Source of the DNA: an uncultured Clostridia bacterium
GTDB lineage: Bacteria; Bacillota; Clostridia; Oscillospirales; CAG-272
NCBI GenBank assembly: GCA_947652805.1
Contig: CANTEM010000001.1
Coordinates: forward strand, 1-49,384
Reading direction: 5' to 3'
DNA: 49,384 nt
Part shown: piece by piece, positions 1-49,384 of the stretch
Numbering within the stretch: position 1 is the first letter of the stretch
How the letters are laid out: each line of letters starts with the position of its first letter
Translations under genes and position numbers: made by a program
Notes under the pieces: model-generated
What the model was told of the DNA's origin: nothing
Database searches by the model: none
Seen by the model: the letters and a program-made list of their open reading frames with translations, nothing else

Positions 1-51
1 GCTACAGTAATAGGTATTGCAGCCCTCTTCTAATAGCTAAGAGGTGGAAAA

Positions 52-378
52 ATGCTTGAAAAATATTTCTGGAAAAGAGAAGATAAAATTAAAAGAAATT
101 ATGATATAGATGATGTATTATTTGAAAAAATGAGATATGCAACAGATATATATGATGCGGGAATTGCAGATATATTTAACGCGTGTATTATGGAATTGAT
201 TCAAAATGAAGATGTTCGGTTATATGAAACAAAAGAATCAGATACATATGCTGCACATACATTTTACGTTTTAGAAAGCAATGTTGCAGGATTGGAAAAA
301 TTGAACACCAAATATGGAGTAAGCATACGGAAATTGGTGAACATAGCGATCCGGAACGTGTTTGAAAAGGAATTATGA
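52..378 (+). CDS. Small hypothetical protein with two ribbon-helix-helix-like (strand-helix-helix) segments, in an AT-rich segment
   Basis: 108-aa ORF with a GAGGTGG RBS 6-7 nt upstream. Two segments have a strand-helix-helix pattern (RNYDIDDVLFEKMRYATDIYDAGIADIFNACIMELIQN and HTFYVLESNVAGLEKLNTKYGVSIRKLVNIAIRNVF). Composition is very AT-rich compared with the rest of the window (nt 61-120 have 11 G/C of 60). No family was recognised with certainty. Confidence 0.4.
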   Translation: MLEKYFWKREDKIKRNYDIDDVLFEKMRYATDIYDAGIADIFNACIMELIQNEDVRLYETKESDTYAAHTFYVLESNVAGLEKLNTKYGVSIRKLVNIAIRNVFEKEL

Positions 379-480
379 TATATAGTAAAACTTACGTAAT
401 AAGTAAGTTTTATATAAATATAGCAGGAACTTCAACAGGCCCCCATGTGAGCCTGTTCAGTTCGTGCAGCCTGCAAAATG

Positions 481-512
481 AAAACTCCCTTCTCATTCGA
501 GAAGGGAGTTTT
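481..512. terminator. Bidirectional intrinsic terminator between the convergent small ORF and rny
   Basis: Perfect 14-bp stem AAAACTCCCTTCTC / GAGAAGGGAGTTTT with loop ATTC. A T-rich tract follows on the plus strand (TTATTCTTATTTT). A U-rich tract also follows on the minus strand, directly after the rny stop at 517-519. Confidence 0.75.
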
Positions 513-516
513 ATTC

Positions 517-2085
517 TTATTTTGCGTAATCAATTGCGCGGCTTTCCCGGACAATATGTACTTTAATCTGTCCCGGATATTCCAGCTCGTCCTCAATTTT
601 CTTTACAATTTCCCGTGCAACGAGGGGCATGCGGTCATCGGAAACAACTTCCGGTTTTACCATAATCCGGACTTCACGGCCTGCCTGAATTGCAAAGGAT
701 TTCTCCACACCTTCAAAGCTCTTCGCGATTTCTTCCAGCTTGGTAAGCCGTTTGATATAGTTTTCCAGATTCTCGCGCCGTGCGCCGGGGCGTGCGGCAG
801 AAATTGCGTCTGCTGCCTGTACGATCATTGCTACAAGGGTCTGGGGTTCCACATCGCCGTGGTGGGCTTCAATGGCATGGATCACGTCCTTGCCTTCCTT
901 ATACTTTCTTGCGATGTCCACACCAAGCTGTACGTGGGAGCCTTCCAGCTCTGCAGTGAGCGCCTTACCGATATCATGGAGCAGACCGGCACGCTTTGCA
1001 AGCATATTGTCTACCCCAAGCTCGTCCGCAATTACGCCGGAAAGCAGGGATACTTCAATCGAATGCTTGAGCACGTTCTGTCCGTAGCTGGTACGGTATT
1101 TCAATCGTCCCAGCAAACGGACCAGCTCGCCGTTCAGACCGTGGATACCGGTTTCAAAGGTAGCGGCATCGCCTGCCTTCTTGATTGCAACATCTACCTC
1201 ATGTTTTGCTTTTTCCACCATTTCTTCAATGCGGGTGGGGTGGATTCTGCCGTCGGTGATCAGCCGTTCCAGTGCGATCCGGGCTACCTCACGGCGAACA
1301 GGATCAAAGCTGGAAATGGTGATTGCTTCCGGCGTGTCGTCGATGATGAGATCCACACCGGTGAGGGTTTCAATGGTACGGATATTTCGACCTTCCCGGC
1401 CAATGATCCGTCCCTTCATATCTTCATTTGGTAGGGTTACAGTGGAAACAGTGATTTCTGCAACATGATCCGCGGCGCAGCGCTGGATCGCCTGGGCAAT
1501 GATGTTGCGGGCTTTGTCGTCCGCTTCATCCTTGAATTCCTGCTCCAGCTCCACCATTTTCTTGGCTTGTTCGTGGCGGACTTCCTCCACCATTTCTTCG
1601 ATCAGTTGATTTTTTGCCTGTTCGGCAGTCATACCGGAGATGCGTTGGAGGGTCATCCGGGCTTCTGTTTTCAGATTCTGTAAATCTTCAGCAGTACGCT
1701 CGTTTTCCTCAATTTTTTTGGACAGAGCTTCGTCCTTTTTTTCAAGGGCGTCTGTTTTCCGGTCAAGGGTTTCTTCTTTCGATTGAACGCGCCGTTCCTG
1801 ACGGGACAGTTCGCTGCGCCGTTCTTTGATTTCCTGTTCGAATTCGTTTTTCGCCCGAAGCATTTCTTCTTTTGCTTCAATCAGGGCTTCTTTTTTTGCT
1901 GCAGCGGCGTCAGCCTTTGCCTGGTTCATGCCATCGGCGATGATTTTTTTCGCCTGCAATTCAGCAGAACCGATCTGGGCTTCTGCGATTTTCTTCCGAT
2001 AGGCAACGCCGATCGGCAAGCCAACCACAATGCCGAGAACGGCAGCGACAACCGCGATAATTATGTAAGTTGCAACAGCGGGCAA
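517..2085 (-). CDS. rny: Ribonuclease Y (N-terminal TM helix, coiled coil, KH domain, HD domain)
   Basis: 522-aa ORF with an N-terminal hydrophobic anchor and a long Lys/Glu coiled coil. KH motif [10 protein letters not shown] and HD region LLHDIGK...HH are present. TTG start with a strong AAGGAGGTA RBS (2091-2099). Confidence 0.95.
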
Positions 2086-2358
2086 TGCAATACCTCCTTT
2101 TCCAATGATGTTTATATCATTCCATAATCAAAATCATATGCATACTGCAAAAACGGTCCGATAGCCTGGCTTTATTGAATATATATGAAAGCCGGCAGGG
2201 CGCCGGAAATACGCATACATATAAATTATTATATACCCAAAAGCGCTGTCAGTCAAGGGATTTCCCGCTTTTTTACATGGGGCAGGAGGAAAAAAAGAGG
2301 AAAAATTTATAAATGGCGCAATGAAAAAGCCCCCGTGTGCAAAGTATATACTTTGTAA

Positions 2359-2510
2359 AAAGCCTCCCTTGTGTAAAGGGAGGTGGCTTGCCGTAAGGCA
2401 AGGCGGAGGGATTGTTATGCGATCATTTTGGATGATCTGCAAATCGGCAGTATTACTTAGACAATCCCTCACCCGCTTCGCGGGAGCTCCCTTTACACAA
2501 GGGAGGCTTT
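2359..2510. repeat. Nested-palindrome intergenic repeat, full copy 1 (between mnmE and rny)
   Basis: Outer arms AAAGCCTCCCTTGTGTAAAGGGAG (2359-2382) and the exact complement CTCCCTTTACACAAGGGAGGCTTT (about 2487-2510). Inner arms GAGGGATTGT (2406-2415) and ACAATCCCTC (2461-2470). Conserved 45-nt core at 2416-2460. Sub-hairpins CTTGCC-GTAA-GGCAAG and CCCGC-TTC-GCGGG. A degenerate solo arm lies at 2326-2344. Confidence 0.85.
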
Positions 2511-2553
2511 TAGATTAAAGTAACTCCCTCCTTTTATGTTTCTACAAACTCTA

Positions 2554-3942
2554 TTACTTACCTACGCAGAACCGGGAAAAAATTTCTGATACGATTTCCT
2601 CTGAAACCCCTCTACCGTCCAGCATGGACAGACTTGCCAGAGCCTCCTCCGCCAACGTACAGACCCCGTCTGTCGGCTCCCCTGCGTCCAGGGCGGCGGA
2701 CGCTGTTTCCAATAGGGATATGGCATCTTCCAAAGTAGCTTTGTGGCGGGCGTCCCAAATCAGGGGCGCGGAAGCATAGGAGCGATCCTGGGTTTCATAG
2801 TTCGCGGCGACAGCCTTTGCAAGTGCATCCATACCCGCGCCTGTTTTTGCCGACAGAATCACAGCCGCATCCGTCATGGCGCGAACCGTATCTATATCCA
2901 GCTTTGGAGTGGGAGATACATCCGCCTTATTGATCACAGCGATTTTTACCGCGTCCTGCCGCTGGTTCAGGCTCCGGAGCAGATCTTCCTCCTGGGCATA
3001 CAAAGAGCGAGATCCGTCCAAAACAATAAAAATCAGTTCTGCCTCCTCTATACTGCGCCAGGAGCGTTCCACGCCGATTTGTTCCACCAAATCGGCAGTT
3101 TCCCCTTCCTTCCGCAGTCCGGCAGTATCTGCAAGCCGCAGGGTGATTCCTCCAAAGTCCGCAGTATCCCAAAGGGTATCCCGGGTGGTGCCGGCAATGT
3201 CTGTTACAATTGCCCGATCCTGCCCCAAAATACGGTTATACAGGGAGCTTTTTCCGCAGTTTGGCGCGCCGCAGATGACTGTCTGCACCCCGTTTGCCAC
3301 TGCACTGCCGGTACGGTAGGTGGCAAGAAGGGCGCGCAATTCCTGTGTAACAGCCGAAAATCCGGTGGATAGTTCTCCAGTGCTCTGCTCGGCAAGATCC
3401 TCTTCCGGATAGTCAATGGTGGCGTAGAGGGATGCCAGCAGGGTGGTCAGCCGACTCCGCATAGCTTCTGTTTTGTCCCGCAGAGCGCCCTGCAAAGCGC
3501 CGGCGGCAAGCCGGCGGCGTGAGTCTGTGTCTGCGTCGATTAAAAGTCCCACAGCCTGCGCCTGATCCAAGGATAGTTTGCCGGATAAAAAGGCGCGCCG
3601 GGTAAACTCGCCCGGGAGGGCAGGACGTGCGCCGGCACGGAATACGGCTTCCAAAACGGCGGCAGTGACTGCTGTTCCGCCGTGGCAGCTGATTTCCGCG
3701 CACGCTTCTCCGGTGAAGGACGCACCGCCTGCAAAAAAGGTGACAAGGCAGGTATCTATCGTTTCTCCGCCGAGGAGGACAGAGCCGAGACAAGCCCGGC
3801 GGGGGTTTTCCACAGGATCCGGCCCGCAGGTGTGGAAACAGCCCTGAAGTACGGCGGGGGTATCATCTCCGCTGATGCGGATGACGGCGATTCCTCCTTT
3901 TCCGTAAGGGGTGGATATTGCAGCTATGGTATCATGCAGCAT
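2554..3942 (-). CDS. mnmE: tRNA modification GTPase MnmE (TrmE)
   Basis: 462 aa. N-terminal DTIAAISTPxGxGGIAVIRISG, G-domain GAPNCGKSSL and DTAG, C-terminal CVGK tetrapeptide typical of MnmE. Confidence 0.95.
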   Translation of the reverse strand: MLHDTIAAISTPYGKGGIAVIRISGDDTPAVLQGCFHTCGPDPVENPRRACLGSVLLGGETIDTCLVTFFAGGASFTGEACAEISCHGGTAVTAAVLEAVFRAGARPALPGEFTRRAFLSGKLSLDQAQAVGLLIDADTDSRRRLAAGALQGALRDKTEAMRSRLTTLLASLYATIDYPEEDLAEQSTGELSTGFSAVTQELRALLATYRTGSAVANGVQTVICGAPNCGKSSLYNRILGQDRAIVTDIAGTTRDTLWDTADFGGITLRLADTAGLRKEGETADLVEQIGVERSWRSIEEAELIFIVLDGSRSLYAQEEDLLRSLNQRQDAVKIAVINKADVSPTPKLDIDTVRAMTDAAVILSAKTGAGMDALAKAVAANYETQDRSYASAPLIWDARHKATLEDAISLLETASAALDAGEPTDGVCTLAEEALASLSMLDGRGVSEEIVSEIFSRFCVGK

Positions 3943-3981
3943 GATGATTGCTCCTTGATTCTATAAACAGTTTGCAGGGAC

Positions 3982-5580
3982 TTATACTTCTTTTTCCGCA
4001 TTCTGAAGATCCAGCATATATTCTACGGAATCTCGCAGGGCTTGCCAGCTTGCGCTGATGATGTCCGGTGAAACGCCTACGGTACGCCAGACTGCCACTC
4101 CGTCGGTAGATTCAATCACAACCCGTACCACGGCGGCAGTGGTACCGCCGCTGATCACCCGCACCTTAAAGTCGGTAAGATGCATCCGGTCAATGGCGGG
4201 ATAAAACCGTACCAGCGCCTGCCGCAGGGCAGTGTCCATGGCGTTTACAGGACCGTTTCCCTCTGCGGCGCGCAGTTCCTCTGCGCCGCCCACCGATACT
4301 TTGATCATTGCAGTAGAGCGCAGACTGTCGGCAGCTCCGCCCCCTTCATCGGTCATCACCTTAAAATGGGGAACCTTGAAATATTCCCGCCGCATGCCCA
4401 GGGCTTCCCGGATCACCAGCAGCAGAGACGCTTCCGCATCATCGTAGGAATAGCCGGCCTCCTCTTTCCTGCGCACCGCTTCCAGCGCGGCGGCAACCTG
4501 CGGGCTTTCCCGATCCAGGTGGGGAAGAATCCGCGCCATTTTTTCCACCATGGCGGAACGTCCCGACAGGGAACTGATGATCACATTGCGCAGATTCCCC
4601 ACAGACTCCGGAACAATATGTTCAAAGGAGCGGGGCGCTTTGATCACGCCGTCAATGTGGGTGCCCGCCTTATGGGTAAAGGCGTAGCCGCCTACAAAGG
4701 GTTCCCGCTCGTCAAAGGTTCGGTTGGCGGTCTCGTTGATCCGGCGCGCCGTGTCGGTGAGTCTGGACAGTCCTTCTCCGATGCAGTCGAACCCCAGCTT
4801 CAGCTGGAGCACGGGGATCAGGGTGTTCAGATTGGCGTTGCCGCACCGCTCTCCGATGCCGGAGATTGTGCCCTGGACATGGACGGCTCCGCTGAGGACT
4901 GCGCTAACGGAGCATGCTTCCGCCATGCCCATATCGTTGTGACAGTGAATGCCTACCTTGCAGTCCCGTCCCGTCTGCCGGGATACCTCCCCCGCGGCAG
5001 CCACTGCGGCGGCGGACGCCATGCCGATGATATCCGGCAGCATACCCCCGTTGGTATCGCAGAGAACCACCGTGTCCGCCCCTGCTTCCCATGCGGTGCG
5101 CAGAACGGACACAGCATAGTCCGCATCATCGGAATATCCGTCAAAAAAATGCTCCGCGTCGAAGATTACCCGCTTGCCGGCATCCCGCAGATAGGCAATG
5201 GAATCCCGGATCATGGAAAGATTTTCTTCCTTTGTGGTGCGCAGCACCTTTTCCACCTGATATCCCCAGCTTTTTCCGAAAATACAGGCTGTGGAAACAG
5301 GGGCGCTGGCAAGAAGCTTTAACAGCTCGCTGTCCTGTGCCCGTTCGTCTGCCCGGCGGGTTGCACCAAATACGGACAGGGAAGCATTTGTTAGATTCAG
5401 TGCTGCTGCCTGCCTCACCCATTCCAGGTCCCGCCGGCAGGTGAGCATTCCTGTTTCAATGCAGGATACCCCCAGCCGATCCAGTTCCCCAATAATTTTC
5501 AGTCTGTCCTCCCAGGTGAAGGTGACTGTAGCGCTTTGTTCTCCTTCTCGCAGGGTGGAATCATATATTTCCAGTTTCAT
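3982..5580 (-). CDS. cimA: (R)-citramalate synthase / 2-isopropylmalate synthase family, CimA-type
   Basis: 532 aa. N-terminus MKLEIYDSTLREGEQ and an HxH metal motif (GIHCHND). Length and C-terminal regulatory domain fit the CimA clade of the HMGL-like/IPMS family. Confidence 0.8.
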   Translation of the reverse strand: MKLEIYDSTLREGEQSATVTFTWEDRLKIIGELDRLGVSCIETGMLTCRRDLEWVRQAAALNLTNASLSVFGATRRADERAQDSELLKLLASAPVSTACIFGKSWGYQVEKVLRTTKEENLSMIRDSIAYLRDAGKRVIFDAEHFFDGYSDDADYAVSVLRTAWEAGADTVVLCDTNGGMLPDIIGMASAAAVAAAGEVSRQTGRDCKVGIHCHNDMGMAEACSVSAVLSGAVHVQGTISGIGERCGNANLNTLIPVLQLKLGFDCIGEGLSRLTDTARRINETANRTFDEREPFVGGYAFTHKAGTHIDGVIKAPRSFEHIVPESVGNLRNVIISSLSGRSAMVEKMARILPHLDRESPQVAAALEAVRRKEEAGYSYDDAEASLLLVIREALGMRREYFKVPHFKVMTDEGGGAADSLRSTAMIKVSVGGAEELRAAEGNGPVNAMDTALRQALVRFYPAIDRMHLTDFKVRVISGGTTAAVVRVVIESTDGVAVWRTVGVSPDIISASWQALRDSVEYMLDLQNAEKEV

Positions 5581-5586
5581 GGATGT

Positions 5587-7113
5587 TCAGCCTTCCTCTG
5601 TTTGGGCGGCAACGCATTTGTTTACCGCATTGATATATGCCTTGATACTTGCTTTGATAATATCTGTCGAAACGCCCCGCCCGGAAAAGGATGCGCCGCC
5701 GGCGGATATTTTCACCCGGGCTTCTCCAAGTGCATCTGTTCCCTCGGTGACGGCGCGGATGGAATAGCTTTCCAGCGTAATATCGTCCCGTCCGGCGATC
5801 CGGTCGATGGCGTTAAACGCCGCGTTAATCGGTCCATCTCCCGGAGCGGCTTCCGTAAATACCTGTTCTCCGTCCCGCAGGGACAAAAGCGCCATTGCTT
5901 TAATATGATTGCCGGATTGGATCTGAAAGGAATCCAGAAAGTATTTTCCGTGAAGTCCGTCCAGATATTCGTTTACAATTGCGCCGATATCCTCATCGGT
6001 GACGGCGGTTTTCTTGTCTGCAATTTCCTTGAACCGGTGGAACGCCGCGTCGATTCCTTTTTCATCCAGTGCGTAGCCAAGCTGCTCCAGCCGCTGGGTA
6101 AAGGCGTGCCTGCCGCTCAGTTTTCCCAGGATCAGGGTGTTTTTGTCCAGTCCAATGTCGGCGGGACGCATGATTTCATAGGTTTCTCGATTGGACAGCA
6201 CCCCATGCTGGTGAATCCCCGATTCATGGGAAAAAGCATTTTGTCCCACAATGGATTTTCCCGGAGGAACAGCAACGGCAGTGAGAGAAGCCGCCATCCG
6301 GCTGGTACGCACCAGCTCTCTGGTATGGATGTTTGTATGGGCATGTAAAATATCCCGGCGCACATGGAGCGCCATCACGATTTCTTCCAGGGCTGCGTTC
6401 CCGGCGCGCTCGCCTAAACCGTTTACGGTACATTCCACCCGGGCGGCGCCTGCGCCCACCGCCGCAAGACTGTTGGCAACGGCAAGTCCCAGATCGTCGT
6501 GACAGTGGATGCTGACGATTGCATCGGACAGGGCGGGAATCCGCGCATGGAGGCGGCGGATCAGATCGGAAAATTCCTCCGGCGTGGTATAGCCCACTGT
6601 GTCGGGAATGTTGATTATGTCTGCTCCGGCGGACAGCGCTGTTTCAATCATCCGGCAGAGAAAGTCAAAGTCGCTGCGGGTGGCGTCCTCCGGGGAAAAC
6701 TGGACGCAGGGGCAGGACTGTTTCGCATATGCCACGGTGTCCGCCACAGCAGAGAGGGCTTCTTCTTTCGTTATTTTTAATTTATATTGGAGATGGAGGG
6801 GGCTGGACGCAAGGAAAATATGTATGCAGGGCTTTTTTGCGTCTGCAAGAGCGGACAGTGCGGTGTCAATATCTGCGCGTACGGCGCGGCAAAGCGCCTG
6901 CACGGTGCAGTTTGCAACTGTGTGCGCCACAGCCTGTACAGCCTGAAAATCCCCCGGGGAGGAAGCAGGAAAGCCCGCTTCGATCACATCTACCCCCAGC
7001 CGTTCCAGCTGGCGGGCAAATTCCACCTTTTGCTGCACACCCAGGCGAACGCCCGGTGTTTGTTCTCCATCGCGCATGGAGGTGTCTGCTATTTGAATGA
7101 TTCTGTTCTCCAT
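5587..7113 (-). CDS. leuA: 2-isopropylmalate synthase
   Basis: 508 aa. IADTSMRDGEQTPGV, HCHDDLGLAVANSLAAV, and a C-terminal LeuA dimerisation/regulatory domain. Bacterial short-form LeuA. Confidence 0.9.
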   Translation of the reverse strand: MENRIIQIADTSMRDGEQTPGVRLGVQQKVEFARQLERLGVDVIEAGFPASSPGDFQAVQAVAHTVANCTVQALCRAVRADIDTALSALADAKKPCIHIFLASSPLHLQYKLKITKEEALSAVADTVAYAKQSCPCVQFSPEDATRSDFDFLCRMIETALSAGADIINIPDTVGYTTPEEFSDLIRRLHARIPALSDAIVSIHCHDDLGLAVANSLAAVGAGAARVECTVNGLGERAGNAALEEIVMALHVRRDILHAHTNIHTRELVRTSRMAASLTAVAVPPGKSIVGQNAFSHESGIHQHGVLSNRETYEIMRPADIGLDKNTLILGKLSGRHAFTQRLEQLGYALDEKGIDAAFHRFKEIADKKTAVTDEDIGAIVNEYLDGLHGKYFLDSFQIQSGNHIKAMALLSLRDGEQVFTEAAPGDGPINAAFNAIDRIAGRDDITLESYSIRAVTEGTDALGEARVKISAGGASFSGRGVSTDIIKASIKAYINAVNKCVAAQTEEG

Positions 7114-7147
7114 ATGCTCTCCTTATGATAAGGGGTTTGTGCATGCT

Positions 7148-7948
7148 TCACCGCGCACACACAACCCGGTCTCTGTTTTCTAAATCCTTCAGCACGGTAG
7201 GCTTCATACCTGCCCTACGGGCAATTTCGCAGACTTCGTCTGCCTGGTGCCAGCCGATTTCTACCGCTATGGCGCCGCCCGCACGCAGATACCGGGGATA
7301 CCGGTCAAAAATGCACCGGTAAAAGGTCAGCCCGTCTCCTCCGTCTGTCAGCGCCCGGGCAGGCTCCAGGGATACCTCCGGAGAAACGGACTCCATTTCC
7401 TCCGCGGTCACATAGGGGGGATTGGACACAATCCAGTCAAAACTGCCCTCCGGCTCCCATGTGCAGATATCTGCCTGAATCCGCGCAAGCCGATCCTGCA
7501 CGCCGTGGAGATTTGCGTTTTCCTCAGCGGCGGCAAGGGTGCCCGGATACAGCTCTACTGCTGTGCCCACTGCGTCCTTCCGCGCCAGCAGGGCGGACAC
7601 GGCGATGCACCCGCTGCCGGTGCATAAATCGGCAAACCGCCCCCCTGTAGGAAGGGAGCGGATCAGAAGGGAGCAAAGAAGCTCCGTATCGCTGCGGGGG
7701 ATGAGACATTCCGGAGACAGGCGGAAGGTATGCCCCATGAAATCCCATTGCCCCAGAATATATGCCAGCGGCTCCCGCTCGCACCGCCGCTGAACTGCCT
7801 GCTCCAGCGCCGGATTTTTGTAGTCCCCGCCGGTAAGGGCTGCCGCCCGGCTGATTTTTTCAAAATGTACGATCAGTTCCAGGGCGTCAAACCGGGGGCT
7901 GTCCACGCCTGCGGCGGACAGGCGCGCTGTAATTTCAGGCAGGGTCAT
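7148..7948 (-). CDS. prmC: Peptide chain release factor N5-glutamine methyltransferase (PrmC/HemK)
   Basis: 266 aa. SAM-binding DLCTGSGCIA and catalytic NPPY motif (VSNPPYV). Confidence 0.9.
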   Translation of the reverse strand: MTLPEITARLSAAGVDSPRFDALELIVHFEKISRAAALTGGDYKNPALEQAVQRRCEREPLAYILGQWDFMGHTFRLSPECLIPRSDTELLCSLLIRSLPTGGRFADLCTGSGCIAVSALLARKDAVGTAVELYPGTLAAAEENANLHGVQDRLARIQADICTWEPEGSFDWIVSNPPYVTAEEMESVSPEVSLEPARALTDGGDGLTFYRCIFDRYPRYLRAGGAIAVEIGWHQADEVCEIARRAGMKPTVLKDLENRDRVVCAR

Positions 7949-8936
7949 TGTCTGTATTTTCTCCGGATTCTTCTGTCAGAACCTCGGGAAATTCCTCCGG
8001 CATGGCGTTTTTCAGAGCGGTGATTGCAACCTCTAACTGAGACGCGTCCGGTTCTTTTGTGGTGATCCGCTGCATCCACAGTCCCGGTGCGGACAGAACC
8101 CGGGTGATGGGATTGGGATGTTTGCCGGCAAACATGAGAAATTCAAAGCCAATGCCCACGATGACCGGCAGCATCAGCAGCTTTGTGCCGATGATCGCCC
8201 ACTGGGGCCAGGTGTTCCAGTTGATAAAGCTGGTGACCAATATGGAAATGATCAGGATCACAAAGATAAAGCTTGTGCCGCAGCGGGGGTGGAACCGGGT
8301 ACATGTTGCCGCGTTTTCCGGAGTAAGCTCCAGTCCTGCTTCATAGCATGCCACAGATTTATGCTCCGCGCCGTGATATTCAAAGGTGCGCCGGATATCC
8401 TTCATCAGAGAAACCAGCAGCAGGTATACCATGAAAATGATAATACGGATCACACCGGAAATCAGATTCTGGACAAAGCTGGGCAGGGTGCCGCCCCCGG
8501 AGGTGACCAGCTTGTTCAGTCCCATGGTGGCAACATTGGGCAGAATCATAAACAGACCCACGCTGAGGATGATTCCCAGTACCATGCCGATGGTCATGAC
8601 CACGTTCATCAGCTTGTCGCCAAATTTTTTATCCAGCCATTTTTCAAACTTGGATTCCGGCTGGGTATCGTCGATTCCCAGCATCTGGGCGCTGTCATTT
8701 AAGGTGGTAAAGCTCAGCCGCATCATTTCCACCATGTTCACACAGCCCCGGATGAGGGGGATGTTCCAGAACTTGTTTTTCTTTCTTGCGGAAACGAAGG
8801 TGCTTTTTTTTAGTGCAATCGTTCCGTCCTCTTTGCGGACTGCAAGCGCCACACTGTCTCCGCTTTTCATCATAACGCCTTCCAGAACGGCTTGTCCGCC
8901 AACCTTGCCCAGACGGCAGTTTGTTTCTTTTTTCAA
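7935..8936 (-). CDS. DUF1385 family membrane protein (commonly found upstream of prmC)
   Basis: Signature GGQAVLEGVMMK, HGAEHK, several TM helices. The ORF track extends to 9032 and would overlap the nth 3' end by 82 nt. An in-frame TTG at 8934-8936, preceded by a GGAGC RBS (complement of 8942-8946), is the more likely start. Confidence 0.8.
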   Translation of the reverse strand: MKKETNCRLGKVGGQAVLEGVMMKSGDSVALAVRKEDGTIALKKSTFVSARKKNKFWNIPLIRGCVNMVEMMRLSFTTLNDSAQMLGIDDTQPESKFEKWLDKKFGDKLMNVVMTIGMVLGIILSVGLFMILPNVATMGLNKLVTSGGGTLPSFVQNLISGVIRIIIFMVYLLLVSLMKDIRRTFEYHGAEHKSVACYEAGLELTPENAATCTRFHPRCGTSFIFVILIISILVTSFINWNTWPQWAIIGTKLLMLPVIVGIGFEFLMFAGKHPNPITRVLSAPGLWMQRITTKEPDASQLEVAITALKNAMPEEFPEVLTEESGENTDNDPA

Positions 8937-8950
8937 TGTGTGCTCCTTTT

Positions 8951-9616
8951 TTATGTTTCTGTTTGATCGGATGTAGATTTGCAAAGCTGTCTCAGAGGAC
9001 AATCCCCGCATTTCGGGGATCGGGCGGTACATACGTCTCTGCCGAACAGAACCAATCGGTGGCAGAAGGCGCTTTGCTCTCCTGTTTCCACAAGCTCGGA
9101 CATGATCTTTTCCGTCAGCAGGGGATTTTTCCGGTCAGCCGGATAAAATCCCAGCCGCCCGCAAATGCGCATACAGTGGGTGTCCGCCACGATTCCCCCT
9201 TTGCCGTATACGTCTCCTAAAATCAGATTGGCGATTTTCCGCCCCACGCCGGGGAGAGACAGCAGTTCTTCCATGGTATCGGGTACCTGCCCGCCGTACT
9301 CCTCGCACAGGATCCGGGACGCGTCCCGGATGCTTTTCGCCTTTCCCCGGTACAGCCCGCAGGATTTGATCAGCCCCTCGATCTGTTCCAGAGGTGCGTC
9401 CGCCATAGCCTGGGGAGTGGGCAGCGCTGCGAACAAATCCTCGCTGACGATATTCACCCGCTCGTCTGTACATTGGGCGGAGAGCCGCGCCATAACCAGC
9501 AGCCGCCAGGGATCTTCGCCGGCGTTCAGAGAACACGCCGCATCCGGATACCACTGTCGGAGCAGCTTTGTGATTTCCGCCGCCCGGCGCCGGGCGGCCT
9601 GTTTTGATTCTTTCAT
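8951..9616 (-). CDS. nth: Endonuclease III (DNA glycosylase/AP lyase)
   Basis: 221 aa. HhH-GPD motif LLSLPGVGRKIANLILGD and C-terminal [4Fe-4S] ligand pattern CTARSPKCGDCPLRQLC. Confidence 0.9.
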   Translation of the reverse strand: MKESKQAARRRAAEITKLLRQWYPDAACSLNAGEDPWRLLVMARLSAQCTDERVNIVSEDLFAALPTPQAMADAPLEQIEGLIKSCGLYRGKAKSIRDASRILCEEYGGQVPDTMEELLSLPGVGRKIANLILGDVYGKGGIVADTHCMRICGRLGFYPADRKNPLLTEKIMSELVETGEQSAFCHRLVLFGRDVCTARSPKCGDCPLRQLCKSTSDQTET

Positions 9617-11727
9617 GACTGTGTATCTCCTGACCCGGTATCATCCGGGAAAAAATATGCGTTGAACAGATCCCGCACAGCAAAGCCGGCGTCTGTTCCC
9701 GTTGCACCGTGCTCAATCACGCAGGTGGCTACGATACTGGGATCGTCAAAGGGAGCGAAGGCAATAAATGTTGCGTTATCGGAAGAGGTTTCCGACACCT
9801 GTGCAGTACCGGTTTTGCCGCCGATCGCGATGGGATAGTTGACAAAGACCCGGGCTGCGGAACCGTTTTCCGTTACGTCCTTCATTGCGTAGCGCACGGT
9901 TTGCACAACGGTTTCATCCAAGCGGATGGAATCAATGATTTTCGGCTCCGCCGTATACAGGGTGTTGCCGTAATAATCTTTGGTTTCTTTTAAAATATGG
10001 GCGCTCATCCGGTTTCCGCCGTCCAGCAGGGTGGCCAGATACATACTGATCTGCAAGGGTGTGAACAGGTGGTCGGACTGCCCGATCGCCGCTTGGAGGG
10101 TGTCGCCGTCGTACCAGATTTTTCCGTTTTCTTCTCTGTATTTCGGACCTGCCAAAATACCGGTTTTTTCGCTCAATTCAATGCCTGTAGGCTGTCCCAG
10201 TCCGTATTTTTCGCAGTATGTGTCGATTTTCGATATGGTGAGCTGTCTGCCGATTTCATAGAAGAAATAGTTGCAGGACACCTGAATGGCTTCGGACACG
10301 TTGACAAATCCGTGGGTACGGTGTCCGTATTTCGGTGCATATATCCAGCATTTGGGCTGGTAGTCTGTATAGAATTTGTATTGTCCCTGGTCCTGAATTT
10401 CTGTTGTGGGCGTAATCACGCCCTCCTGGAGCGCCGCTGCCGCCACGCCGGGTTTAAAGGTGGAACCGGGGGCATAGGTGCCCTCCAATGCCCGGTTGAA
10501 CAGGGGCGCGTTTTCATCCTCGATCAGATCCTTATAGGTTTCGGAAAAGGTGGAAAGATCAAAGGTGGGACAGGAAGCCAGCGCCAACACCGCCCCGGTT
10601 TTGGCATCCACTGCGGTCAGCGCCCCGGCGTTGGCATCCTCACCGGAATTAGGCGTGCCAGACGCTGCGCCCTTTTGGGCAATCAGGGCGATATTGTCTG
10701 CCAGCGCTTTTTCCGCCGCCTTTTGCAGTTCGATATCAATGGTAAGATACACATGCTGTCCTGCCACCGGCTCCCGGCTCACATACTGTTCCAGCACGTT
10801 TCCGTAGCCGTCTTCCACAATGGTCAGTTCTCCGTCCACACCGTGGAGGTATTCTTCAAAGGATTTTTCCGCGCCGTCCACGCCGACGACAGCGTCCATG
10901 GAATAGCCCAGCTCCTTATAATATTCCGCAGTTTCGGCAGTGATCCTGCCCACCCGCCCCAGTATATGGGAGGCGATTCCGGGAAAGTGGTAGATCCGCT
11001 TGGATTCGTTATATACCCGGATCCCTCTGGTGGAGCCTTCCAGAATCCGGCTGATCAGCTCTACGGGGATATCTGTCAGAATGGTGTAGGGTTCTGTGGC
11101 AGAAAAATTGTTCAGTTCCATATCCAGACGCAGGGTGAACAGGAGCGCTGCATCCTCAGCGCCATAGTTTTCCTTGACTTTTTTATCTTCAATGGTGATA
11201 ATTCCGTACCGTACCAAAAGGGCTTCATACGCATCGGCAAGGGCTTCTTCTTCCCAGGTGCCGTCCTCTTCCGGCGGGAAATTCAGATCGGTGATCAGCT
11301 TTGTCAGCCGTTTGCCGTAAACGGTTTCCATAAATGCATCATCCAGAGTTACGGTTTCGCCCTCCACGGTGAAGGGATTTTCCGGCAGGGTGAATGCATC
11401 GCCGCTGCCGTTCTCCCGGGCAGTTTGTACGATTCGGAGCAGGATGTCGTTGCGGTCTGCCGCCGCCCGGGGCAGACTGCCTGCATCCAGATACAGGTTA
11501 TAGGTAAATTCATTGGAGATCAGCGCAGTTCCGTTGCAGTCGTAGATATTACCCCGCTGCGCCTGAATGATTTCCTTGCGGGTATAGGTTTTCGGTCCGG
11601 AGGTTTCCGTATAATAGTCCTGTCCCGCAATTTGTATGCTGATCAGGCGGGCAATAAAAATCAGGCACACGACGATAAAGAATGCTGCAAGGCACACGTA
11701 CCGCGCCAGATGTTCCCGTTTGCTCAT
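9613..11727 (-). CDS. mrdA: Penicillin-binding protein 2 (elongasome transpeptidase)
   Basis: 704 aa. N-terminal TM anchor and the transpeptidase motifs STFK (GSTFKP), SCN (SxN) and KTGT. Sits downstream of mreBCD. Its stop overlaps the nth start by 4 nt (ATGA). Confidence 0.9.
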   Translation of the reverse strand: MSKREHLARYVCLAAFFIVVCLIFIARLISIQIAGQDYYTETSGPKTYTRKEIIQAQRGNIYDCNGTALISNEFTYNLYLDAGSLPRAAADRNDILLRIVQTARENGSGDAFTLPENPFTVEGETVTLDDAFMETVYGKRLTKLITDLNFPPEEDGTWEEEALADAYEALLVRYGIITIEDKKVKENYGAEDAALLFTLRLDMELNNFSATEPYTILTDIPVELISRILEGSTRGIRVYNESKRIYHFPGIASHILGRVGRITAETAEYYKELGYSMDAVVGVDGAEKSFEEYLHGVDGELTIVEDGYGNVLEQYVSREPVAGQHVYLTIDIELQKAAEKALADNIALIAQKGAASGTPNSGEDANAGALTAVDAKTGAVLALASCPTFDLSTFSETYKDLIEDENAPLFNRALEGTYAPGSTFKPGVAAAALQEGVITPTTEIQDQGQYKFYTDYQPKCWIYAPKYGHRTHGFVNVSEAIQVSCNYFFYEIGRQLTISKIDTYCEKYGLGQPTGIELSEKTGILAGPKYREENGKIWYDGDTLQAAIGQSDHLFTPLQISMYLATLLDGGNRMSAHILKETKDYYGNTLYTAEPKIIDSIRLDETVVQTVRYAMKDVTENGSAARVFVNYPIAIGGKTGTAQVSETSSDNATFIAFAPFDDPSIVATCVIEHGATGTDAGFAVRDLFNAYFFPDDTGSGDTQS

Positions 11728-11765
11728 AAAAACCTCCTTAGTTTGAAATTGGTATATATTGTATC

Positions 11766-11860
11766 AGGCTCCCCCAGCAGGAGTTCGTAAAGCGAATCTG
11801 GCGATTCGCACTTACTTCCATAGCCCCCCCTTTTGCACAAGGGAGCCTTACATAGCTTGT
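11766..11860. repeat. Repeat-family modules inside the mreD-mrdA intergenic gap
   Basis: GGCTCCCCCAGCAGGAG module, hairpin GCGAATC-TGGC-GATTCGC, then the arm motif CCCCCCCTTTTGCACAAGGGAGCCTTA (about 11823-11849). The motifs are the same as in the full copies. Confidence 0.7.
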
Positions 11861-11868
11861 GCAAATCC

Positions 11869-12639
11869 TTAGTTTTCCGTCCGCTCGGCGCGGGATTTAT
11901 GGAAGGGCTTCATGGAAAGATACATCAGTCCGTATATACCCGGCGCCATAAGGGCTGTGGAGAAAAATTCCGGAATGACAATATCCAGGAAAATCTCCGC
12001 TCCGGAGGCGTTCAGAATCCATGCGGCGCAAATCGCCGTGATGATCGCCCGTCCCCCGCCACAGGCAGCAATATAAATACCCCGCACGGGAATGGAATCG
12101 CTCAGATATTCCTTTGCACAGACTCCGCAGAAATATCCCGCAGGCATATACAGCAGAGGAAGCAGAACCGGTCCGGGTGCGCCGCCCACAATATGGGAAA
12201 GACACGCGGCAATCAGCCCGAACACTGCTCCCCATTTTTCACCTTCCGATATTGCAACTGCCGCAGTCAGGGAGAGCAGAAGATCCGGCACTGCACCGAA
12301 GGGTGCAAATTCCACAAAAAAGGTGGTTTGCAGCATAAGAAACAGCACAAGATACAGTCCGCACACCAGTCCTTTGAGAATGCTTTCTATGTTTTCATAT
12401 GTGTAGTACCACAGCTTTTGCAGCATATCCTTCAGTTCCGCCGCAAGCGCCTGCCCAAAGGTAGGTGGGGGTGCCGGTTTCCGTCGGCGGGGGGGCTGCC
12501 CGGGACGGGGTCTGTTTTCCATAGGCGGGCGGGTTTGTGGTCTCACAGGCGCTGGCCGCTGTCTTCCTCCGGGAATTCCTTGTCCGTTTCCCCGGGGCGG
12601 AGCGCCTTTTCTTCCGCCGTTATTCTGTGTAGGCGTCAT
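11869..12639 (-). CDS. mreD: Rod shape-determining protein MreD, possibly with a Pro/Arg/Gly-rich N-terminal extension
   Basis: The C-terminal ~185 aa are polytopic membrane sequence in the mreD position after mreC. The ORF stays open for ~70 extra codons (PPRGNGQGIPGGRQRPAPVRPQTRPP...), so the start is ambiguous: ATG at 12639, 12522 or 12426. Confidence 0.7.
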   Translation of the reverse strand: MTPTQNNGGRKGAPPRGNGQGIPGGRQRPAPVRPQTRPPMENRPRPGQPPRRRKPAPPPTFGQALAAELKDMLQKLWYYTYENIESILKGLVCGLYLVLFLMLQTTFFVEFAPFGAVPDLLLSLTAAVAISEGEKWGAVFGLIAACLSHIVGGAPGPVLLPLLYMPAGYFCGVCAKEYLSDSIPVRGIYIAACGGGRAIITAICAAWILNASGAEIFLDIVIPEFFSTALMAPGIYGLMYLSMKPFHKSRAERTEN

Positions 12640-13459
12640 ATTCTGTTATAATCATAAACCGGTCCTCGTCGGACAAGGACGCCGCCGGTTGGATGTACAC
12701 ATTGAGGGCTTGGCTGTATGGATCCTGTTCAATTTCCGTTACGTATCCGATTACAAGCGCCCGGGGATACACGCTGCCGTAGCCGCTGGAGAGAATCCGG
12801 TCGCCGACTTCCACATCTGCGTCCGCTCCAAGATAGGACAGCTTGCACAGCCCCTGGGACGCAAGGGAGAAATCTCCCTCTACAACGCCCACTGCGCCGC
12901 TGCGTTCTACATATGCACCGATCGCCTGCCCGGATTCCAGAATTGTCACCGCCTTGGACCAGCCGATTCCTGCTTCCGTTACATATCCCACAATTCCTTT
13001 GCTGCTGATAATCGGCATATTTTTCTGTACGCCGTGGGAGGTGCCTTTATCCAGCGTATATACGGTCATGTAGTTTCCGCTTTCTCTGCCGGTAACGCCT
13101 GCGCTTTCAAATTTGAAATCTGTCCGTTCCCGTTTCAGTTCCAGATAGTCGTAAAGCCATTCGTTCATTCCGGCAAGCTCCTGAGATTTATAAATCTCAT
13201 CCTGGAGAGAATCAATCTGGGCGCGCAGCGCGTTGTTTTCCGCCACGATCCGATCAAATTCCGTAAAATATGAGGTAAAACCCTCCACTGCGTTTGTTGC
13301 GCAGGTGAACAGCCCCTGTATGGGAGACAGAAGAGACATTGCGGCATCCTTTACAACGGAATGGAGTCCCATGGCGCTGAGCACTGTGGGAACAATGGTG
13401 AGCACAAGGGTCACTAGAACGATGACGATAAAAAAACGGGTTTTCAGAAAATTACGCAC
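12620..13459 (-). CDS. mreC: Rod shape-determining protein MreC
   Basis: 279 aa. N-terminal TM, coiled coil (ENNALRAQIDSLQDEI), C-terminal beta-barrel domains with GIVGYVTE and GDRILSSG type motifs. Lies between mreB and mreD. Confidence 0.9.
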   Translation of the reverse strand: MRNFLKTRFFIVIVLVTLVLTIVPTVLSAMGLHSVVKDAAMSLLSPIQGLFTCATNAVEGFTSYFTEFDRIVAENNALRAQIDSLQDEIYKSQELAGMNEWLYDYLELKRERTDFKFESAGVTGRESGNYMTVYTLDKGTSHGVQKNMPIISSKGIVGYVTEAGIGWSKAVTILESGQAIGAYVERSGAVGVVEGDFSLASQGLCKLSYLGADADVEVGDRILSSGYGSVYPRALVIGYVTEIEQDPYSQALNVYIQPAASLSDEDRFMIITEYDAYTE

Positions 13460-13492
13460 GCCGCCTTCTCCTTTCGCAGCATTTTTCGATAT

Positions 13493-14509
13493 TTATCGGG
13501 AGCTTCGGCCCCGGAACTGTACGATATCGTTTGCATCGCCCATACTTTCGATCACATGACCAATGCCAACGGCTACCGAATCCAGAGGCGCTTTTGCAAT
13601 GGTGGCTTTGATTCCCGTCACATGAGTGATCAGCGCATCCAGTCCGCCCAGCAGTGCGCCGCCGCCGGCAAGCATGATGCCGTTGTCGTAAATGTCGCTG
13701 GACAGCTCCGGTGGGGTGTTTTCCAGAGTGGTGCGGATCGCCTCCACAATGTGAAACACCTGCTCGTGCATGGCTTCCCGGATATCCGCTGTGGTTACGT
13801 TGATAATCGCCGGCAATCCGTTGAGGAGATTCCGCCCCCGGATTTCCATGGATCCCCGATCCACGCCGGGGTGAACGCTGCCGATTTTCTTTTTCAGCAT
13901 TTCTGCGGTGATCTCACCGATCAGGATGTTGTATCGCTTTTTGATATAGTTGACAATGGATTCATCCAGCTCGTCCCCTGCAATTCGGAGGGATGTGGAA
14001 AGAACAATGCCGCCCAGACTGGTGACTGCCACTTCTGTGGTACCGCCGCCGATGTCTACGATCATACTGCCCTTGGCATCCTCTACCCGCAGTCCGCTGC
14101 CGATAGCGGCAGCAATGGGTTCTTCAATCAGTGCAACGCTTTGGGCGCCTGCTTCCAGAGTCACGTCCTCTACTGCACGCCGTTCCACTTCCGTTACGCC
14201 ATAGGGAATGCACACGATCACCCGGGGATGACTGAACATCGTCGATCCGGCGGTACGTTTGAAAAAGTCCCGGAGCATAGCGGTTGTAAAGTCAAATTCT
14301 GCGATGACCCCGTCCTTCATGGGACGCATGGCGATGATGGAACCGGGGGTTTTGCCGAGCATCAGTTTTGCCGCGTTGCCCACAGCCACCACTTTTTTGC
14401 TCCGCTGTTCTACCGCTACTACAGACGGCTCCCGTAAAACGATTCCCTTGCCCCGCACGTAAACGAGGGTGTTGGCGGTTCCCAGATCAATTCCGATATT
14501 TTTACTCAT
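13493..14509 (-). CDS. mreB: Rod shape-determining actin homologue MreB
   Basis: 338 aa. IGIDLGTANTLVY phosphate-1 motif, DIGGGTTEVAV, GIMLAGGGALL. Confidence 0.97.
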   Translation of the reverse strand: MSKNIGIDLGTANTLVYVRGKGIVLREPSVVAVEQRSKKVVAVGNAAKLMLGKTPGSIIAMRPMKDGVIAEFDFTTAMLRDFFKRTAGSTMFSHPRVIVCIPYGVTEVERRAVEDVTLEAGAQSVALIEEPIAAAIGSGLRVEDAKGSMIVDIGGGTTEVAVTSLGGIVLSTSLRIAGDELDESIVNYIKKRYNILIGEITAEMLKKKIGSVHPGVDRGSMEIRGRNLLNGLPAIINVTTADIREAMHEQVFHIVEAIRTTLENTPPELSSDIYDNGIMLAGGGALLGGLDALITHVTGIKATIAKAPLDSVAVGIGHVIESMGDANDIVQFRGRSSR

Positions 14510-14549
14510 AATTGTTTTTATACCTTTCCCGGTTTTTCAAGCTATATTT

Positions 14550-15134
14550 TTAAAGTACAGGGACGATTCCAAAGGCATCCCGCAAAAGGACGGATACCGG
14601 ACAAATGGGCAGTCCCATAATGCTGTAATAGTCTCCTTCAATGCTTTGTACAAACATGCCTGCCGCTTCCTGAATGCCGTATGCACCTGCTTTATCCAGC
14701 GGGGATCCGGTGGCGACATAGGCATTGATTTCCGCTTCTGTAATTTCCCGCATCGTGACCTGTGCGGCAACTGTGCGGGTGACAGAATGCTGCCCCTCGC
14801 TGATTGTGAATCCTGTGTATACGGTGTGGGTTCTGCCGCTCAGCATGGACAGCATCTGCGCCGCCTGTGCCGCGTCCCCGGGCTTGCCCAGGATCTTTTC
14901 ATCCAGGGCAACCACCGTATCAGCGGAAAGGATCACGTGTCCCTCCCCCGCAAGGGCGGCGGTAGCCGCAGCCTTGCGCCGGGACAGCTCCTGCACCAGG
15001 TGCGCCGGGGAAAGGCCCGGGGCGGTTTCGTCTGCGTCCGGGGACAGAACGGTGAACCGGTATCCCGCCATAGTAAGAATTTCCCGCCGCCGGGGGGACC
15101 CGGAAGCAAGGATCAGTTTTTCAGTCATAATCAT
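14550..15134 (-). CDS. maf: Maf-like nucleoside triphosphate pyrophosphatase (septum formation protein)
   Basis: LILASGSPRRREIL, GKP, AYGIQ motifs. The ORF track start (15221) would overlap dut. The ATG at 15134 (MIMTEKLILASGSPRR) gives the usual ~195 aa. Confidence 0.9.
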   Translation of the reverse strand: MIMTEKLILASGSPRRREILTMAGYRFTVLSPDADETAPGLSPAHLVQELSRRKAAATAALAGEGHVILSADTVVALDEKILGKPGDAAQAAQMLSMLSGRTHTVYTGFTISEGQHSVTRTVAAQVTMREITEAEINAYVATGSPLDKAGAYGIQEAAGMFVQSIEGDYYSIMGLPICPVSVLLRDAFGIVPVL

Positions 15135-15156
15135 ACGCTTTCGTAAAGTCTGTATT

Positions 15157-15603
15157 TTACTTCTTCCCTGTAGAGCCGATACCGCCCCGGTCCGCACCGC
15201 CCAGACTGTCCACTGCTTCAAAGGTAAGGGGCGGCTGGTGGCGCATGATCCGGAATTGGCAGATGCGGCTGTCTTCTTCGATTACCGTATCCCGCAGAGC
15301 ATAGGCGGGCATGTACCACTGATCTCCGTCTCCGCAGTAGGATTCGTCGATCACACCCATATGATTGGTTTGTATGATCCCGAAGTTTTTGAAGGTGGAA
15401 GAGCGGGGCACCACATGGGCTTCATAACCCTCCGGGAGGGCGATCGCGATGCCCAGGGGCAGGAGACGGAATTCGCCTGCCTGCATGGTCACCGTTTCCG
15501 CAATGCGCAGGTCGATCCAGTCGGATTTTCCGTCGATATACCGCAGTGGTTCTATGCCCGGCTTTAAATATTTTACCCGAAGCTGTACATTTTTTTCTTC
15601 CAT
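15157..15603 (-). CDS. dut: dUTP diphosphatase (trimeric dUTPase)
   Basis: 148 aa with the five dUTPase motifs: [32 protein letters not shown]. Confidence 0.9.
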
Positions 15604-15615
15604 TGCCTGAAAACC

Positions 15616-17601
15616 TCATTTTTTCATTCTATAGATCGCACCTTCCGGTGCCGCGCCTTCCTGATATGCCCGGATGATCCGGTCGCAGGCGGCTGCGTCT
15701 TCTGTGGTGAACATAAAATGCATCCGCGTGATCCCGGCGCGCCGTACCGCGTCCAGCCGATCCGCCATGTAAACAGGCACGCTGTTCCATATGATATTCC
15801 CGCATCCGTGAGCGCAGGTCACGGGAAATGCCGCCCCCCGGCGATCCTGCAAAGTCCCGCCGCCCTTGCCGCAGCTATGGCAGCCGTCGGACACCGCGCA
15901 CCGAATGGTAAGCATCAGAGGCAGTCTGCCGTATACGACCGCGCCTTTCGGTACGGGGCTTTGAAGATCCCGCATCTGGGGAAGGGTCAGTTCCGGTGAA
16001 AGATATACACAGTCCGCACCAGCCCCGGCAAGAGATGCGGCAGTTTTTCCGTTGTATACGTTGAACCGCAGAGACGCACGGGCGGGAATACCCCGCCGTG
16101 CCGCTTCTGTAAGCTGCCCCGGCGTATGCACCAATACGTATGGTGCCCCCGCCACTGCCTCCCATATCTCCTCCGATTTTTCTCCGGGAAAGAAGGGGGG
16201 AAGCTCTATGCCTGTGTCCTGCATTCGCGCAGGATAGGGTAAATAGATTTCATTGAAAAATGCCCGTGCCAAAGGTGTGATTTGTCCGGGAGACAAAAAG
16301 GATGCGGAATACGTCGGCTCCTCTTTCATGGGGGAGGGGATTTCTGCCTTTTGTGTCTGACCCCCTTCCCGCGCCGGGGGAGAAAGCAAGGCTTCCACCG
16401 CCATCCGGCGAAGCCGGTTGAGCATGGAGAGAGTAAACAACGCTTTTCCGTCCGATTCATAGGTGAAGGATCCAAGGGTAAAAGGCGTGTTCCCCAGCCG
16501 TCCCGCATTTTTGCGGGCGGCGTCTGCATCCGGGGGAGGTACGTCTCCTTTTATAAGGGGCGCGTCTGTATAGACGGTAACGGTTTTCTCCGGGGACGCG
16601 GCAGTCAGCGCTGCCGGCGTGCCGGTTTGTATGCGCAGGGTCATATCCAGAATAGCCCGGCGGGATAGTCCACCGTATGCAGGGGGCTGTGTATCGTGAA
16701 ATTCCTTCAGGGTGCGCACGCCCAGCATATTTTTATAATTTCCCCGGAAATATCCGTCGGTAAATCCGCTGCGGCTAAACGCCGCTTCCAGACGCGCAAG
16801 CTCGTCCGGGTTTGCCGCTCGCTTTCCATCCAGCAGGCTGCGATAAACGGAAACCACCGTATATACATATTCCGCAGACTTCTGCCGCCCCTCGATTTTC
16901 AGACTGGCGATGCCTGTTTCCAGAATTTCCGGTATATGCTCCGCAAGACACAGATCCCGCAGACTGAGGGGATAGCCGTTTTTGCCCCCCAAGGTGTACG
17001 GGAGCCGGCAGGGCTGGGCACAGGATCCCTGATTCCCGCTTCTGCCGCCCATGACTGCGCTCATCAGGCACTGTCCGGAAAAGGACACGCAGTGGGCGCC
17101 GTGAATAAACATTTCAATGGGAATGGGGGAACGGCTGCACAGACGGGCGAGGGAGGCCCCGGAAAGCTCTCTGGGGCACACCATACGGGAAAAGCCCATT
17201 TTCGCCAGCGCGTCTGCGTCAAATTCCGTATGGGCGGACATTTGGGTGCTTGCATGGAGCTGCACACCGGGGATTTGCTCCCGCAGCAGTGCTGCAAGCC
17301 CTGCGTCCGCGATAATAAACGCGTCTGCTCCTGCCTCCCACAGGCGGCGGGCAAGGGGCAGCGCCTCCCCAAGCTGCCGATCGGTCAACCGTGTGTTCAG
17401 GGTAATATAAGCCTGTACGCCGAAGGCGCGGCACAAGGACAGCGCCTGCTGTGCTTCGACCTCTCCGAAATTATCCGCCCGCATACGGGCATTGAATGCG
17501 TCCGCCCCAAAATAAACTGCGTTTGCGCCTGCGTCAATGGCAGCTTCCAGGGAAGCTATATTGCCGGCAGGAGCCAGAAGCTCGGGGAAATGCTGTTTCA
17601 T
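15616..17601 (-). CDS. Peptidase U32 family protein (collagenase-like / RNA-hydroxylation family)
   Basis: 661 aa. N-terminal PELLAPAGNIASLEAAIDAGANAVYFG and EGRQKS-type U32 signature region (LKIEGRQKSAEY). Its start abuts the zapA stop with no gap. Confidence 0.85.
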   Translation of the reverse strand: MKQHFPELLAPAGNIASLEAAIDAGANAVYFGADAFNARMRADNFGEVEAQQALSLCRAFGVQAYITLNTRLTDRQLGEALPLARRLWEAGADAFIIADAGLAALLREQIPGVQLHASTQMSAHTEFDADALAKMGFSRMVCPRELSGASLARLCSRSPIPIEMFIHGAHCVSFSGQCLMSAVMGGRSGNQGSCAQPCRLPYTLGGKNGYPLSLRDLCLAEHIPEILETGIASLKIEGRQKSAEYVYTVVSVYRSLLDGKRAANPDELARLEAAFSRSGFTDGYFRGNYKNMLGVRTLKEFHDTQPPAYGGLSRRAILDMTLRIQTGTPAALTAASPEKTVTVYTDAPLIKGDVPPPDADAARKNAGRLGNTPFTLGSFTYESDGKALFTLSMLNRLRRMAVEALLSPPAREGGQTQKAEIPSPMKEEPTYSASFLSPGQITPLARAFFNEIYLPYPARMQDTGIELPPFFPGEKSEEIWEAVAGAPYVLVHTPGQLTEAARRGIPARASLRFNVYNGKTAASLAGAGADCVYLSPELTLPQMRDLQSPVPKGAVVYGRLPLMLTIRCAVSDGCHSCGKGGGTLQDRRGAAFPVTCAHGCGNIIWNSVPVYMADRLDAVRRAGITRMHFMFTTEDAAACDRIIRAYQEGAAPEGAIYRMKK

Positions 17602-18108
17602 TTATCCGTTGGTTTTGCCCCGGAGCAGGCTTTCGATCTGGCGCAGCTTGTCGCTTCTTTCCGCGGGTGCTTTTTCTTCCGGTGCAGCTTCCTCTTCCTG
17701 CGGCGCGTCTGCTTCCTCAGCCTGTGCCTGGGTCATGTCAAGCTGCTCTATACCGTCTTCTTCCTCTGCCGGTTCTGGCTCTGCTTCTTCCGGTTCCCCT
17801 TTTCCGCTAAGCATGATTTCCTTCAGCTTTGCGTTTTCTTCACGCAGGCGGCGCAGATTTGCGTCGTACAAGCCGATTTGTGCTTCCAGGTTCCGGATCC
17901 GCTTTTCCGCCTTAATCCGTTCGCTGTTTGTATCCAGCGCCACAAGGAGGGCGGCGTCCAGCTTGGAGCAGCGCTTGCTGGCAAGGGTGATTTCCCGAAC
18001 CTTCTGATCCAGGTCGTTTACCAGCCGCATTACGAAATCTTCCCGTTCGTCGGAGATAATCGCCATTTCCACGTCTGCGATGACAACGTCATATTTTTTC
18101 TTATCCAT
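17602..18108 (-). CDS. zapA: Cell division protein ZapA with coiled-coil and acidic C-terminal extension
   Basis: The N-terminal ~90 aa fit the ZapA fold pattern (KKYDVVIADVEMAIISDEREDFVMRLVNDLDQKVREI). A coiled coil and a Glu/Ala/Pro-rich tail follow. ZapA immediately upstream of a U32 gene is a common Firmicutes arrangement. Confidence 0.7.
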   Translation of the reverse strand: MDKKKYDVVIADVEMAIISDEREDFVMRLVNDLDQKVREITLASKRCSKLDAALLVALDTNSERIKAEKRIRNLEAQIGLYDANLRRLREENAKLKEIMLSGKGEPEEAEPEPAEEEDGIEQLDMTQAQAEEADAPQEEEAAPEEKAPAERSDKLRQIESLLRGKTNG

Positions 18109-18144
18109 AAATCTGTCCGTCCTTTGATTTTTTGCCGGTTTTCC

Positions 18145-18173
18145 TTGAATTTATGGGAATTTGATAGTATAAT
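18145..18173 (+). promoter_or_regulatory. Candidate sigma-A promoter for proBA
   Basis: TTGAAT (18145-18150), exactly 17 nt of spacer, then consensus TATAAT (18168-18173). About 130 nt upstream of the proB ATG. Confidence 0.5.
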
Positions 18174-18303
18174 AACGGAAGTACACTTATCTTTCCCTCT
18201 GGAAGAACCGGAATATATGTATTCATACCATTATAATATATTATCAGGTGAAATTGAATACATTTCGTAAATTTTTTTAAAAAATGGAGATTTTTATAAA
18301 GGA

Positions 18304-19113
18304 ATGGACAACGTACAAAGATGCCGCCGGATCACGGTGAAAATCGGATCCTCCACCCTGACCCATGCAAAAACGGGCAGGCTGAATATCCGCCGTATGG
18401 AAACATTGGTCCGCACCCTTTCGGATATTAAAAATTCCGGCAGGGAAGTGGTGCTGGTTTCCTCCGGCGCCGTCACTGCGGGAACGGCTAAGCTGGGCAT
18501 GGATATCCACCCCCGCCCACTGGATGAAAAACAGGCGCTGGCGGCAGTAGGGCAGACGGAGCTGATGCGTATGTATGAGCGGCTGTTTGCCATATACGGA
18601 TATCAGGTGGGGCAGATTCTCATGACCCGGGATGTGGTAGACGACCCCAATCGGCTGCAAATCATCAAGAATACCTTCAACCGGCTACTGGATTTCGGCT
18701 GCGTGCCCATTGTCAATGAGAACGACTCGGTCAGCAACGAGGGACTCCAGTTCAAAGGAAACGATACCCTGTCCGCCTATGTTGCCATTGTGTGCGAATC
18801 GGATTTGTTGGTGAATCTCTCCGATGTGGACGGCATGTATGACAGCGATCCCCGCAAAAATCCCGATGCGAAGCTCCTTTCCAGAATAGACGAGATCAAC
18901 GACGCGGTTCGCGCCTGCGCCGGCGGTGCAGGCAGCGCCCTGGGCACCGGTGGTATGGAAACAAAGGTCCAGGCGGCGGAGATTGCCGGCGCGGCGGGCA
19001 TTCCCATGCTTCTGCTCAGCGGGAAGGATCCGTCTGTATTATATAACATTATCGACGGGAAAAAGATCGGAACGTATTTTGCAGCATCCAAAAGGAGGGC
19101 GGGCGATGCATGA
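18304..19113 (+). CDS. proB: Glutamate 5-kinase (short form, no PUA domain)
   Basis: 269 aa. RITVKIGSSTLT, VLVSSGAV, IVNENDSV, GTGGMETK motifs. Confidence 0.95.
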   Translation: MDNVQRCRRITVKIGSSTLTHAKTGRLNIRRMETLVRTLSDIKNSGREVVLVSSGAVTAGTAKLGMDIHPRPLDEKQALAAVGQTELMRMYERLFAIYGYQVGQILMTRDVVDDPNRLQIIKNTFNRLLDFGCVPIVNENDSVSNEGLQFKGNDTLSAYVAIVCESDLLVNLSDVDGMYDSDPRKNPDAKLLSRIDEINDAVRACAGGAGSALGTGGMETKVQAAEIAGAAGIPMLLLSGKDPSVLYNIIDGKKIGTYFAASKRRAGDA

Positions 19114-20359
19114 TATTTTTGAAAAAGTAAAAAATCTGTGCGGTGAGGCGAAGGCTGCGGCGCCGACATTGGCGCGCGCCAGCGGAGCGGTTAGAAACAG
19201 TGTGCTCACTGCCTTTGCAGCATTGCTGCGAAAAGAGCAGGAGGCAATCCTCGCCGCAAACGCAGCGGATATGGAAGCAGCCCGGGAAAGTGGGTTGTCC
19301 GCCGCTATGATGGATCGGCTGCTGCTCACCCCTGCGCGTCTGGAGGAAATCGCCTGCGCTATGGAAGCGCTGGTGATGCAGGAGGATCCTATCGGATTGG
19401 GCTCGGTGCAGTCCCGTCCCAACGGCATGGAAATCAAGCATATTCGCGTCCCCCTTGGGGTCGTCGGTGTGATTTTTGAATCCCGCCCCAACGTAAGCGC
19501 CGATATTGCCGGGCTGTGTATCAAAAGCGGAAACGCCGCAGTACTGCGGGGCGGTAAGGAAGCCATTCGCTCCAACACTGCCATTGTCCGGGTGGCAGGG
19601 GACGCCCTGGAATTTTGCGGTCTGCCCCGGGCATGTGTGTCCCTGATTCCCTTTACAGACCGCGCCGGCGCACAGGCGCTTATGGAAATGCGGGGACTTG
19701 TTGATGTATTGATTCCCCGGGGCGGCAAGGGGTTGATTCAGAATGTGGTGGAAAACGCCAAGGTTCCCGTAATTGAAACGGGAGCGGGAAACTGTCATTT
19801 GTATATCCACCGGGACGCAGACCCGGACATGGCGGTGTCCATTGCGGTGAATGCGAAAACCTCCCGCCCCTCCGTATGCAACGCTATAGAAACAATTCTG
19901 GTGCATAGAGACGCTGCCGCAGATCTGCTTCCCCGGCTCCGGCAGGCGTTGGAGGAGCGGGGCGTGGAATTGCGGGGCTGTCCGGAGACGGTAAGGCTGA
20001 TACATGTAAATCCTGCGGATGAGGCAGACTGGGCGACGGAATATGATGATCTGATTGCAGCGGTCAAGGTGGTGGAATCCATTGAAGAAGCGGTAGACCA
20101 CATCAACCGGTACAGCACCAATCATAGTGAAGCTATCGTTACAAAGGATATGGACGCTGCATCCTATTTCACCGGCGCGGTGGAGTCTGCCTGCGTATAT
20201 GTAAACGTGTCTACCCGGTTTACGGACGGGGGATGTTTCGGATTGGGAGCGGAGGTTGGCATCGCCACCCAGAAGCTCCATGCAAGAGGACCCCTGGGAC
20301 TGAGCGCCCTGACCACGGAAAAGTACATTATCAGTGGAACCGGACAGATCCGGGAGTAA
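19106..20359 (+). CDS. proA: Gamma-glutamyl phosphate reductase
   Basis: The ATG at 19106 overlaps the proB stop by 8 nt. 417 aa with the aldehyde dehydrogenase-type catalytic Cys region (RPSVCNAIETILVH) and NRYSTNHSEAIVT. The longer ORF-track start (18926) lies inside proB. Confidence 0.95.
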   Translation: MHDIFEKVKNLCGEAKAAAPTLARASGAVRNSVLTAFAALLRKEQEAILAANAADMEAARESGLSAAMMDRLLLTPARLEEIACAMEALVMQEDPIGLGSVQSRPNGMEIKHIRVPLGVVGVIFESRPNVSADIAGLCIKSGNAAVLRGGKEAIRSNTAIVRVAGDALEFCGLPRACVSLIPFTDRAGAQALMEMRGLVDVLIPRGGKGLIQNVVENAKVPVIETGAGNCHLYIHRDADPDMAVSIAVNAKTSRPSVCNAIETILVHRDAAADLLPRLRQALEERGVELRGCPETVRLIHVNPADEADWATEYDDLIAAVKVVESIEEAVDHINRYSTNHSEAIVTKDMDAASYFTGAVESACVYVNVSTRFTDGGCFGLGAEVGIATQKLHARGPLGLSALTTEKYIISGTGQIRE

Positions 20360-20368
20360 AGGGAAGAA

Positions 20369-20662
20369 GGCTCCCCCCAGCAAAGCACCACCAAACTATA
20401 TCAGCTCCCCAGCAATTTTAATCAATATAAAAAGGCTCCCGTGTGAGGATCCACTGCGTGGCTCCATAGGGAGCTGTCGCGATAGCGACTGAGGGATTGT
20501 CCTTCTATCGTTTTGGATAATCTGCAAATCAGCAGTCTCCCAAAACAATCCCTCCGTCACGGCAAAGCCGTGCCACCTCCCTTTGCACAAGGGAGGCATA
20601 GGTGCGTAGTTTGTCGCGACAGTTCCCTAGGATCAAGCGGCTCCAGCACAAGGGAGCCTTAT
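20369..20662. repeat. Composite repeat block including full copy 2 of the nested palindrome
   Basis: Modules in order: GGCTCCCCCCAGCAAAG (20369-20385); CCCCAGCAATTTTAATCAATATAAAAAGGCTCCC (20407-20440); a left arm interrupted by an insertion; sub-hairpin GTCGC-GATA-GCGAC; inner arms at 20491-20500 and 20545-20554; core at 20501-20544; sub-hairpin CACGGC-AAA-GCCGTG; right arm CCTCCCTTTGCACAAGGGAGGC; and an extra solo arm CACAAGGGAGCCTTA at about 20647-20661. Confidence 0.85.
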
Positions 20663-20702
20663 ATAATCTGCACAAACTTACATTGAAAGGACAGGTATAA
20701 AC

Positions 20703-21533
20703 ATGAAGCTTGGAATCATCAACGGCTGGAACGAAGAAGGGTTCCGGTACGTAAAGGAAAAAGGGCTGGACGCAATTGAATTTTGCGTGAATTACTACAG
20801 CGACAGCAAGGCATTTTTGGAAAAAGCGCCGGAGGTGGCACAGCTCAGCAAAAAGTACGGCATTCCCGTAGGCTCCACCGGACGCTGGGGCGCGACCCGG
20901 TTGGACGAGGAAGGCAACATCATTGAAAAAATGCTGCGGGAGGATATGGATATCATTGAAGCAGCGTCTATCATAGGCTGCCCGGTGTTCAACTGCGGCT
21001 GCAATCGGGTGGAAGCTCTGTCCTACTACGACAATTGCCAGCGCGCGATTGAGTATTTCGGAAAACTGTTGGATTTTGCACGGCCCCTGGGTGTGAAAAT
21101 CGCTGTGTATAACTGCGGCTGGAACAATTTTGTATATGACGACAAGGCATGGGAAATCGTGCTGGGCGCCCTGCCGGAGCTTGGCATCAAATATGATGTG
21201 TCCCACTGCTTTGCCCACGGCGGCGACCGCAACTACCTGCGGGAACTGCGGGACTGGGGACATAAAATTCTGCATTTCCATATCAAAGGCTCTTTGTACA
21301 TAGACGGCGAGCGGTATGACGATCCCCCGGCAGGACTGGATCAGACAAACTGGGGGGCTGTCATGGATATGCTGTATACCAAGGGATATGACGGCATGCT
21401 GTCTATCGAACCCCATTCGGAATACTGGAAAGAGGAAAAAGGCTCCTGGGGCGTGGATTTCACCATTCAGTATATCCGTCCCTATGTGATGCCGGACGGG
21501 TACACCTCCAATGAAACCCCCTATTTCCCGTAA
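20703..21533 (+). CDS. Sugar phosphate isomerase/epimerase (xylose isomerase-like TIM barrel, AP endonuclease 2 family)
   Basis: 276 aa with alternating beta/alpha pattern and metal-ligand context (HFHIKG, SIEPHSE) typical of the family. Substrate unknown. Confidence 0.8.
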   Translation: MKLGIINGWNEEGFRYVKEKGLDAIEFCVNYYSDSKAFLEKAPEVAQLSKKYGIPVGSTGRWGATRLDEEGNIIEKMLREDMDIIEAASIIGCPVFNCGCNRVEALSYYDNCQRAIEYFGKLLDFARPLGVKIAVYNCGWNNFVYDDKAWEIVLGALPELGIKYDVSHCFAHGGDRNYLRELRDWGHKILHFHIKGSLYIDGERYDDPPAGLDQTNWGAVMDMLYTKGYDGMLSIEPHSEYWKEEKGSWGVDFTIQYIRPYVMPDGYTSNETPYFP

Positions 21534-21622
21534 TATGGTAAGTGTAAAAAATGACCGATTCTCTTGCATTAAAGAGGAAAATGTGGTATCCTAATACAAA
21601 GAAGCGGTAGAATAATCATGCA

Positions 21623-21660
21623 GACAGCCGGAGTTTTCTCCGGCTGTCGCGGTTTGTGTT
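21623..21660 (+). terminator. Stem-loop downstream of the TIM-barrel gene
   Basis: GACAGCCGGAG-TTTT-CTCCGGCTGTC, a perfect 11-bp stem, followed by GCGGTTTGTGTTT (T-rich but not a clean U-run). Confidence 0.5.
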
Positions 21661-21678
21661 TGAGAGGGGCGGAGCAGC

Positions 21679-22251
21679 GTGCCGATTTTTGAATATGAGA
21701 CAGAGGAAAAGGAACCCTGTGAGGGGCTTGCTGTAATTATAGAAGTGGAAAGTCATCAGCGGGACATAGGTGGTGAAAGTCTGTTCAGCGGCGACACGGA
21801 AGCCTGTGATTGCGGTGACATGGAGGAAGAAGCCACCCCCTACGGGCAGGACGGCGGCGTGTATACCCTTGTCAGTGAGGGGACGCTGTCCGTTCAGGAT
21901 GGGTTGATGCAGCTGACCTATGTGGAAACGATCGGGGAAGAGGAAGACGCCGCACCTACAAAGGTGTGTATTGCTTTTCCAAAGGAAAGCGGCAGTCATG
22001 TTACAGTCAGCCGCAGCGGAGATATGAATACTGTTTTTTCAGTAGAACCTGGTGTACGGCAGTACAGCACCTACGAAACGCCTTTCGGGCAGGTGGATCT
22101 CTGTGTGATTGGGAAGAAAGTCGAGAATCATATTGGAGAAACCGGCGGTACCCTGCGGTTGGAATATGCAGTGGAGCTGCGGGGAATGACCACCCAGCGT
22201 ACAAAAATGATGATTCGTGTGCGTCCTGAAAATAGGGAAACACAATCGTAG
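21679..22251 (+). CDS. DUF1934 (YwiB-like) beta-barrel protein, acidic N-terminal half
   Basis: 190 aa, GTG start. Pattern LTYVE...V.I...G....V.R.G......F..G....YETPFG...L......L.......GG.L.L.Y.L resembles DUF1934. Assigned from memory of the family profile, not verified. Confidence 0.5.
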   Translation: MPIFEYETEEKEPCEGLAVIIEVESHQRDIGGESLFSGDTEACDCGDMEEEATPYGQDGGVYTLVSEGTLSVQDGLMQLTYVETIGEEEDAAPTKVCIAFPKESGSHVTVSRSGDMNTVFSVEPGVRQYSTYETPFGQVDLCVIGKKVENHIGETGGTLRLEYAVELRGMTTQRTKMMIRVRPENRETQS

Positions 22252-22277
22252 AAAGGCTCCCTTGTGTAAAGTGGGAG
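22252..22277. repeat. Solo repeat arm hairpin between DUF1934 and holA
   Basis: AAAGGCTCCCTTGTGTAAAGTGGGAG, the same arm motif as the full copies, placed directly after the stop codon. Confidence 0.7.
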
Positions 22278-22287
22278 AAAGCGTAGT

Positions 22288-23343
22288 ATGATGACAGAAG
22301 CAGCATTCCGCAAGGAAATGAAAACCGGGCTTGCCGGTGTATATTTGTTTTACGGTGAAGAAGATTATTTAAAGCGGTTTTATGCCGGGCGCGCCCAGTC
22401 TCTGACCCTGTCCGATGATGAAACCCTCGCCGCTTTCAACACATACAGCATGGGCGCAGACGCTCCCGATTTGGAGGATTTGCAGGAGGCTGTGCTGGCG
22501 CTTCCTGTCATGGGGGACAAGGTATTTATTCAGTATATGGCAAATTTAAACACCCTTGGCGCGCAGGGGCAAAAACAGCTTATGGAGATCCTTGCGGCGG
22601 TGGATCCGGACAGTACCGTGTGCCTGCTTACCCCCCCTGCCGGGGGATTCGATCCGGGCAAGCCGGAACGGGGCAAGCCCTCTCCCCTGTATAAAAAACT
22701 GGAAACCGTTTGTACAATGGTGAATATGGCAGCCTATCCGCCGGGTGAGCTGAAAAAATGGATGGCGCGCCGGCTGGAACGGGCAGGCGTTTCCATAACA
22801 GAGCAGGCAGCTAACGCAATGCTCCAGCGGTGCGGAAAGAATATGTATGTGCTGTCCGGGGAGTTGGACAAGCTTGCCGCATATGCCGGGGCAAACGGAA
22901 TCCGTGCATTGGAGCAGTCTCATGTGGATTTCGTCACCTGCGCTGTGGAAGAAGAGGATGCCTTCGCCCTTGCAAACGCTGTTTTGGCGGGAGACCGGGG
23001 ACGGGCGCTTGCCGTTTTGTCTTATTATAAGAAAAACCAAATCAGTGCCGTTGCCGCGCTGGCGTCTGTATCGAAAGCTATTTGCGATATGCTGACGGTC
23101 AGCCGTCTTGCCGCTGCGGGACAGGATCAGGCGGCAGTCGCGTCCGCAATGAAAATGCATCCCTATCGGGCAGGACTGTATCTTTCCGCTGTGCGGGGTA
23201 TGGAGCCGGCGCGCCTTGCCGCCGCCGCAGGACGGTGCAGGGAAGCGGATGTGCTTCTCAAAAGTACAAAGCTGGATTATATTGCTCTGGAACGGGTGAT
23301 TTGCACGATTCCTTCCAAGAAAGGGAGTGTGCGTCGTGGATAA
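22288..23343 (+). CDS. holA: DNA polymerase III delta subunit
   Basis: 351 aa. N-terminal VYLFYGEEDYLKR motif and helical C-terminal domains typical of HolA. Confidence 0.85.
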   Translation: MMTEAAFRKEMKTGLAGVYLFYGEEDYLKRFYAGRAQSLTLSDDETLAAFNTYSMGADAPDLEDLQEAVLALPVMGDKVFIQYMANLNTLGAQGQKQLMEILAAVDPDSTVCLLTPPAGGFDPGKPERGKPSPLYKKLETVCTMVNMAAYPPGELKKWMARRLERAGVSITEQAANAMLQRCGKNMYVLSGELDKLAAYAGANGIRALEQSHVDFVTCAVEEEDAFALANAVLAGDRGRALAVLSYYKKNQISAVAALASVSKAICDMLTVSRLAAAGQDQAAVASAMKMHPYRAGLYLSAVRGMEPARLAAAAGRCREADVLLKSTKLDYIALERVICTIPSKKGSVRRG

Positions 23344-23929
23344 AATTCCGATTTCCATGCCGGTCGTGGTAGAGGGAAAATATGATCGAATTAAGCTGTC
23401 CTCCATTATTGACGCGACGATCCTTACAACGGACGGATTTGCTGTTTTTAATAACCGGGAAAAGCGGGCGCTGCTGCGCGCCCTGTCCAAAAATGGAATT
23501 ATCATACTTACAGACAGTGACGGCGCCGGCGGGTTAATCCGCTCCCATATTCAGTCCATTACAGAGCCGGATAAAATATACAATTTATATATTCCGCAGA
23601 TTGCCGGAAAAGAAAAACGGAAGAAAGCTCCTTCCAAGGCAGGAACCCTCGGCGTCGAAGGAATGGACGCGGCACTGCTGCGGGAGATGTTTGAGAAGTT
23701 TGCAGACCGACATGCAGCTCTGGAAAAACCGCGCGATCCTATTACCAAAGCAGATTTTTTCGTGGACGGACTGACAGGCAGGGAAGGCAGTACAGCGCGC
23801 AGAAATCAGTTGTGTATGCAGCTGTCTCTTCCCCAGGATATGACGCCTACGGCATTGCTTGCAGCCGTCAATCTTCTGATGAGCCGGGAAGAATATCAGG
23901 CGGCGGTAGCGCGCCTGCCGGAAGGATAA
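23327..23929 (+). CDS. Toprim domain protein (RNase M5-like / DUF4093-type)
   Basis: VVVEGKYD ... IIILTDSDGAGGLIR matches the Toprim E...DxD arrangement seen in RNase M5. GTG starts are possible at 23327 or 23336, and the gene overlaps the holA stop. Confidence 0.6.
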   Translation: MCVVDKIPISMPVVVEGKYDRIKLSSIIDATILTTDGFAVFNNREKRALLRALSKNGIIILTDSDGAGGLIRSHIQSITEPDKIYNLYIPQIAGKEKRKKAPSKAGTLGVEGMDAALLREMFEKFADRHAALEKPRDPITKADFFVDGLTGREGSTARRNQLCMQLSLPQDMTPTALLAAVNLLMSREEYQAAVARLPEG

Positions 23930-23984
23930 ATTTACAGACTCCCGGGGAAGCTAACGAAAGAATATAAAAAAGGAGCAGAATCAT

Positions 23985-24422
23985 TTGATGAAGCGGCTTT
24001 TATTGAAATATCAGCATCTTCTGATGTACACTTTGTTCGGCGGGCTGACGACGGCCGTAGATTTGATTGTATACTATATTCTATATAATTTATTTGCCGT
24101 TCATTATTTAGCTGCACAGACAGTCAGCTGGGTGGTTGCGGTTTTGTTTGCATATTTTACGAATAAACGGTATGTGTTTGCAAGTAAAGCCCGGGGCCGG
24201 GCAATGCTTGTGGAAATGATCAAGTTTGTTTCCGGACGATTGTTCTCTTTTGGTGTGCAAACTGTATGTCTTGCTCTCCTTGTGGAAGTTGCCCATTGGG
24301 GCGAAAACATCGTGCGTCTGCCGGTACTGGTGATTGTTACGATTCTCAATTACGTTGTCAGCCGGGTGCTTGTGTTTGACCGGCAGCGGGACGCAGAACC
24401 TAAGGAAGCGGCGCGCCGTTAG
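23985..24422 (+). CDS. GtrA family membrane protein
   Basis: 145 aa, four TM helices, with an N-terminal FGGLTTAVDLIVYYILY pattern typical of GtrA-like proteins. The ATG at 23988 is an alternative start. Confidence 0.8.
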   Translation: MMKRLLLKYQHLLMYTLFGGLTTAVDLIVYYILYNLFAVHYLAAQTVSWVVAVLFAYFTNKRYVFASKARGRAMLVEMIKFVSGRLFSFGVQTVCLALLVEVAHWGENIVRLPVLVIVTILNYVVSRVLVFDRQRDAEPKEAARR

Positions 24423-24458
24423 GCTTTCCAGTTGGAGCTGTTGCATAGCACCTTATTA

Positions 24459-24548
24459 GCCTCCCCCCAGCAAAGGGGCATGGCGTAGGCATCCACCAAA
24501 CGCAAAGGCTCCCTTGTGTTGGAGCTGCGAAGCAGCTGCGCGGGAGTC
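24459..24548. repeat. Partial repeat block (left-half modules) between gtrA-like gene and ygiQ-like gene
   Basis: GCCTCCCCCCAGCAAAG (24459-24475), CCACCAAAC, the arm AAAGGCTCCCTTGTGTTGGAGC, then sub-hairpin GCTGC-GAA-GCAGC. Confidence 0.7.
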
Positions 24549-24591
24549 CTATTTCATCAATGATACAATCCACAGAAAGGCATGGTCTATA

Positions 24592-26466
24592 ATGGAAAGA
24601 AAATTTTTGCCGGTAACGCCGGCGGAAGTGCGGGAGACCGGTCGGGACGTGCCCGATTTTGTATATGTGTGCGGGGACGCCTATGTGGATCATCCCTCTT
24701 TTGGCGCTGCGATCATCTGCCGGGTGCTGGAGGATGCGGGCTTTGTGGTAGCAATGCTCCCCCAGCCCGATTATAAAAGCTGTCAGGCAATGAAAACCTT
24801 TGGAAAGCCCCGACTGGGCTTTTTGGTATCCAGCGGGAATATTGATTCCATGGTGAGCCATTACACTGTATCAAAGAAAAAGCGCACCTATGATTATTAT
24901 TCTCCTGGCGGCAAGGCGGGGCTTCGTCCGGATCGGGCGGTGATCGTATACTGCAACCGGATCCGGGAAGCGTTCGGAGACGTTCCCATTATCATCGGCG
25001 GGCTGGAAGCATCCCTGCGTCGGTTTGCCCATTATGATTATTGGAACAACGCGGTGCGCCGGAGTATTTTGGTGGACAGCCGGGCAGATATCTTATCCTA
25101 CGGTATGGGCGAAAAATCCATACTCCGTATCGCCGAGCTTCTGGACAAGGGCGTTCCGGTGAAGAAAATCCGGGACGTGCGGGGTACGGCGTATCTGTGC
25201 AAAGCAAATGAAGAAATCCATTATCCCAAAGTGGAAGAGACCTTTGACTATGATCAGCTCAAAACGGACAAATCCGCTTATGCGAAGGCGTTCGCGATCC
25301 AGTATAAAAATAATGACGCCATAAGCGGGAAGGCGATCACGGAATATTACGGCGACCGGATGCTGGTTCAGAATCCGCCTATGCCTCCTCTGGAGCAGGA
25401 GGAATTGGATCATGTATATGCACTGCCCTATATGCGCGCTGTGCATCCTATGTATGATCAGGACGGCGGCGTTCCCGCCATTTCGGAGGTGAAATTTTCG
25501 ATTACCCATAACCGGGGCTGTTTTGGCGGATGCAATTTCTGCGCTCTTGCCTTTCATCAGGGACGCAGTGTACGCAGCAGAAGTATCGAAAGCGTCCGCC
25601 GGGAGGCGGAGCTGATTGCAGCTATGCCGGACTTCAAAGGATATATCCATGATGTGGGCGGACCCACGGCGAACTTCCGTCATCCTGCCTGCAAGCAGCA
25701 GCTGGAACGGGGCGTTTGTCAGGGGAAGCGCTGTCTGGTTCCCACCCCCTGCAAGCATTTGGACGCGGATCACAGCGAATACATAGAGCTGCTCCGGGCA
25801 GTAGAAGCGGTGCCCGGTGTAAAAAAGGTGTTTATCCGCAGCGGAATCCGATTTGATTATATGTTACAGGACAGCAGCGATGCATTTTTCAAAAAGCTTG
25901 TACAGGATCATGTAAGCGGACAGCTGAAGGTTGCGCCGGAGCACTGTACCTCCCACGTGCTGGGATGTATGGGAAAGCCGGATATCCGTGTGTACGACCG
26001 GTTCCGGGAGAAGTTTTTCCGTCTTACAAAGGAGGAGGGAAAGGAACAGTATCTGGTTCCGTATCTTATGTCCAGTCACCCCGGCAGCCGTTTGTCCGAT
26101 GCAGTGGAACTGGCGCTGTATATCAAGCGGATCGGACTGTCCCCCGAACAGGTGCAGGATTTTTATCCCACACCCGGAACCGCTTCCACAGTGATGTATT
26201 ATACGGGAATGGATCCTCTGACCGGCAAAAAGGTGTATACTGCAACAGATTATAAGGAAAAGCAGATGCAGCGGGCATTGCTTCAATATTGGAAGCCGGA
26301 AAACCGCCGTCTGGTCATGGAAGCCCTGCACCGGTGCGGGCGGGAGGACTTGATCGGATACGGTCCGGACTGTCTGATCCGTCCCAGCCGGAGCGGAAAT
26401 CAGAAACAATCTCAAAAGAATAGCAAAAAGCCCGACGGGCGCGTCCGTCGCAAAGGGAAACGGTAG
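24592..26466 (+). CDS. YgiQ family (UPF0313) radical SAM protein with Lys/Arg-rich C-terminal tail
   Basis: Starts [13 protein letters not shown].  Conserved [18 protein letters not shown]-terminal domain and radical SAM cluster motif CFGGCNFC. The C-terminus is [24 protein letters not shown]. The ATG at 24592 is preferred over the upstream ORF-track start, which lies inside the repeat. Confidence 0.9.
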
Positions 26467-26477
26467 AGGGATCACGA

Positions 26478-26612
26478 AAGGGCTCCTTTGTGCTATTGCG
26501 CACCATTCTTTAAGCCTCCCTTGGGGGGATCTGCGGAGCTCAGACTGAATTAGGTCCCCTTGTGCAAATCGCCACAATTAAAAGCCTCCCTTTGCACAAG
26601 GGAGCCTTAAGA
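26478..26612. repeat. Degenerate repeat block between ygiQ-like gene and sfsA
   Basis: Four arm motifs: AGGGCTCCTTTGTGC, AAGCCTCCCTTGGGGGG, GGTCCCCTTGTGCAAA and the self-pairing AAAGCCTCCCTTTGCACAAGGGAGCCTTA. No inner arms or core. Confidence 0.7.
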
Positions 26613-26665
26613 TTTGGTGTAGTTTTCCTCTTATCACAACGATTCATCCGATCGGAGGCGTTCCC

Positions 26666-27355
26666 ATGGAATACAAAAATACAGTGCGCGGACGGTTCAT
26701 CGACCGTCCCAATCGGTTTATTGCTCATGTGGATGTTGGGGGCGAGAGGCTTGTATGCCACGTAAAAAATACCGGTCGCTGCCGGGAATTGCTTATCCCG
26801 GGAGCAGTCGTGGCGCTGTGTCCTGCCCAAAGTCCTGCACGGAAAACCGCATGGGATCTCATCGCAGTAGAAAAGGCGGGCAGATGGATCAACATAGATT
26901 CTCAGGCGCCGAATCTTGCCGCCGCTGCTTTTTTACCCACCCTTTTCCCAGGAGCAGAAATTCAACCGGAATATAAAATCGGGCAGTCCCGTTTGGACTT
27001 TTTCATAAAAACAGGGGAGGATTGCGTATATTTGGAAGTGAAAGGGGTGACATTAGAGGAAAATGGTGTTGTCCTGTTTCCCGATGCGCCTACCCAGCGT
27101 GGCACGAAGCATGTGCATACTTTAACCCGACTTGCACAGGAAGGGCACAGAGCGTGTATCCTTTTTGTGATCCAAATGAAAGATGTAGTATACTTCACGC
27201 CGAACCGGCGGACGGATCCGGATTTTGCAGCTGCGCTGGAGGAAGCTGTGGCAGCGGGGGTAGAGCTTTTGGCGATGGATTGCCGGGTTACAGATTGTTC
27301 GATGATCATTGACGCGCCTGTGGAAGTTCGTCTGTTTACCGACAAAGCTGAATAA
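26666..27355 (+). CDS. sfsA: Sugar fermentation stimulation protein SfsA (nuclease-fold DNA-binding protein)
   Basis: 229 aa. G(R)FIDRPNRFIAHV N-terminus, LEVKGVTL, GTKHVHTL motifs. GGAGG RBS at 26654-26658. Confidence 0.9.
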   Translation: MEYKNTVRGRFIDRPNRFIAHVDVGGERLVCHVKNTGRCRELLIPGAVVALCPAQSPARKTAWDLIAVEKAGRWINIDSQAPNLAAAAFLPTLFPGAEIQPEYKIGQSRLDFFIKTGEDCVYLEVKGVTLEENGVVLFPDAPTQRGTKHVHTLTRLAQEGHRACILFVIQMKDVVYFTPNRRTDPDFAAALEEAVAAGVELLAMDCRVTDCSMIIDAPVEVRLFTDKAE

Positions 27356-27388
27356 TAATAAAACAATCGTTTTGACCTTCTTACAAGC

Positions 27389-27420
27389 AGACAGCACCGG
27401 CTTTTTTGCCGGTGCTGTCT
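27389..27420. terminator. Bidirectional stem-loop between convergent sfsA and the 103-aa ORF
   Basis: AGACAGCACCGGC-TTTTTT-GCCGGTGCTGTCT, a perfect 13-bp stem. There is no clean U-run on either side, so terminator efficiency is uncertain. Confidence 0.6.
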
Positions 27421-27441
27421 GTGATATGAGTGGATTCAAAT

Positions 27442-27753
27442 TTATAGAGCAAACAGATCGCTGATTATATCCTGTGCGGTGCATGGCGTTACAGTTCCTC
27501 TGCTGATAATATCGAAGATATGTTCTGCTTCCGCCGGGTTTCTGGTAATATCCGGCAGATGACATTCTTCTGTACGGGTGCCGCCGCAATCTACCTTTGT
27601 AATGTTAAGAGAATACTTTGCGGTATGATGATATTTGTTTGGCGGGAGAGGATCTTCGGTCAGATGATACAAAAGGATAATATCACCTGCAACGCGCTTT
27701 GTTGCTGTGCGGGTTACTTTTTGCAGCCGGTGTTTAAGCAGTGTTTGTGTCAT
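27442..27753 (-). CDS. Small conserved-looking hypothetical protein (possibly DUF6514-like)
   Basis: 103 aa with a GGAAAGGA RBS upstream. The C-terminal ...AEHIFDIISRGTVTPCTAQDIISD resembles a small Clostridia-specific family, recalled from memory. No functional motif recognised. Confidence 0.45.
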   Translation of the reverse strand: MTQTLLKHRLQKVTRTATKRVAGDIILLYHLTEDPLPPNKYHHTAKYSLNITKVDCGGTRTEECHLPDITRNPAEAEHIFDIISRGTVTPCTAQDIISDLFAL

Positions 27754-28235
27754 TTCTGACCGTCCTTTCCTGGGATTTGAGAAAATTATAACAGTGGTTC
27801 GGATTTGAAGATTAAGGCAGTGTAAAAACCGTCGTGAAAATTATTGCTTATACTACAGCGTTCGACATGATACGACCCAGCAAAATAGCGGTAAAATCTG
27901 GGCTTTTGAAGGCTTTCCAAATTTTAGTGTGGTAAAGTGTTCATTTTTGACGAAGTAACAAAATTTCTATATGTTGTATAGATTACACAGTACAACTACT
28001 TCAAACCACAATTTATAGTGGTAAATATATTTTTATAAAAATTGCCGTTAGTTTTGGGAATGCAAATGGAATCACAGATAAAAATATTTAATTGGATATT
28101 CAAATTTAAAAAAATAATTATTCACAAAAACGACATAAAAATGTGAGAGGCGCGTAAATACGGGTAAAAATGCAATTTTCCGGTACGCCGCTTTCAAACT
28201 TTGGAAACAGCACATAGAAAGGCAGGAGTATACAA

Positions 28236-28928
28236 ATGGATAACAGTGAGCGGTTTTTAAATCTGTACAGGGATTTGGAGGAAGTACTCAGTGTAAAGTA
28301 CCAGACACGGTCTGGAGCAGTGCATCGGTTCGGCGGAGGAGAAGGCAGCCGGTGGCAGGAGGAGCTGAATCTGTTCCGGGAAATGCGCAATCTTTTGTCC
28401 CATCACGGGAGAATCGGGGAAGAGGCACCGATGCAGCCGTCGGAGCCAAGCATCCGCATTTTAGAGGAAATTTTGGAATATGCAAAGCATCCGCCGGCGG
28501 CGCTTTCCATTGCAACACGTACAGATCAGCTATACTGTGCGAACGGGAGCGAGCTTGTGACCGATTTGCTGAAGGAAATGGAGCAGCGGGGATTTTCCCA
28601 TATTCCTGTAGTAGACGAAAAGCGACGGCTCACCGGCGTTTTCAGCGTAGGCTCCCTCTTTACCCATACAAGAAACAAACCGGAACAGCCGGTTGCAGGC
28701 ATGCGGGTACGGGATATGGAAGCAGTGCTTCCTCCCCGGCAGCATGTTATGGAAAAGTTTTATTTTGTGGATCAGGATGCGTCCTGTTATGAGATTAAAA
28801 AGCTGTTTCAAAAAAGGGATGCGGGCAGCCGGCGGGTTGCCGCAATATTTGTAACGGTCGGCGGAAATGAAAAAAGTCCCATTATGGGCATGATCACCCC
28901 ATGGGACGTATTGCGGGCGGAAAAATGA
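28236..28928 (+). CDS. HEPN-like (RNxxxH) N-terminal domain fused to a CBS domain pair
   Basis: 230 aa, AGGAG RBS at 28224-28228. The helical N-terminus ends in FREMRNLLSHH (R51-N-x3-H56, nt 28386-28403), which is the HEPN Rx4-6H motif. Residues ~85-228 contain two CBS repeats (GFSHIPVVDEKRRLTGVFS and AAIFVTVGGNEKSPIMGMITPWDVL). Confidence 0.7.
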   Translation: MDNSERFLNLYRDLEEVLSVKYQTRSGAVHRFGGGEGSRWQEELNLFREMRNLLSHHGRIGEEAPMQPSEPSIRILEEILEYAKHPPAALSIATRTDQLYCANGSELVTDLLKEMEQRGFSHIPVVDEKRRLTGVFSVGSLFTHTRNKPEQPVAGMRVRDMEAVLPPRQHVMEKFYFVDQDASCYEIKKLFQKRDAGSRRVAAIFVTVGGNEKSPIMGMITPWDVLRAEK

Positions 28929-28934
28929 GGTAAG

Positions 28935-29190
28935 GGTTCCCCAGCAATTTTAACCAATATAAAAAGGCTCCCTGGGGGAGCTGGGCAGCACACCAATATA
29001 AGAAAGGCTCCCTTGTGTAAAGGGAGCTGTCGCGAAGCGACTGAGGGATTGTCTCGTTAAGTTGCCGATTTGTAGATTATTCAAAATGATAGCATAACAA
29101 TCCCTCCGAGTTTTGCTACGCAAAACCCACCCCCCTTTGCACAAGGGGGGCTTTTTGTTTGGTTGCCTCCTCGCAAGGGAGCCTTTTTGG
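28935..29190. repeat. Composite repeat block including full copy 3 (core inverted)
   Basis: CCCCAGCAATTTTAACCAATATAAAAAGGCTCCC (28939-28972). Left arm AAAGGCTCCCTTGTGTAAAGGGAG (about 29004-29027). Sub-hairpin GTCGC-GAA-GCGAC. Inner arms at 29043-29052 and 29097-29106. Core at 29053-29096 in the reverse orientation. Sub-hairpin GTTTTGC-TAC-GCAAAAC. Right arm at 29127-29152, then an additional arm at 29166-29186. Confidence 0.85.
29130..29160 (+). terminator. Intrinsic terminator formed by a repeat arm, downstream of the HEPN-CBS gene
   Basis: CCCCCCTT-TGCAC-AAGGGGGG (8-bp stem) immediately followed by CTTTTTGTTT. Confidence 0.6.
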
Positions 29191-29215
29191 ATGTTGATAT
29201 TGCTGTGGAGCCTTT

Positions 29216-31747
29216 CTACTGCTGCGATGTGTTCAAGGTTTTGTCCATCCAGTTCCAGCGCTTTTCAATAAAGGTTTTCAAATATTCCACTTGCCGTTCG
29301 TGGGTGTTACACAGTACGACTGCTTCCGGCTGCATGCCCACCCGAGCAAACAAAATATCCCATACTGCAAAATTATCATCCGCCGAGGGGGCGGTAAGAC
29401 GGTATCCTTCCTCCAGAGCCGCCCTTGCTGTCTCCAGCAGCGGAGCCTTTATCTCGTTCCAGCGATCCCGCAGCTGCGTCACGAACGCGTCATCCCGCAT
29501 AAGCTGACACATCCAGTTGTAATGCACGTATCCGCCGTCGTCGGTCAAACATGCCCATTCCTCATACCGCTGTAAATCTGCCACGCTATTTCCAAAGGCT
29601 AAATCAAAGTCCCAAACCTGAGACATTTTCAGCTTTTGCCCTGCTCCTTTGGTCATAAAAACGCTTCGCCGGAAGCAGGAATCTGCGTTGTAGGAAAGCT
29701 CCGTCATGATAAACCAGTCGATCAGGGAGGGAATATCAATATAATTTTCATAGTCCCCCATCACTTTTACTGCGCCGTCGGTCATATTGATATAATTTTC
29801 AATATAAGTCAGCGTTTGCTCGTCTGCACCGGCAGGCTCCAAAACGCCGATATTGCGCAGTATGGAGGAGGAAAATACAGGATGCCCGCTGTCCCGGCTC
29901 ACGCCCAGCTCCAGCAAAAATCCGGTATTTACATTTCCTGCGTCCTCATGAATGTACAGCCGTCCCTGTCCCTTTTCTACCTGTTGTCCTAAGGTATAAA
30001 CCCCCACATATTCTCCGTTTAAAAAAACGTCCACGGGATATTGGGTGGCATAGCAATCCATGTTGTCCAGCACCTTAGCGCATTCCAGCGCCACATAATT
30101 GCGGATGAGACTTTTGTCTGCAAAATTTGCAAGAAGCACCCAGGTTTTTTCGCTCTCCATCCCCAAAACAGACTGGGATTCTTCAAATTTGATTTTGTAG
30201 GGCTTTTTTTCCGCCCATTCCCATGTGGTGTTGCCCCGCCCACGGATTTTTGCCGTGCTGGCTTCCAGAGAAGGCAGACCGGCAGAAAAGTCGCTTTCAA
30301 TAGAAATTGTGGCTCCCACATATTCTTCTTTCGAGGTGATCGCCGCGCCGCCCTCTGTTTCAATGTGTACCACCGGCATTTGCAGGGAGCAGTTTGTTTC
30401 TATATAGTAAAGTGAGGTGCCTGCCCTGTCGGATACTTTCATATAGCAGCCCATGGGATCCAGCAGGTTTACTGTGCCGTCGCTGTTTACACTGCCGGCA
30501 AAGGATACGGTGCAGTCCGGGGAAACAGATACGGTTAGAGAAGCATTTTTCAGAGCGGAAGGGGAGAGGACGCTGTCCACCTGCGCTCTGTATACAAAAG
30601 GCGCGTCCTGCGCGGTTGTCCAGCGGATATCTGCTGTGGTATATGCATTGTTTGCCACTTCCAGGGTGATCTCCGGCACAGCAGAGCAGGTTCCGCCAAG
30701 GGTATATCCCGAAAGGATTTGCCCGTTATAGTCCCGGAGACGGTAAAGCAATGCCGCTGTGTGAAGGGGAGGGCAGTTTTCTTCCCAAATCAAAGAACAG
30801 TTCGGAGCGTCCAGAAGGATTTTGTCCAGAGGGAATGCTCCCTCCAGTCTGATTTCTCCGGTGGAATCTGTTTGTATTGCGATCGGTGCATCCAGCACCG
30901 CGCCGTTCAGGGACAGGGACACAGGAATCGAAAAGGTGATTTTCCGATCCACCGTAAAAGCTTCAAGCCGGATCGTCGTACCCGGCGCAGCGCGTTCAAA
31001 GTCCGTGCCGGCTGCCAGCGTTTCCAGTTCTTCCATAGAAGAAACGGTAAGTGTGCCGTCCAGAGACTCCCCATTGAGAGACGCGGCGGCAACGGTTAAA
31101 GGAATATTTTCAGGGGTGAGGGAATCCGGCACGTTGATATCACATTTCGGAGCACGGGCATAAAAGCCAGAAGCTAAAATGCCGCCGGACAGGGAAAGGG
31201 TGCCGGATTCGCCTGTGACAAAGGAAACCGGACCTTTGACCGAGAGGGTGTGTCCGTCTGTGGAGAGAGACAAGGGTTTTGTTATGTACAACGGGTTCTC
31301 CAGTGTAATATCTTGCAGCAAGGTAATATCCGACGCATCGGAAACGGCTGTCTCCAGCCCTGCCGGGGAAAGGATATATGCCTGATCCGTCCCTTCCTGC
31401 ATCATGCGGATGCCGCCATTCAAATCCGCTTTTTCGGAGAGAGATACAGAAGCAGAATCGGAGCTGCCTGCGGCCGCCGTGAAAGTAACAAACCCGCCTT
31501 CTGCGGCGTTTGTGTACAGGCTGACGGAAGCTTCCCTATCTGTATTATTGTAAAAGGTGAGTTTTACATCACCGGACAAAGCCACCTGTCGGAGGGCGGG
31601 ACCTTCCTCTGTGGAAAAAAGGAGGGTATGATTTGCATACAACCACAATCCGTTACCTTTGTGCCGGTCGCAGGAAATAAACAGGAGGATACACGAAAGC
31701 AGCAGGGTGAGAAGTCCTGTCGATACAATTTTTTTGCTCATATGCAT
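29216..31747 (-). CDS. CotH kinase-family protein with lipoprotein-type signal peptide and long N-terminal beta-rich region
   Basis: 843 aa. N-terminus MHMSKKIVSTGLLTLLLSCILLFISCD (lipobox-like). The C-terminal ~350 aa carry CotH signatures: NFADKSLIRNYVALE, VDVFLNGEYVGVYTL, VWDFDLAFGN. Confidence 0.85.
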   Translation of the reverse strand: MHMSKKIVSTGLLTLLLSCILLFISCDRHKGNGLWLYANHTLLFSTEEGPALRQVALSGDVKLTFYNNTDREASVSLYTNAAEGGFVTFTAAAGSSDSASVSLSEKADLNGGIRMMQEGTDQAYILSPAGLETAVSDASDITLLQDITLENPLYITKPLSLSTDGHTLSVKGPVSFVTGESGTLSLSGGILASGFYARAPKCDINVPDSLTPENIPLTVAAASLNGESLDGTLTVSSMEELETLAAGTDFERAAPGTTIRLEAFTVDRKITFSIPVSLSLNGAVLDAPIAIQTDSTGEIRLEGAFPLDKILLDAPNCSLIWEENCPPLHTAALLYRLRDYNGQILSGYTLGGTCSAVPEITLEVANNAYTTADIRWTTAQDAPFVYRAQVDSVLSPSALKNASLTVSVSPDCTVSFAGSVNSDGTVNLLDPMGCYMKVSDRAGTSLYYIETNCSLQMPVVHIETEGGAAITSKEEYVGATISIESDFSAGLPSLEASTAKIRGRGNTTWEWAEKKPYKIKFEESQSVLGMESEKTWVLLANFADKSLIRNYVALECAKVLDNMDCYATQYPVDVFLNGEYVGVYTLGQQVEKGQGRLYIHEDAGNVNTGFLLELGVSRDSGHPVFSSSILRNIGVLEPAGADEQTLTYIENYINMTDGAVKVMGDYENYIDIPSLIDWFIMTELSYNADSCFRRSVFMTKGAGQKLKMSQVWDFDLAFGNSVADLQRYEEWACLTDDGGYVHYNWMCQLMRDDAFVTQLRDRWNEIKAPLLETARAALEEGYRLTAPSADDNFAVWDILFARVGMQPEAVVLCNTHERQVEYLKTFIEKRWNWMDKTLNTSQQ

Positions 31748-31855
31748 CCTCCTGAAGGTTACGAATATACTTCATTCTATCACAAACTGGTGGGGCTTGC
31801 TACCAAAGAGGATGAAAGTTTACAAAAGAAAATTCTGGAAAAGTCTGCCTATCCT

Positions 31856-33775
31856 TTACACATCCATATCCTCTGCCACGGAGAACCCTTCTTCTTCCTC
31901 ATATAACTGCATCAGCTGATCTTCCACGTAGATTCGCTGATCCTCTAACTGGGCGGCCTTGACATAGTCCGTGGCATCCTCGCCGTACAATCGGTCTGTA
32001 ATCTGGGCAAGCTCTTTTTCCAAACGGACGATTTCCCCAGCCACCTTCCTGCGTCGGGCTTCCTTGCGTCGCACCGCCGCCTGTTCTTCCTTCTTTTTCA
32101 AATACTGTTCCTTGCCGCTGGGAACCGCCGCAGGTGTTGCCGGGGCTTCTTTCGGCTGGGAAGAATCTGCTGCGGCGATATATTCGTCATATCCCCCCCT
32201 GAAATCCCGCACCGGATTTTCCAGAGACAAAATTCTTGTTGCAAGCCGCTGGATAAAATACCGGTCGTGAGACACAGCGATGACAGTGCCTTCAAAAGCT
32301 TCCAGTGCATTTTCCAGCGCCTCTCGGGAGGGGATATCCAAATGGTTGGTAGGTTCGTCCAGAATCAGTACGTTTACCTTGGATAAAATCAGTTTTGCAA
32401 GGGTCAGCCGGGCGCGTTCTCCCCCGGACAGAACCGATACGGTTTTTTCCACATCCTCTCCCCGGAACATGAACACGGCAAGAATGGAAAAGAGTTCTTT
32501 CCTGCCAATAGTGGGATATGCGTCCCACAGCTCGTCCAGCACCGTTTTGTCCGGCGACAGGTTTTGGTTTTCCTGATCGTAATATCCAACCTGCACATTG
32601 TAGCCGAACTCCACCCGTCCTGTCCGTGGCGTCAGCTTGCCCAGAAGAGTTTTCAGCAAAGTGGATTTTCCGCAGCCGTTGGGGCCTGCGATAATCAACC
32701 GCTCTCCCCGCTTTACGGAAAAGGAGAGATCGGAAAACAGATTTTCACTGCCAAAGCCCACTGCCAGCTTTTTCACATCCAATACGTCGTTGCCCGAACG
32801 GACAGCCTTGGAAAAGGCAAACTGTAAGGTTTTGGGGGCGTCCTCCGGCTTTTCCACTTTGTCCATGCGGGCAATGGCTTTTTCCCGGCTTTCCGCCGCA
32901 ATGATATTCCGCTCCCGGTTCCACCGGCGCTGCTGCTCGATATATGCTTCCAGCCGGGCGATCTCCCGCTGCTGGAGTATGTACTGCTTTTCCTGTGCCG
33001 CGCGCTGCTCTTCCTTTTGCTTTTTATATGCCGTGTAGGCGCATTTATACAGCTTTGCCTTGTGATTTTCAATATCCAGGGTTTTGTTTGTCACCCGGTC
33101 CAGAAAATACCGGTCGTGGCTGACCAGAAGCAGTGTCTTTTTATAACCTGCCAAGTGCCCCTCCAGCCAGGTCATGGTTTCAATATCCAAATGGTTGGTG
33201 GGCTCGTCCAGAATCAGAATATCCGGCTCCCGGAACAGAAGCCGGGCAAGGGCAAGCCTTGTCCGCTGTCCCCCGGACAGGGTAGTGATGCTCCGGGAAA
33301 ATGTGTCCTCATCGAACCCAAGCTTTGCAAGGAGACTTTTGCACCGGGATTTGTAGTGCAGACCGCCCGCCTCTGTAAAGCGGGTGTTCAGCCGTTCGTA
33401 TTCTGCGCTTAGAGACAATAGCCGCTCCTGTGGTGCAGTTTCCATTTCTGTCTCCAATTGAGCAAGCCGGGCTTCATCTCGACAAAGCTCTGGAAACGCC
33501 GCGTACATTTGGGCAAGGACGGTGTCGTCCCCTTCCAGCACCTGAAAGGAGTCATCCTGCCGCATCATGCCGATCTGTTTGTCTTTGGCAAAATATACGC
33601 CTCCCTCATCCGCTTCCTCCATACCGGTGATCAGCCGGAGCAGGGTCGTTTTGCCGCTTCCGTTTACGCCTACGATTCCCAGACGGTCCCCTTCTTCTAT
33701 AGAGAAGGTGACCCCGGACAGAATCCTGTTTGTTCCAACACTGTAAGACAGGTTGCTCACACTCAATGCGATCAT
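31856..33775 (-). CDS. ABC-F family ATPase (translation factor type, no TM domains)
   Basis: 639 aa. Two ABC cassettes (GVNGSGKTT / LSGGQRTR and GPNGCGKST / LSGGERAR), a helical interdomain linker and a C-terminal Lys/Glu coiled coil as in the Uup/YdiF-like ABC-F group. Confidence 0.9.
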   Translation of the reverse strand: MIALSVSNLSYSVGTNRILSGVTFSIEEGDRLGIVGVNGSGKTTLLRLITGMEEADEGGVYFAKDKQIGMMRQDDSFQVLEGDDTVLAQMYAAFPELCRDEARLAQLETEMETAPQERLLSLSAEYERLNTRFTEAGGLHYKSRCKSLLAKLGFDEDTFSRSITTLSGGQRTRLALARLLFREPDILILDEPTNHLDIETMTWLEGHLAGYKKTLLLVSHDRYFLDRVTNKTLDIENHKAKLYKCAYTAYKKQKEEQRAAQEKQYILQQREIARLEAYIEQQRRWNRERNIIAAESREKAIARMDKVEKPEDAPKTLQFAFSKAVRSGNDVLDVKKLAVGFGSENLFSDLSFSVKRGERLIIAGPNGCGKSTLLKTLLGKLTPRTGRVEFGYNVQVGYYDQENQNLSPDKTVLDELWDAYPTIGRKELFSILAVFMFRGEDVEKTVSVLSGGERARLTLAKLILSKVNVLILDEPTNHLDIPSREALENALEAFEGTVIAVSHDRYFIQRLATRILSLENPVRDFRGGYDEYIAAADSSQPKEAPATPAAVPSGKEQYLKKKEEQAAVRRKEARRRKVAGEIVRLEKELAQITDRLYGEDATDYVKAAQLEDQRIYVEDQLMQLYEEEEGFSVAEDMDV

Positions 33776-33800
33776 AGAACTGTATCCTTTATCATTTCAT

Positions 33801-33832
33801 AAAAAAGGGTCTGTGTCCGTGGACGCAGACCC
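33801..33832 (-). terminator. Rho-independent terminator ending the TelA/TPM operon
   Basis: On the minus strand: GGGTCTGCG-TCCACGGA-CACAGACCC followed by TTTTTT, 27 nt after the TPM gene stop. Confidence 0.75.
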
Positions 33833-33858
33833 TCGTTTTAAAGACTTCGTGTGTTATT

Positions 33859-34806
33859 TCAGCGCCGTCCTCCGCCGGCACCCCGGCTTCCGCCGCCTCC
33901 AAATCCACCGAAACCACCGCCTCTGCCGCCGCCGAATCCGCCGGAGTGTCCTCCGCCAAAACCGCCCGGGCGAGAGCCTCCTGGTCTGGGGCCGGGACGC
34001 GGACCGGGACCCGGTCCGTAGTGGTGATGATGGTGGTGATACCCTCCCCAGAAGGGGCGCCCGTATCTGTATCGGTAGCCGCCGCCCGGTCCGCCGCAGG
34101 AAAAGCAGGAGGAACGGAGCAGAGCAAAGAGCACGACCGCGATCACAGCAAGGGTGATCAGCAGTCCGATGATTCCGGAAAAAATAGCGCCGATTACACT
34201 GCCGGCTGTTCCTGTGCTTCCGCCGCCGGCAGGACCTGCCGCGGGACCGGAGCCGTAACGGTAGGTAACGCCGTCCCAGCTTTCTGTGTCAATATTATAG
34301 ATTTGTTCCAGCGTTTCTGTCATTTTCTCGCAGAAAATGCTTGCGGCTCTGTCATACTGTTTCCCGTCGAAGGCGCTTTCCATACCGCTGTCAAAAATCC
34401 GCTGGAGCACGGCGGAGGTGACTTTTCCTTCCAGTCCGTAGCCAAGGGCAGCCCAATACTTGAAGGTGGAGATTTCCATTACGAACAAAACGCCGTTGTT
34501 TTGCTCCTTATCGCCGATTCCCCAATGGTTGAACAGATCGTCTGCATATTCGCTCAAATCGGAATAGCCGGTTTTGTTAACAGCAACAATCACAATCTGC
34601 GCGCCGGACAGAGCATACAATGCGTTGGACGCCTGATTGATCTGCTGTTCCGTCTGGGCGTCGATTACGCCTGCCGGGTCGTATACGCAGGATGCGGGAG
34701 GATCCGGCAGCTTATCGGTATCGGCTGCACAGATTTGCAGGGTGCCGCCAAGGAGCAGGAATATGCTTAAAATCAGAGCAAGGGATTTTTTTGCAGCAGT
34801 ATACAT
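33859..34806 (-). CDS. TPM domain (YgcG-like) membrane protein with His6 run and Gly-rich C-terminal tail
   Basis: 315 aa. Signal/anchor sequence and a TPM_phosphatase-type domain (VYDPAGVIDAQTEQQIN..., GAQIVIVAV, NNGVLFVM, GYGLEG). One TM helix, then a cytoplasmic tail GGYHHHHHHYGPGPGPRPGPRPGG...GGFGGGRGGGFGGFGGGG. Confidence 0.85.
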   Translation of the reverse strand: MYTAAKKSLALILSIFLLLGGTLQICAADTDKLPDPPASCVYDPAGVIDAQTEQQINQASNALYALSGAQIVIVAVNKTGYSDLSEYADDLFNHWGIGDKEQNNGVLFVMEISTFKYWAALGYGLEGKVTSAVLQRIFDSGMESAFDGKQYDRAASIFCEKMTETLEQIYNIDTESWDGVTYRYGSGPAAGPAGGGSTGTAGSVIGAIFSGIIGLLITLAVIAVVLFALLRSSCFSCGGPGGGYRYRYGRPFWGGYHHHHHHYGPGPGPRPGPRPGGSRPGGFGGGHSGGFGGGRGGGFGGFGGGGSRGAGGGRR

Positions 34807-34831
34807 GCCGGTAATGTCCTTTCAAAGTAGA

Positions 34832-35362
34832 TCAGTCAAACACAATCGCCGCATCTTTCGCAAAAAGGGAAGCGGGGAACAGATCTGTCAGCTTATTGTA
34901 TTTCTTTGCCGCCTCGTTGTAGGCATCGTATTTTTGCAGGATAGAAATATCGCTGCACACCGCCATATGGGCTGCACGTACATCGTCCTTATAGTTTCCC
35001 GAGGTCAGCAGCCGATTATACAGGGTTTCCGTGCTGCGTTCAATGATGGTATATTCGCAGCTAAGTGCTGTAGGACTGTTTCCGTGGTTTTGCATTTCCT
35101 CGGCTGCCCGGCGCAGTGAAGCGCAGCTATCGTCTTTTTCCAGCGTCTGCTCATACAGATCGGCAAACAATATACTGTGATATGCAAGATCCGACAAGGT
35201 AGCGGACACAGTTTCTCCGAACCGGTCTTTTTTTGTAAATTCCTTTTCCACCCGTCCTGCCTGGACAGCCACGCTGCGCCATGTTCCGAAAATCGGTGTG
35301 ATCAGAATGATCACGGCAAGAATGATACCTGCACGGACTCTATTTTCCAGAAAAAACTTCAT
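34832..35362 (-). CDS. LemA-like membrane-anchored protein (divergent)
   Basis: 176 aa. N-terminal TM helix and helical body. The C-terminal YDAYNEAAKKYNKLTDLFPASLFA resembles the LemA C-terminal YNxxxxxYNxxxxxFPxxxxA motif. It sits in the usual position upstream of a TPM gene. Confidence 0.5.
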   Translation of the reverse strand: MKFFLENRVRAGIILAVIILITPIFGTWRSVAVQAGRVEKEFTKKDRFGETVSATLSDLAYHSILFADLYEQTLEKDDSCASLRRAAEEMQNHGNSPTALSCEYTIIERSTETLYNRLLTSGNYKDDVRAAHMAVCSDISILQKYDAYNEAAKKYNKLTDLFPASLFAKDAAIVFD

Positions 35363-35388
35363 ATTAAAAGGATTCCTTTTCCGGGGGA

Positions 35389-36546
35389 TTATTTGTTATT
35401 TTGCATCAGCTTTGCACGCAGCTCGCCTTCGATACGACCCAATTCCTTTTCTGCCTCTGCCCGCTTTGTTTTGCCTTCCGCCTGGATCCGCTGGACTTCA
35501 TCCAGGGTAGCGATCAACTGCTGGTTTGTATTTTGCAGGGTTTCCAGTTCAACGATGCCCCGCTCCGATTCTTTTGCGATGTCAATGGAGCCTTGCTTTA
35601 GAGTTTCCGCGTTCCGGCGCAGCAGCTCGTTGGTCATGTCGGTGACAGCCCGCTGGGCTTCCATTGCCTGATTGGAATGCTCAATTCCCAGAGAAAGGAT
35701 CATCTGGTTTTTCCAAAGGGGGATGGTAGAAACGATAACGGATTGGATTTTCTCCGTCATCAGGGTATCGTTGTTCTGTACCAGACGGATCTGGGGAGCC
35801 ATCTGAATGCAGATCATTCTGGTCAGCTCCAGATCATACAGCTTTTTCTCAAATCTGGTCAGTTGGGCTTCAAAATCATTTACAGCCTGGGCATCCTCCG
35901 GCAGACCGGATTTTTCCGCCTTTTCCCGGAGTGCCACCAGCGTGGTTGCCCGCTCTGCTTCCAGCTTTTTCTTGCCTGCTAAAATGTACATCGTCAGTTC
36001 CTTGAAGTAGGCAAGGTTCATTGCGTACATTTTATCCAGCATGGCAACGTCCTTCATCAGCACGATCTGATGCTGTTCCAGAGATTCTACAATACTATTG
36101 ACGCTTGCTTCCGCAGAGTCGTATTTTGCCTTCATTGTAGCAATTTTATTTTTCTGCTTTTTGAAAAATCCCAAAAAGCCCTTCTCATCTTCATCGGCGG
36201 TGATGCCTTTCAGCTGGGTCACAAGTCCTGCGATCATATCGCCAAGCTCGCCGAAATCCTTAGTTTTAACCGATTCCAGTGCAGAATCGGAAAATGCGGA
36301 AATTTTTTGCTGGGCGGCAGCGCCGTATTGCAGAATGGCAGAGCTGTCCGTCACGTCGATTTTCTCTGCAAAGGCTTCTACTACCTTCTTTTCTTCTTCT
36401 GTCAGTGCGGAATCATTCAGCTCCTGGCTTTCCGGCTCCGCTTCTTTTACAGGTTCTTCTTCCTGGGGTGCGGCAGCGGCTGCTGCGGTCCCAAAGGGAT
36501 CCAGTGTCAGGGAAGGAATCTGCTCGTCAAAGTTTTGGTTATCCAT
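35389..36546 (-). CDS. TelA/YaaN family toxic anion resistance protein
   Basis: Strong similarity to B. subtilis YaaN as recalled: SLTLDPFG, ILQYGAAAQQKISAFSD, APQIRLVQNN, IPLWKNQ. The ATG at 36546 has a GGAGAG RBS 6 nt upstream and gives 385 aa. The ORF track begins at 36576. Confidence 0.9.
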   Translation of the reverse strand: MDNQNFDEQIPSLTLDPFGTAAAAAAPQEEEPVKEAEPESQELNDSALTEEEKKVVEAFAEKIDVTDSSAILQYGAAAQQKISAFSDSALESVKTKDFGELGDMIAGLVTQLKGITADEDEKGFLGFFKKQKNKIATMKAKYDSAEASVNSIVESLEQHQIVLMKDVAMLDKMYAMNLAYFKELTMYILAGKKKLEAERATTLVALREKAEKSGLPEDAQAVNDFEAQLTRFEKKLYDLELTRMICIQMAPQIRLVQNNDTLMTEKIQSVIVSTIPLWKNQMILSLGIEHSNQAMEAQRAVTDMTNELLRRNAETLKQGSIDIAKESERGIVELETLQNTNQQLIATLDEVQRIQAEGKTKRAEAEKELGRIEGELRAKLMQNNK

Positions 36547-36592
36547 ATTACTCTCCATTCCGCCGCCATGCGGCATACTGTTTACTTGATTT

Positions 36593-37261
36593 TCAGTCGT
36601 CTGCCAGTCCGTCCTGGCGGAGCATCTGACTGAGTACGTCTATATCGGTAGAAATATCTAAATCATCATTTTTATATAATGCGTCCAGCTGCTTTTTCAA
36701 GGCGCTGTCGATTCCCGCGAACGCGTCCTCGATTTTTGTTTCTATTTCCGCAAGGGTCTGCATTTCTTCTGCGTTCCCACGGGACTGTCCCAGAAGAAAG
36801 ATATATTTATCACACAGCTTGCGTATGACTGGAAGATAATACCCCGCAAGTCGGCGGCAGCTTTGAAAATCGGAGGGATCTGCCTGAAGATTTTTTACAA
36901 TCTTATGCAGTGTTGTGCTGACAGACTGAATTCTCTGTGCAAAGGGCGCACGGCTTTCCGGCAGCAGCTCTGCCGCGGCAGTTAAGTGAATCGCCTCTGC
37001 TTCAATCTGCACGCACAGCGCGTCTGCATCCGTGTTGCCGGAGGTGGGGCGGGGCGCATCCACATATTCTTTATATTCCGGTGCAATCACCCAGGTGATC
37101 AGCCATGCGGAAAGACTGACAACTGCTACAATTAAAATATCCGCGGTTCTGTATATGGGATAGAACAGTCCGGCGAGCACCCAGACTGCTGCGCACACCC
37201 ACATAGGCAGCGCAGATTTCTTTTTTATGCAGATTTTTTTATCGGAACGCGCATTTTTCAT
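36593..37261 (-). CDS. xpaC: XpaC-like (5-bromo-4-chloroindolyl phosphate hydrolysis protein family) membrane protein
   Basis: 222 aa with two N-terminal TM helices and a helical C-terminal domain. It lies immediately upstream of the telA/yaaN homologue, as xpaC-yaaN does in B. subtilis. The assignment rests mainly on architecture and synteny. Confidence 0.6.
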   Translation of the reverse strand: MKNARSDKKICIKKKSALPMWVCAAVWVLAGLFYPIYRTADILIVAVVSLSAWLITWVIAPEYKEYVDAPRPTSGNTDADALCVQIEAEAIHLTAAAELLPESRAPFAQRIQSVSTTLHKIVKNLQADPSDFQSCRRLAGYYLPVIRKLCDKYIFLLGQSRGNAEEMQTLAEIETKIEDAFAGIDSALKKQLDALYKNDDLDISTDIDVLSQMLRQDGLADD

Positions 37262-38136
37262 ACCTTTTCTCCGACCTCCTCCGAGGATTTCAATACAACC
37301 GAATCAGACAGTGCAAGGGAAAGAAACCTGCACAGTGCATAAGCCGTCATTCCAAAGCAGCATGCAAGCTGGGAGGGTGCCATATTATATCCGGGAGTTT
37401 CCGTGACGAGTCCCAGAATGGCGCTGATGGAAACAGTACCGCCGATGATTACTGTGAAGATCAGGGAAAACAGATACCGGCAAAAAACGGATTTTCTTCC
37501 CAGAGACAGACCGGCTGTGGCAGTGAGAAACAGCATGAAGGAAATATACATAAGCTGATAAATGATTTTGACAGGGCTGTTTGTAGCGGAGTTTTCATCG
37601 AAATATATGATAAATAACTGCGCAGCCGCATAAAAAGGCGGAAAGAAGGAAGAGCAGACTGCCAGCGAGCTGTTCCGTGCTTTCCCGGGCGCAATATCAC
37701 AGATCAGATAAAGGATAAAAAGCAAGGCAAATATATTGGACGACAATAACAGACACCAGTATGGGAGCGGATGTCCCCAGTAATGCTGGGAAGAGGAGGT
37801 GCCTGCATGGAACAAGCTCAGCAGGGTGGTGCCCATATGCCACAGCAGGGCGATGATAAGCACCCCGGAAACAATTTTTGTATACATGGGAGTAGGAATG
37901 CGGGATCTTTCCGGAACGGTTTTCCTGAAAAGCAGCCAGGATCCCGCGGCAAGCACTACGCTGGCTGCCAGCACAGCATAGAGAAGTCCTGCTTTGACAG
38001 AACCTCTTTCAAAATAGCCAAGCTTTGACGAATAGTCGCTCACAATGGCAAGAGACATACAAAATGCACCGAGGACGGCGAGCAGCACCGCGCCGCACAG
38101 GAGATAAGCCAAAATCGTTTTTTTATTTTTTACCAT
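37258..38136 (-). CDS. Polytopic membrane protein of unknown function, first gene of the operon
   Basis: About 8 predicted TM helices and no recognisable motif. Its stop overlaps the xpaC start (ATGA). The ATG at 38136 is preceded by a GAGGAAGG RBS. The ORF track start is 38190. Confidence 0.6.
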   Translation of the reverse strand: MVKNKKTILAYLLCGAVLLAVLGAFCMSLAIVSDYSSKLGYFERGSVKAGLLYAVLAASVVLAAGSWLLFRKTVPERSRIPTPMYTKIVSGVLIIALLWHMGTTLLSLFHAGTSSSQHYWGHPLPYWCLLLSSNIFALLFILYLICDIAPGKARNSSLAVCSSFFPPFYAAAQLFIIYFDENSATNSPVKIIYQLMYISFMLFLTATAGLSLGRKSVFCRYLFSLIFTVIIGGTVSISAILGLVTETPGYNMAPSQLACCFGMTAYALCRFLSLALSDSVVLKSSEEVGEKV

Positions 38137-38240
38137 AAAGAGCGCCTTCCTCATGCCAATCAATTTTTTACCTATTATATAGAGTAACACAAATCCGGGT
38201 TTAAATCAATATATTTTATGAAAAATTCGCAGGAGAGGTA

Positions 38241-38455
38241 AAAAGCCCCCCTTGTGCTACACCAACTTAAGCCTCCCTTGTGTAAAGGGAGCTGGCTCCG
38301 CAGAGCGGAGACTGAGGGATTGTCCTTACTATCATTTTGAATCATCTTCAAATCGGCAGTTCACGCAAACAATCCCTCCGAGTTTTGCTGCGCAAAACCC
38401 ACCTCCCTTTACACAAGGGAGGCTTAAGTTGGTGTTGCATAAGGGAGCCTTTCTT
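38241..38455. repeat. Nested-palindrome repeat, full copy 4 (best preserved) plus flanking solo arms
   Basis: Perfect 32-nt inverted repeat at 38260-38291 and 38403-38434. Sub-hairpins CTCCGC-AGA-GCGGAG and GTTTTGC-TGC-GCAAAAC. Inner arms at 38314-38323 and 38369-38378, core at 38324-38368. Solo arms at 38243-38258 and 38441-38455. Confidence 0.9.
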
Positions 38456-38591
38456 TTCGCAAACTCCTTTATCTTGTGCCATTTCCGCACCCAAACACAA
38501 CATATATAAAGCTTCGTCATAATGCACAAATAAATTCGCAAAAATTCTATAAAAATTTCCGAAATTTCTTTTAAAAAAATTTGCACATCCG

Positions 38592-38620
38592 TTGCAATAC
38601 AATGGAAATTATGGTAAAAT
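38592..38620 (+). promoter_or_regulatory. Strong sigma-A promoter of the S10 operon with A/T-rich UP-like tract
   Basis: TTGCAA (38592-38597), a 17-nt spacer, then extended -10 TGgTAAAAT (38612-38620). The upstream 38540-38590 is A/T-rich (AAAAATTTCCGAAATTTCTTTTAAAAAAATTT). Confidence 0.65.
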
Positions 38621-38626
38621 TACAAG

Positions 38627-38937
38627 GCTTGATGTGCGATGAAACGGAAGGTTGCCGCCCTTTTTGCTACAGAGGACGGGGAATTTCCGTGGAGTATGTC
38701 CGTTTTGAAAACGGGCGAAGCGAACGCGAGCGCAGGCGGGCAGTCGATGTGTGTAAGACTGACCTGCGGATCTCTGCACTGCTCCGGCAGGGCGGAATGT
38801 GTCCGGATGAAAAGTACGGCGGATTTGTGGTTGCACCGCCGGAGTGCTTTTTGATCCGGTTTCCTTCAGGAGATCCTGGAAACGCCCGGGAGCGTGTTCG
38901 TCGCCTCGGCAAGTAAAAAAATTTAGGAGGCAAAACA
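38627..38937 (+). promoter_or_regulatory. Long GC-rich 5' leader of the S10 operon with a terminator-like element
   Basis: About 310 nt lie between the predicted TSS and the rpsJ GTG. Stems: CGGCGG (38817-38822) with CCGCCG (38836-38841), and an overlapping alternative GCACT (38776-38780) with AGTGC (38843-38847) followed by TTTTT (38848-38852). A further hairpin GGTTTCC...GGAAAC lies at about 38858-38882. Confidence 0.4.
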
Positions 38938-39249
38938 GTGGCAACAAAGATCAAGGTTCGGCTCAAGAGTTATGAGCACACGCTGGCAGACAGCGCAGCA
39001 GCTAAAATTGTGGAAGTTGCAAAAAGAGCAGGCGCACAGGTTTCCGGTCCGATTCCCCTTCCCACAGAGAAGGAAATCGTAACCATCCTGCGTGCAGTAC
39101 ACAAGTATAAGGACAGCCGCGAACAGTTTGAACAGCGCACGCACAAGAGACTGATCGTCCTTGAAAACGCTGATGCAAAGGTTGTTGAATCCCTTCTGGG
39201 TGTGGAACTTCCCGCGGGCGTTGAAATTGAAGCGAAAGAAGTAAAGTAA
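38938..39249 (+). CDS. rpsJ: 30S ribosomal protein S10
   Basis: GTG start 7 nt after [16 protein letters not shown]...GPIPLPT...RTHKRLI matches S10. Confidence 0.97.
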
Positions 39250-39400
39250 GCTTTTATCGCGAAACAGCCGATTTTCCCCGTACAGAACGGACGCCCGGAA
39301 AAGGCGGACGCTTGATGGCGGAAAGGTCAAGTTGGCGGCTGCGGCGTGGCTGCCGCGCAAAACAAAAGACGTCAACCAATAACCTTATTTGGAGGAAAAA

Positions 39401-40033
39401 ATGAAAAAAGGAATCATTGGAAAGAAGCTGGGCATGACCCAGATCTTCGCTGAAAACGGCGCTGCGATCCCTGTAACGGTGATTGATGCCGGTCCGTGTT
39501 TCGTTGTACAGAAGAAAACACAGGCTACCGACGGCTATAGCGCAGTACAGCTCGGTTATGAAGACATCCGGGAAAAGCTGGTAACAAAACCCCGCGCCGG
39601 ACACTTCAAAAAAGCAAACGTGCCCGCAAAGCGGCACCTGAAAGAATTCCGTCTTGAAAACGCTGAAGAAATGAACGTGGGCGACGTAGTGGCCGTCGAT
39701 ACCTTCGCCGCAGGCGAAAAGGTCGACATCACAGGCATTACAAAGGGCCGCGGATATACCGGCGCAGTAAAAAGATGGGGTCACCACATTTTAAGAATGA
39801 CACACGGTACAGGACCGATTCACCGTCAGGTGGGTTCCATGGGCGCATGCTCCACTCCGTCCCGTGTCATGAAAAATAAAAAGATGGCAGGACAGTACGG
39901 TAACGAACAGGTAACCGTTCTGAATCTGGAAGTTGTTAAAATCGATGCGGAAAAAGGACTGATTGCCGTAAAGGGTGCCGTTCCCGGCGCTAAAGGCGGA
40001 ATCGTATTTATCCGTGACAGCGTGAAAGCATAA
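39401..40033 (+). CDS. rplC: 50S ribosomal protein L3
   Basis: [16 protein letters not shown]... The ATG at 39401 follows a GGAGG RBS. The ORF-track TTG at 39389 overlaps that RBS. Confidence 0.97.
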
Positions 40034-40052
40034 GGGGAAGGAGGAAGAACAA

Positions 40053-40679
40053 ATGCCAGAGATTAAAGTAGTAAACATGGCAGGTGCCGATGCAGGCACA
40101 ATGAAACTGTCTGATAAAGTGTTTGGCGCAGAGGTAAAACCCAGCATCCTCCATTCTGCTGTAAGAATGTATCTGCTGAACCAGCGCCAGGGTACCCAGT
40201 CCACTCTGACCCGTACAGAAGTATCCGGCGGCGGCAAAAAGCCCTGGAGACAGAAGGGAAGCGGACGTGCAAGACAGGGTTCCACCCGTTCTCCCCAGTG
40301 GACACACGGCGGCGTAGCCCTTGGTCCGAAGCCCCGCTCCTACCGGGTGACAATGAACAAGAAGACAAAGCAGAAGGCACTCTTCGGCGCATTGTCCGCA
40401 AAGGTAGCAGGCAGCGAACTGATCGTAGTTGACCAGATCGCAGCCAGCGAATACAAGACCAAGGTAATGGCGAAAATGCTCGGCGATATCGGCGCGGCAA
40501 AGAAAACCCTTGTTGTGCTTCCCGAGGTAGACTGCAAGGTGATCGCAAGCCTTCAGAATATCGAGGGCGTAAAGGTTGCACAGTACAACGCCATTAACGT
40601 ATACGACATACTGAACTGCGATTCCCTGGTTGCCAGCAAGGCTGCTGTGGAGAAAATCGAGGAGGTATACGCGAAATGA
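40053..40679 (+). CDS. rplD: 50S ribosomal protein L4
   Basis: GGGKKPWRQKGSGRARQGS motif and S10-operon order. Confidence 0.97.
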   Translation: MPEIKVVNMAGADAGTMKLSDKVFGAEVKPSILHSAVRMYLLNQRQGTQSTLTRTEVSGGGKKPWRQKGSGRARQGSTRSPQWTHGGVALGPKPRSYRVTMNKKTKQKALFGALSAKVAGSELIVVDQIAASEYKTKVMAKMLGDIGAAKKTLVVLPEVDCKVIASLQNIEGVKVAQYNAINVYDILNCDSLVASKAAVEKIEEVYAK

Positions 40680-40969
40680 AATTAGCACAGGACATTATCT
40701 TGAAGCCGATTATCACCGAGAAGGCAATGGACGATATCTCCATGAAGAAATACACCTTCAAGGTAGACCCGGACGCAACAAAGCCTGAAATTGCAAAAGC
40801 AGTGGAAGAGCTGTTCGGCGTGAAGGTAGCGGCTGTAAACACAATGAACATGAAAAGAAAACCCAAGAGACTCCGTTACAGCAGCGGTTACACCGCAGCA
40901 TGGACCAAGGCGATCGTAACACTGACCGCTGACTCCAAGACGATTGAGTTCTTTGAGGGAATGAACTAA
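40676..40969 (+). CDS. rplW: 50S ribosomal protein L23
   Basis: ILKPIITEKA...KYTFKVD... Overlaps the rplD stop (ATGA). Confidence 0.97.
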   Translation: MKLAQDIILKPIITEKAMDDISMKKYTFKVDPDATKPEIAKAVEELFGVKVAAVNTMNMKRKPKRLRYSSGYTAAWTKAIVTLTADSKTIEFFEGMN

Positions 40970-40983
40970 GGGAGGAGTAGAAA

Positions 40984-41814
40984 ATGCCTACAATTAAGTA
41001 TAAGCCTACGACGCCGGCAAGAAGAAATATGTCGGTTTCCTCCTTTGTGGAAATCACAAAGAAGACTCCTGAAAAAAGCCTTCTGGAAGTAAAGAAAAAG
41101 CATGCCGGCCGTAACAGCTATGGCCGCATCACCGTTCGCCATAAGGGCGGCGGAAACCGTCAGAAATACCGTGTGATCGACTTCCGCCGTGATTCTGATA
41201 AGCCCGCAACTGTAATCGGCGTTGAGTACGACCCGAACCGCTCCGCTTACATCGCACTTGTACAGGACGATGCAGGCAAAAAGAGCTATGTGCTCTGCCC
41301 CGTGGGCGTAACCGACGGCACTGTACTTCACAACGGCGCAGGCGCAGATATCAAACCGGGTAACACCCTGGAAATCGCGGATATCCCTGTCGGTACCTTC
41401 ATCCACAACATCGAGCTGTATCCCGGCAAGGGCGGTCAGCTGGTTCGTGCAGCAGGCACCCAGGCACAGCTCATGGCAAAAGAAGGCTCCATGGCACAGG
41501 TTCGTCTGCCTTCTGGCGAAGTGCGTTATATCCGGATGAACTGCAAAGCAACCATCGGTCAGGTGAGCAACATCGAACACGACACCGTAAAAATCGGTAA
41601 AGCAGGTCGTAAGCGTCACATGGGTATCCGCCCGACCGTACGCGGTTCCGTAATGAACCCCTGCGATCACCCCCACGGTGGTGGTGAAGGACGTTCTCCC
41701 ATCGGTCGTCCGGGCCCTGTAACTCCTTGGGGCAAGCCTGCTCTGGGTTATAAGACACGGAAAAAGAAGAACACAACGGATAAGTTCATCGTAAAACGCA
41801 GAAACAGCAAGTAA
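40984..41814 (+). CDS. rplB: 50S ribosomal protein L2
   Basis: 276 aa. [16 protein letters not shown] and HPHGGGEGR motifs. Confidence 0.98.
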
Positions 41815-41831
41815 GGAAGGAGTAAGTTTTC

Positions 41832-42116
41832 ATGAGCAGAAGTTTGAAGAAAGCCCCCTTCGTCGAAGCTAAGCTGTACGCTCGCGTATGCGCTATGAAT
41901 GAGAAGGGTGAGAAAAAGGTGCTCAAAACATGGTCGAGAGCATCCACCATATTCCCTGAGTTTGTTGGACACACCTTTGCTGTACACGACGGAAGAAAAC
42001 ACATCCCCGTATACGTAACAGAGGACATGGTCGGTCATAAGCTGGGTGAGTTCGCACCCACCCGTACCTTTAAAGGTCACGCCGGCTCCAAAACATCCAA
42101 CTCAGGTAAGAAATAA
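41832..42116 (+). CDS. rpsS: 30S ribosomal protein S19
   Basis: [11 protein letters not shown]...[29 protein letters not shown]. Confidence 0.98.
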
Positions 42117-42135
42117 TTAGGGAGGAAATGTAGAA

Positions 42136-42483
42136 ATGGAACAGACCAAAGAAGCAAGATCCTATCTGAAGTTTGTGCGCATCTCCCCCCGGAAGGTTAA
42201 AATCGTTCTGGATTTGATCCGCGGCAAGGATGTGAAGGTAGCGCGCGGTATTCTGAAGAATACCCCCAAGGCTGCATGCGAACATCTCATTAAGCTGCTG
42301 GATCGCGCTGTTGCAGATGCAGACAACAACTTCGGAATGGATACAGACAGACTGTATGTGTCCGAGTGCTTTGTAACTCCCGGCATGACGCTGAAAAGAA
42401 TGATGCCCAGAGGTAAGGGAAGCGCAGACAGAATTCTGAAAAGAACCAGTCACATCACCCTCGCGGTGAAAGAAAAGGAATGA
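42136..42483 (+). CDS. rplV: 50S ribosomal protein L22
   Basis: [18 protein letters not shown]...A L22 signature, in the correct operon position. Confidence 0.97.
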
Positions 42484-42499
42484 AGGAGGCAAGGAGACA

Positions 42500-43348
42500 A
42501 TGGGTCAGAAAGTAAATCCCCACGGCTTTCGCGTGGGAGTCATTAAAAACTGGGACTCCAGATGGTACGCCAAAGACGAAGTGTTCGGCGATACCCTGGT
42601 AAACGACTACAACGTAAGAAAATACCTGAAGAAACGTCTCATGAACGCCGGCATTCCGAGAATTGAGATCGAACGGGACAACACCGGCAAAATCCGCGTT
42701 TACATTCACTGCGCAAAGCCCGGCATGATCATCGGCCGTGACGGCGCGGAGATCGAAAAGCTGCGCGTTGATCTGGAAAAGATGACCGGCGCACCTGTGT
42801 CCGTGAACGTAATCGCAGTAAAACCTGTGGAAATGAGCGCACAGCTCGTTGCAGAAAACATCGCAAGCCAGCTGGAACGCCGGATCGGTTTCCGCCGTGC
42901 TATGAAGCAGTCCATCGGACGCACCATGCGTATGGGCGCAAAGGGTATCAAGATTACTGTGTCCGGCCGTCTGGGCGGCGCGGAAATCGCCCGCAGCGAG
43001 CACTATCATGAGGGTACAATCCCGCTGCAGACACTGCGTGCCGATATCGATTACGGTTTTTGGGAAGCAAATACCACTTACGGTAAAATCGGCGTAAAGG
43101 TTTGGATCTACAAGGGCGAGGTTCTCCCCGAAGTAGCAAGAGTACAGACCGGCGCATCCGAAGAACGCCGCCAGCAGAACAACCGTCGGGATAACCGCGG
43201 CAGAGGCGACCGCCGCGACAATCGCGGACGCGGCGACCGCAGAGACAACCGCGGCGGAAACCGTCGTGACGGCGGCAGACCGGGTTTTAACCGCGCAGGC
43301 GGTCAGGGTCGGGGCCCCAGAAATAACAGTGAAGGGGGCGCGAAATAA
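42500..43348 (+). CDS. rpsC: 30S ribosomal protein S3 with ~60-aa Arg/Gly/Asp-rich C-terminal extension
   Basis: [13 protein letters not shown]..., a KH domain and the S3 C-terminal domain. The tail is [41 protein letters not shown]..., encoded by about three 27-nt tandem units (43190-43267). Confidence 0.97.
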
Positions 43349-43779
43349 TGTTAATGCCGAAAAGAGTAAAGTACAGACGTGTACACAGAGGTCGTATGAA
43401 GGGCCGCGCAACCCGCGGTAACAGAATTACCAACGGTACATTCGGTCTGATTGCACAGGAACCCGCATGGATCACCAGCAACCAGATTGAGGCAGCCCGT
43501 ATTGCGATGACCCGTTACACCAAGCGTGGCGGTAAAGTATGGATTAAGATTTTCCCCGATAAGCCGATCACCGAGAAGCCGGCTGAAACCCGAATGGGTT
43601 CCGGTAAAGGTTCTCCCGAATATTGGGTGGCTGTGGTTAAACCGGGCCGCGTAATGTTCGAAATGGACGGCGTATCCGAGGAAGTAGCAAGAGAAGCAAT
43701 GCGTCTTGCAATGCACAAGCTCCCCATTAAGTGTCGCTTTGCGACCAAGGAGCAGCTTGACAAGGAACTGGAGGGATAA
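43348..43779 (+). CDS. rplP: 50S ribosomal protein L16
   Basis: [19 protein letters not shown]... The ATG overlaps the rpsC TAA by 1 nt (TAATG). Confidence 0.98.
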
Positions 43780-43782
43780 GCT

Positions 43783-43971
43783 GTGAAAGCAACTGAACTG
43801 AGAAAAATGTCGGAAGCAGATCTGGGCACCAAGCTGTTGGACCTGAAAAAGGAACTGTTCAATCTGCGTTTCCAGCACGCAATCAATCAGCTTGACAACC
43901 CCCACAAGATTGCGGATGTAAAGAAAGATATCGCGCGGGTTATGACCATAATCCGTGAGAAGAAAGCGTAA
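43783..43971 (+). CDS. rpmC: 50S ribosomal protein L29
   Basis: GTG start, 62 aa. [10 protein letters not shown]...[11 protein letters not shown] signature. Confidence 0.95.
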
Positions 43972-43985
43972 GGGGGTACTGACGA

Positions 43986-44249
43986 ATGGCAGACGAAACA
44001 CGCGCACTGAGAAAGACCAGAGTGGGCAAGGTAGTCAGCGATAAAATGGACAAGACCATTGTTATTGCGATCACCGATCACGTAAAGCATCCCACTTACG
44101 GCAAAATTATTAAAAGAACTGTAAAACTCCACGCTCATGACGAGGAAAACGCATGCGGTGTTGGAGATACCGTAAAGGTAATGGAAACCAGACCGCTGTC
44201 CAAATCCAAGAGATGGCGTCTTGTGGAAATCATCGAGAAGGCGAAGTAA
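43986..44249 (+). CDS. rpsQ: 30S ribosomal protein S17
   Basis: [16 protein letters not shown]...[13 protein letters not shown]...[11 protein letters not shown]. Confidence 0.97.
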
Positions 44250-44321
44250 TCTTCACCGCTCCTAAAAAAAGGATATGTCAAAGCGCATACCGAAAAATTC
44301 AACAGGAGGACTTGCTATAAA

Positions 44322-44690
44322 ATGATTCAGCAGCAGTCACTAATGAAGGTAGCTGACAACACCGGTGCAAAAGAACTGATGTGCATCCGCGTGCTGGGCG
44401 GCTCCGGCAGACGTTACGGCAACATCGGCGATGTGGTCGTATGTGCTGTAAAGAAAGCAGCTCCCGGCGGCGTAGTGAAAAAAGGCGACGTTGTCCGCGC
44501 TGTTATAGTAAGAAGCGTTAAGGGACTTCGCCGTGCCGACGGTTCTTACATTAAATTTGATGAAAACGCAGCCGTTATCATCAACGACGATAAAAACCCC
44601 AAGGGAACCCGTATCTTTGGACCGGTGGCGCGCGAACTGCGTGAGCACGAGTACACCAAGATCCTGTCCCTTGCACCGGAAGTACTGTAA
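44322..44690 (+). CDS. rplN: 50S ribosomal protein L14
   Basis: [27 protein letters not shown]... Confidence 0.98.
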
Positions 44691-44705
44691 AGGAGGCACA
44701 CTGAA

Positions 44706-45020
44706 ATGAAAAAAGTTCATGTAAAGCGCGACGATACAGTTATTATCGTGTCCGGAGACGACAAGGGCAAAACCGGTAAGGTTTTACAGGTAGCACCCAA
44801 GGAAGGCAAGATCATTGTCGAGGGCGTCAACATTGTGAAAAAGCATGTAAAACCCCGTCCGCCCCAGGAAAACGGCGGCATCGTAGAGGCAGAAGGCGCT
44901 TTCTACGCAAGCAAGGCACAGCTGTACTGCAGCAAGTGCAAAAAGGCAACCCGTCCTTCCGTAAAGATCGACGGCGACCAGAAAAAAAGAGTCTGCGCAA
45001 AATGCGGCGCAGAAATTTAA
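44706..45020 (+). CDS. rplX: 50S ribosomal protein L24
   Basis: A KOW motif (VKRDDTVIIVSGDDKGKTGKV), in the correct operon position. Confidence 0.96.
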   Translation: MKKVHVKRDDTVIIVSGDDKGKTGKVLQVAPKEGKIIVEGVNIVKKHVKPRPPQENGGIVEAEGAFYASKAQLYCSKCKKATRPSVKIDGDQKKRVCAKCGAEI

Positions 45021-45035
45021 GGGAGGAAAACGTAA

Positions 45036-45590
45036 ATGGCTAGAATCAAAGATTTATATCAATCCGACGTTGCTCCCGCTCTGATGAAAAAATATCAGTA
45101 TGAAAGCGTTATGCAGATTCCGAAGCTGGACAAAATCGTTGTCAATGTAGGAGCTGGTGACGCGAAGGACAATGGAAAGGTAATTGATACCATCATCAGC
45201 GAACTTACCGCAATCACAGGACAGAAGGCAGTTCCTACCTTTGCCAGAAAGTCCGTTGCAAACTTCAAGCTGCGTGAAGGCATGAAGATCGGCGCAAAGG
45301 TAACCCTGCGCGGTCAGAATATGTACGAGTTTGTAGACAGACTCTTCAACTTTGCGCTGCCCCGGGTACGTGACTTCAAAGGCATCAATCCCGATGCATT
45401 TGACGGCCGCGGCAACTATGCCCTGGGTCTGAAGGAACAGCTTATCTTCCCGGAAATCGAATATGACAAAATCGATAAGATCCGCGGAATGGACATTGTG
45501 TTCGTAACAACAGCAAACACAGACGCTGAAGCAAGAGATCTGCTCAGCATGCTGGGCGCACCCTTTGCAAAGGAAGGAGCAGAGAAGTAA
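45036..45590 (+). CDS. rplE: 50S ribosomal protein L5
   Basis: [12 protein letters not shown]...[20 protein letters not shown]. Confidence 0.98.
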
Positions 45591-45591
45591 G

Positions 45592-45777
45592 ATGGCTAAG
45601 AAAGCGATGGTTCTGAAACAGCAGAAGAAGCAGAAGTTTTCCACCAGAGAATACACACGCTGCAAAATCTGCGGACGTCCCCATTCTTACCTGCGCAAGT
45701 ACGGTATCTGCCGTATCTGCTTCAGAGAACTTGCTTATAAGGGCGAAATCCCCGGCGTTCGTAAGGCAAGCTGGTAA
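45592..45777 (+). CDS. rpsN: 30S ribosomal protein S14 type Z (zinc-binding)
   Basis: 61 aa starting from the ATG at 45592. MAKKAM...[25 protein letters not shown] carries the CxxC...CxxC zinc ribbon. Confidence 0.96.
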
Positions 45778-45906
45778 GTAAGGACCCCGGCGCCGACGGC
45801 GCCACCCATCCCCACGGATAGGAATTCACGGAAGAATTAACCGTCTGTGTGCGGCCGCACAGTGCGGCAGCAAGAAATTATACTTGCATGACAGGAGGAA
45901 AAAACA

Positions 45907-46305
45907 ATGCAAATGTCAGACGTAATTGCGGATATGCTGACGAGAATCAGAAACGCAAGCAACGCAAAGCACGATACCGTAGACATCCCCGCATCCAACA
46001 TGAAGAAAGCAATCGCAGATATTCTGCTGACTGAGGGATACATCAAAGGTGTCCAGATCATCGAGGACGGCAAACAGGGTGTGATCCGCGTGTCTCTGAA
46101 ATATGAGGCAGGCAAGCAGAAGGTCATTCACGGCCTGCGCAGAGTATCCAAGCCCGGTCTGCGTATCTATTCCAACTACGAGGATATGCCCAAGGTTATG
46201 AACGGTCTGGGCATCGCAATCGTATCCACTTCCAAAGGCATCATGACCGACAAAAAGGCAAGACGTGAAAAAGTCGGCGGCGAAATTCTCGCCTTTGTAT
46301 GGTAA
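45907..46305 (+). CDS. rpsH: 30S ribosomal protein S8
   Basis: [13 protein letters not shown]... GGAGG lies 8 nt upstream of the ATG at 45907. Confidence 0.97.
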
Positions 46306-46323
46306 GAGAGGGGGAGAATTGAT

Positions 46324-46863
46324 ATGTCAAGAATAGGAAGAGAACCCATTACCATTCCCTCCGGCGTTGAGGTTACTCTGGGCGCAGAAAACGAAATCAC
46401 CGTAAAGGGCCCTCTGGGAACTCTGTGTGAGAAAATGCACAGCAGTATGACCATTGCCCGGGACGGCGATGTGCTGACTGTTACCCGCCCCAACGACGAT
46501 AAGGAAATGAGAAGTCTCCACGGACTGACCCGCGCACTGCTGTTCAACATGGTGCAGGGCGTAACCCAGGGATATTCCAAGAAACTGGAAATCAACGGCG
46601 TAGGCTACCGTGCTGAAAAATCCGGCACAAAGCTGAACCTGAAGCTGGGCTTCTCCCATGACGTGGTTTTCGAGGAAGGCGACAGCGTAACCTTTGAAGT
46701 ACCGGATGCAAACACTGTTATCGTTAAAAGCCCCAGCAAGCAGAAATGCGGGGAGATTGCAGCGCAGATCCGGAAGAAGAGACCGCCGGAACCGTACCTT
46801 GGTAAGGGCGTGAAGTATGAAACCGAGCGTATCCGCCGCAAGGCCGGAAAAGCCGGTAAATAA
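46324..46863 (+). CDS. rplF: 50S ribosomal protein L6
   Basis: MSRIGREPITIPSGVEV...GVGYRA... Confidence 0.97.
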   Translation: MSRIGREPITIPSGVEVTLGAENEITVKGPLGTLCEKMHSSMTIARDGDVLTVTRPNDDKEMRSLHGLTRALLFNMVQGVTQGYSKKLEINGVGYRAEKSGTKLNLKLGFSHDVVFEEGDSVTFEVPDANTVIVKSPSKQKCGEIAAQIRKKRPPEPYLGKGVKYETERIRRKAGKAGK

Positions 46864-46881
46864 TGAAAGGAGGCGACAGGT

Positions 46882-47241
46882 ATGGTAGCAAAACGGGACA
46901 AAAATCAGCAGCGGCTGAGAAGACACCGCCGTGTGCGCGGTAAGATCAGCGGCACAGCAGCACGGCCCAGGCTGTGTGTATACCGTTCCAATAAGAACAT
47001 CTACGCACAGATCATCGACGATGTGAAGGGCGTAACCTTAGTCTCCGCATCCACTGTAGAAGCAGGCTTCGAGGGTACAACCAGCAATAAGGAAGCAGCA
47101 AAGAAAGTGGGTCAGAAGGTGGCTGAGAAGGCACTAGCAGCAGGAATTGAAACAGTTGTATTTGACCGCGGCGGTTATATCTATCACGGACGTGTATCGG
47201 AGCTGGCAGAGGGCGCAAGAGAAGCAGGACTGAAGTTCTGA
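46882..47241 (+). CDS. rplR: 50S ribosomal protein L18
   Basis: [37 protein letters not shown]...[12 protein letters not shown]. Confidence 0.97.
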
Positions 47242-47316
47242 TTTTCCCCCTCCCCGGAAATCCGGTTTGTACACTGTTTAATTAACTTCAATTAAACAAA
47301 TTCAAGGAGAAAAGAC

Positions 47317-47823
47317 ATGGCTAAGAATTTTGACGCATCAACCGTGGAGCTTCAGGAGCGCCTGGTTGCTGTAAACCGCGTGTCCAAAACAGTAAAAGGC
47401 GGACGTATTGCCCGCTTTGCAGCCCTGATGGTTGTCGGCGACGGCAACGGTCACGTAGGCTTCGGCCTCGGTAAGGCTGCCGAAGTGCCGGAAGCAATCC
47501 GCAAAGGCATTGAGGATGCAAAGAAAAATATCATCGAAGTACCCCTGAACGAAACCACCATCCCCCACGAGGTGCTTGGTGAGTTCGGCGCAGGCAAAGT
47601 ATTGCTGAAGCCTGCCGCAGAAGGTACCGGAATTATTGCAGGTAAAACGGTTCGTGCAGTTGTAGAACTTGCAGGCGTAAAGAATATCCGTGCAAAATGT
47701 CTGCGTTCCAACAACCCCACAAACGTAATCAAAGCTACCATCGAGGGTCTGAAGTCTCTTCGTTCCGCAGAGCAGGTAGCAAAAACCCGCGGCATTAGCG
47801 TGCAGCAGGTTACAAAAGGCTGA
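47317..47823 (+). CDS. rpsE: 30S ribosomal protein S5
   Basis: [36 protein letters not shown]... Confidence 0.98.
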
Positions 47824-47837
47824 GGGAGGGTAACGAA

Positions 47838-48011
47838 ATGGCAAAAGTAACACTTTCAAGAAGCCTGATCGGAGCAAATCCGAAGCAGAAAGCAACTGCT
47901 GCATCTCTGGGTCTGAGAAAGATCGGAGACAGCATCACCCATCAGGACGGCCCCGTGCTGGATGGAAAGGTCAAGGTGATTTCTCACCTTGTAACCGTGG
48001 AGAAGGCGTAA
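47838..48011 (+). CDS. rpmD: 50S ribosomal protein L30
   Basis: Absent from the ORF track because it is under 60 aa. I translated it by hand as MAKVTLSRSLIGANPKQKATAASLGLRKIGDSITHQDGPVLDGKVKVISHLVTVEKA (57 aa). GGAGGG RBS upstream, and the expected position between rpsE and rplO. Confidence 0.9.
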   Translation: MAKVTLSRSLIGANPKQKATAASLGLRKIGDSITHQDGPVLDGKVKVISHLVTVEKA

Positions 48012-48087
48012 ACCACTCCAGACAGAAATATGTGCACCGAGGAAGGCGCACAAAAAAAGAATGATTTCAACGTAAGGAGGAAAAACC

Positions 48088-48534
48088 ATGAAGCTCCATG
48101 AACTTTCACCGGCACCAGGATCTGTAAAGCAGGTATGGCGCAAAGGCAGAGGCCCGGGAAGCGGCAACGGCAAAACTGCCGGCAAAGGCCACAAGGGTCA
48201 GAACGCCCGCAGCGGCGGCGGAGTACGTCTCGGATTTGAAGGCGGACAGCTGCCTCTTTATAGAAAGCTTCCGAAAAGAGGCTTTAACAATATTCGTTTT
48301 GCAACACAGTATGCTACCGTTAACGTAGGCACACTGAACGAAAAGTTTGCAGACGGTGAAACAGTCAATCTGGAAACACTTCTGGACAAGAAAATTGTCC
48401 GCAAGGGTCTGGATGGACTGAAAGTGCTGGGAAGCGGCGAACTCACCAAGAAATTAACTGTTGAAGCGGCTGTCTTTTCAGGTACGGCAAAAGAAAAGAT
48501 CGAAGCGGCAGGTGGAAAGACTGAGGTGAAGTAA
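48088..48534 (+). CDS. rplO: 50S ribosomal protein L15
   Basis: [12 protein letters not shown]...[19 protein letters not shown]... Confidence 0.97.
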
Positions 48535-48535
48535 G

Positions 48536-49384
48536 ATGTTCCAGACGATAAAAAACGCTTGGAAAATCGACGACTTGCGTCGTAAGATCGTATTTGCACT
48601 GTTTATTCTGCTCCTGTACAGAATCGGCGCACAGATTCCCGTGCCGTTCCTGACAGGGGATCTTGCAGCAAGTATGAATACGCAAACGGCAGGCTCTATC
48701 CTGCAATATCTGAACATCTTGTCCGGCGGCGCGTTTGCGCAGGCAACCCTGTTTGCACTGGGTATTTCACCCTACATCACAGCATCCATCGTGGTTCAGC
48801 TGCTCACAGTTGCCATTCCTCCCCTGGAGCGTCTCGCAAAAGAGGGTGAAGACGGCAAAAAGAAACTGAACCAGATCACACGGTATGTTACCGTGGCGCT
48901 CGCACTCCTCACCGCAGTAGGATATTACTTCATGCTGCGCGGATATGATTATCTGACAGACAGAGGCGTGTTTGCCGCTGTTGTAATCATCGCCTGCTAC
49001 TGCGCCGGATCTTCTCTGGTTATGTGGCTGGCAGAAAAAATCAACGAAAGCGGAATCGGCAACGGTATCTCCCTGATCCTGTTCGCAAACATCGTTTCCC
49101 GGGGTCCCAGCATTGTGGCTCGTCTGTGGGCGTATGCTTCCGGTCAGGTGGAAGGCACCGCACAGTGGCTGGGCATCATCATCGCCGTTGCATCTGTTGT
49201 TATCGGTATTTTGATGGTAGCGCTGATCGTATTCATCACAAACTCCGAACGCCGCCTGCCTGTGCAGTACGCAAAGAAGGTTGTCGGACGGAAGATGTAC
49301 GGCGGTCAGAACTCTACACTGCCCATTAAGCTGAACAATACCGGTGTAATGCCGATTATCTTTGCAAGCTCCAGATCAACAAGA
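48536..49384 (+). CDS. secY: Preprotein translocase subunit SecY (5' part, truncated by window end)
   Basis: Translated by hand from the ATG at 48536: MFQTIKNAWKIDDLRRKIVFALFILLLYRIGAQIPVPF... The frame stays open to the last base (283 codons). Expected position after rplO. Confidence 0.9.
   Translation, partial: MFQTIKNAWKIDDLRRKIVFALFILLLYRIGAQIPVPFLTGDLAASMNTQTAGSILQYLNILSGGAFAQATLFALGISPYITASIVVQLLTVAIPPLERLAKEGEDGKKKLNQITRYVTVALALLTAVGYYFMLRGYDYLTDRGVFAAVVIIACYCAGSSLVMWLAEKINESGIGNGISLILFANIVSRGPSIVARLWAYASGQVEGTAQWLGIIIAVASVVIGILMVALIVFITNSERRLPVQYAKKVVGRKMYGGQNSTLPIKLNNTGVMPIIFASSRSTR

Follow-up and report, generated by a model that had tools for sequence, protein, structure and literature searches.

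The locus and its flanking DNA

The window, a stretch of 49,384 nucleotides from an uncultured Clostridia bacterium, carries at positions 28236..28928 of the forward strand a complete coding sequence of 230 codons plus stop. According to the open reading frame list and the sequence itself, it starts with ATG and encodes a protein of two domains: an N-terminal helical domain (residues 1-88; 28236..28499, +), which is probably a minimal HEPN-type RNase domain, and a CBS pair or Bateman module (residues ~89-230; 28500..28925, +). The start MDNSERFL... is common to the full-length homologues, which are 230-240 amino acids long, and a Shine-Dalgarno sequence (AGGAG; 28224-28228, +) can be read 7 nt 5' of the ATG.

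The upstream flank is an AT-rich divergent intergenic region of 482 nt (27754..28235) with a GC content of 33%, versus 52% for the whole window. It also serves a DUF6514 gene of 103 codons on the opposite strand (27442..27753, -; Pfam PF20124, E = 1.4e-8). A DUF6514 gene in this divergent, upstream arrangement recurs at 12 related loci, 11 of which have it as the immediate neighbour, and its conservation there is confined to the window's own clade. A weak sigma-70-like site is located inside the spacer (27947-27975, +), and the count of promoter-like sites in the scan did not exceed that of shuffled sequences. A riboswitch or leader RNA upstream of the gene was rejected for lack of evidence: Rfam gave no match in 27700-29300, neither at the gathering threshold nor at E<=1, the predicted 265-nt leader folds with a non-significant z of -1.0 relative to shuffles, and alignment of the spacer revealed conservation only near the DUF6514 start.

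On the downstream side, the gap 28929-29215 leads to a convergent CotH gene (29216..31747, -). The terminator scan and repeat analysis placed the best intrinsic-terminator candidate, an 8-bp GC-rich stem followed by CTTTTTGTTT, at 29130..29160 (+) and a second candidate at 29167-29189. Ten terminator-like hairpins were counted in 27300-29300, where 1.9 were expected; seven of the ten fall in or beside the gap, where short direct and inverted repeats occur too. Since DUF6514 is divergent and CotH convergent, the HEPN-like/CBS gene is monocistronic in this window, as an earlier note made from the DNA letters had stated. The AT-rich spacer of about 480 nt and the repeat/terminator block that it described, and the absence of an MNT or antitoxin gene beside the gene, were found here as well. 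Its claim of the only plus-strand gene in 10 kb holds for ~27.4-38.2 kb, but plus-strand SfsA and radical-SAM genes end 880 nt upstream.

Conservation of the Rx4H motif

The earlier note had drawn attention to a helical N-terminus ending in FREMRNLLSHH. This sequence occupies residues 47-57 of a domain of ~88 residues and contains an exact Rx4H motif with Asn after the Arg, the predicted catalytic site R51-N52-L53-L54-S55-H56 (28386..28403, +). By itself the motif is weak evidence, because RNxxxH occurs 17 times in the 98,764 residues of the six-frame translation of the window (~1 per 5,800), which corresponds to a chance of ~4% for one occurrence in 230 residues. Its significance is settled by its conservation in homologues. 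R51 is present in 217/217 full-length homologues, H56 in 216/217, N52 in 215/217 and E15, an acidic residue in the helix preceding the motif helix (codon 28278..28280, +), in 214/217, so that each of the four is conserved to at least 98.6%. When 102 divergent homologues down to ~21% identity were aligned, R51 and H56, the very pair whose conservation the earlier note had wished to see checked, were the only invariant columns.

E15, R51, N52 and H56 are kept in three distant branches, namely Oscillospirales, Enterococcaceae (EF1724) and a plasmid-borne copy from Rhodococcus. The residues of the N-terminal domain that are conserved throughout the superfamily are F7, L8, E15, R51, N52, H56, P68 and P86. 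E15 stands in the context LEExLxxKY, which is not the usual Ex3[K/R] spacing of HEPN domains; H56 is followed by H, N or S and then by variable positions, with no conserved Tyr. As judged from these alignments, selection is centred on the Rx4H motif.

Fold and probable HEPN membership of the N-terminal domain

AlphaFold2 modelled the N-terminal domain with a pLDDT of 92 and a pTM of 0.83 and predicted helices at residues 3-22, 28-34, 38-56 and 70-84. [quoted passage not shown] They typically also possess a second acidic residue one core helix earlier, often as Ex3[K/R] (PMC3710099). The window protein shows the motif as R51-N52-x3-H56. In the predicted structure it forms the last six residues of the penultimate helix (38-56); a loop or beta-bridge leads from there to helix 70-84. 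E15, common to the three branches, provides the acidic residue in the preceding core helix, and a variable insert separates the acidic-residue helix from the motif helix, as in the published description (PMC3710099). The counterpart of the canonical HEPN helix 1 may be missing, since the 88 residues form only three long helices and a short one.

Isolated N-terminal domains of the family matched mostly HEPN families in Pfam. All of these matches are sub-threshold and they fall in eight families among 24,736 models: HepT/DUF86 (5 members, best E 0.012), RiboL-PSP-HEPN (5 members, best E 0.017), Apea-HEPN (3 members, best E 0.0052), DUF4145 (E 0.0058), DUF3644 (E 0.028), Abi_2 (E 0.08), HEPN_Swt1 (E 0.019, where the family consensus matched the motif-containing end of the profile) and KEN (Ribonuc_2-5A; E 0.16). 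DUF4145 and DUF3644 are classed as HEPN in PMC3710099. To a large extent, these sub-threshold matches may reflect the common motif itself. The most frequent sub-threshold match is the uncharacterised DUF6548 (23/102 members, best E 0.00029 across scans), on which a literature search found nothing.

With the window protein as query, no HEPN model of Pfam matched at E<=10, and the best matches of family members (0.005-0.02) stay under the gathering scores; NCBIfam and Pfam returned CBS-type matches only. Sequence searches of the PDB with the protein, with the N-terminal profile of the family and with that of the superfamily gave no HEPN match. When PDB and BFVD were searched by Foldseek with the N-terminal model alone, no match reached E<3, and the only HEPN structure in the list was the HepT toxin 7bxo_H at rank 9 (TMq 0.39, probability 0.07). 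The full-length model yielded a list dominated by CBS pairs. A search of 1.84 billion representatives with the N-terminal profile produced 548 matches, the best 150 of which all belong to the same family.

Helices 28-34 and 38-56 were also considered as a helix-turn-helix, a reading that was rejected: the conserved positions cluster at the C-terminal end of the long helix, and the sole helix-turn-helix model in the hit tables, HTH_Tnp_Tc3_1, matched 1/27 isolated N-terminal domains at E 0.42; the Pfam tables for the query, the consensus and two family alignments contain none. The N-terminal helix-turn-helix that would mark an HTH-CBS transcriptional regulator is thus not seen, and some homologues bear the JGI label 'predicted transcriptional regulator'.

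Taken together, the N-terminal domain probably belongs to the HEPN superfamily. The proposal of the earlier note that the N-terminus is a HEPN RNase domain gains from the conservation, the place of the motif and the eight sub-threshold families; membership is called probable rather than proven because no profile or fold match is significant.

The CBS pair

C-terminally, the protein carries a genuine CBS pair, as had been read from the sequence before. PF00571 matches it in two stretches with E = 7.7e-14 and 52 bits against a cut-off of 24. Foldseek gave 312 PDB matches at E<=0.001, and the best 50 of the 312 are all CBS-pair proteins, including CorC, CBSX1/2, AcuB, DarB (8acu_F) and CbpB (6zza) with E values of ~1e-6 to 1e-7. 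The second CBS motif carries the canonical ribose-binding signature G-h-h-T-x-x-D as GMITPWD (residues 218-224); the corresponding stretch of the first, GVFSVGS, is without the Asp of the ligand-site signature. D224, G210, F191 and P124 are conserved across the superfamily.

Phyletic spread and gene neighbourhoods

About 120 species representatives match the family, nearly all of them titled as Clostridia or Oscillospirales-type MAGs. Each fetched locus holds one match, and synteny is stable inside clades. Among 86 loci, an ABC-F gene is directly upstream in 12 and a gene for a RelA/SpoT small alarmone synthetase directly downstream, at a distance of 3-25 nt, in 7. Other recurrent neighbours are an RNase M5-like Toprim/DUF4093 gene (11 loci), MnmA (10), a SpoU/TrmL-like gene (9), holA (9) and KsgA (4). 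A same-strand neighbour no more than 60 nt away was found in 39/86 loci. These links form lineage-specific synteny classes and there is no single universal operon. The gene has the look of a housekeeping gene linked to translation.

Distant homologues in Enterococcus and Rhodococcus

The Enterococcus faecalis gene EF1724, annotated as 'CBS domain-containing protein', was scored 'Fitness Important' by Tn-seq (Gilmore et al., 2020; PMC7701990). It is present in 24/24 Enterococcus species. Its reading frame shares 4 nt with lspA, and rluD is found downstream of it. The phenotype could in part be due to polar effects on lspA or rluD. EF1724 is only ~21% identical to the window protein overall. The two proteins are built alike from two domains and agree at the conserved F, L, E, RNxxxH, P and P positions, and hhalign aligned the N-terminal profile with EF1724 across the whole domain (E = 3.9e-5). 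Like the window family, EF1724 is chromosomal and stands beside RNA- and translation-related genes, in its case in the order lspA, rluD. EF1724 differs from the window family at R48 (Ala), H122 (Gln) and T221 (Arg) and has never before been recognised as HEPN-like.

Mobile elements are nearly devoid of the family. The only match among 72,556 plasmids is a distant homologue on a conjugative plasmid of Rhodococcus, near genes for an HNH endonuclease, a MazG-like NTP pyrophosphohydrolase and a DEAD-box helicase. Among 50,697 phage records the family is absent, barring one E. faecalis contig mislabelled as 'Enterococcus phage'. This match was discounted as phage carriage because the contig is chromosomal, with the order fhs, family gene, lspA, rluD and pyr operon.

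A candidate ligand-gated RNase and its alternatives

In HEPN proteins the active site is normally a composite to which both subunits of a dimer contribute an Rx4H motif, and CBS pairs, which usually form dimers, change their orientation when they bind an adenosine- or guanosine-type nucleotide. For these two reasons, a CBS pair fused to a HEPN domain would be able to gate an RNase. The protein would then be a vertically inherited, chromosomal two-domain enzyme, in which a rigid connection joins a minimal HEPN-type domain, with a predicted active site of E15, R51, N52 and H56, to a CBS pair. Its presumed activity would be that of other HEPN enzymes, a metal-independent endoribonuclease cleavage that leaves 2',3'-cyclic phosphate ends. 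The CBS pair may set the geometry of the dimer and in this way toggle the RNase according to the level of a nucleotide or second messenger. From the genomic context, the role might be a housekeeping or stress-responsive processing or decay of tRNA, rRNA or ribosome-bound mRNA rather than an anti-phage function. A chromosomal, translation-linked and non-defence RNase of HEPN type gated by a ligand of its CBS pair is the best overall explanation, and belief in it slightly outweighs doubt. It is preferred because the motif is conserved and found at the expected place, sub-threshold matches to eight HEPN families recur and the CBS pair is genuine. The ligand-gated RNase of the earlier note thus keeps its two pillars, a catalytic-HEPN-like domain and a CBS pair, and lacks the search significance for HEPN.

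By analogy with the action of DarB/CbpB on Rel, the protein could instead be a non-catalytic sensor or regulator whose CBS pair senses c-di-AMP, AMP/ATP or (p)ppGpp and whose helical domain serves as a protein- or RNA-binding adaptor that controls a partner, for instance the small alarmone synthetase or ABC-F factor encoded next to it. The structural resemblance of the CBS pair to DarB (8acu_F) and CbpB (6zza) fits such a role, as do the RelA/SpoT synthetase 3-25 nt downstream in 7 loci and the ABC-F gene directly upstream in 12. Moreover, some HEPN domains are non-catalytic binders (PMC3710099) and the nuclease activity of the family is a prediction only. The strictly invariant set, however, is the catalytic triad-like R, N and H together with the Glu, which non-catalytic HEPN domains typically lose (PMC3710099). 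The putative partners change from lineage to lineage, in contrast to the universal motif, and the NCBIfam CbpB model (NF041630) reaches 14.7 bits where 125 are required. Such an adaptor is therefore considered rather unlikely. Somewhat less likely still is an N-terminal domain that is not HEPN at all, that is, an unrelated three-helix module in which an RNxxxH-like motif arose by convergence and which might be a novel enzyme, a ligand site or a nucleic-acid-binding domain. The absence of a significant HEPN profile or fold match, the modest set of three long helices in the AlphaFold2 model, DUF6548 at the top of the sub-threshold matches (23/102 members, best E 0.00029) and the JGI name for some homologues are in its favour. 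It has to contend with the clustering of the sub-threshold matches in eight HEPN families out of all 24,736 Pfam models, and with a motif position, a polar residue after the Arg and an upstream acidic residue that fit the definition in PMC3710099. For a nucleic-acid-binding domain in particular, a single helix-turn-helix match at E 0.42 in 1/27 isolated domains is little, and conservation sits at the C-terminal tip of a long helix, not on the face of a recognition helix.

The anti-phage relevance suggested by the earlier note fared worst. Here the CBS pair would keep the HEPN RNase off until an infection-derived nucleotide signal frees it, as in Csm6, Cas13 and Abi systems, making the protein an effector of phage defence, of abortive infection or of a toxin system. 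Defence and toxin proteins do indeed make up most of the bacterial HEPN RNases that have been characterised (PMC3710099), the Rhodococcus homologue resides on a conjugative plasmid with the HNH endonuclease, MazG-like and helicase genes mentioned above, and NCBIfam includes a CBS-containing anti-phage family, DS11. PADLOC models, however, gave 0 matches at E<=10, and the DS11 model (NF053863) reaches 13.7 bits against a cut-off of 260, in the CBS region only. No restriction-modification, CRISPR, Abi, MNT or toxin-antitoxin genes are among the recurrent neighbours in the 86 loci, which are of housekeeping type, and no sign of a defence island was found. One match per fetched locus, stable synteny within clades and the near absence from phages and plasmids also speak against a defence gene, and the Enterococcus orthologue is part of the genus core and lowers fitness when disrupted, the opposite of what a toxin would do. 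A defence or toxin role is accordingly regarded as very improbable.

Implications

If the ligand-gated RNase reading is right, the family and EF1724 might represent the first case in bacteria of a HEPN RNase with a core housekeeping function, an enzyme gated by a nucleotide or alarmone which trims or inactivates tRNA, rRNA or ribosome-bound mRNA together with ABC-F proteins, tRNA/rRNA modification enzymes and small alarmone synthetases. This broader picture is speculative and for the present more doubtful than not. Were it true, the energy or stringent state would be tied directly to RNA turnover in gut Firmicutes, a metabolite-gated RNase would be part of the normal physiology of abundant gut Clostridia and enterococci, and HEPN biology would be widened past conflict systems. 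In addition, a widely conserved gene now labelled just 'CBS domain-containing protein' would receive a function. The links to ABC-F, MnmA, TrmL-like, KsgA, RNase M5-like and (p)ppGpp-synthetase genes hint where the ligand and the substrate should be sought.

Comparison with known systems

HEPN-CBS fusions and a ligand-regulated control of RNA stability had already been predicted computationally (Anantharaman, Makarova, Burroughs, Koonin and Aravind, 2013; PMC3710099). The published fusions, with or without an HD domain, belong to the Swt1-like/Abi2 HEPN group, with alr3009 of Nostoc and gi 118580987 of Pelobacter propionicus as examples, and were predicted to be active and ligand-regulated (PMC3710099). 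The earlier note, in which no function was known to have been shown experimentally for this architecture, thus overstated the novelty: the fusion and the hypothesis are in PMC3710099 and a Tn-seq phenotype of EF1724 is in PMC7701990. No publication was found on RNase activity of any family member. Because the basic idea was predicted in 2013, the advance consists of a new family, a new context and a tractable model organism, and not of a new principle.

Compared by description, the published fusions resemble the window family in joining an intact Rx4H HEPN domain ('active') to CBS domains, with nucleotide sensing regulating RNA stability. The window family fits the Swt1-like/Abi2 clade in its RN...H variant of the motif and in its weak Swt1 and Abi_2 matches. 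Again by description only, the published examples come from Proteobacteria and Cyanobacteria, in part with an HD domain, whereas the window family is from Firmicutes, has a very short HEPN-like domain of 88 residues without HD and occurs in a translation-linked context that is not described in PMC3710099.

HepT of the HepT/MNT type VII toxin-antitoxin systems (Shewanella SO_3166, PDB 7bxo) is, like the window domain, small, helical and equipped with Rx4H, and HepT-like models are among the most frequent sub-threshold Pfam matches of the family, all of them non-significant. The family differs in having neither an RX4HXY motif nor a toxin-antitoxin context nor an MNT partner; no nucleotidyltransferase gene is adjacent in the window or recurrent in the 86 loci. 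With the c-di-AMP receptors DarB/CbpB, which control Rel, and with AcuB, the window protein shares the CBS-pair fold, and like DarB/CbpB the family is linked to a (p)ppGpp synthetase, in this case by genome position in 7 loci. These proteins are without an N-terminal Rx4H domain, whereas the window protein has an extra 88 residues, and its low score with NF041630 places it outside the DarB/CbpB family.

The same design, a nucleotide sensor fused to a dimeric HEPN RNase, is known from the CARF-HEPN proteins Csm6/Csx1, from RNase L and from PrrC/RloC (PMC3710099). Their sensors are CARF, ankyrin/kinase and ABC ATPase domains, respectively, in contrast to the CBS pair of the window protein, which in addition places its HEPN-type domain first in the domain order and resides in a housekeeping context instead of a CRISPR or restriction-modification setting.

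The putative HEPN-CBS gene and its flanks

The putative HEPN-CBS gene is an open reading frame in the ORF list (28236-28928, plus strand) that encodes 230 amino acids and has a ribosome-binding site, AGGAG, 7 nt 5' of its ATG. Residues 47-57 of the product read FREMRNLLSHH, in which R51-N52-L-L-S-H56 forms an exact Rx4H motif with Asn directly after Arg. Its neighbours are a divergent DUF6514 gene (27442-27753, minus strand) and a convergent CotH gene (29216-31747, minus strand). The 5' spacer measures 482 nt and has 33% GC compared to 52% in the window, and a terminator scan counted 10 terminator-like sites in 27300-29300 where 1.9 were expected; seven of the 10 lie within or beside the 28929-29215 gap 3' of the stop codon. 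ORF list, GC content and terminator scan thus bear out the physical description in the earlier note (ORF, motif, spacer, flanks and terminator block). Its central observation, a HEPN-motif N-terminus and a CBS pair in one reading frame, is confirmed by the sequence, the Pfam CBS match and the conservation of the motif.

The convergent gap (28929-29215) contains four GC-rich hairpins made of the repeated unit AAAGGCTCCC / GGGAGCCTTT. The minus-strand terminator-like hairpins (28967-28981 and 29007-29027) lie closer to the plus-strand HEPN-CBS gene and the plus-strand ones (29130-29150 and 29167-29181) closer to the minus-strand CotH gene, so that about 150-200 nt would be common to the 3' UTRs of both genes. 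Another hairpin, GAGGGATTGT...ACAATCCCTC, is located at 29043-29106. On the opposite flank, GA(A/G)GATTAAG and a nearby AATTATA (27780-27815) precede the divergent DUF6514 start by 25-60 nt. They are kept at the same position in the homologue-carrying loci L001, L007, L009-L012, L014, L018, L021 and L024, which share no other spacer similarity, and the site is probably the promoter or operator of the DUF6514 gene. DUF6514 is paired with the HEPN-CBS gene in the window's clade only.

Conservation of the motif

By itself, the RNxxxH motif is weak evidence because it occurs 17 times in the roughly 98.8 k residues of the six-frame translation of the window. A homology search retrieved a full-length family of 230-240 amino acids, all labelled merely 'CBS domain-containing protein'. 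R48, R51, N52, H56 and E15 are invariant in 38 sequences with identity down to 31%. The two residues that the earlier note wished to see followed in homologues are retained in 217/217 (R51) and 216/217 (H56) full-length members, next to N52 (215/217) and E15 (214/217), and are the only invariant columns of the whole protein among 102 more divergent representatives (down to ~21% identity).

With tblastn against plasmids and phages, two very distant homologues were found that share both architecture and motif: the Rhodococcus conjugative-plasmid protein WP_161996975.1 (FRDLRNAIVHH) and a protein on the contig 'Enterococcus phage Efs 1-1-1' (UNVERIFIED_ORG; AQLRNAIVHE). The N-terminal profile aligned with the latter across the entire domain (hhalign E = 3.9e-5), and this homologue is kept throughout Enterococcus and also in Tetragenococcus. 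The Oscillospirales, Enterococcus and Rhodococcus branches all keep F7, L8, E15, R51, N52, H56, P68 and P86 of the N-terminal domain; of the CBS pair they all keep only P124, F191, G210 and D224. Judged from these alignments, selection is focused on the E...RNxxxH site, as would be expected if it were an active site.

Identity of the N-terminal domain

The HEPN fold has been defined as a four-helix up-down bundle with a variable insert separating helices 2 and 3, and an Rx4-6H motif at the end of helix 3 that runs into the loop preceding helix 4, the Arg being followed by a polar residue and helix 2 holding a conserved acidic one (PMC3710099). Two confident AlphaFold2 models (full length, pLDDT 91.9; residues 1-88, pLDDT 92.0) predict helices at 3-22, 28-34, 38-56 and 70-84. 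This arrangement fits the HEPN definition if helix 3-22, which carries E15, is helix 2, 28-34 the insert, 38-56 helix 3 and 70-84 helix 4; the counterpart of helix 1 then appears to be missing.

Pfam gave no match to the first ~90 residues of the query even at E<=10, no HEPN protein came up in PDB profile searches with either of two alignments, and Foldseek with the isolated domain against PDB and BFVD returned nothing below E ~3, the HepT toxin 7bxo_H ranking ninth (TMq 0.39, probability 0.07). When 27 isolated N-terminal domains of family members were scanned against 24,736 Pfam models, the sub-threshold matches were concentrated on HEPN families. Most often matched were, with DUF6548 as a family outside the HEPN set, HepT/DUF86 (5 members, best E 0.012), RiboL-PSP-HEPN (5, 0.017), DUF6548 (4, 0.00029), Apea-HEPN (3, 0.0052), DUF4145 (2, 0.0058), DUF3644 (2, 0.028) and Abi_2 (2, 0.08). 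DUF4145 and DUF3644 are counted as HEPN families (PMC3710099). Other Pfam scans of the family also matched HEPN_Swt1 (E 0.019) and the KEN domain (E 0.16); on the Swt1 profile, the family consensus covers positions 75-114 of 115, the motif end. That eight HEPN families turn up in a few dozen weak matches from 24,736 models is far above chance; this signal may stem largely from the motif they have in common, together with its helical surroundings. The predicted topology and the sub-threshold matches, none of which is significant, are compatible with the fold proposed in the earlier note, and the domain is probably a member of the HEPN superfamily.

DUF6548 (PF20185, 164 positions) is the most frequent of the sub-threshold matches (23/102 members, best E again 0.00029). 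Its first ~70 positions align to the F-L...E...RNxxxH region of the alignments of divergent homologues (A3) and of the superfamily (A4), and it may be an unrecognised relative of the HEPN-like domain.

The CBS pair

PF00571 (E = 7.7e-14, two stretches) is the sole Pfam match of the query. Foldseek aligned the full-length model to CBS-pair structures at E ~1e-7, including CorC/CNNM, CBSX1/2, MgtE, DarB and AMPK gamma as well as AcuB with AMP, ADP, ATP or Ap4A and CbpB with c-di-AMP. The canonical G-h-h-T-x-x-D signature is present in CBS2 as GMITPWD, with D224 kept across the superfamily, and CBS1 (GVFSVGS) is without the Asp; one canonical nucleoside-binding site is therefore likely.

Distribution and neighbourhoods

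The N-terminal peptide pattern, searched in species-representative genomes, is matched in about 120 of them, nearly all titled Clostridia or Oscillospirales-type MAGs (named taxa include Avispirillum, Acutalibacter, Pseudoruminococcus massiliensis, Neglectibacter caecimuris, Fimadaptatus and 'Ruminococcus' MAGs) and two titled Bacteroidaceae or Prevotella. A single family member was found in each fetched locus. Clustering of neighbours in 86 non-redundant loci resolved lineage-specific synteny classes, with a same-strand neighbour within 60 nt in 39/86. In the window's own class A (~12 loci, monocistronic), the gene ([X]) stands in the order SfsA or GH31, DUF6514 (-), [X], CotH (-). Class B (12 loci, gaps -4 to 85 nt) reads SpoU/TrmL-like methyltransferase, ABC-F ATPase, [X], MnmA, (NadA); class C (11 loci) holA, RNase M5-like Toprim/DUF4093, (DivIVA-like), (GNAT), [X]; class D (5-6 loci) dCMP deaminase, [X], Dxr, RseP; and class E (7 loci) (KsgA) and [X], followed after 3-25 nt by a RelA/SpoT small alarmone synthetase. 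The window retains class C genes ~4-6 kb upstream, holA (22288-23343) and an RNase M5-like ORF (23327-23929; 45% identity to the cluster representative), and an ABC-F gene two genes downstream.

The alarmone synthetase is the next gene, 3-25 nt past the HEPN-CBS stop, in L006 (2964-3680), L056, L066, L069, L070, L083 and L088, and KsgA lies directly upstream in 3/7 of these loci. This adjacency in seven genomes suggests a functional link of the CBS protein to (p)ppGpp metabolism. Elsewhere in the window, an S10-Clostridia ribosomal-protein leader (38630-38718, plus strand; RF03136, 38.2 bits vs a gathering score of 35.1) marks where the S10 ribosomal protein operon starts, and TelA (toxic anion resistance), a 176-aa ORF without Pfam match and a TPM-domain phosphatase form a one-strand cluster (33859-36576, minus strand) downstream of the ABC-F gene.

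Defence or housekeeping

The 'Enterococcus phage Efs 1-1-1' contig was rejected as evidence for carriage on phages. The order fhs, EF1724 homologue, lspA (overlapped by 4 nt), rluD, pyrR, pyrP, pyrB in OR846607.1 (L091, 3097-10065) is that of the E. faecalis V583 chromosome, and at least this locus is host chromosome. Since lspA is EF_1723 (PMC4173765) and pyrR is EF1721 (PMC2902013), the E. faecalis homologue is EF1724, 'CBS domain-containing protein'. EF1724 was scored 'Fitness Important' by Tn-seq (dVal 0.020), was found in 24/24 Enterococcus species and is among the genes separating Enterococcus from Vagococcus (PMC7701990); polar effects on lspA or rluD may contribute to the phenotype.

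The neighbourhoods and the EF1724 data point to a core role linked to translation or RNA metabolism rather than to defence or a toxin. The anti-phage relevance raised in the earlier note is unsupported: PADLOC gave zero matches on the query, NCBIfam only far sub-threshold CBS-type matches, and no restriction-modification, CRISPR, Abi, MNT or antitoxin gene recurs among the neighbours in the 86 loci. On the Rhodococcus sp. AH-ZY2 plasmid NZ_CP126457.1 (L090, 3416-5726), the homologue follows an HNH endonuclease gene, with genes for a DEAD/DEAH helicase and a MazG-like NTP pyrophosphohydrolase nearby. These surroundings resemble a conflict or mobile-element context more than the Firmicute settings do, and this single plasmid copy shows the module to be transferable as well. 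What stands of the earlier interpretation is a HEPN-like, CBS-gated RNase, the best reading, to which we give, as a full mechanistic statement, somewhat better than an even chance.

Relation to known systems

'CBS and HD (alr3009), active' is already listed among Swt1-like HEPN fusions by Anantharaman et al. 2013 (PMC3710099), so that architecture and hypothesis are known as predictions; a literature search found no experimental study on any HEPN-CBS protein. New are the large Firmicute family, not recognised as HEPN by Pfam or NCBIfam, the unusually short HEPN-like domain, the housekeeping, translation-linked neighbourhoods and the connection to the EF1724 fitness phenotype.

As a rule, a HEPN site forms at the interface of a dimer, and Bateman modules form dimers and change orientation upon ligand binding. 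A ligand in the CBS2 site could thereby gate assembly of a composite active site, adenine nucleotides, c-di-AMP and (p)ppGpp being candidates from context, and tRNA, rRNA or ribosome-bound mRNA candidate substrates. By analogy with RNase L/KEN, PrrC, Csm6, Cas13 and HepT (PMC3710099), the predicted roles are that of a general base acting on the 2'-OH for H56, stabilisation of the transition state for R51 and N52, and assistance for E15; cleavage would be metal-independent and leave 2',3'-cyclic phosphate ends.

Follow-up and report, generated by a model that had tools for sequence, protein, structure and literature searches.

About one in five copies of an intergenic repeat that is very common in gut Oscillospirales carries its central segment back to front relative to its own flanking arms, most likely as a result of slow inversion between short inverted repeats and not of a programmed switch. 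We analysed a 49,384-nucleotide stretch of an uncultured Clostridia genome (contig CANTEM010000001.1; here called the window), a chromosome segment of 52% G+C in which housekeeping genes are accompanied by an S10 ribosomal-protein leader. A repeat of approximately 150 nt is present in it four times, and an exact inner inverted repeat, GAGGGATTGT / ACAATCCCTC, is common to all four copies (Table 1). No such pair arose by chance in 100 shuffles. The flip is real, and it is reproducible across a large family.

Positions 29004-29152 (copy 3) are one copy of this nested-palindromic intergenic repeat of about 150 nt. Each copy consists of five parts: two outer hairpins, the first CTCCCTT-N5-AAGGGAG and the second its exact reverse complement; inside these, two short arm hairpins; and, between the arms, the inner stem, whose loop is the core. 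The inner repeats of copy 3 were found exactly at the positions given in the initial annotation of this DNA. As a single strand, copy 3 is predicted to form a four-way junction (cloverleaf), with a z-score against shuffled sequences of -7.3 as DNA and -6.5 as RNA. In the predicted fold the 3′ half of the left outer hairpin also pairs with the right outer hairpin, closing the cloverleaf with an outer stem, AAAGGGAG / CTCCCTTT, that is lengthened by the terminator-like hairpins. The inner stem is 10 bp long and its loop is the core of 44-45 nt, for which folding predictions gave no consistent structure when it was taken alone. These predictions suggest that the stem may form in vivo, as the initial annotation had asserted outright. 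Six terminator-like sites were found around copy 3, compared with 0.7 expected, the outer hairpins being terminator-like on both strands. A search for promoter-like sites found none in copy 3, its core included, or in the surrounding sequence. As the outer and inner stems are palindromic they have no orientation, and the arms and core alone carry it.

Table 1. Positions of the repeat copies, their parts and related features (window coordinates unless an L number is given)
Feature	Position	Strand	Remarks
Copy 1	2360-2510	+	A arm left, B arm right; core 2416-2460; minority (flipped) configuration
Copy 1 inner repeats	2406-2415 and 2461-2470		
Copy 2	20434-20596	-	B arm left, A arm right; core 20501-20544; majority configuration
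Copy 2 inner repeats	20491-20500 and 20545-20554		
Copy 3 left outer hairpin, GCTCCCTT-GTGTA-AAGGGAGC	29007-29027	.	minus-strand terminator-like
Copy 3 B-type arm, T-GTCGC-GAA-GCGAC-T	29028-29042	+	from arm typing; 22/24 identities with copy 2 left arm
Copy 3 inner inverted repeat, left half GAGGGATTGT	29043-29052	.	
Copy 3 core, 44 nt, loop of the inner stem	29053-29096	-	minority orientation relative to its own A/B arms
Copy 3 inner inverted repeat, right half ACAATCCCTC	29097-29106	.	
Copy 3 A-type arm, reverse reading CG-A-GTTTTGC-TAC-GCAAAAC-CCA	29107-29129	+	23/24 identities with copy 4 right arm
Copy 3 right outer hairpin CCCCCCTT-TGCAC-AAGGGGGG, then T run	29130-29150	.	plus-strand terminator-like
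Copy 3 GCGAAGC / GCGNAGC motif	29029-29041		in the B-type arm
Copy 3 junctions AAAGGGAGGTGG / CCACCTCCCTTT	29020-29031 and 29127-29138		same junctions in all copies
Copy 4	38265-38425	-	B arm left, A arm right; core 38324-38368; majority configuration
Copy 4 inner repeats	38314-38323 and 38369-38378		
Copy 4 extended palindrome	38242-38452		54-nt arms, 91% complementary
S10-Clostridia ribosomal leader	38630-38718		
Solitary outer-hairpin motifs	11825-11845, 26586-26604, 28967-28981, 29167-29181; also 20646-20676, 22241-22275		terminator-like on both strands
Site lacking the L157 block	15147/15148		about 20 nt of intergenic DNA upstream of maf
L157 block	L157 830-1309		about 490 nt; at least 6 hairpin modules and a full element
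Short-loop relatives at the copy-3 locus	L118 2040-2130, L128 1780-1860, L131 1260-1340		inner stem slightly degenerate, ACAACCCCTC
Small ORFs between element pairs	L016 5132-5308, L042 888-1064, L070 75-227, L141, L162		50-58 aa

The outer-hairpin motif CTCCCTT-loop-AAGGGAG and its variants also stand alone in other intergenic regions of the window (Table 1). This motif seems to be the REP-like basic unit from which the composite element was built. In copy 4 the palindrome extends outward beyond the element proper and ends approximately 180 nt upstream of the S10-Clostridia leader, a divergent-promoter context that is rare for the family.

The arms are of two types, distinguished by their junctions with the stems. 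Type A reads GGGAGG-TGG-hairpin-CG and type B reads GGGAGC-T-hairpin-[AG][CG]T, each followed by GAGGG of the inner stem. Among the matches listed, 127 elements from public genomes were typed in this way; the two independent junction markers agreed on 99 of 100 left arms and 108 of 109 right arms, and exactly one A arm and one B arm were present in 102 of the 127 elements. The arms therefore provide an orientation marker internal to each copy.

The core of copy 3 had been described as reversed relative to the other three, and this was confirmed. Its reverse complement aligns with cores 1, 2 and 4 at 35/45, 30/44 and 35/45 identities, with scores of 24, 16 and 21, compared with a maximum of 9 in 5000 shuffles. 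On the same strand its identity to other window cores is 25/45 and its scores are at chance level. The accompanying claim, that the flanking hairpins of copy 3 keep the left and right identity seen in the other copies, was correct for its left arm, which matches that of copy 2, and for its right arm, which matches that of copy 4. It was wrong for copy 1, in which an A-type arm (GGTGG-hairpin-CG) is on the left and a B-type arm on the right, opposite to copies 2-4. Only the segment between the inner repeats has turned, as had been proposed: the ends of the core turn with it, and the arms retain their junction bases, CG and [AG][CG]T. The switch point is always inside the 10-bp inverted repeat, and re-inverted flipped cores align end to end with majority cores, which places the end points of the flip within the 10-bp stems.

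Written with their arms, copy 1 is A-core(+)-B′, copies 2 and 4 are B-core(+)-A′, and copy 3 is B-core(-)-A′. Copy 3 is thus the mirror image, as a whole element, of the copy 1 configuration. Since the arms of copy 1 are swapped, it shares with copy 3 a core that is flipped with respect to the element's own arms; copies 2 and 4 are unflipped. A reading of the four window copies as split 3:1 was dropped after arm typing; the split is 2:2.

The core family of the window was enlarged to 101 copies by a targeted metagenome scan. Of these, 72 had the majority configuration, 20 were flipped and 9 were irregular, about 5 of the irregular ones having two like arms. The ratio of majority to flipped copies (72:20, or 78:22) is not 1:1 (binomial p = 5e-8), and each configuration occurred about equally in the two genomic orientations (37 and 35 for the majority, 11 and 9 for flipped copies). 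Orientation calls for the cores were consistent on all 508 pairwise edges, with large score margins. The window genome has flipped copies, as does each of its three sister MAGs (CANPFW, CASTST and CATLAS). A second core family also holds a flipped member, L041 in the JAZSFJ family; most small core families have one configuration in all copies.

The nearest core relative was a majority copy for 13 of 19 flipped copies, and on a neighbour-joining core tree a rough parsimony count gave approximately 12 changes of state. Flipped states are somewhat clustered on this tree (P = 0.001 against shuffled states). Four flipped copies of similar sequence (L134, L139, L148 and L014) lie at different loci, and L137, at another site in another genome, has arms identical to those of copy 3, so that some flipped copies have been inherited or copied.

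Copies with two like arms (A/A or B/B) are rare, approximately 5 of 97 in the window core family, unlike the outcome of random shuffling. Their near absence fits inversion, which conserves one arm of each type, and not free shuffling of modules.

Pattern scans of Oscillospirales MAGs and metagenomes yielded more than 180 elements, and an exact-pattern scan of one genome per species yielded at least 115 loci. Among the matches listed, nearly all host genomes were Oscillospirales MAGs, assigned to Oscillospiraceae, Acutalibacteraceae, Faecousia, Vescimonas and many unnamed Clostridia. The scaffold is conserved and the core is lineage-specific, with at least 12 unrelated core families of 38-52 nt. 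Unrelated cores on the same scaffold were seen in L019, L036, L003, L018, L027, L037, L059, L091 and others, their hosts including Faecousia, Vescimonas, Acutalibacteraceae and ruminant-gut MAGs. In the arm hairpins it is structure that is conserved, not sequence: there are approximately 65 distinct sequences per arm type, and a perfect stem of at least 5 bp was present in about 74% of arms compared with 5% of shuffles. Arm lengths were too variable to align, and hairpin statistics were therefore used in place of a covariance model of the scaffold.

On either arm the loops are mostly GNA or GNRA when followed inward, and it is invariably the GNA strand that runs toward the element's centre. 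The motifs GCGAAGC and GCGNAGC, which we take to form DNA mini-hairpins of unusual stability, recur in many arms. Presumably the A-arm junction AAAGGGAGGTGG resembles a strong Shine-Dalgarno sequence, and its complement CCACCTCCCTTT the anti-Shine-Dalgarno end of 16S rRNA.

The family is apparently undescribed to date. Rfam 15 gave no match at gathering thresholds anywhere in the window, and permissive Rfam scans of copies 3 and 4 gave chance-level noise (E ≥ 0.5). Full-text literature searches with the inner-repeat sequence returned unrelated primers only, and nothing relevant was found in searches for repeat families of Oscillospiraceae or Ruminococcaceae.

The elements are found mainly at the 3′ ends of genes, lying between convergent rather than divergent genes by 21 to 2 and 15 to 1 in two tallies. 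Neither scaffold nor core showed an orientation bias relative to neighbouring co-directional genes (13 vs 10, 16 vs 12 and 19 vs 11). The family is built as a mosaic, in which arm variants are freely recombined and blocks of hairpin modules are gained and lost. It also has two traits of MITEs, namely terminal inverted repeats (the outer hairpins are exact) and presence/absence polymorphism: L120 lacks an element, and a site that is empty in the window is filled in L157 (Table 1). No target-site duplication was evident in this one filled/empty comparison, in which the insert is the 490-nt multi-module block. Palindromes at gene 3′ ends, with a mosaic structure and no preferred orientation, point to a REP/BIME-like or MITE-like element and not to a directional RNA gene or a switch.

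In sister genomes, paired elements can enclose a small ORF of 50-58 aa, one of which contains ARTIRFTESLFEQLDRLAYKNDVSFNSLVLQCCKYALEHYEE. The ORFs in L016, L042 and L070 had no Pfam match, and the window has none of this kind. Short repeats of 150-230 nt are also common to many element flanks. Metagenome contigs repeatedly stop within the element, either in the B arm or in the first few bases of the core (L117, L127, L129, L130 and L132), which makes the repeat a common cause of contig breaks in these genomes.

About a dozen loci were matched between related genomes through long flanking homology. The state was the same at seven, the whole element was inverted in place at four, and the configuration had changed at two. 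The orthologues of window copy 2 (L169:2424) and copy 4 (L156:5223) had the same state as in the window. Inversion of the whole element is clearest between L020 and L056, where the flanks are collinear with 94% and 86% identity and a 165-nt segment comprising spacer, hairpin, both arms and core is reversed, with 98-99% identity, between AAAGGGGGGTG and CCACCYCCCTTT. Whole-element inversion was also observed in L053/L168, L099/L158 and L167/L180. The reversed elements of these three pairs are 77-86% identical, about the divergence of neutral DNA, and each pair has kept the same two arms, as would be expected of old in-place inversions.

The two changes of configuration are between window copy 1 and L056, and between L016:5371 and L070:286; arm sequences differ in both. 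Across three species the copy 1 locus shows three of the four possible states, L020 and L056 having the two majority states. No pair with the same locus, the same arms and near-identical sequence that differed by a core flip alone was found among the matched loci. Arm hairpins can be unrelated at orthologous loci even though the flanks are 90-92% identical, as in L016:5371 vs L070:286, L050:7265 vs L075:807, and window copy 1 vs L020/L056. Two pairs of near-identical strains had the same state within each pair; ongoing switching is unproven, and these strains showed no sign of it.

The locus of copy 3 was followed through the adjoining CBS-domain gene. A look-up of the exact protein returned an identical strain, L116, an independent assembly in which copy 3 is identical, and L117, a contig that breaks inside the element. 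Seven CBS homologues with 73-90% identity were then examined. Every relative with a CBS identity of 78-88% keeps the scaffold in the orientation of copy 3, B arm to the left. In the relatives at 78-80% (L118, L128 and L131) the loop of the inner stem is only 8-12 nt long, and the relative at 75% (L120) has no element at this locus; in L127 and L132 the contigs stop in the B arm or 5 nt into the core. The presence of the scaffold with a loop of 8-12 nt indicates that the 44-nt core has been gained or lost at this locus, and not merely flipped.

We put at roughly 60% the probability that the minority core orientation arose by inversion at a hairpin or short inverted repeat, through template switching or short-homology recombination. 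The loop would have turned between the two halves of the inner repeat, leaving copies 1 and 3 in the minority orientation, either by a template switch during replication or by short-homology recombination on a hairpin or cruciform. The same process acting at the outer repeat would invert whole elements. Such flips would be rare evolutionary events, some of them later inherited or copied, with no programmed switch involved. Copy 3 itself would probably have flipped in place rather than descending from a copy already flipped. Inversion of the hairpin loop by template switching was one of two origins suggested in the initial annotation, and much of what was found agrees with it: two core orientations on an asymmetric scaffold, ends within the 10-bp repeat, one A and one B arm in nearly every element, and in-place inversion of whole elements at four orthologous loci. 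Arms have also been replaced by unrelated hairpins at orthologous loci, so that modular exchange operates as well. The 78:22 bias also counts against this mechanism, as a neutral flip at equilibrium would be expected to give 50:50.

The main rival to inversion in place is ectopic conversion, in which the stems serve as homology anchors for conversion or repeated insertion from an inversely oriented donor; alternatively, copy 3 may descend from a flipped progenitor. Both stems being palindromic, a donor in the opposite orientation can paste core or arms in reverse, and because arms are exchanged between copies, conversion of this kind could give the same result as a flip. We regard this as a possible but not a probable origin of the minority cores in general, and as a serious alternative for copy 3 especially. 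The unrelated arms within closely similar flanks, the short-looped relatives at the copy-3 locus, the L157 block where the window has none, and the occurrence of similar flipped copies at different loci, L137 with its copy-3 arms among them, all speak for exchange between copies. So does the pairing of a single arm variant, for example GGGTTTTGCGCAGCAAAACTCG, with many partner arms across genomes. Even the L020/L056 inversion can be read in this way, as the inverted segment has 2 differences in 165 nt compared with approximately 5% in the immediate flanks. Free shuffling, however, should yield many A/A and B/B copies, and few were seen. The three older reversed pairs have kept their arm pairs at a divergence of 77-86% identity. 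Anchors of 10 bp are, moreover, short for RecA-dependent conversion.

An improbable alternative to inversion by replication or recombination errors is that the A/B-asymmetric cloverleaf is selected for its structure, as a 3′-UTR RNA or as single-stranded DNA, the loop being an exchangeable lineage-specific module and the nested inversions being made by a hairpin-specific enzyme of the HUH/Y1 or integron-integrase type. It is the at least 12 core families on one scaffold, together with core-less versions at the same locus, that lead to the loop being read as an exchangeable module. If this were correct, the repeat would be a new kind of mobile or switchable element and not passive junk subject to replication errors.

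Site-specific inversion, the other origin suggested initially, would make the repeat a programmed switch, with a tyrosine or serine recombinase frequently flipping the core or the whole element and so changing the expression of neighbouring genes. Perfect 10-bp inverted repeats do bound the flipped segment, and both orientations were present in every genome examined. Correia elements have been proposed to vary expression through inversion (PMC10969869). Against such a switch, the core measures only 44-45 bp between its 10-bp repeats, and the region contains no promoter-like site. To our knowledge a segment of this size with 10-bp repeats is too short for synapsis by known invertases. Nor was the linked recombinase found for which a search had been advised: Pfam scans of 30 ORFs spanning 0.5-38.2 kb returned no recombinase or transposase and housekeeping families only, and the window beyond 38.2 kb, which opens with the S10 leader, is taken to be a ribosomal-protein operon. 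The elements lie at gene 3′ ends (15-21 convergent vs 1-2 divergent) in no preferred orientation relative to genes, they number tens per genome, and the near-identical strains of both pairs share the same state. We therefore consider a programmed switch highly improbable, and a dedicated recombinase very unlikely.

An assembly artefact, or a chance resemblance within a quasi-palindromic core, is scarcely credible: the core is weakly self-complementary (the same-strand identity of 25/45 given above) and assemblies often break within the element, but assemblers work with k-mers far longer than 10 bp and the core with both arms fits within single reads, copy 3 is identical in the independent assembly L116, and the orientation calls are consistent on 508/508 edges with wide score margins.

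The anatomy is thus given of an intergenic repeat that is very common in gut Oscillospirales, absent from Rfam, and a breaker of metagenome assemblies. With tens of copies per genome and the A/B arms as an internal marker of orientation, the family serves as a natural record, kept in many copies, of inversion between short inverted repeats, and rates of inversion at the 10-bp inner repeat and at the outer repeat of approximately 12-24 bp could be read from comparative genomics or deep sequencing. Inversion of this kind would extend to bacterial chromosomes a process known mainly from chloroplasts, rRNA genes and reporter assays. In practice, flips mimic clustered substitutions in intergenic alignments and can mislead strain typing, and screens of the PhaseFinder type would flag them even though regulatory switches are improbable here.

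Among known repeats the closest in appearance are the REP and BIME sequences of enterobacteria and pseudomonads, reportedly described by Gilson in 1991 and Bachellier in 1999, with RAYT said to have been treated by Nunvar in 2010 and Ton-Hoang in 2012. Like the Clostridia repeat, they are G+C-rich imperfect palindromes in many copies, intergenic and mostly at gene 3′ ends or between convergent genes, with terminator-like hairpins; both are mosaics of a few hairpin modules in alternating orientation, and both are gained and lost as clusters or blocks. The two are unrelated in sequence, and the Clostridia repeat differs in its fixed cloverleaf with two arm types, a 10-bp inner stem and a lineage-specific loop of 38-52 nt.

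Correia elements (CREE/NEMIS) of Neisseria offer a second comparison, for which in-place inversion is reported (PMC10969869, citing Elbeyioglu 2017 and Siddique 2011). They are likewise intergenic, approximately 100-200 bp long, with terminal inverted repeats, sequence subtypes and inversion in place; they also have promoters, an IHF site and TA target duplications and lie mostly upstream of genes. By contrast, the Clostridia elements are located at 3′ ends and lack a promoter-like site, and the single site that was compared showed no clear duplication; an inner invertible loop and arm hairpins are further differences. Invertons such as fimS, hin and promoters of the PhaseFinder type share with the Clostridia repeat a segment known in two orientations between inverted repeats. 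The Clostridia segment differs in being about 10 times too short, without a promoter, with no recombinase found nearby, present in many copies, and without sign of mixing within strains.

The preferred reading, inversion at a hairpin or short inverted repeat, has its precedents elsewhere. Template switching has been described for the inversion of hairpin loops in rRNA genes (PMC8794818), for inversion of the spacer between inverted repeats in yeast (PMC8604942) and in work on quasipalindromes in E. coli (PMC7202029). These cases share with ours both the proposed mechanism and the footprint, in which the stem halves stay intact and the stretch between them becomes its exact reverse complement; in the Clostridia repeat, too, the inverted stretch is the reverse complement, is unchanged in length and ends within paired inverted repeats. 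The documented loops are mostly 4-8 nt, whereas the Clostridia loop is 44-45 nt and the outer event spans approximately 130-165 nt, and in the Clostridia case we infer the mechanism from its footprint.

A further parallel is with small inversions in chloroplast genomes, in which 4-50 bp are inverted between repeats of 11-24 bp (PMC12371153 and PMC12928735, where Kelchner and Wendel 1996 and Kim and Lee 2005 are summarised). In these, a spacer inverts between short repeats that can form a stem-loop, recurrently and homoplasiously, with its length preserved and without a dedicated enzyme; in size, the 44-nt core and its 10-bp stem are comparable. The Clostridia repeat differs in belonging to a bacterial chromosome, in being a multi-copy family, and in having two nested levels, the inner loop and the whole element. 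With a multi-copy target, the same event can be counted across approximately 100 paralogues. The phenomenon is a bacterial, multi-copy, two-level case of a known class of mutation.

Follow-up and report, generated by a model that had tools for sequence, protein, structure and literature searches.

What kind of sequence is the large nested palindrome that lies between genes at positions 38241–38455 of a contig from an uncultured Clostridia bacterium (Oscillospirales; CAG-272)? The window, by which we mean the whole stretch of DNA analysed, comprises 49,384 nt (assembly GCA_947652805.1, contig CANTEM010000001.1, positions 1–49,384, forward strand). An initial sequence-only reading had described four full copies of the element. 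Our analysis confirms a real multi-hairpin DNA repeat of ~150 bases, dispersed between genes of uncultured gut Clostridia (Oscillospirales). The repeat family is apparently previously undescribed.

A covariance model (R1), trained on 74 related copies and run on the window, found exactly four full copies (119–133 bits, E 5e-32 to 5e-36), which bears out the earlier count with E<1e-31 for each copy. Two remnants and several solo arms were detected in addition (Table 1). Outside the window, over 115 additional sites were found among the matches listed by the genome scan, almost all of them in Oscillospirales or Clostridia MAGs. Conservation extends beyond the terminator-like arm: the five-hairpin frame is complete in over 100 copies from other genomes and nearly invariant in the alignment of 74 copies. 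Counted on both strands of the window, the arm 8-mer CCCTTGTG is present 16 times, compared with 1.7 expected occurrences, and none of 100 shuffles reached 16. About 20 arm motifs, none within a confidently assigned gene, had been counted before. The 16 exact 8-mers agree with the abundance, but two of them, at 13403 and 48190, fall within coding ORFs and probably match by chance. The fold of the 38241–38455 region is far more stable than that of shuffled sequences (z = -14.6 as DNA, -14.4 as RNA).

At the gathering threshold the sole Rfam match in the window was the S10-Clostridia leader (38630–38718), with none on the element; at E<=10, the region 38200–38480 gave just two chance-level matches of 13–14 bits. 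Full-text literature searches with the motif strings retrieved papers from outside bacterial genomics only, none of them related, and a search for MITEs and repeats in Oscillospiraceae found nothing relevant. These results agree with the view that the element belongs to none of the named families (BOX, RUP, REP/BIME, Correia, ERIC).

Table 1. Features of the repeat element in the window. Copy 4 is resolved into its parts.
Feature	Position	Strand	Basis or context
Copy 1, full element	2362–2507	frame on -	R1, 125.1 bits on - vs 90.0 on +
Copy 1, context			downstream of mnmE, upstream of rny (Pfam on neighbours)
Degenerate remnant with solo arm	11767–11847	not assigned	R1, 15 bits, E ~0.01
Copy 2, full element	20434–20597	+	R1, 118.9 bits
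Solo outer-arm hairpin	22257–22277	+	R1 and hairpin/sequence inspection
Degenerate remnant	26481–26606	not assigned	R1, 22–23 bits, E ~1e-4; intact solo arm 26586–26604
Copy 3, full element, core inverted relative to frame	29006–29151	+	R1, 133.2 bits
Copy 3, context			between convergent CBS-domain and CotH genes (Pfam on neighbours)
Copy 4, full element	38271–38423	+	R1, 128.2 bits, E 1.2e-34 on + vs 90.4 bits on -
Copy 4, long outer inverted repeat, left arm	38242–38295		repeat search
Copy 4, left outer local hairpin CTCCCTT-GTGTA-AAGGGAG	38273–38291	+	
Copy 4, variable mini-hairpin hp1, GGCTCCGC-AGA-GCGGAGAC	38294–38312	+	
Copy 4, inner arm GAGGGATTGT	38314–38323	+	
Copy 4, core, 45 nt, type A, consensus CtaTCATTTTgnAnnAtcTncAAATCGgCAGtat	38324–38368	+	
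Copy 4, inner arm ACAATCCCTC	38369–38378	+	
Copy 4, mini-hairpin hp2, CGAGTTTTGC-TGC-GCAAAACCCA	38379–38401	+	
Copy 4, long outer inverted repeat, right arm	38399–38452		repeat search
Copy 4, right outer local hairpin CTCCCTT-TACAC-AAGGGAG	38403–38421	+	

The frame has a fixed order: a terminator-like outer hairpin, a variable mini-hairpin, GAGGGATTGT, a core of 38–52 nt, ACAATCCCTC, another mini-hairpin and another outer hairpin. The element consists of two inverted half-units flanking a non-palindromic centre of this length. From outside to inside, each half-unit contains an A-run, a hairpin of the form CTCCCTT-GTGYA-AAGGGAG, a variable mini-hairpin and the 10-nt inner arm. Copy 4 has the frame orientation S+ (H1 half left, H2 half right), with its core in the majority ‘F’ orientation. 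Its perfect outer inverted repeat of 32 nt (38260–38291 against 38403–38434), as claimed before, can be read directly from the sequence, and the repeat search gave an imperfect one with 54-nt arms that are 91% complementary. The left long arm includes an additional outer layer (GCCCCCCTTGTGC...), which resembles an arm hairpin split around the element. The hp2 module of copy 4 is shared with copy 3 (direct repeat, 93% identity over 58 nt with 29096–29153).

The inner arms were found exactly as described in all four copies (2406/2461, 20491/20545, 29043/29097 and 38314/38369), with 44–45 nt between them. The start of copy 2 had to be corrected. It had been placed at 20462, but R1 and the sequence put it at ~20434. 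The loop of its left outer hairpin contains an extra hairpin, GGATCCACTGCGTGGCTCC. This variant arm recurs at five other loci (L017, L082, L001, L013 and L101).

Across the family, the inner arms are nearly always paired at a distance of 38–52 nt: among the matches listed there are 155 such pairs, and only three of the same arrangement fall outside this range, one with a gap of 31 nt and two with gaps above 200 nt. Two distinct variants of the half-unit, H1 and H2, can be told apart; they form 135 hetero-pairs as against seven and six homo-pairs. Pairing of H1 with H2 in one element leaves three fixed mismatches in the long hairpin. The polarity of an element can be defined, with a difference of 25–45 bits between the R1 scores of the two strands. 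In the 74-copy alignment the mismatches of the long-range outer pairing are invariant, and the local outer hairpins are 99% paired with covariation from T-A to C-G, in line with the proposal that each outer arm (CTCCCTT-5 nt-AAGGGAG) is a hairpin by itself. These hairpins also occur solo, in tandem arrays and nested in each other's loops; the array at locus L050 has a period of 165 nt.

Between these fixed parts, hp1, hp2 and the core differ among copies in both sequence and length, and the small hairpins stay perfectly paired. Mini-hairpin stems are 5–9 bp long and loops 3–4 nt. Nearly half of the mini-hairpins (109/220) have a GNA triloop on the inward-reading strand, 99 of the 109 with a closing C-G pair, and one is flipped. 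The d(cGNAg) motif forms a very stable DNA hairpin (PMC3201870). The junction bases CTG/ACT and CG/CCAC are invariant in the alignment. At the edges of the mini-hairpins only CG and (C)CAC are invariant, and the bases that follow CG vary (CGT, CGA, CGG, CGC).

The core is constrained in length and free in sequence, with about 59 sequence types in the family. The type present in the window (type A) occurs in both orientations inside the same frame (47 F, 13 R). In copy 3 it is the reverse complement of that in the other three copies (score against copy 4: forward -4, reverse +21), although the flanks of copy 3 are oriented as in copy 4. The ‘conserved core’ of the sequence-only reading is indeed present in the four window copies, but it is one of many types and is reversed in copy 3. 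In JAZSFJ and related MAGs the core ends are conserved (CCCAATTCGCC...GCCGC) around a hypervariable middle. We tried several readings of the core. When ~38 non-type-A cores were concatenated and compared by blastn with 50,697 GenBank phage records, one chance match of 22 nt resulted (E=2), and the cores were rejected as guides or spacers for lack of a real match in these records. A small ORF was discarded, as the 33-codon frame opened by GGAGGG-N5-ATG in copy 1 meets stop codons in the other copies. DnaA boxes and IHF sites gave partial matches in single copies only and are not conserved.

The strictly intergenic location claimed for the element holds: none was found within any gene. Elements are enriched between convergent genes, with a bias to 3' ends (22/32/4 elements in convergent/tandem/divergent gaps versus a background of 57/336/69, Fisher p=5e-6). 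Neither the frame (15:17) nor the core (23:16) shows a preferred orientation relative to flanking transcription. Pfam analysis of the neighbours of the four copies in the window and of 20 copies elsewhere identified unrelated housekeeping genes, among them those for RNase Y, MnmE, DnaB, S10, SpoIVA and two-component systems. No transposase or recombinase Pfam was found among these neighbours, a few of which had no Pfam match at all; the housekeeping surroundings support the earlier remark that no transposase is associated with the element.

In a terminator scan of 19 kb, both outer hairpins of copy 3 ranked within the top four terminator-like sites. They are two of the three sites with the longest stems (8 pairs), and each lies on the strand where a transcript having crossed the element would end. 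At least five T occur in the 9 nt after about 45–48% of the arms. Such T-rich tails are equally common where no gene reads into the element (41/84 vs 18/41), which gives no sign of selection for terminators. Copy 4 lies in a region of divergent promoters, and T-runs are missing from its arms. It is highly doubtful that the elements are ordinary intrinsic terminators, alike by chance and without any repeat-family biology. As G+C hairpins between A- and T-runs at gene 3' ends the arms have the expected appearance, but the position of copy 4 and the independence of T-runs from context speak against this, and it is already contradicted by the conserved inner architecture, with a 150-nt arrangement of five hairpins and invariant 10-nt inner arms common across genomes.

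Signs of mobility were sought at the element borders and among related contigs. Target-site duplications were not found: direct matches between the 8-nt flanks amount to 2.07 of 8 (2.14 in shuffles), and exact direct repeats of 3–6 nt at the flanks occur in 0–2 of 73 copies. The flanks carry on the inverted symmetry of the element, with AAAA on one side and TTT on the other. Neither the window nor ~1 Mb of loci contained a longer element or a transposase bounded by arms; the only genes bounded by arms in these loci encode DnaB and MnmE. A tblastn search of the ~1 Mb of loci with an approximate IS200 TnpA query, a weak test, gave nothing below E=0.18 and no RAYT/IS200-like gene. An element carried by phages was also considered and dismissed, with one match in 2.9 million IMG/VR contigs.

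Elements vary between close strains by module swapping. At the locus of copy 4, upstream of S10, strains whose flanks are ~98% identical carry different versions of hp1 and of the left arm, and unequal numbers of duplicated arms. The presence/absence polymorphism looked for between close relatives was seen at the CotH/ABC-F site, where the window has no element and five related contigs do, with one to four tandem arm units; in one of the five the element is reversed, and a sixth contig (L130) has only a copy cut by the contig end. Such differences are multi-module indels without clean edges, so that insertion is not directly observed. For copies 1–3, comparison through exact proteins returned only near-identical or truncated contigs, and short-read contigs end at the elements. 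The S10 site has one core orientation in every contig that spans the element; a metagenome search with a pattern for this core gave no match in the reversed orientation and none in the forward control either. At the mnmE site the absolute orientation of the core is kept and the frame is swapped, which suggests an exchange of halves rather than a core flip.

On balance, and with somewhat more than even confidence, we regard the family as a new mosaic extragenic palindromic repeat of Oscillospirales, similar to REP, BIME and ERIC, which acts at the DNA level and has terminator-like arms. The element would act and evolve as DNA. Its hairpins, single-stranded or as cruciforms, may drive gene conversion between copies and template switching, processes that would keep the small palindromes perfect, allow their sequence to drift, and swap or flip modules. 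Once placed, the outer hairpins with their T-runs could serve as two-way intrinsic terminators and 3'-end protectors of the flanking genes. A trans-acting protein that recognises the invariant hairpins would probably exist, either a host protein or the product of a single-copy transposase-like gene. Several findings fit this explanation poorly. No mobilising enzyme came up in the tblastn search, copy 4 is misplaced for a terminator, and T-rich tails are independent of gene read-in. REP sequences are normally species-specific, whereas here the frame is nearly identical across several families, which a functional RNA or a conserved protein-binding site would explain at least equally well. We consider it unlikely, however, that the family is a structured non-coding RNA (sRNA or 3'-UTR element), whose multi-stem frame would display a variable loop of 38–52 nt and be recognised by a conserved RNA-binding protein. 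The near-invariant frame, the very stable fold and the conserved ends of the JAZSFJ-type cores would suit an RNA, and the perfect pairing that the small hairpins keep while hp1, hp2 and the core vary is reminiscent of RNA covariation. Perfect yet variable palindromes may also arise by quasipalindrome template switching without RNA selection. The absence of orientation relative to flanking transcription counts against an RNA. So does the near-symmetry of the element, from which both strands would yield near-equivalent RNAs. The frequent cGNAg triloops are divided between the two strands, while GNRA or UNCG tetraloops on one strand are more usual in RNA hairpins under selection. In addition, the same frame accommodates type A cores in either orientation, the Rfam search gave no matching family, and GenBank phages gave no match to the variable cores.

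Inverted termini, a size of ~150 bp, many intergenic copies and presence/absence differences between genomes are also what a classical MITE would show, that is, a DDE-type insertion sequence shortened by deletion, whose terminal inverted repeats allow movement by cut-and-paste. This is improbable: flank matches are at chance level, a parent element is missing from the ~1 Mb of loci, the ‘termini’ are self-folding hairpins found also solo, in tandem and nested in loops, and the interior is modular and exchanged piecewise. The two orientations of one core type in the same frame, and the opposite cores of copies 3 and 4 next to a common hp2 module, could point to an invertible DNA switch, in which a site-specific recombinase flips the 44–45-nt core at the 10-nt inner arms. 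We regard such a switch as very improbable. Two recombinase sites separated by 45 bp on a single duplex have very little room for synapsis, Pfam analysis of the neighbours placed no recombinase gene beside any of the copies analysed, the orthologous S10 site has the same orientation in all sampled strains, and at the mnmE site it is the frame that is swapped. Finally, there is a small chance that the frame is the recognition scaffold of a clade-wide protein and the 38–52-nt centre a cargo or address that copies exchange or turn round; we rank it slightly below the RNA and slightly above the MITE. Candidates for the protein are a single-stranded-DNA transposase or recombinase, or a nucleic-acid-binding protein. 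If true, this would be a new hairpin-based mobile or recombination system in Bacillota, whose logic would be nearer that of attC sites or guide scaffolds than that of passive repeats.

The mosaic repeat that we favour shares many features with REP, BIME and REPIN elements of Proteobacteria. These are likewise extragenic, of high copy number and biased to 3' ends, consist of inverted pairs of short hairpin units around a spacer, lack target-site duplications, occur as singles, pairs and clusters, and form mosaics of interchangeable motifs. As in REPINs, the family contains many extragenic inverted doublets (the 155 pairs mentioned above), and the window has four copies per 49 kb. BIME-1 consists of Y and Z1 palindromic units around an L motif. 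The two unit variants described here also alternate in orientation (135 hetero- versus 13 homo-pairs) with defined motifs between them; this likeness is one of organisation only, without any sequence relationship. A heterodimer rule, by which a pair is made of two distinct unit variants, has been reported for many REP families (PMC3733652), and the predominance of H1/H2 pairs conforms to it. In contrast to REP and BIME, there is no GTAG or CGTC tag: GTAG, which REPs carry as a conserved unpaired 5' tag, does not adjoin any hairpin in the 74-copy alignment, and only CG is invariant after the inner arm. REP units measure 20–40 nt, whereas the element has three stems per half and five hairpins in ~150 nt. 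Its frame is conserved across families, its hosts belong to Bacillota, and no RAYT was found in the ~1 Mb of loci. REP/REPIN genomes have a single-copy RAYT gene (IS200-like Y1 HUH, PF01797) with the repeats on its flanks.

CGTC-tagged REPs have an unpaired CGTC head, a stem of 8–9 bp starting with A-T, a loop of 4–5 nt and a CCA tail; they have no dedicated transposase and prefer head-to-head heterodimers (Di Nocera et al., 2013; PMC3733652). Many hp2 modules have the corresponding form CGTC-stem-loop-stem-CCA, for example CGTCACGGCTTACGCCGTGCCAC. However, the variable bases after CG and the dimensions of stems and loops in our mini-hairpins differ from this definition, and the CGTC-like hairpin is an internal module here, whereas it is the repeat unit itself in CGTC-tagged REPs.

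ERIC/IRU sequences of enterobacteria and vibrios are imperfect palindromes of ~127–150 bp, extragenic, in either orientation and conserved across genera; they have length variants from insertions at fixed internal sites, and no transposase is known for them. Judged by this general description, the family is similar in size, imperfect palindromy, extragenic location, orientation and cross-genus conservation, as well as in its length variants and in lacking a known transposase. ERIC has a conserved central core and a modest copy number; here the centre is variable and the frame conserved, and the sequences are unrelated. Correia elements (Neisseria) and BOX elements (Streptococcus pneumoniae) are small, multi-copy and intergenic, with long hairpins and a modular structure (boxA-B-C in BOX), and they can provide terminators or affect neighbouring transcripts. 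The family is alike in being small, multi-copy, intergenic and modular with long hairpins. Correia elements end in 26-bp terminal inverted repeats and are flanked by duplications of a TA target site, unlike our element with its terminal repeats but no duplication, which also sets it apart from MITEs. BOX modules are not arranged in a symmetric nested palindrome. The sequences of both are unrelated to the repeat, for which Rfam gave no match.

Integron attC sites resemble the element as imperfect palindromes in which the inner and outer boxes are conserved, a fixed mismatch confers polarity and the central structure varies, also in length, and action as folded single-stranded DNA is presumed. 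They stand at the 3' ends of promoterless cassettes, arrayed beside intI in one fixed orientation. The copies differ from attC sites in having no gene cassettes or integrase nearby, housekeeping genes as neighbours and a random orientation; moreover, the sequence itself is conserved here, besides the structure.

Most of what is understood about extragenic palindromic repeats comes from Proteobacteria. The family would provide a well-defined example from uncultured gut Oscillospirales, a dominant but poorly studied group. The cross-family frame, the pairing rule for two variants, the DNA-type cGNAg mini-hairpins, the length-only constraint on the centre and the module exchange between near-identical strains are not readily accounted for if a selfish repeat simply decays; in combination, they point to a trans-acting partner or to strong hairpin-driven gene conversion. 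The elements probably shape transcription termination beside core genes such as the S10 ribosomal operon, upstream of which one of them lies. In practical terms, they break short-read assemblies of these MAGs, and the strain-level length polymorphisms could serve for typing.

The inverted core of copy 3, the asymmetry of H1 and H2, the multiple core types and the likeness to BIME, REPIN and ERIC had been overlooked in the sequence-only reading. An upstream motif, TWAAYCAATATA, is limited to three window copies and is not a feature of the family.

A covariance model, R1, trained on an alignment (A2) of 74 copies from outside the window, recovered exactly four full copies within it at 119–133 bits, as many as the sequence-only reading had counted, and the description given there of positions 38241-38455 matches the sequence. 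The repeat is real and its earlier interpretation largely right. Copy 2 is present as described, except that its start lies about 28 nt earlier, an extra hairpin being placed in the loop of its left hairpin. Such nesting of one arm in another arm's loop is also seen in the outermost layer enclosing copy 4. Exact matches to the inner arms GAGGGATTGT and ACAATCCCTC number four each across the window and are invariably paired, with 44–45 nt between them. The perfect 32-nt outer inverted repeat reported for copy 4 was confirmed; it extends imperfectly to 54-nt arms which are 91% complementary. In copy 1, the outer arms are perfect over 25 nt. Folding of the region 38241-38455 gave z = -14.6 as DNA and -14.4 as RNA, and the predicted structure of copy 4 leads from a long outer stem to a four-way junction of two variable mini-hairpins (hp1 and hp2) and the inner stem-loop. 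The arm 8-mer CCCTTGTG was found 16 times in the window (1.7 expected); the claim that arm motifs lie outside genes holds for most of them, but two exact 8-mers fall within ORFs. Two intergenic stretches (24460-24550 and 26480-26580) are crowded with degenerate arm fragments, for example the CCTCCCCCCAGCAAAGGGG variant and CTCCCTTGTGTTGGAGC, which suggests decay of older copies.

Features of the repeat family in the window and at related sites (positions refer to the window unless a contig of another genome is named)
Feature	Contig	Position	Strand	Source
Copy 1		2362-2507	-	R1 covariance model
Copy 2		20434-20597	+	R1 covariance model
Copy 3		29006-29151	+	R1 covariance model
Copy 4		38271-38423	+	R1 covariance model
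Remnant		26481-26606		R1 search
Remnant		11767-11847		R1 search
Solo arm		22257-22277		
Solo arm		26586-26604		
Inner-arm pairs GAGGGATTGT/ACAATCCCTC		2406/2461, 20491/20545, 29043/29097, 38314/38369		
Long outer inverted repeat arms, copy 4		38242-38295 / 38399-38452		
Motif TWAAYCAATATA		20418-20429, 28950-28961, 38202-38213		
Common flank, copies 2 and 3		20406-20440 / 28938-28972		
CotH/ABC-F site	L126	2318-2739		
CotH/ABC-F site	L127	2192-2701		
CotH/ABC-F site	L128	2248-2755		
CotH/ABC-F site	L129	395-863		
CotH/ABC-F site	L131	1-243		

Every copy shares the frame AAAA-GGCTCCCTTGTG(T/C)AAAGGGAGC-TG-[hp1]-ACT-GAGGGATTGT-[core]-ACAATCCCTC-CG-[hp2]-CCA-CCTCCCTTT(A/G)CACAAGGGAGGC-TTT, with the core between the inner arms. 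The nested-palindrome architecture proposed earlier is thus borne out, but the element is not truly symmetric: its halves are of two kinds, H1 (GCTCCC/GGGAGC ... CTG ... ACT) and H2 (CCTCCC/GGGAGG ... TGG ... CG), combined as H1/H2 in 135 cases, as H1/H1 in seven and as H2/H2 in six. The two kinds of half confer a polarity on the element (25–45 bits between strands with R1). Where they differ, the long hairpin has mismatches that are fixed: one T·C beside the inner stem and two further ones in the outer arms. Locally, pairing within the outer hairpins reaches 99%, with clean T-A to C-G double changes inside one arm, changes which disrupt the long-range pairing between the outer arms. Even so, the variable loop bases of the left and right arms tend to complement each other (Fisher p = 3e-4), so the two arms do not evolve independently.

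The mini-hairpins hp1 and hp2 are free in sequence and length, yet nearly always perfect hairpins. A GNA triloop, as read from each end towards the centre, is present in 109 of 220 and closed by a C-G pair in 99 of the 109; only one mini-hairpin has the flipped TNC form. The d(cGNAg) motif is a notably stable DNA hairpin which depends on the C-G closing pair (PMC3201870). In the left half GNA lies on the top strand and in the right half on the bottom one, so that one transcript never includes both. Arms also occur in tandem arrays of 44-nt units. Whole elements are likewise found in tandem, at a period of 165 nt; one contig (L050, 2764-3260) has three complete ones arranged head to tail.

By sequence, the cores form 59 clusters. 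Type A (consensus CtaTCATTTTgnAnnAtcTncAAATCGgCAGtat), the type of the window, is the multi-copy core both in the window genome and in the CANPFW, CASTST and CATLAS metagenome-assembled genomes (MAGs). JAZSFJ and its relatives have another multi-copy type with conserved ends and a hypervariable middle; the remaining types are mostly single loci common to related MAGs. A core conserved among all four window copies had been described; this holds for copies 1, 2 and 4, while copy 3 has its core reverse-complemented relative to these. Relative to the frame, type A lies one way in 47 cases and the other way in 13, and two versus two within the window. At the mnmE site, the window and contig L020 have the same absolute core orientation in opposite frames, which hints that the minority arrangement stems from exchange of halves rather than core flipping.

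The family is a large one in gut Oscillospirales. A scan of one genome per species with the pattern GAGGGATTGT-N38-52-ACAATCCCTC gave at least 115 stretches. Nearly all matches listed come from MAGs that bear the label Oscillospiraceae, Acutalibacteraceae, Faecousia, Vescimonas, 'Ruminococcus', Aristaeellaceae, Eubacteriales or Clostridia; some few matches lack the arms and are due to chance, and CANPFW, CASTST, CATLAS and JAZSFJ contribute many loci each. The S10 protein of the CASTST MAG is identical to that of the window. In 821 kb (loci plus window, one mismatch allowed), inner arms occur almost only as inward-facing pairs, 155 of them at 38–52 nt (mode 44–45) and only three beyond this range (one at 31 nt, two at more than 200 nt). 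A phage-borne element was rejected, since IMG/VR gave a single match. Full elements with both arms are present in a Bulleidia sp. contig assigned to Erysipelotrichales (L072, 383-522) and in an IMG/VR contig classed as viral (L133, about 2560-2710); horizontal transfer, mis-binning or misclassification may lie behind these two cases.

Gene calls by a codon-usage score, which recovers the gene map of the window, placed no element inside a gene, in agreement with the intergenic position noted before. Elements are situated between convergent (22), tandem (32) and divergent (4) genes, against a background of 57, 336 and 69, respectively (p = 5e-6). Relative to a gene reading into the element, the orientation of the frame (15:17) and of the type A core (23:16) is random. 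The flanks lack a target-site duplication and extend the inverted symmetry, with A at -1 in 68 and T at +1 in 63 of 73 copies. The neighbours are unrelated housekeeping genes, among them those for RNase Y, MnmE, aldehyde dehydrogenase, an AP endonuclease-like protein, CBS, CotH, S10, DnaB, SpoIVA, two-component systems, MazF and PhoU. None has a transposase or recombinase Pfam match, as expected from the earlier statement that no transposase is associated. An S10-Clostridia ribosomal-protein leader (RF03136, 38.2 bits) at 38630-38718 (+) follows copy 4 after about 200 nt and precedes rpsJ (38938-39249) by about 220 nt, which puts copy 4 inside the S10 operon's divergent promoter region. The gene at 37258-38190 (-), of about 280 residues and without Pfam match, keeps its position beside Halogen_Hydrol/TelA genes in all related contigs. 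In L036 (3606-3995), an element separates response-regulator and histidine-kinase genes; as these share a strand, it is probably within an operon, as are some REP/BIME elements.

Upstream of S10, all seven related contigs spanning the site carry the element in flanks of about 98% identity; an eighth (L123) begins inside it, at its contig end. The differences are mosaic, affecting hp1, the left arm and how many right arms are duplicated, and most related contigs have a second, truncated copy which is absent from the window. The CotH/ABC-F intergenic site (31747-31856) is empty in the window and occupied by a full element in five related contigs, in opposite orientation in L131; in a sixth (L130), the only copy is cut by the contig end. 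Four of the related contigs also have 1–4 tandem 44-nt arm units there, a VNTR-like length polymorphism. Short-read contigs from the species of the window terminate at or within elements, and L125, L134-L137 and many of L001-L115 (element within 100 nt of the contig end) break in or beside them, so these repeats fragment the assemblies of these MAGs.

The family is thus a dispersed, extragenic and modular palindromic repeat with rapid turnover at the module level and no strand preference, target-site duplication or linked gene. That it functions and evolves as DNA would explain why each half, taken alone, is 'correct' on the strand that reads inward, and is in line with the DNA-type cGNAg loops, the indifference to transcription direction and the exchange of modules. 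Through hairpin or cruciform intermediates, gene conversion or template switching may occur often, both within a copy and from one copy to another; this would keep small palindromes perfect while their sequence drifts and could exchange halves or invert the centre. Perfection of the long palindrome may be curbed by the H1/H2 rule and by the non-palindromic centre; for REP dimers, heterodimer preference and the hazards of long hairpins have been discussed (PMC3733652). The near-invariance of the frame across families suggests a conserved protein partner as a candidate. Taken as a whole, a DNA-level element with an H1/H2 limit on the palindrome and two-way terminator arms is our favoured explanation, at somewhat better than even chances. 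A structured RNA with a variable loop would suit the highly conserved frame and is nevertheless unlikely: no strand bias is seen, the design is symmetric, the core occurs in both orientations and the cores gave no phage matches. A classical MITE is improbable, since there is no target-site duplication and no parent IS was seen in the window or in about 1 Mb of loci. Inversion by a recombinase would account for both core orientations, but no recombinase was found among the neighbours and the segment is very short, which makes an inverton quite improbable. A metagenome scan for the S10-site core gave no match in either orientation.

By their sequence, the arms are probably two-way terminators: the outer hairpins with their T-runs resemble intrinsic terminators on both strands, and across 19 kb the arms of copy 3, between the convergent CBS and CotH genes, rank within the top four terminator-like sites. 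The T-runs are no commoner at arms where a gene reads in, a comparison which does not support selection for termination. Because of this independence of context and the location of copy 4 in a divergent promoter region, a putative terminator role is only plausible. Plain terminators would leave the conserved inner architecture unexplained and are the least probable reading of all.

Rfam contains no matching family and a full-text search for the motif strings retrieved no relevant paper, consistent with the initial impression that no named family is matched. Closest in organization are BIME/REPIN, which are extragenic, lack a duplication and consist of two unit variants set in inverted orientation about a spacer, and ERIC, an imperfect palindrome of about 130 bp that is kept across genera and varies by internal insertions. 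The family does not qualify as REP by the defining tags: GTAG is absent, and hp2 resembles the CGTC/CCA of CGTC-tagged REPs, but this resemblance is not conserved across copies. For a RAYT gene, tblastn with an IS200 TnpA sequence over about 1 Mb of loci gave nothing below E = 0.18. On these grounds we assign the family to the extragenic palindromic repeats, seemingly as the first described in its phylum and habitat. As a repeat family it is clean, new and unusually structured, and not yet evidence for a new kind of system.

The motif TWAAYCAATATA precedes copies 2, 3 and 4 by 16–56 nt, in each case at the H1 end; it was not found next to copies in other genomes. Copies 2 and 3 have a 35-nt flank in common, with 97% identity.
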